NCBI GenBank assembly: GCA_964013405.1
Contig: CAXGWI010000035.1
Coordinates: 1-26,077, forward strand
From: an uncultured Myxococcales bacterium
GTDB taxonomy: Bacteria > Myxococcota > UBA4151
Direction: 5' to 3'
Length of the DNA stretch: 26,077 nucleotides
In this document: positions 1 through 26,077 of the stretch, one piece after another
Numbering within the stretch: position 1 is the first letter of the stretch
How the letters are laid out: every line of letters begins with the position of its first letter
Translations under genes and position numbers: made by a program
The notes under the pieces: generated by a model
Databases searched by the model: none
What the model was told of the DNA's origin: nothing
What the model saw: the letters and a program-made list of their open reading frames with translations, nothing else

Positions 1-2
1 TG

Positions 3-521
3 CAGCGGGAACGCCTTGTCGAACGGATGGGTGAGCGCATGGTGGAGACCCGCTGGGGACGCTTCCGCGGGGTCGCTTATCGCTCGACGATCGGCGAGAC
101 CGAAATGACAGCATTCGTTCTCGGCCGCCCAGAGCAGCAGGAGGCCTGCCTCGTACGAGTTCACGCAGGCCGCCAATGGAACGATATGTTTGGTGGCTAC
201 TCCCGTGGCGCCAAGCCTGATCTCGATCTCGCTTTTGAAGCGATCGCCCGCGAAGGCTCAGGGGTCCTTCTCTATCTAGCTCGCCCCGTCCACGTCGGTT
301 TAGCCGAGGCGTTCACGGGCGGAGAACGACCGCCGAGTGCCGAGAATTTGCGTACTGTGGGACTCGGCGCGCAGGTTCTATTGGATCTGGGCATTCGTCG
401 GATGCGGCTTTTATCTCGCCGGCCCCGGCCGGTGGCCGGTCTGAGCGGCTTCGATATCGAGGTGGAATCGATTGTTGACCCGAGGACGCTCGTGGATGCG
501 CAAATGAGGGAGGATAAATGA
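3..521 (+). CDS. C-terminal part (5'-truncated by window) of a RibBA/RibBX-type fusion protein; degenerate GTP cyclohydrolase II-like domain
   Basis: The frame is open from base 3 ([21 protein letters not shown]...), typical of the RibB-RibA linker. It contains LVRVH, GVLLYL and [23 protein letters not shown]...GLSGFDIEV. The Zn-binding Cys motif is absent. It lies directly upstream of ribH with an ATGA-like overlap. Confidence 0.85.
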
Positions 522-994
522 AGACTTTAGAAGGACAGTTCTCATGTTCTGGGAAGCGTTTCTGCTTGGTTGTTGCCCGCTTCAACGACTTCATTACCGA
601 GCGTCTCGCAGGCGGAGCCCGAGACACCTTGCGGCGCCATGGCGTCGACGACGATCAGATCACTCAGATCCTTGTGCCCGGTTCCTGGGAAATCCCAGGT
701 GTGGCGATGCGTGCTGCGAAGAGTGGGTCCTTTGATGCCGTGATCTGTCTCGGCGCGGTGATCCGCGGCGGCACCCCTCATTTCGACTACGTCGCCGCCC
801 AAGCGGCGAAGGGCATCAGCCAAGCGGGCATGGAATCCGGCTTGCCGGTGGTCTTTGGGGTGCTCACCACCGACACGATTGAGCAAGCGATCGAACGGGC
901 CGGAACAAAGGCAGGAAATAAAGGCTGTGAAGCCGCCATGGCCGCCCTGGAGATGGTCAGCCTGGGGGATGTCCTAGGAGAGGCCGGGATCTAG
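518..994 (+). CDS. ribH: 6,7-dimethyl-8-ribityllumazine synthase
   Basis: [66 protein letters not shown] upstream. Confidence 0.98.
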
Positions 995-1414
995 ATGATG
1001 AAGGCCGCCCGACGGGCGCGGGCGCGCACAGCAGCCCTTCAGTCCCTCTACGAACTCGAAGCCCGACCTGCTGGTGTCGAAGAGGCGATTGTCGATTTGA
1101 CGGACCACTTTACACCTCCTCCCATGGATCAGGTGTATCACCGCCAACTGGTAGAAGGCGTCTGCGCCCGCCGGCGAGAATTAGACGAAGTGCTCCGGTC
1201 TGCCAGTGATCGCTGGCGGCCAGAACGCTTCCTTGTGATCGACCATGTCATCCTACGCATCGCATTGCTCGAGTTACTGGATGGGCTCGCACCGCCGCCA
1301 GTGGTGATGGCTGAGGCTGTGAAGCTGGGGGCAAAATATGGCAGTGAAGACTCAGCGAGCTTTATCAACGGAATGCTAGAAACCCTGAACGGTCGACTGA
1401 AAGAGCAGGACTAA
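995..1414 (+). CDS. nusB: Transcription antitermination factor NusB
   Basis: N-terminal ARRARARTAALQSLY, central W..ER...ID..ILR, C-terminal EAVKLGAKYGSEDSASFINGML; classical ribH-nusB order. Confidence 0.93.
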   Translation: MMKAARRARARTAALQSLYELEARPAGVEEAIVDLTDHFTPPPMDQVYHRQLVEGVCARRRELDEVLRSASDRWRPERFLVIDHVILRIALLELLDGLAPPPVVMAEAVKLGAKYGSEDSASFINGMLETLNGRLKEQD

Positions 1415-1416
1415 GC

Positions 1417-1836
1417 ATGGAGGCCTGGCCAGCAGAGACAAAAAGACGCTCGCTGTCTCTGGTCGACGGCTTGGCCGGCCGAACGCTGATCCTGCCTTTG
1501 AGCCCCCTCGAAGGAGGCCTCCCTGCCATGGTTGCCGCCCTCGACTGGCGATTACTCGGACGCTTGAGTCGTCGCCTTCAGTCGGACCGGTTCTCCGGCG
1601 AAGCGGGTCAACGCCTCCTTCTACTGCTTCCGCAGGTTGCCTGGCCTGCGGTGGTTCTCCTTGGTCTCGGCCACCGACTCGACCCTGATGATTTCTCGGC
1701 TAGCCTCAAACAAGTTCGAGGACTTGGAACGCCTGGGGCCCGTGTATGGATTGCGCCAAATCCCGCCCCCACCGGCTGGCAAAGTGCGGGCCCTCAATGG
1801 CTGCGAACGGCCGGCGAGACGATGGTGTCCCCATGA
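1417..1836 (+). CDS. Stand-alone M17 (leucyl aminopeptidase) N-terminal-domain-like protein
   Basis: LDWRLLGRLSRRLQSDRFSGEAGQRLLL...VVLLGLG resembles the PepA N-terminal domain (LD..L.G.L......F.G..GE...LLVGLG). There is no catalytic domain. It starts 2 nt after nusB. Confidence 0.65.
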   Translation: MEAWPAETKRRSLSLVDGLAGRTLILPLSPLEGGLPAMVAALDWRLLGRLSRRLQSDRFSGEAGQRLLLLLPQVAWPAVVLLGLGHRLDPDDFSASLKQVRGLGTPGARVWIAPNPAPTGWQSAGPQWLRTAGETMVSP

Positions 1837-2588
1837 CGGAACGCCCCATGCTCTCCCAATTGTTGCGTAGTCTGGCGATTCAAGGCGGTGACCATTGGAT
1901 CACCCTCAGCTATGAAGGTGATTCATGGCGCTTTCCCATCTCCGACGGCCGGGTGGGCCCATTGCAGGGTGCCGGCCGGGCCGAGGAAGACCTGCCCACC
2001 CTGGCGGCCCTCGGTGCAGCCCTCGAAGTCAGCACACAGCCTGGCAAGACCCCCGATGCTGATGCTCGGTGGCCCCTGGCCGCGCGACTGGCCCGGGTGC
2101 TCGATGAGGTCGGTGCCCCCTCGACGCAAGATGGTCATACAGAGCCCCCTTATCGAAAGCCCGTCTCGGTGGTTGAACAAATGGATGGGCTCTTGGGCTT
2201 CGCTGAGGCCTTGGAATTCATCACCAGTGGCGAACAACTGGTGGACAAGGCCATCGAGTACCTCACCAATATTCGCCCCCGCCCCGCTTTGGTCAGCCGA
2301 ATCGAGGAGGGGATTTGGATGGGCCCGCGAGGACGCATCGATGGGCGGATCGATGGGATTGAGGAGGCGGTGGCCAAGGGCAACCTGATCCTACGGCGGG
2401 CGATTGGCGAGAGTTATGAGCGCCAGATCTCCGACACGAACTTCGATCGAGTGGCGATCCTTCCTCTGGCGGAGGATTTGGTCGTCCTGGTCCCCTGCCA
2501 TGGTCAAAACCTGGAAGAGCGCCCCCGGGACCTCCGGGTCTTACTCTCCCTCTATCGAAGTGCAACTCGCTGGCTTGCCGAGGATTAG
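1833..2588 (+). CDS. Hypothetical protein (~251 aa)
   Basis: Long ORF; the ATG at 1833 overlaps the previous stop (ATGA), so it is preferred over the ORF-track start at 1746. No recognisable motif. Confidence 0.7.
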   Translation: MTERPMLSQLLRSLAIQGGDHWITLSYEGDSWRFPISDGRVGPLQGAGRAEEDLPTLAALGAALEVSTQPGKTPDADARWPLAARLARVLDEVGAPSTQDGHTEPPYRKPVSVVEQMDGLLGFAEALEFITSGEQLVDKAIEYLTNIRPRPALVSRIEEGIWMGPRGRIDGRIDGIEEAVAKGNLILRRAIGESYERQISDTNFDRVAILPLAEDLVVLVPCHGQNLEERPRDLRVLLSLYRSATRWLAED

Positions 2589-2675
2589 TCGGCCGCCACG
2601 CCTCCCCATACCTTGTGTTCGTGATCGACTCGAAGTCGTTTCCATGCTCCGATCGATGCCAGCGGAGTTCAGTCT

Positions 2676-3218
2676 ATGACACTCACCCTCGACCTGAAGC
2701 GGCTAGCGAGTGCTGGGCAATTGGAACTCCCAATTCCTGCCTCTTTGGCAAAAAGTTGGGCAGACCACCTCCATCTCTCGACCCGTGGGCCTATCGATCT
2801 CCGTCTGGAGTATCGGTTCAGTGAGCAGGGGTTGTTTCTGACCGGCGAACTGACGGGCTCGGTGACCGGTCATTGCAGTCGCTGTCACCAAGCCACAGAA
2901 CGGGAAGTCGCGCTGCAAGTGCGGGCTCGGTATCTCGAAGGCGCCGAGCCAAAGCTCGGTGAGAGGCGGCAAGACGAGGACGGGCGCTGGGGAATTGAAC
3001 TCGACGAAGAGGCCGGTGAACTCGAGTATTATTCTGGCCACCATCTGGATCTCAGCCATTGGCTTCGGGATGAGTGGGCTCTTGGCCTCCCTGTTTCCTT
3101 GCACTGTGGTGGCGAGGCGTGTAGGGAGGGCGCCGCCGAAGGGGAGGAACCAGAGCAGCCCATCGATCCGCGGTGGCAATTTCTGGCCGACCTGAAAGCC
3201 CAAATGGAAGAAGGTTGA
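2676..3218 (+). CDS. yceD: YceD / DUF177 family protein
   Basis: CSRC, LDLSHWLRDEWALGLP, LHC...C and C-terminal IDPRWQFLADLK; directly upstream of rpmF. Confidence 0.9.
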   Translation: MTLTLDLKRLASAGQLELPIPASLAKSWADHLHLSTRGPIDLRLEYRFSEQGLFLTGELTGSVTGHCSRCHQATEREVALQVRARYLEGAEPKLGERRQDEDGRWGIELDEEAGELEYYSGHHLDLSHWLRDEWALGLPVSLHCGGEACREGAAEGEEPEQPIDPRWQFLADLKAQMEEG

Positions 3219-3226
3219 GGTAAGTC

Positions 3227-3439
3227 ATGGCTGTTCCCTACCGTCGCACCTCCGGGTCCAAAGCTCGCAAGCGCCGGGCTCACCACGCCCTCAAGGCGTC
3301 TGCCCATTCCCACTGCAGCAACTGCGGTGAAGTGGTGCTGCCTCATCACGTCTGCCCCGCCTGTGGCTTCTACAAGGGCGTGCGCGTGCTGGATGCCGGC
3401 GCCGAGGAAGTGGAAGACGTCGAAGAGACAGAGGTCTGA
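3227..3439 (+). CDS. rpmF: 50S ribosomal protein bL32 (zinc-ribbon form)
   Basis: MAVPYRRTS...KRRAHHAL, CSNCG...PHHVCPACGFYKG; GAGG SD. Confidence 0.97.
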   Translation: MAVPYRRTSGSKARKRRAHHALKASAHSHCSNCGEVVLPHHVCPACGFYKGVRVLDAGAEEVEDVEETEV

Positions 3440-3447
3440 GTCCCTCC

Positions 3448-4464
3448 ATGCCCATCGCCCTCGACCTGATGGGGGGTGATGCGGCACCCGAACCCATCAT
3501 TGCCGGTGCTGCGGATGCAATTCGCTCCGATGGGCGCCGCTTGCTTCTTTTTGGCCAGCAAGAGGTCTGTCTTCCCCTGCTGAAGCGCTACGGAATCGCT
3601 GAAGCCGATGCGCCCTTTACCCATTGTGACGACGTGGTGCCGATGGATGCCAAGCCATCGAAGGCCATGCGACAGAGGAATTCCTCCATGGCCATGGCCC
3701 TCGCCGCCGTTGCGGCCGGGCAAGCAGAGGCAGCCGTCAGTGCGGGCGCCTCGGGTGCATTTATGGCCTTGGGGCTTCGCCAACTGGGTCGACTTCCTGG
3801 GGTTAGTCGGCCGGCTATTGCCCTCACACTCCCCGGCAAGCCAAGGCCCAGGATGTTTCTCGATGCAGGTGCAAATGCTGAGTGCAGCCCAGACATGCTC
3901 GAGGAATTCGCCCTGATGGGCTCCATCTATGCGGAGCTCGTGCTCGGTATCTCCACCCCTCGCGTCGGACTTCTCTGCAATGGCGAGGAGGAGGGCAAAG
4001 GGACTGAGTTAACCCGTGCCGCAGCGGCACGCATGGCCGAGACCTCGGACTTCCATTTTACAGGCTACGCAGAAGGCAACGATCTCTTTCAAGGGCCTTT
4101 CGATGTGCTCGTGACAGACGGCTTCACCGGAAATCTCTGCCTCAAAACCCTCGAAGGTACCGTCCGCTTCGTGGTCGACAATCTCAAGCAGGAGCTTTCT
4201 GCCGATCTGCTCAGCAGCTTGGGTGCGATGATGGCCAAGGGGGCTTTTGCCCGACTCAAAGCGACGCTCGACCCCCGTAACCATGGCGGCGCGCCGTTAC
4301 TCGGACTCAACGGTGTCGCTATCGTTGCCCACGGGAGTTCGGATGCGCTGGCGATTCGCTCAGCCTTGCGCGTTGCGGCGAACTGTGCACAGCAGGAGAT
4401 AGGCGCCACTCTGGGGGAGCGGCTCCGACAACTGGACGAACGAAGACAAGCTGCAAAGGGGTGA
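3448..4464 (+). CDS. plsX: Phosphate acyltransferase PlsX
   Basis: IALDLMGGDAAP, RPAI, LDAGAN, GEEEGKG, VTDGFTGN, GGAPLLGLNG, HGSS. Confidence 0.97.
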   Translation: MPIALDLMGGDAAPEPIIAGAADAIRSDGRRLLLFGQQEVCLPLLKRYGIAEADAPFTHCDDVVPMDAKPSKAMRQRNSSMAMALAAVAAGQAEAAVSAGASGAFMALGLRQLGRLPGVSRPAIALTLPGKPRPRMFLDAGANAECSPDMLEEFALMGSIYAELVLGISTPRVGLLCNGEEEGKGTELTRAAAARMAETSDFHFTGYAEGNDLFQGPFDVLVTDGFTGNLCLKTLEGTVRFVVDNLKQELSADLLSSLGAMMAKGAFARLKATLDPRNHGGAPLLGLNGVAIVAHGSSDALAIRSALRVAANCAQQEIGATLGERLRQLDERRQAAKG

Positions 4465-5453
4465 CGCCGATGTTCCGGACCCGAATCCTAGGCACTGGCT
4501 CCTACCTGCCGGAGCGCGTGATTACCAACGACGACCTCAGCGACTTGGTCGAAACCAATGATGAGTGGATTCGCACCCGTACGGGCATCCAGCAGCGGCG
4601 GGGTGTCTCTGAAGGCGAAGCGTGTAGCGACCTCGCCCTCGCTGCCGGCAAGCGTGCGATCGAGATGGCCGGTATCGACGCCAAACAGTTGGACATGATC
4701 ATCGTGGGTACGATCTCCGGTGACTACCCCTTCCCAGCCACCGCCGTGGTGCTCGCCCGAGCCCTGGGCCTCAACTGCAGCGCATTCGATATCTCCGCGG
4801 CCTGTTCGGGCTTTCTCCACGCCCTGGCCATCGCGGACGGAGCCATCTGCTCCGGCCGGGCGAAACATTGCTTGGTCATCGGCGCCGAAGCCCTGACGAC
4901 GGTCGTCAATTGGCGAGACCGCACGACCTGTATTCTCTTTGGCGATGGCGCTGGCGCAGTGGTCGTTGGCCCCACTGAGGCTGACGACCCCCGCGGCTTG
5001 AATCGCATCTTCATGCACAGCAATGGCGAGTTGGCCGAGGACCTCTACATCCCCCATGGTGGGTCACGAACGCCGCTGACCCCCGAGGGCTTGGCCCAGG
5101 GCATGAACAAGGTGGCCATGTCTGGCAACACGATCTTTAAGCACGCAAGCCGCAACCTTGCGGCCGTCAGCGTGGAGGCTCTTGAGGCAGCCCAGTGGAC
5201 GGCCGAGGATGTGGACCATGTCATCGCACACCAAGCGAACACACGAATTCTGGATCAGGTCCTTAAACGCCTGAGTGTCCCCTCGGAGAAACTCTTCGTG
5301 AACATGGACATGTACGGCAACACCAGTGCGGCAAGCCTGCCCATCGCGCTGGACGAGGTGAACCGGTCCGGTCGTCTTCAAGAAGGTGACAAACTGCTCA
5401 TGATGGCCTTGGGCGGCGGCATCGTCTGGGCCGGTGGCACCTGCATCTGGTAG
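4461..5453 (+). CDS. fabH: 3-oxoacyl-ACP synthase III
   Basis: WIRTRTGI, catalytic DISAACSGF (Cys), HQAN (His), GNTSAAS (Asn), LFGDGAGA. Start is GTG 4461 (overlapping the plsX stop) or ATG 4470. Confidence 0.97.
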   Translation: MTPMFRTRILGTGSYLPERVITNDDLSDLVETNDEWIRTRTGIQQRRGVSEGEACSDLALAAGKRAIEMAGIDAKQLDMIIVGTISGDYPFPATAVVLARALGLNCSAFDISAACSGFLHALAIADGAICSGRAKHCLVIGAEALTTVVNWRDRTTCILFGDGAGAVVVGPTEADDPRGLNRIFMHSNGELAEDLYIPHGGSRTPLTPEGLAQGMNKVAMSGNTIFKHASRNLAAVSVEALEAAQWTAEDVDHVIAHQANTRILDQVLKRLSVPSEKLFVNMDMYGNTSAASLPIALDEVNRSGRLQEGDKLLMMALGGGIVWAGGTCIW

Positions 5454-5461
5454 GAGGAACC

Positions 5462-6382
5462 ATGCGTGCTTGGATCTTTCCGGGGCAAGGGGCCCAGGTG
5501 GTGGGCATGGCCCAGGACCTGGCCAAGGACTTCCCCATCGCTCGAGAAACCCTTGAAGAGGCCGATGACGCCCTTGGTTTCTCCGTCAGCCAACTCATGG
5601 CCGAGGGGCCGGCCGAAGCCCTCATGCGAACGGCCAACACCCAACCGGCGATCCTCAGTCATAGCGTCGCTGTGGTGCGCGTCCTCCAATCCATGGGCTC
5701 ACCCGCACCGGATGCCGTCGCCGGGCATAGTCTCGGCGAGTATGCGGCCCTCGTCGCTGCCGACGCGATCGACTTTAGAGCCGCCGTCCAAGCCGTGCAC
5801 CGAAGAGGCGCCTTTATGCAGTCGGCCGTGCCAGAGGGCCTGGGCGCTATGGCCGCGGTAATCGGCCTACCCGGGGATCAAGTCGCGGCCATTTGCGCTG
5901 AGAACAGCCGACCAGAAGCCTTGGTCGAGGCGGCGAACTTTAACGACACCAAGCAGACGGTCATCGCCGGTCACAGGGCCGCGGTCGAGGCCCTCGGTCC
6001 CGTCCTGAAAGCAGCCGGTGCTCGCCGGGTGCTTTCCCTCCCGGTGTCTGCCCCCTTCCATTGTGCACTGATGGCCCCCGTCGCCAGCCAACTCCGGCCG
6101 GTCCTCGAATCGATGGAGATGAGAGATCCTCACTGCCCGGTGGTCGCCAATGTGACCGCAAGCCCCAATCAAGACGGATCCAAGATCGTCGACCTGCTTA
6201 TCAGTCAGGTGACGGGCTCTGTGCGATGGGTGGAATCGGTGCAGACCTTAGCTCAGCTTGGCATCAAGGAAGCCTATGAGCTGGGGCCCGGGCGGGCCTT
6301 GGCCGGCATGATCAAACGAATCGAACCGGACATCTCAGTCACGTCTCTGGGAACGTCTGAGGCCCTGAAAGGACTGTCATGA
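5462..6382 (+). CDS. fabD: Malonyl-CoA:ACP transacylase
   Basis: FPGQG, TQPAI, GHSLGEY, VSAPFH, VRW, ELGPG; AGGAGG SD. Confidence 0.97.
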   Translation: MRAWIFPGQGAQVVGMAQDLAKDFPIARETLEEADDALGFSVSQLMAEGPAEALMRTANTQPAILSHSVAVVRVLQSMGSPAPDAVAGHSLGEYAALVAADAIDFRAAVQAVHRRGAFMQSAVPEGLGAMAAVIGLPGDQVAAICAENSRPEALVEAANFNDTKQTVIAGHRAAVEALGPVLKAAGARRVLSLPVSAPFHCALMAPVASQLRPVLESMEMRDPHCPVVANVTASPNQDGSKIVDLLISQVTGSVRWVESVQTLAQLGIKEAYELGPGRALAGMIKRIEPDISVTSLGTSEALKGLS

Positions 6383-7110
6383 GTATTGCAATCGTTACCG
6401 GTGGAAGCCGGGGAATCGGCCGCGCAATCGCAGTTGGGCTCGCCCAAGCCGGCCACCATGTCGTCATCAATTACGCGGGCAACGAAGCCGCTGCGCAAGA
6501 GACCCTAGATGCGGTGCAAGCAGCGGGTGGCAGTGGGGAACTGGCCCGCTTTGATGTGGGTGATGAAGAGGCGGTGAGCGCGGCGATTAAAGGGATCGCG
6601 AAAGCCCATGGCCGAATCGACGTTCTGGTGAACAATGCAGGCATTAGCGTGGATGGCTTGCTGGCCCGCTTCAAGGCCGATGACTGGGGCCGAGTGCTTC
6701 AGACCAACCTGAGCGGCGCATTCCACTGTCTCAAGGCCGTCACCCGGCCCATGATGAAGCAGCGGTCGGGCCGAGTTATCAACATTGGATCCGTGGTGGC
6801 GGCCTCCGGATCGGCCGGCCAACCGGCCTACTGTGCAGCAAAAGCGGGCCTTGAGGGCCTGACTCGCTCGGCCGCCCTCGAACTGGCCGGCCGCGGGATC
6901 ACCGTCAATTGTGTTGCCCCTGGTTTCGTCGACACAGACATGACCCGCGCCTTACCCGATGACCGGCGAGAGGCCATTCTCGAACAGGTGCCAGCAGGTC
7001 GCATGGCTGGCCCCGAGGAAATCGCTGCTGCTGTCGTGTTTCTCGCCTCAGATGGCGGAAGCTATATCACGGGCCAGACCCTCGGCGTGAATGGCGGTCT
7101 GTACCTCTAA
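6379..7110 (+). CDS. fabG: 3-oxoacyl-ACP reductase
   Basis: [48 protein letters not shown] overlap with fabD. Confidence 0.96.
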
Positions 7111-8339
7111 GCCGACTGCTTTTCGGCCTCATCGAAGCCCAACACAGGCTCACCGGTGCCGGCCACCACGTCGGCGGTGATCTCGCAGCTCTGGATCCCC
7201 TCCAAGTAAGGGACCTCGTACTCGATATCCAAAAGCGTCTCTTCGACGATGGTGCGTAAGCTCCGTGCACCACCTTTACGCTTCATCGCCTTGGCTGCGA
7301 TGGCCCGGAGCGCCTCTTCCGTGAACGACAGCGTCACACCCTTCGCCGCAAAAAGCTTGGTCGCCTGGCGAACCAATGCGTTGCGGGGCTGGGTCAGAAT
7401 ATGAACCAGATCATCTTCACTCAGTTCGTCCAGCGTGCTGATGATGGGAATGCGGCCTGCGAACTCTGGGATCAGGCCGAACTTGATCAGATCATCAACC
7501 TCGATCTGCCGTAGCAGCAGGGTCACATCGCTCTCTTTTTGCGTCTTATCTTCTTGGGTGCCGAAACCGATGCGTTTGCGCCCGACCCGACTGGCCACAA
7601 CCTTCTCGATGCCGTTGAAGGCCCCCCCCACGATGAACAGGATTTTCGTAGTGTCGATGGTGACCGTTTCTCCCTGGCCCCGGGGCTGTCCTTTTGCGCT
7701 GACATTCACCGACGTGCCTTCGATGAGCTTTAGGAGGGCCTGCTGTACCCCCTCGCCGCTGACATCTCGGGCATCGCCACGACCACCGCCACGACGGGCG
7801 ATCTTGTCGATCTCATCGATATAGACGATTCCCCGCTGGGCTGCGGCGACGTTGCCTTCCGCAGCACTGAGCAGGTTGCTAATGATCGACTCTACATCCT
7901 CACCCACATAACCGGCTTCGGTCAGGGTGGTCGCATCCGCAATGGTGTAGGGTACTTCAAGGAAGCGGGCGAGCGAGCGCACCAGCAGGGTTTTGCCCGT
8001 GCCCGTGGGACCGATCATCATCAAGTTCGACTTCTCGATCTCGACTTCGGCGCTCGTCTCCCGCGTCACTCGCTTATAATGATTGTAGACGGCCACGGCC
8101 AAGGCGACCTTCGCCCGCCCCTGGGAAATCACATATTGATCGAGGTGGCGTTTGATGGCTCGGGGCGAGGGCAGCACGAGTTGAATGCGTGTCGTGTCCT
8201 GAATAATTTCCATGCAATCCCGAATGCACACATCACAGATGTAGACGTCGGGTCCCGCGATGAGTCGCTTCACCTCACTCTGCAGCGCACCGCAAAACGA
8301 GCACTCCAGTTCACGCGTCGAAGTCTCTTCGTTGGCCAT
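7107..8339 (-). CDS. clpX: ClpX-family AAA+ unfoldase (atypical paralogue)
   Basis: Zinc domain CSFC...CDVC, Walker A GPTGTGKT, pore-1 GYVG, Walker [27 protein letters not shown] loop, GARSLR. ATG 8339 has GGGAG upstream and is preferred over 8387. Confidence 0.93.
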
Positions 8340-8429
8340 CACCAAACGCTCCCACGTTCCTCTAACGACACAAAGGCGAGGAACCAAGGAATTGTTCCCC
8401 CCTTTACCCGGAAGGTGGATACCAGCCCG

Positions 8430-8458
8430 TTGACGTGGCCGCTAGCCGTCGTTAAGAG
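8430..8458 (+). promoter_or_regulatory. Possible sigma70-type promoter for the TPR gene
   Basis: TTGACG (8430-8435), 17-nt spacer, TAAGAG (8453-8458). Good -35, imperfect -10. Confidence 0.3.
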
Positions 8459-8548
8459 GCGCGAGCCCCAAACTTACGCGAGTCCGCGCGCGGGCTCGTG
8501 CTTATGGCTTGGGGTCTCAACGTCCATGCGGATTGATGGAGCATTAGC

Positions 8549-17369: not shown

Positions 17370-18554
17370 CTAAAACGTGGTTTCATCGCCGGCGCAACGC
17401 ACGGTGAAGTTACCGCCCTTGGCACTGTGGATATGGATATCACCACAATCGTTCCGCCCCCGGGCCGGCCAGGTCCACGCGGGACAGCCTGCGCTGGGTG
17501 CGCCGTTGGTGCCGTAGACCCATCCCGTGGCCCCTAAACGGTCAACCACCTCCTTGACTGGGTGACAGTGGCGATTGTCGTCACCGAAGCTCAACAGGCT
17601 CACCCGAGGGGCTGTCGCGGCGACGAATGCCTGGGAACTACTTGTCCGGGAGCCATGATGCCCCCCCTTAAGTACATCCACACGCCCCACCTTCTGCAGC
17701 ATCAAGCCTTCCACATCGGGACTCCCCAAGCCGCCGCCGGTCACATCCCCCATCAACAGCATCGTGAAGCCGTTGAGACGCAGTTCAAGGACCACCGACC
17801 GGGCATTGTCATCGGCCGTTGAAGCCGGCACGTCGCCCGATGCAGGGACGATACCGGCCCCGAGGACTTCGCCGGCCCGGACCAAGGTCCGCATCTCAAA
17901 GCCGCCGAGACGCTCAAAGTCATCGGCCGGCTCGATCTGCTGGCGCCCAGAAGCCACCGACCGATACGCTGCACAGGCCTGACTGGTGCAGATATCCGCG
18001 TCGCCACTGTCCCGCCACTGACGAACATACAAATCATCGGCCGTGCCCACCTGCCCATCGGCTCCAGCGACCAACGCAGGAAAGCCACCGATGTGGTCCG
18101 CATCCATGTGGGTTGCTACGGCCAGATCCAAGGCGACGACACCATAACCTTCGAGGGCTTGGCGCAGGGCTGGGGCCGCCTCGGGCGGGCCTGAATCCAC
18201 TAGAATCGCTTCGCCCGCCGGCGTCTGTATCAGCGTGGCATCGCCCTGGTCCACGTCGAGCACGTAAACATTCAATTGCCCCGAAACCACTTGGATCTCA
18301 GCCGCAAAGTCATCCACGGCCAAGGCATAACGTCCTGGGGGACGCACAGGCAGTTCCAGTCGATAGCCATCAGAGACGCTCTGGAGACTCAATTGCTCAC
18401 CGTCGTAGGTTGCGATGGCCAGGCCTGGGGGAAGCCCCAGCAAGTTGATGACACTCGGCCCACTGTCGGGAACCACGGGGTGTGAGACCGTCAATGGCAA
18501 CGGATTGCAGGCCAAGATGAGGGCAAAGCTGGAACTGAAGATGAGGCGGGCCAT
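17370..18554 (-). CDS. ComEC/Rec2-type metallo-beta-lactamase-fold hydrolase, lipoprotein
   Basis: Lipobox LILA-C; DVDQGDATLI, THMDADHIGG (HxDxDH), N.RS.V, LMGD, HHGS, S.G..N.HCHP. It lacks the ComEC membrane channel domain. Confidence 0.88.
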   Translation of the reverse strand: MARLIFSSSFALILACNPLPLTVSHPVVPDSGPSVINLLGLPPGLAIATYDGEQLSLQSVSDGYRLELPVRPPGRYALAVDDFAAEIQVVSGQLNVYVLDVDQGDATLIQTPAGEAILVDSGPPEAAPALRQALEGYGVVALDLAVATHMDADHIGGFPALVAGADGQVGTADDLYVRQWRDSGDADICTSQACAAYRSVASGRQQIEPADDFERLGGFEMRTLVRAGEVLGAGIVPASGDVPASTADDNARSVVLELRLNGFTMLLMGDVTGGGLGSPDVEGLMLQKVGRVDVLKGGHHGSRTSSSQAFVAATAPRVSLLSFGDDNRHCHPVKEVVDRLGATGWVYGTNGAPSAGCPAWTWPARGRNDCGDIHIHSAKGGNFTVRCAGDETTF

Positions 18555-18599
18555 GGGGGTCTCTTGTCGGTCTGTGGCCTTTGGTGCAACCTTCCACCC

Positions 18600-20180
18600 A
18601 TGGAACGCCTCCTCTTTTCAGGTCGAAACCTCATTCTTTGGTTGAGCCTAGCGAGCCCATGGCCTGCCCTTGCGTTCTCCCCAACGGTGGAGAGCACGGA
18701 TGCTGTCGTCCAGCATCGCGGCACCCTGGTGGCAGCCACTGCGACCGGCCTGTATCGCTGGGCTGATCCTGGTTGGTCCCTTTGGTACCCATGGACGCTG
18801 AGGGCCCAGAGCGCCGCCCCGATTCGGGACGAGCAAACCCTGGATGTGCTGGAGCGGCAGCGGGCTTTCGATGAACTCTTCGAGGAGCTCCTTCCCGTCT
18901 TTGGCGAAGCGGAGGCGGAAGCCCAGACCGAGGAGCTTCTCGGCTATCCTCGACCGCCCCCTGCCCTGGTCCCGCTGGGTGAAGACGCAGCGGATTTCGT
19001 CCGCCATCCTGCCGTCGTCCATGCCCTTGCCAGTCACGGCTCCGACGTGTGGGCCTGCACGACACAGGGCGTCTATCAGGTGGGACTTTCGAGCCGCCAC
19101 CATCTCGACCTGGGCCGAGTCTGTCTCGACATGACGTTGGGCTCAGGGCTCTTGGTCGTCGCGACGGATCGAGGTGTTTTCCGGCGCCAGCCCGGACGTC
19201 CGTTTGAACGACTGGTTCAAGAAACCCCCGGTGCTTTGGTGGGGCTTGCTCTTAGCAAAGGCCGCGTTTTCGCCGCGACCTCGACGGGCGTCTTCGAAAT
19301 CGACGCCCGAGCCGTACGCCGCTCGGGAGCGATTCTGGATGGCTTTGGACGCCTTGGCGAAAGCCTCGTCGGGGTCACTGAGGGGCGGCTGATGTGGATT
19401 GGTGACTCGGGCCGTTCCCGCCCCAGCGGTGAGATCCTAGACGGCGACTTTGTGCGGGCAGACGACGGCCAACTGCTGATTACCTCGGAAGGTGTGTGGC
19501 GGTGGGAGAATGATCAACTGGCTCGTCTCGGCGTGCCCGTGGGTAGCAACCAGATTCGAGATGCCGTCGTCCGGGGTGGATTGTGGCTAGCGACCGCGGA
19601 AGGGGTGGTCCAGCCCCCGGCAGAGGAGGCCCCGCTTTCGAGCCTTGGTGTCATTCTCGACGCGCGCGAAGCGCAGATCTGGACCCAACGACTGATCGGC
19701 TCCTACAGCCAGCGGGGCCTCAGCATCGAAGCCCTGAGCGAGAAACCGGCATTGAGTCGCTGGTTACCCGACCTCAATGTGTCGTTCACAACGGACACTC
19801 GTCGAGGCTTGGGCGTGCTTGATTTAGAACGAATTGCCGACGAATTTGATCTCGAACTCGACGACCTCGAAGAATTGGACGAAGATCGCCGCCAAGATTT
19901 CATCGATCAAGACTGGCGTCTGATGATCGGTCTGACATGGAGACCAGCGTGGCGGTTTGGCGAGCGGGTAAGAAACGAGGCAGCGGCCCGGTCCCTCGTC
20001 ATGCAAGAACGTCGCCGCATCGCCCGGCGTACCTCCAAGCTTCTCGTCGCTCACCTCGCCACCGAACGGGCGATGATCCTTCGCCCACCACGCAGTCTAC
20101 GAGCCGCTGTGATGCGCATCCTTAAACAAGACGAGCAGCGGGCCCTCTTGGAAGGCCTGCTTCACCAGGAGTTCCCATGA
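18600..20180 (+). CDS. Exported beta-propeller-like protein with C-terminal half-TolC-like domain
   Basis: Signal peptide ending ALA-F; repeated blades (LVAATATGLY, VWACTTQGVY, LVVATDRGVF, VFAATSTGVF, LLITSEGVW, LWLATAEGVV); C-terminal ~170 aa paralogous to 20177-20788. Confidence 0.72.
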   Translation: MERLLFSGRNLILWLSLASPWPALAFSPTVESTDAVVQHRGTLVAATATGLYRWADPGWSLWYPWTLRAQSAAPIRDEQTLDVLERQRAFDELFEELLPVFGEAEAEAQTEELLGYPRPPPALVPLGEDAADFVRHPAVVHALASHGSDVWACTTQGVYQVGLSSRHHLDLGRVCLDMTLGSGLLVVATDRGVFRRQPGRPFERLVQETPGALVGLALSKGRVFAATSTGVFEIDARAVRRSGAILDGFGRLGESLVGVTEGRLMWIGDSGRSRPSGEILDGDFVRADDGQLLITSEGVWRWENDQLARLGVPVGSNQIRDAVVRGGLWLATAEGVVQPPAEEAPLSSLGVILDAREAQIWTQRLIGSYSQRGLSIEALSEKPALSRWLPDLNVSFTTDTRRGLGVLDLERIADEFDLELDDLEELDEDRRQDFIDQDWRLMIGLTWRPAWRFGERVRNEAAARSLVMQERRRIARRTSKLLVAHLATERAMILRPPRSLRAAVMRILKQDEQRALLEGLLHQEFP

Positions 20181-20788
20181 TGAGATTATTCCCTTTGGCA
20201 GCCGTGTGCGCCTTCGCCCTGCCATGGACGGCTCAGGCCGCGCCCAGCGCCGAGGTCCGACGCGTGTTGGATCAATTCCGCAGCGAGCCAGCGATTCGAG
20301 ACGTTCAGAAGAAGGCAGCTGCCTACGCTGCTGCCCACCCCGCTGAAGTCGATGGCTGGCGAACCCGGGCTCGAAAAGCACACTGGCTTCCCGAACTGAG
20401 GCTCTCCATCGGGCGGGACCAGAAAAGCGATATCAATCAAACGACCACCTCCGGCACCGGTGACCCCCGGGCAACCACGGGGACAGATGAGCATATGGAG
20501 ATGGACGTACGACTGCGTTGGGAGTTGAACAAGCTCGTCTACGCACCGACCGAAGTCCAACTGCGCCGCGAGACGGTCGCGGCCTCCCGGCAACGGGACA
20601 CCTTGGTGGCGGAGGTCACCAAGTTGTACTTCGAGCGGCGACGGGCCCAGGTCCGGTTGCTTCTCGACGAGCACCTCGACGTGGAAGCCCGGGTCAAACA
20701 AGAACTCAAGGTCGCCGAACTCACCGCTTATCTCGATGGACTCACCGGCGGATGGTTCAGCAGCCAACTCAAGAAGTCGGGCCGGTGA
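20177..20788 (+). CDS. Exported half-size TolC/outer-membrane-efflux-repeat-like protein
   Basis: AGGAG SD and ATGA overlap; signal peptide ending AQA-A; RARKAHWLPELRLSIG, MDVRLRWEL, RDTLVAEVTKLYF, LDGLTGG in the order of one TolC repeat. Confidence 0.68.
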   Translation: MMRLFPLAAVCAFALPWTAQAAPSAEVRRVLDQFRSEPAIRDVQKKAAAYAAAHPAEVDGWRTRARKAHWLPELRLSIGRDQKSDINQTTTSGTGDPRATTGTDEHMEMDVRLRWELNKLVYAPTEVQLRRETVAASRQRDTLVAEVTKLYFERRRAQVRLLLDEHLDVEARVKQELKVAELTAYLDGLTGGWFSSQLKKSGR

Positions 20789-20796
20789 CGGGACCG

Positions 20797-22509
20797 ATGA
20801 AAACGGCTGCCTCCTTGACGCTGCTGCTGCTTGCAGCCTGCATCGACACCCATTTGGAACCCATCGACATGACGGGTCCGGCCATCGTCAGCGAAAGCCC
20901 AAGCTCAGGATCGGAGATTAGCCTCCAGCCCACTTGGAATCTCACTTTTTCAAAACCGCTGTACCGCCCGTCGGTCGAGCGCCCGGCTTACACGGTCTTG
21001 TTGACGACCCGCTACCAATTGGATGCCAACGGGAGCCCTGAGCTCGATGACTTCGGCCAACCGGAACCCCTGATGTCTGAGGCCATGAAGGATGACTTTC
21101 ATGCCGGAACCGGAGGGCTCGACAGTGACTCTTACCGGGCCCGGACTGTTCCTATATCCGTCACGCTCGATGACGGGGGCACCCAGCTCATCGTCACCGC
21201 GCTCGAGGAGTTGCAACCGTTGACCGAGTATCAATTGGTCTTCTCGCAACAGATCCGGGACACCGACGGCAACCGGCTCCTTGTCAGTGACTGCCAACCC
21301 CATATCATTAACAAACCACCGGACTGCAGCCAGGATGAGGAGCAGGACTTCGAATACAAGCTGGTCTATACCACTGAGGCTGGCCCGGCCCTGCTGCTGG
21401 CCAGCGACCTTCCCGGGGATCTGGAGGGTCCGCTGCCTGCCGGTGCGGTTCCCGTCAACCGGAGCACCTTTCAACTTCGTTTCGACCGAGCCCTTTCGCC
21501 AGCACCCGCTGGAAGCATCCTGCTGAAAGTGAGTACGGAGAACAACATCACCGTCCCGCTGGAGCCGGAGGTCTCTGGCGACACCGTGACTTTGAACCTG
21601 CCGAGCCTTGCGAGCCAACCCGGGCATCACGCGTTCTGTGCCAACGGCCTCGACGACTGGCGCCTCTGCCCAGACACGGCCTACGAGATCGTCGTCACTT
21701 CCAGCCTCACCGACCTGGAGGGGGCCTCGGCCCGATCCACGACGCGGGCGTTCAGAAGCACCTCCGAGCCGGACGATGCGGCGCCTGCGGTGGACGAAGC
21801 CGTCGTCGTCCAAGTGGGTGAAACCCAGGCAACCCTTGTTTGGACGACAGATGAGCCCTCAAGCACCGAGTTACTGATGGATGGTGTGACTCAAATAGGA
21901 ACGCCGTCCACATGTGCCCCAGGCGATCCATGCACACATGAATTTAAGCTCACCGGGCTCGAACTGGGTCGCTCCTATTCCGTCACAGCCATCAGTCGGG
22001 ACTTGGCCCTCAACACTTGGTCTAGCGAGCCGATCGATGTGGTGCCGGTGGAGTTGCCGGATGTGGTCATCACCGAAGCCCATGCAAATGCCCGGGAAGA
22101 AGGTGGCGTGGGCGAGTTCGTCGAGATCTACAATTACGGTGAGGTCGAACTCGACTTGGGCGGTTGGTCCCTTGTTCGAGTAGGCACGGATTCCACAGCC
22201 TCCCTTCCCGAAGGAACGCTTCTGCCCGCACGGAGCATCGCCGTTCTTGTCGACGCCAGCTTTAATGGGGCCCCCTATCCAGGCCTGAGCCCCAGCGCGA
22301 AAATCGAGGTGGACCTCTTTGGCTTGGTCAACAGCAACCTCTATCTGAATCTAATCGACAATGAGGGGCGAACCATCGATGCCTCGTCGGAACTCGACTC
22401 CAACGTCGATGGCCGGAGCCTGGTACGAGACCGGGTCGACACCGACACTTTTTGCGATGGCCCCCCCACCCCGGGTGAATGGCAGGCGAACAGCTGCTCT
22501 GGACGATGA
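20797..22509 (+). CDS. Lipoprotein with two bacterial Ig-like (Big_5/SbsA-type) domains, an FN3-like domain and a C-terminal lamin-tail domain
   Basis: Lipobox LLLAA-C. Ig-like: P.IVSESP..G......LTFSKPL and L.P.TEY.L....IRDTDGN, repeated as FDRAL...LCPDTAYEIV...TDLEG. FN3-like: ATLVWTTDEPS...HEFKLTGLELGRSY. LTD: VVITE...GEFVEIYN....DLGGWSL...GRSLVR...PTPG. Start is ATG 20797 or the overlapping GTG 20785. Confidence 0.82.
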   Translation: MKTAASLTLLLLAACIDTHLEPIDMTGPAIVSESPSSGSEISLQPTWNLTFSKPLYRPSVERPAYTVLLTTRYQLDANGSPELDDFGQPEPLMSEAMKDDFHAGTGGLDSDSYRARTVPISVTLDDGGTQLIVTALEELQPLTEYQLVFSQQIRDTDGNRLLVSDCQPHIINKPPDCSQDEEQDFEYKLVYTTEAGPALLLASDLPGDLEGPLPAGAVPVNRSTFQLRFDRALSPAPAGSILLKVSTENNITVPLEPEVSGDTVTLNLPSLASQPGHHAFCANGLDDWRLCPDTAYEIVVTSSLTDLEGASARSTTRAFRSTSEPDDAAPAVDEAVVVQVGETQATLVWTTDEPSSTELLMDGVTQIGTPSTCAPGDPCTHEFKLTGLELGRSYSVTAISRDLALNTWSSEPIDVVPVELPDVVITEAHANAREEGGVGEFVEIYNYGEVELDLGGWSLVRVGTDSTASLPEGTLLPARSIAVLVDASFNGAPYPGLSPSAKIEVDLFGLVNSNLYLNLIDNEGRTIDASSELDSNVDGRSLVRDRVDTDTFCDGPPTPGEWQANSCSGR

Positions 22510-23096
22510 GCACGATCCCCCAACTCAACCTTGCCGAGGCCTGTGAACAAATCCGCCTAGGCCACGGCGTCGCCTTTCCGACGCCCTGTGGCTACGGCTG
22601 GGCCCTCGACCCCTTTCACGATGCCGCGGTGGCCCGAATCGCCCTGCTTAAACCCCAGCGCAGTCAACCGGTCGGCCTCATCGCCGCCGACCTCGAACAA
22701 GTACGTAGCCTTGTGGAGCTCCCCGAAAACCGAGCGGAACTCCTCGGTCTCTGGCCCGCCGAACTCAGTCTCATCATGCGGGCCAAACCGGGCTTACCCG
22801 AACTGATCTGTTCCGCTGTGGGTGGGGTTTCACTCCGTATTCCTGAAGGGGCCCAGGCCCGCGCACTTGCCCAGCAGTTTGGTGCTCCCCTCACCGCGAC
22901 AAGCCTCAATCGCAGTGGTGAAGCCCCCCTGTCCGATACGAGTCAACTCGCGGGCCTGCCGGATGGCGCCATCGCCGGCTTCCTTCCCGGCCGAGCGGGG
23001 ACGGGCGCCCCCAGTACCCTGGTGGATCTGCTCGGTCCGACCCTTCGTGTGCTTCGACCCGGTCCGGTCGATGTGCTCAATCTCTCGAGCAGCTAG
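22506..23096 (+). CDS. Sua5/YrdC (TsaC)-family protein, divergent
   Basis: VAFPT..GYG, WPAELSLI, VSLRIP, PLTATSLNRSG, PSTLVD, VLRPG; ATGA overlap with the upstream gene. Confidence 0.85.
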   Translation: MSTIPQLNLAEACEQIRLGHGVAFPTPCGYGWALDPFHDAAVARIALLKPQRSQPVGLIAADLEQVRSLVELPENRAELLGLWPAELSLIMRAKPGLPELICSAVGGVSLRIPEGAQARALAQQFGAPLTATSLNRSGEAPLSDTSQLAGLPDGAIAGFLPGRAGTGAPSTLVDLLGPTLRVLRPGPVDVLNLSSS

Positions 23097-23098
23097 TC

Positions 23099-23839
23099 TT
23101 GGATCGAACCCAGTTACTTCGTTTCGCTCGCCAGGTTGTGCTGCCGGAGGTGGGCGGCAAGGGCCAAGAGCGCTTGTTCGCCGCACGGGTATTGATCGCC
23201 GGGGCCGGCGGCCTGGGCTGTCCAGCGGCCATGGCGCTGGCCGGGGCCGGTGTCGGCACGATCATCATTGCGGATCCAGACCAGGTGGAACGAAGCAATC
23301 TCCATCGCCAACTGGCCTACACCGAGGCGGACCTGGGAAGATATAAGGCGGAGGTCTTGGCCGGCGCCATCCAGGACCGGGGCTGCGCCCAGGCGATCGC
23401 TCGCTGTGATGCCCTGAATCGGGACAATCTCCCCGAGCTCCTCGACCAGGTGGACCTGGTGCTTGATGGCACCGACAACTTTGAAACACGCTTTGCCTTA
23501 GCCGATGCCTGTGTGCGGGCCAATCGCCCATTGGTCTACGGCGCCATCACTGGATTTAGCGCCCAAATCTTCCTCCAACCAGCCGGTGGTGCTCCCTGCC
23601 TACGTTGCCTCTTCGAGGCGCCTCCTGCCGACGCACTCAATTGTGCCGACGCAGGCGTTCTACCCGGGGGAACCATGGCCGTCGGCGGTTTGATGGCCCA
23701 GGCGGCCATGGGCGTGGTGCTCGGGAGTTGGGAACTCCCATGGGGCTCCCTTCAGGTGGGCGACCTCCGAGGAATGACCTGGAGGCACGTGCGCCTTGAC
23801 GCTCGTTCGGACTGTACCTGTGCCAAGAGGCCCACATAG
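23099..23839 (+). CDS. HesA/MoeB/ThiF-family adenylyltransferase
   Basis: RFARQVVLPEVG..GQERL, GAGGLG, D.D.VERSNLHRQ, DGTDNFETR, PCLRCLF, C..AGVL; TTG start. Confidence 0.92.
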   Translation: MDRTQLLRFARQVVLPEVGGKGQERLFAARVLIAGAGGLGCPAAMALAGAGVGTIIIADPDQVERSNLHRQLAYTEADLGRYKAEVLAGAIQDRGCAQAIARCDALNRDNLPELLDQVDLVLDGTDNFETRFALADACVRANRPLVYGAITGFSAQIFLQPAGGAPCLRCLFEAPPADALNCADAGVLPGGTMAVGGLMAQAAMGVVLGSWELPWGSLQVGDLRGMTWRHVRLDARSDCTCAKRPT

Positions 23840-23897
23840 ACTGGACCTGACTGGCCCTTTTCTCTAGGGTGCCGCCCACTGGAAAAGGACATCTGGC

Positions 23898-25184
23898 ATG
23901 ACCGAAAAAGCAACGCTTACCTTTCGCGATCAGGAGATCGAAATCCCCGCTGTGGTCGGCAGCGAGAATGAGATCGGCCTCGATCTCGGCGCCGCCAAAC
24001 TTAGGGACCACTCGGGCCTCGTCACCCTAGACACTGGCTTCAAGCATACCGCATCGACCCAGAGCGCAATCACCTATCTGGACGGCGCCAATGGTATCCT
24101 TCGTTACCGAGGCTACGCCATTGAGGATCTGGCAGACCACTGCAGTTTCCTTGAAGTCTGCTACTTGCTGCTCAAAGGCGAACTCCCCAGCGAGTCCGAA
24201 TTAGAATCGTTCCGGACCACACTCAACCAGCACACGCTTCTCCACGAAGACCTACGCCAGTTCTTCCGGGCCTTTCCGAAGGACGCCCACCCGATGGGTA
24301 TCCTAAGCGCGTCCATGGCTGCACTCTCCACCTTCTACCAAGACGGTGACGTGAACGACCCTGAGGCGGTGGAGTTGGATGTAATTCGGCTGCTGGCTAA
24401 GATGCCGACGGTCGCTGGCTTTGCCTATAAACGGAGCCAGGGGCAGCCCTTCATCTACCCGGACAACAAACTCCGTTACACCGCCAACTTCATGCGGATG
24501 ATGTTCTCTTTTCCAACGGAAAACTGGGTCCATGACGAAGACATCTGTGATGCGCTTGATGCCCTGTTGATCCTCCATGCCGATCACGAGCAGAACTGCT
24601 CCACCTCAACGGTGCGCTTGGTCGGCAGTGGTCATGCGCCGCTATACGCCTGTATTTCAGCCGGTGTGGCAGCCCTCTGGGGCAGTCGTCACGGCGGCGC
24701 CAATCAGCGGGTGCTCAACCAGCTCGACCAGATCTATGCCGAGGGCGGTAACGTCGAGAAGATGGTTGCGAAGGCCAAGGATAAGAACGACCCCTTCCGG
24801 CTCATGGGCTTCGGGCACCGGGTTTATAAGAACTTTGACCCTCGGGCGAATATCCTGCGCAAGAAGGCGAATGTGGTGCTCAACAAACTGGGGATCGATG
24901 ATCCCCTGCTCGATATCGCCGTGCGACTGGAAGAGACAGCCCTGAAGGATGAGTACTTCATCGAGCGCAAACTCTTTCCGAATGTCGATTTCTACTCGGG
25001 CATCATCTATCGGGCCCTCGGCATCCCCACGGATATGATGACGGTGATGTTCGCCATGGGCCGATTGTCGGGCTGGATCGCTCACTGGCTTGAAATGCAT
25101 GCGCAGAACCAACCGATCGGCCGACCGCGCCAGATCTACACCGGCCCTAATCTGCGCAACTTCATCCACATCGACCAGCGTTAG
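23898..25184 (+). CDS. gltA: Citrate synthase (large Gram-negative-type subunit)
   Basis: SAITYLDG..GILRYRGY, AHPM, LHADHEQNCST, HGGAN, MGFGHRVYKNFDPRA, PNVDFYSG, RPRQIYTG. Confidence 0.98.
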   Translation: MTEKATLTFRDQEIEIPAVVGSENEIGLDLGAAKLRDHSGLVTLDTGFKHTASTQSAITYLDGANGILRYRGYAIEDLADHCSFLEVCYLLLKGELPSESELESFRTTLNQHTLLHEDLRQFFRAFPKDAHPMGILSASMAALSTFYQDGDVNDPEAVELDVIRLLAKMPTVAGFAYKRSQGQPFIYPDNKLRYTANFMRMMFSFPTENWVHDEDICDALDALLILHADHEQNCSTSTVRLVGSGHAPLYACISAGVAALWGSRHGGANQRVLNQLDQIYAEGGNVEKMVAKAKDKNDPFRLMGFGHRVYKNFDPRANILRKKANVVLNKLGIDDPLLDIAVRLEETALKDEYFIERKLFPNVDFYSGIIYRALGIPTDMMTVMFAMGRLSGWIAHWLEMHAQNQPIGRPRQIYTGPNLRNFIHIDQR

Positions 25185-25195
25185 GAACGCCTACC

Positions 25196-26077
25196 ATGTC
25201 ATTGCTCGTCGTCGGTTCCGTGGCTCTGGACTCGGTGGAGACCCCTCTGGGTAAGCGAGATGAGATTCTCGGTGGCTCCGCCGTCTACTTTTCCACCGCA
25301 GCTTCCTTCGTGGGCCGGGATATCCGGCTTGTGGCCGTGATCGGTGAGGACTTCCCCGCTGCGCACGTCGCAGAGTTAGAGGGGCGCGGCATCTGCTGCG
25401 AGGGCTTACAGCGAGTATCCGGTCGAACTTTTCGCTGGTCTGGTCGCTACGACGACTTAAATGAGGCGGTCACCCTGGACACCCAGTTGAACGTCTTCGA
25501 GCACTTCAAGCCCGAGTTCCCCCCCGGTTACGCCCAAAGCCGCGACGTGCTCCTGGCCAATATCGACCCGGTGCTCCAAGGCCAGGTCCTCGACCAGATC
25601 GAGCGCCCTCGCTTCGTGGCGATGGATACGATGAACTTCTGGATCGAGGACATCATCCCCGGCAAGCGCCAGGCCCTGCTCGATGTGGTCTCTCGGGTGG
25701 ATATGCTCTTTGTGAACGACACCGAAGCAAAGCTCCTGTCGGGCGAAGAGACCGTGCTAGCGGCAGCCCGAAAATTGATTTCGATGGGTCCGTCTGGCGT
25801 CGTGATCAAGCGCGGCGAGTTCGGTGCGCTTCTCTTTACCGCAGAAGGCTCCTTCTTCTGTCCGGCCTACCCGGTGGAGACCGTGGTCGATCCGACCGGG
25901 GCTGGGGACAGTTTTGCCGGCGGCTTCATGGGCTATCTATCAACCTGCGATGTCATCGACGATGACGCTCTGCGCATCGCAGCTGTTGTCGGTAGCGCCA
26001 CGGCCAGCTTCGTCGTGGAGGGCTTTAGTATCGAGCGGATGCGAGAGATCGACACTGCGAGCATTCAGGGGCGGGTC
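25196..26077 (+). CDS. PfkB/ribokinase-family carbohydrate or nucleoside kinase (3'-truncated; absent from ORF track)
   Basis: Own translation from ATG 25196: MSLLVVGSVALDSVETP...LGGSAVYF...DTMNFWI...VNDTEA...IKRGEFG...DPTGAGDSFAGGF, open to the window end. Confidence 0.95.
   Translation, partial: MSLLVVGSVALDSVETPLGKRDEILGGSAVYFSTAASFVGRDIRLVAVIGEDFPAAHVAELEGRGICCEGLQRVSGRTFRWSGRYDDLNEAVTLDTQLNVFEHFKPEFPPGYAQSRDVLLANIDPVLQGQVLDQIERPRFVAMDTMNFWIEDIIPGKRQALLDVVSRVDMLFVNDTEAKLLSGEETVLAAARKLISMGPSGVVIKRGEFGALLFTAEGSFFCPAYPVETVVDPTGAGDSFAGGFMGYLSTCDVIDDDALRIAAVVGSATASFVVEGFSIERMREIDTASIQGRV

Follow-up and report, generated by a model that had tools for sequence, protein, structure and literature searches.

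Outer-membrane factors (OMFs) are described as trimers of two-repeat chains that export their substrates via an adaptor. The TolC/OEP protomer is a duplicated unit in which each half contributes two strands, and three protomers form a 12-stranded barrel. CsgG, Wza and alpha-hemolysin are multi-chain barrels assembled from small subunits, and in competence systems built from PilQ, ComEA and ComEC the pore is a secretin and the metallo-beta-lactamase (MBL) domain of ComEC is joined to a channel. The accessible part of one source describes the OMF repeat as two strands, a long helix and two aligned helices, occurring twice per protomer (PMC8277102), and the origin of the OMF barrel is called disputed in the available portions of two others (PMC11762307; 10.1101/268029). 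ComEC's beta-lactamase-like domain is given as a nuclease in the accessible text of PMC12455585. The lamin-tail domain (LTD) of the extracellular nuclease ExeM of Shewanella aids activity in vitro and is dispensable for DNA degradation in vivo, its role being given as of unknown function in the available part of that paper (PMC6085458); excerpts of two further papers place an LTD together with an MBL in the haloarchaeal ComA homologue Hlac_1867 (PMC5118699) and an LTD in a DNA-degradation locus (PMC8289736).

Here we analyse two coupled genes, A and B, in a 26,077-nucleotide stretch of DNA from an uncultured Myxococcales bacterium (the window); each very probably encodes a single OEP-like repeat. 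The A and B units have the same order of elements as the OMFs TolC, OprM, OprN, CusC and CmeC (PF02321), namely a short helix, a helix ending in LP, two amphipathic strands, a long helix and a return helix, together with a predicted export signal. They differ from these proteins in carrying one repeat per chain rather than two, in a shortened helical hairpin (Table 1), in a helix before strand 1 that is 8 residues shorter, in the N-terminal propeller or HhH domains present in their family, and in neighbourhoods where no adaptor or RND genes were found. The likeness to competence systems lies in the HhH_3 domain fused to relatives and in the ComEC-type MBL encoded next door, whereas the candidate pore is TolC-like rather than a secretin, and the MBL domain belongs to a predicted lipoprotein of its own that lacks the Competence channel. 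LTD nucleases such as ExeM and Hlac_1867/ComA likewise pair an LTD with an MBL-fold hydrolase tied to extracellular DNA, as far as the accessible text of both papers goes (PMC6085458, PMC5118699), but hold both domains themselves, whereas here two genes, known from sequence, flank the predicted pore. Several chains share one pore in CsgG, Wza and alpha-hemolysin, as proposed for A and B; the unit here is OEP-like, and the searches run gave no match to any of the three.

Gene layout and predicted folds

Both open reading frames lie where the sequence-only reading had placed them, the motifs it quoted are present, and the coupling it described is real: the stop codon of A and the start codon of B share the ATGA at 20177-20180. 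A scan for promoters and terminators returned nothing above chance level.

Table 1 Coordinates of genes and predicted domains at the A/B locus, in positions of the window
Feature	Position	Strand	Remarks
Predicted lipoprotein, ComEC-type metallo-beta-lactamase (nuclease-like) domain	17370..18554	-	TIGR00361 E 1.4e-19, C-terminal part only
Gene A, 526 aa (ATG at 18600)	18600..20180	+	Predicted signal peptide, beta-propeller, C-terminal TolC/OEP-like repeat
Beta-propeller of A, residues 33-337	18696..19610	+	AlphaFold2 model; Foldseek; PF23366 E 4.8e-6
Single repeat of A, residues 355-521	19662..20162	+	Profile alignment, HMM, AlphaFold2
Gene B, 203 aa	20177..20788	+	Predicted signal peptide 1-21, one TolC/OEP-like repeat
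Amphipathic beta-hairpin of B, residues 73-114	20393..20518	+	AlphaFold2; predicted to cross outer membrane; coevolution i+j=187
Helical hairpin of B, residues 124-190	20546..20746	+	34 residues below canonical OEP repeats
Predicted lipoprotein, Big_5 + lamin-tail (LTD) domains	20797..22509	+	8 bases past B; conserved partner

For both proteins the signal peptide, the fold and the amphipathic hairpin are predicted features. The AlphaFold2 model of B, built from a 72-row alignment, has a mean pLDDT of 86.5 and consists of helices at residues 40-51 and 55-68, strands at 73-89 and 98-114, and helices at 124-163 and 169-190. These strands bear out the amphipathic hairpin expected by the sequence-only reading: across 72 homologues, positions 74, 76, 78, 109, 111, 113, 115 and 117 are hydrophobic in 76-100% of sequences, and the strand positions between them are mostly polar or charged. 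An N-terminal hydrophobic stretch is present in 292 of 363 family proteins, compared with 11 of 363 for a control stretch. Coevolution across 709 domains (effective number 482) was strong along the hairpin register i+j=187 on the polar face, with mean z of 5.4 and 3.8 by two methods, the second of which was unconverged, and it confirms the predicted hairpin and helix packing in the family. A second register on the hydrophobic face, i+j=185 (z 3.1 and 2.2), persists in both random halves; since diagonal contacts within one twisted hairpin yield the same 185/189 pattern, we do not count it towards a barrel. A frameshifted single TolC gene was also considered, and was ruled out by the signal peptide that B itself carries and by the conservation of the split.

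The model of A (57-row alignment) has a mean pLDDT of 80.8, with values of only 45-61 across the hairpin and acidic loop. The propeller that the sequence-only reading had assigned to A is recovered both by this model and by Foldseek, which matches it to many solved propellers at E about 1e-8; it would comprise about seven blades, is predicted to lie in the periplasm, and contains an acidic helical insertion at residues 79-114. The repeat of A then runs through a helix (355-371), a strand (391-398), an acidic loop, a second strand (439-446), a long helix (452-494) and a return helix (500-521). Over 129 columns, the last 176 residues of A match the profile of the B family with E 1.6e-5 and a probability of 79%. 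An HMM made from the C-termini of 39 upstream genes, all at other loci and with the window's A and its closest relatives (L001-L005) left out, recovers A at E 9.7e-8. These results confirm the last ~170 residues of A and B as paralogues, each a single TolC/OEP-like repeat.

Similarity to outer-membrane factors

The link to TolC is weak but consistent: none of the tests (Pfam, PDB sequence, Foldseek or profile) passed a curated threshold, yet Pfam, profile and Foldseek agree. PF02321 is the sole Pfam match of B, scoring 14.3 bits where the cut-off is 22 (E 0.037), and does not match A; 11 of 72 family members match it at E<=0.5, the best at 5.9e-4. Against 14 OEP repeats drawn from the genomes analysed here, the family profile gave E 9.6e-4 (reversed control E 0.5) and the A-type profile E 4.7e-3, both at low probability (22% and 7.5%). 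When the profile was searched against five genomes of the Myxococcota family f10, which do not have the genes, its best match was a two-repeat OEP protein in three, a chance match in one, and absent in one.

Foldseek placed OMFs in all of the top six rows for B, the best at E 0.015 and TM 0.31 and none at E<=0.001. The comparison with PF02321 and TolC structures that the sequence-only reading had proposed gave a Foldseek ranking led by OMFs, a sub-threshold PF02321 score and a weak Foldseek E value; its claim of one OEP-like repeat per gene is upheld by profile, HMM and AlphaFold2 results together, on a homology that is weak. In a further structure comparison, 152 residues of the B model superimposed on residues 1-192 of TolC 9tg4 (Z 5.9, rmsd 4.7); three rows ranking above it span just 67-71 residues of the helical hairpin, and OMFs alone align over 150 residues with the strands included. 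A wide structure search was unspecific, having no OMF in its top 50, a best Z of 7.1 on helical bundles, and some phage portals at Z 5.9-6.5. PDB sequence searches matched nothing relevant, NCBIfam assigned no family to B, and 29 of 30 ESM Atlas matches were unnamed clusters, the remaining one being HhH-fused.

Spacing between conserved residues separates the family from canonical repeats. The distance from a conserved Y to a conserved L has a median of 35 residues (n=752) compared with 69-71 in the 12 measurable OEP repeats, and the P-to-P distance before strand 1 is 17 compared with 25, while strand 2 is followed by the conserved Y after 36 residues, close to the 38-39 of OEP repeats. The roughly 17 residues missing per helix probably correspond to the far end of the coiled coil, where the duct is closed and the adaptor is met; with a periplasmic coiled coil that falls 34 residues short of TolC-type repeats, the family appears to lack the adaptor-docking tip. 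Repeat number, tip length, score and partners all set A and B outside the OMFs, yet each most likely acts like half of one.

Distribution and architecture of the family

The profile search recovered 3,904 clusters at 50% identity, 3,139 of them at E<=1e-10, whose members are named 'hypothetical' or carry names borrowed from fused domains. The family is mostly single-copy and occurs in three phyla: as an A+B pair or B alone in Myxococcota, as one propeller-fused gene in Omnitrophota, and as a bare repeat in the third. It matched 120 of 251 Myxococcota genomes, or 119 after removal of one canonical OEP (genome G180 enters only the totals of the family, LTD-partner and MBL counts over these 251). 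Among Omnitrophota, 113 of 121 genomes matched, nearly all with one copy, and 27 of the best 30 loci were propeller-fused single genes; in the phylum of genome G252, labelled 'Deltaproteobacteria', 79 of 87 genomes matched, and the best 30 loci had no propeller and no A gene within 1.5 kb flanks. None of the 95 f10 genomes had the family, and the close LTD partner was likewise not found in the f10 genomes searched; if f10 is the best-studied family of Myxococcota, this may explain why these proteins have been overlooked. No description of the family was found in the literature searched, which consisted mostly of papers readable without a subscription.

Pairing was assessed at the 88 loci with at least 3 kb upstream among the first 100 loci. 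An A-type gene directly precedes B in 53, eight are propeller-fused, and 27 are neither. Fusions also occur: P0198 carries the propeller, the A repeat and the B repeat on one chain, and by HMM count an A-type hairpin lies ~41 residues ahead of the B repeat in 69 of 120 long homologues compared with 0 of 73 controls. In the fused two-hairpin chains four strands are predicted, as many as in a TolC protomer, which suggests that A and B belong to one assembly at 1:1. The conserved gene pair and the natural fusions agree with the earlier supposition that A and B act together; single-gene forms would have to homo-oligomerise. The sequence-only interpretation as a whole is partly supported, and it overlooked the missing coiled-coil tip, the single-gene forms and the membership of the flanking lipoprotein genes in the module.

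Several variants deserve mention. A large group of ~600-residue proteins (P0249-P0363) combines a propeller, a short A-type hairpin, a proline-rich linker and a full B repeat that contains two conserved cysteines, and has the form of a re-fused four-strand protomer. In P0123, an LTD domain with a PEP-CTERM-like tail continues in frame into a propeller-fused member, either as a fusion or as merged genes. At eight Polyangia-labelled loci (L056, L058, L060, L061, L066, L072, L077 and L078), A consists of the propeller and hairpin with short or no helices, two PilZ genes follow B, and parA/parB and folD lie nearby.

Neighbouring genes

The MBL gene, a conserved partner, is divergent from A, and the two are separated by just 45 bases (18555-18599), so that promoters would have to overlap the genes. 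A lipobox was recognised by eye in the LTD and MBL proteins of the window and in 4 of 4 LTD and 5 of 5 MBL proteins examined besides. The LTD gene, just downstream of B, recurs at 42 of the 80 Myxococcota loci, at 25 of the 30 in the G252 phylum and at 13 of 79 metagenome loci, and the MBL gene at 9, 22 and 6 of these, respectively; the Myxococcota loci were hand-picked and mostly best-scoring, and the metagenome loci are often short. In Omnitrophota, LTD, MBL and HhH were found at 0 of 30 loci within about 1.5 kb. Across the 251 Myxococcota genomes, a close LTD-partner match occurs in 84, of which 80 carry the family, at a cut-off of E<=1e-28 that was set after viewing, with about a dozen seeds from these same genomes and with kin that are non-independent. 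The family occurs without a close LTD partner in 39 of 119 genomes, 128 of the 251 have neither, and two of the four that have the partner without the family start at the first bases of a contig. Co-occurrence of the MBL is specific only for the 21 genomes with the strongest matches (E<=1.2e-67), every one of which carries the family, weaker homologues being widespread (193 of 251 genomes). The six best solved relatives of the MBL are all ComEC chains (best E 1.4e-18), and the phosphorylcholine esterase CbpE is a further, weaker match (E 1.5e-4).

Of 709 family copies, 85 carry a fused ComEA-type HhH_3 domain, 67 of them with a G[IVL]G motif, and these fusions are scattered over 12 separate clades of a 193-leaf tree, with 10 changes; B of the window has no HhH domain. 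Replacement of ComEA by the HhH fusion was ruled out, since other HhH genes are kept in 5 of 5 HhH-fusion genomes. The genome of the window has a ComEC with its own nuclease domain on another contig, a small ComEA-like gene, three secretin genes and, elsewhere, one two-repeat TolC; at the locus itself the ComEC membrane channel is absent and the MBL domain stands alone. Among 295 neighbour representatives, no adaptor or RND protein was found at E<=1e-5 (100 loci, 308 clusters, with 13 under 70 aa omitted and representatives trimmed to 420 aa). Orphan OMFs exist, and a missing adaptor neighbour is by itself a weak argument.

A candidate pore and alternative explanations

We tentatively favour a reading in which A and B form an adaptor-independent oligomeric pore in the outer membrane that may admit DNA, or pieces of DNA, handled by the flanking lipoproteins. 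Its components differ in strength: an outer-membrane oligomer is probable and a hetero-oligomer of A and B is somewhat likely, whereas an exact 3+3 ratio of A to B is conceivable yet doubtful, and a role related to DNA is likewise put forward with reservation. A and B would be exported through Sec before their chains make contact through the helices and insert their hairpins as one shared barrel with two strands per chain. Six chains would give twelve strands if TolC geometry holds, as 3A+3B here and as homo-oligomers in single-gene lineages. The short helical barrel would terminate without gate or adaptor. Like the N-termini of OMFs, the propeller or ComEA-type HhH domain at the start of the chain would be periplasmic. 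The lipoproteins might then dock on the pore and cut or hold the substrate, with the ComEC-type domain cutting DNA and the Big_5/LTD lipoprotein docking.

DNA handling is the preferred reading because three independent hints, HhH, MBL and LTD, converge on one pore-like protein. Counting against it are the Omnitrophota, in which 30 loci showed no such partners, the 39 of 119 genomes without a close LTD-partner match, the lack of an HhH domain in the window's own B, the likeness of the MBL to CbpE, the dispensability of the LTD in ExeM in vivo, and a lumen that is not basic (the lumen-facing strand positions have a mean net charge of +0.19 over 8 positions, and +1.0 in HhH fusions). The genome also has ComEC, a ComEA-like gene and secretins, and HhH-fusion genomes keep other HhH genes, so that nothing requires a second route for DNA. 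A bolder reading seems to us rather unlikely: that single TolC repeats form a new class of channel with a shortened open end, be it a homo-hexamer, a 3+3 hetero-hexamer or a trimer of re-fused pairs, which would import DNA by a tethered ComEA-type ratchet and a partner nuclease as a second entry beside the secretin and would show in living form what TolC was like before it duplicated internally.

The same gene content can be read without any passage of DNA. The oligomer could be a pore or platform that exports the Big_5/LTD and MBL lipoproteins or anchors them at the surface, a minority possibility that draws on the steadiest neighbours being predicted lipoproteins rather than transporters, on the near-constant presence of the family wherever the LTD partner occurs (80 of 84 genomes), and on the non-basic lumen; it leaves the HhH fusions unexplained, and among Omnitrophota the gene is retained by 113 of 121 genomes although 30 loci there showed no such neighbours. 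Near-universal single-copy presence in two small-genome phyla (113 of 121 and 79 of 87) resembles housekeeping and would suit a ring that acts structurally or as an envelope anchor and encloses no open channel, held in the outer membrane by its hairpins while its propellers or HhH domains bind ligands in the periplasm. The exchangeable N-terminal modules, and a Polyangia-labelled A that keeps the hairpin with short or no helices, point the same way; the conserved polar and charged strand face, as in a water-filled barrel, and homology to a channel family argue otherwise, and we regard such an anchor as unlikely.

The remaining two explanations concern the TolC likeness itself. Resemblance by convergence, with some other assembly that could be portal-like or filamentous and possibly soluble, would fit the uniformly weak similarity scores, the commonness of helix-hairpin-helix arrangements, the plain helical bundles in the higher-Z structure rows, and the tendency of amphipathic strands to look alike by environment, as noted in the available part of one source (10.1101/268029). 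We consider it very unlikely because the sequence matches keep the order and spacing of motifs over ~100 columns (LP before strand 1; 36 versus 38-39) and OMFs alone align over 150 residues including the strands. The reading of A and B as an ordinary OMF split in two, which would work in efflux or type I secretion with the ABC-2 transporter encoded two genes away (15580-17345), takes the two repeats in two coupled genes as one TolC protomer and has the nearby ABC-2 genes in its favour. It is largely refuted and highly improbable: the coiled-coil tip is missing family-wide, no adaptor was found among the 295 neighbour representatives, the ABC ATPase cluster recurs at only 5 of 81 loci, single-gene lineages exist, and the genome has a normal TolC.

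On the pore reading that we favour, a one-repeat family of ~3,900 clusters, close to core in two phyla and common in a third, has homo-oligomeric, split and re-fused forms coexisting, which would allow a direct test of how the TolC barrel originated and assembles, and its single-gene members, small at 200 residues, lend themselves to structure determination. Should its function be the one that the partner genes indicate, the family would also point to an unrecognised way for DNA through the outer membrane of lineages that are poorly cultured.

Other genes near the module

Several other genes recur around the module. An 802-aa predicted lipoprotein (10592-13000, +) with cysteine-rich segments, a C-terminal sorting-like tail and no clear Pfam family has homologues near the half-TolC gene at L001, L002, L004, L005, L010, L088, L089 and L103, which represent several families, and may be a further part of the module. 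At five loci of one lineage (L006, L007, L008, L016 and L034), the genes directly upstream of A encode TonB, ExbB, ExbD and a TonB-dependent receptor, possibly marking a context of energised uptake. The yebC and ruvC genes occur within 7 kb at 15 of 100 loci, often as yebC-ruvC-ruvA-ruvB after the module (for example L092-L094, L098-L101 and L103), and polA lies just downstream at 6, following the module in small-genome Myxococcota and some Omnitrophota. The window also encodes a 442-aa protein with 12 DUF4215 (myxobacterial cysteine-rich) repeats (13556-14884, -), and a Phospholipase-D-type nuclease-like protein (G000:C109:9161-11212, +) has two HxK motifs, recognised by eye, with an HhH_3 domain between its halves.
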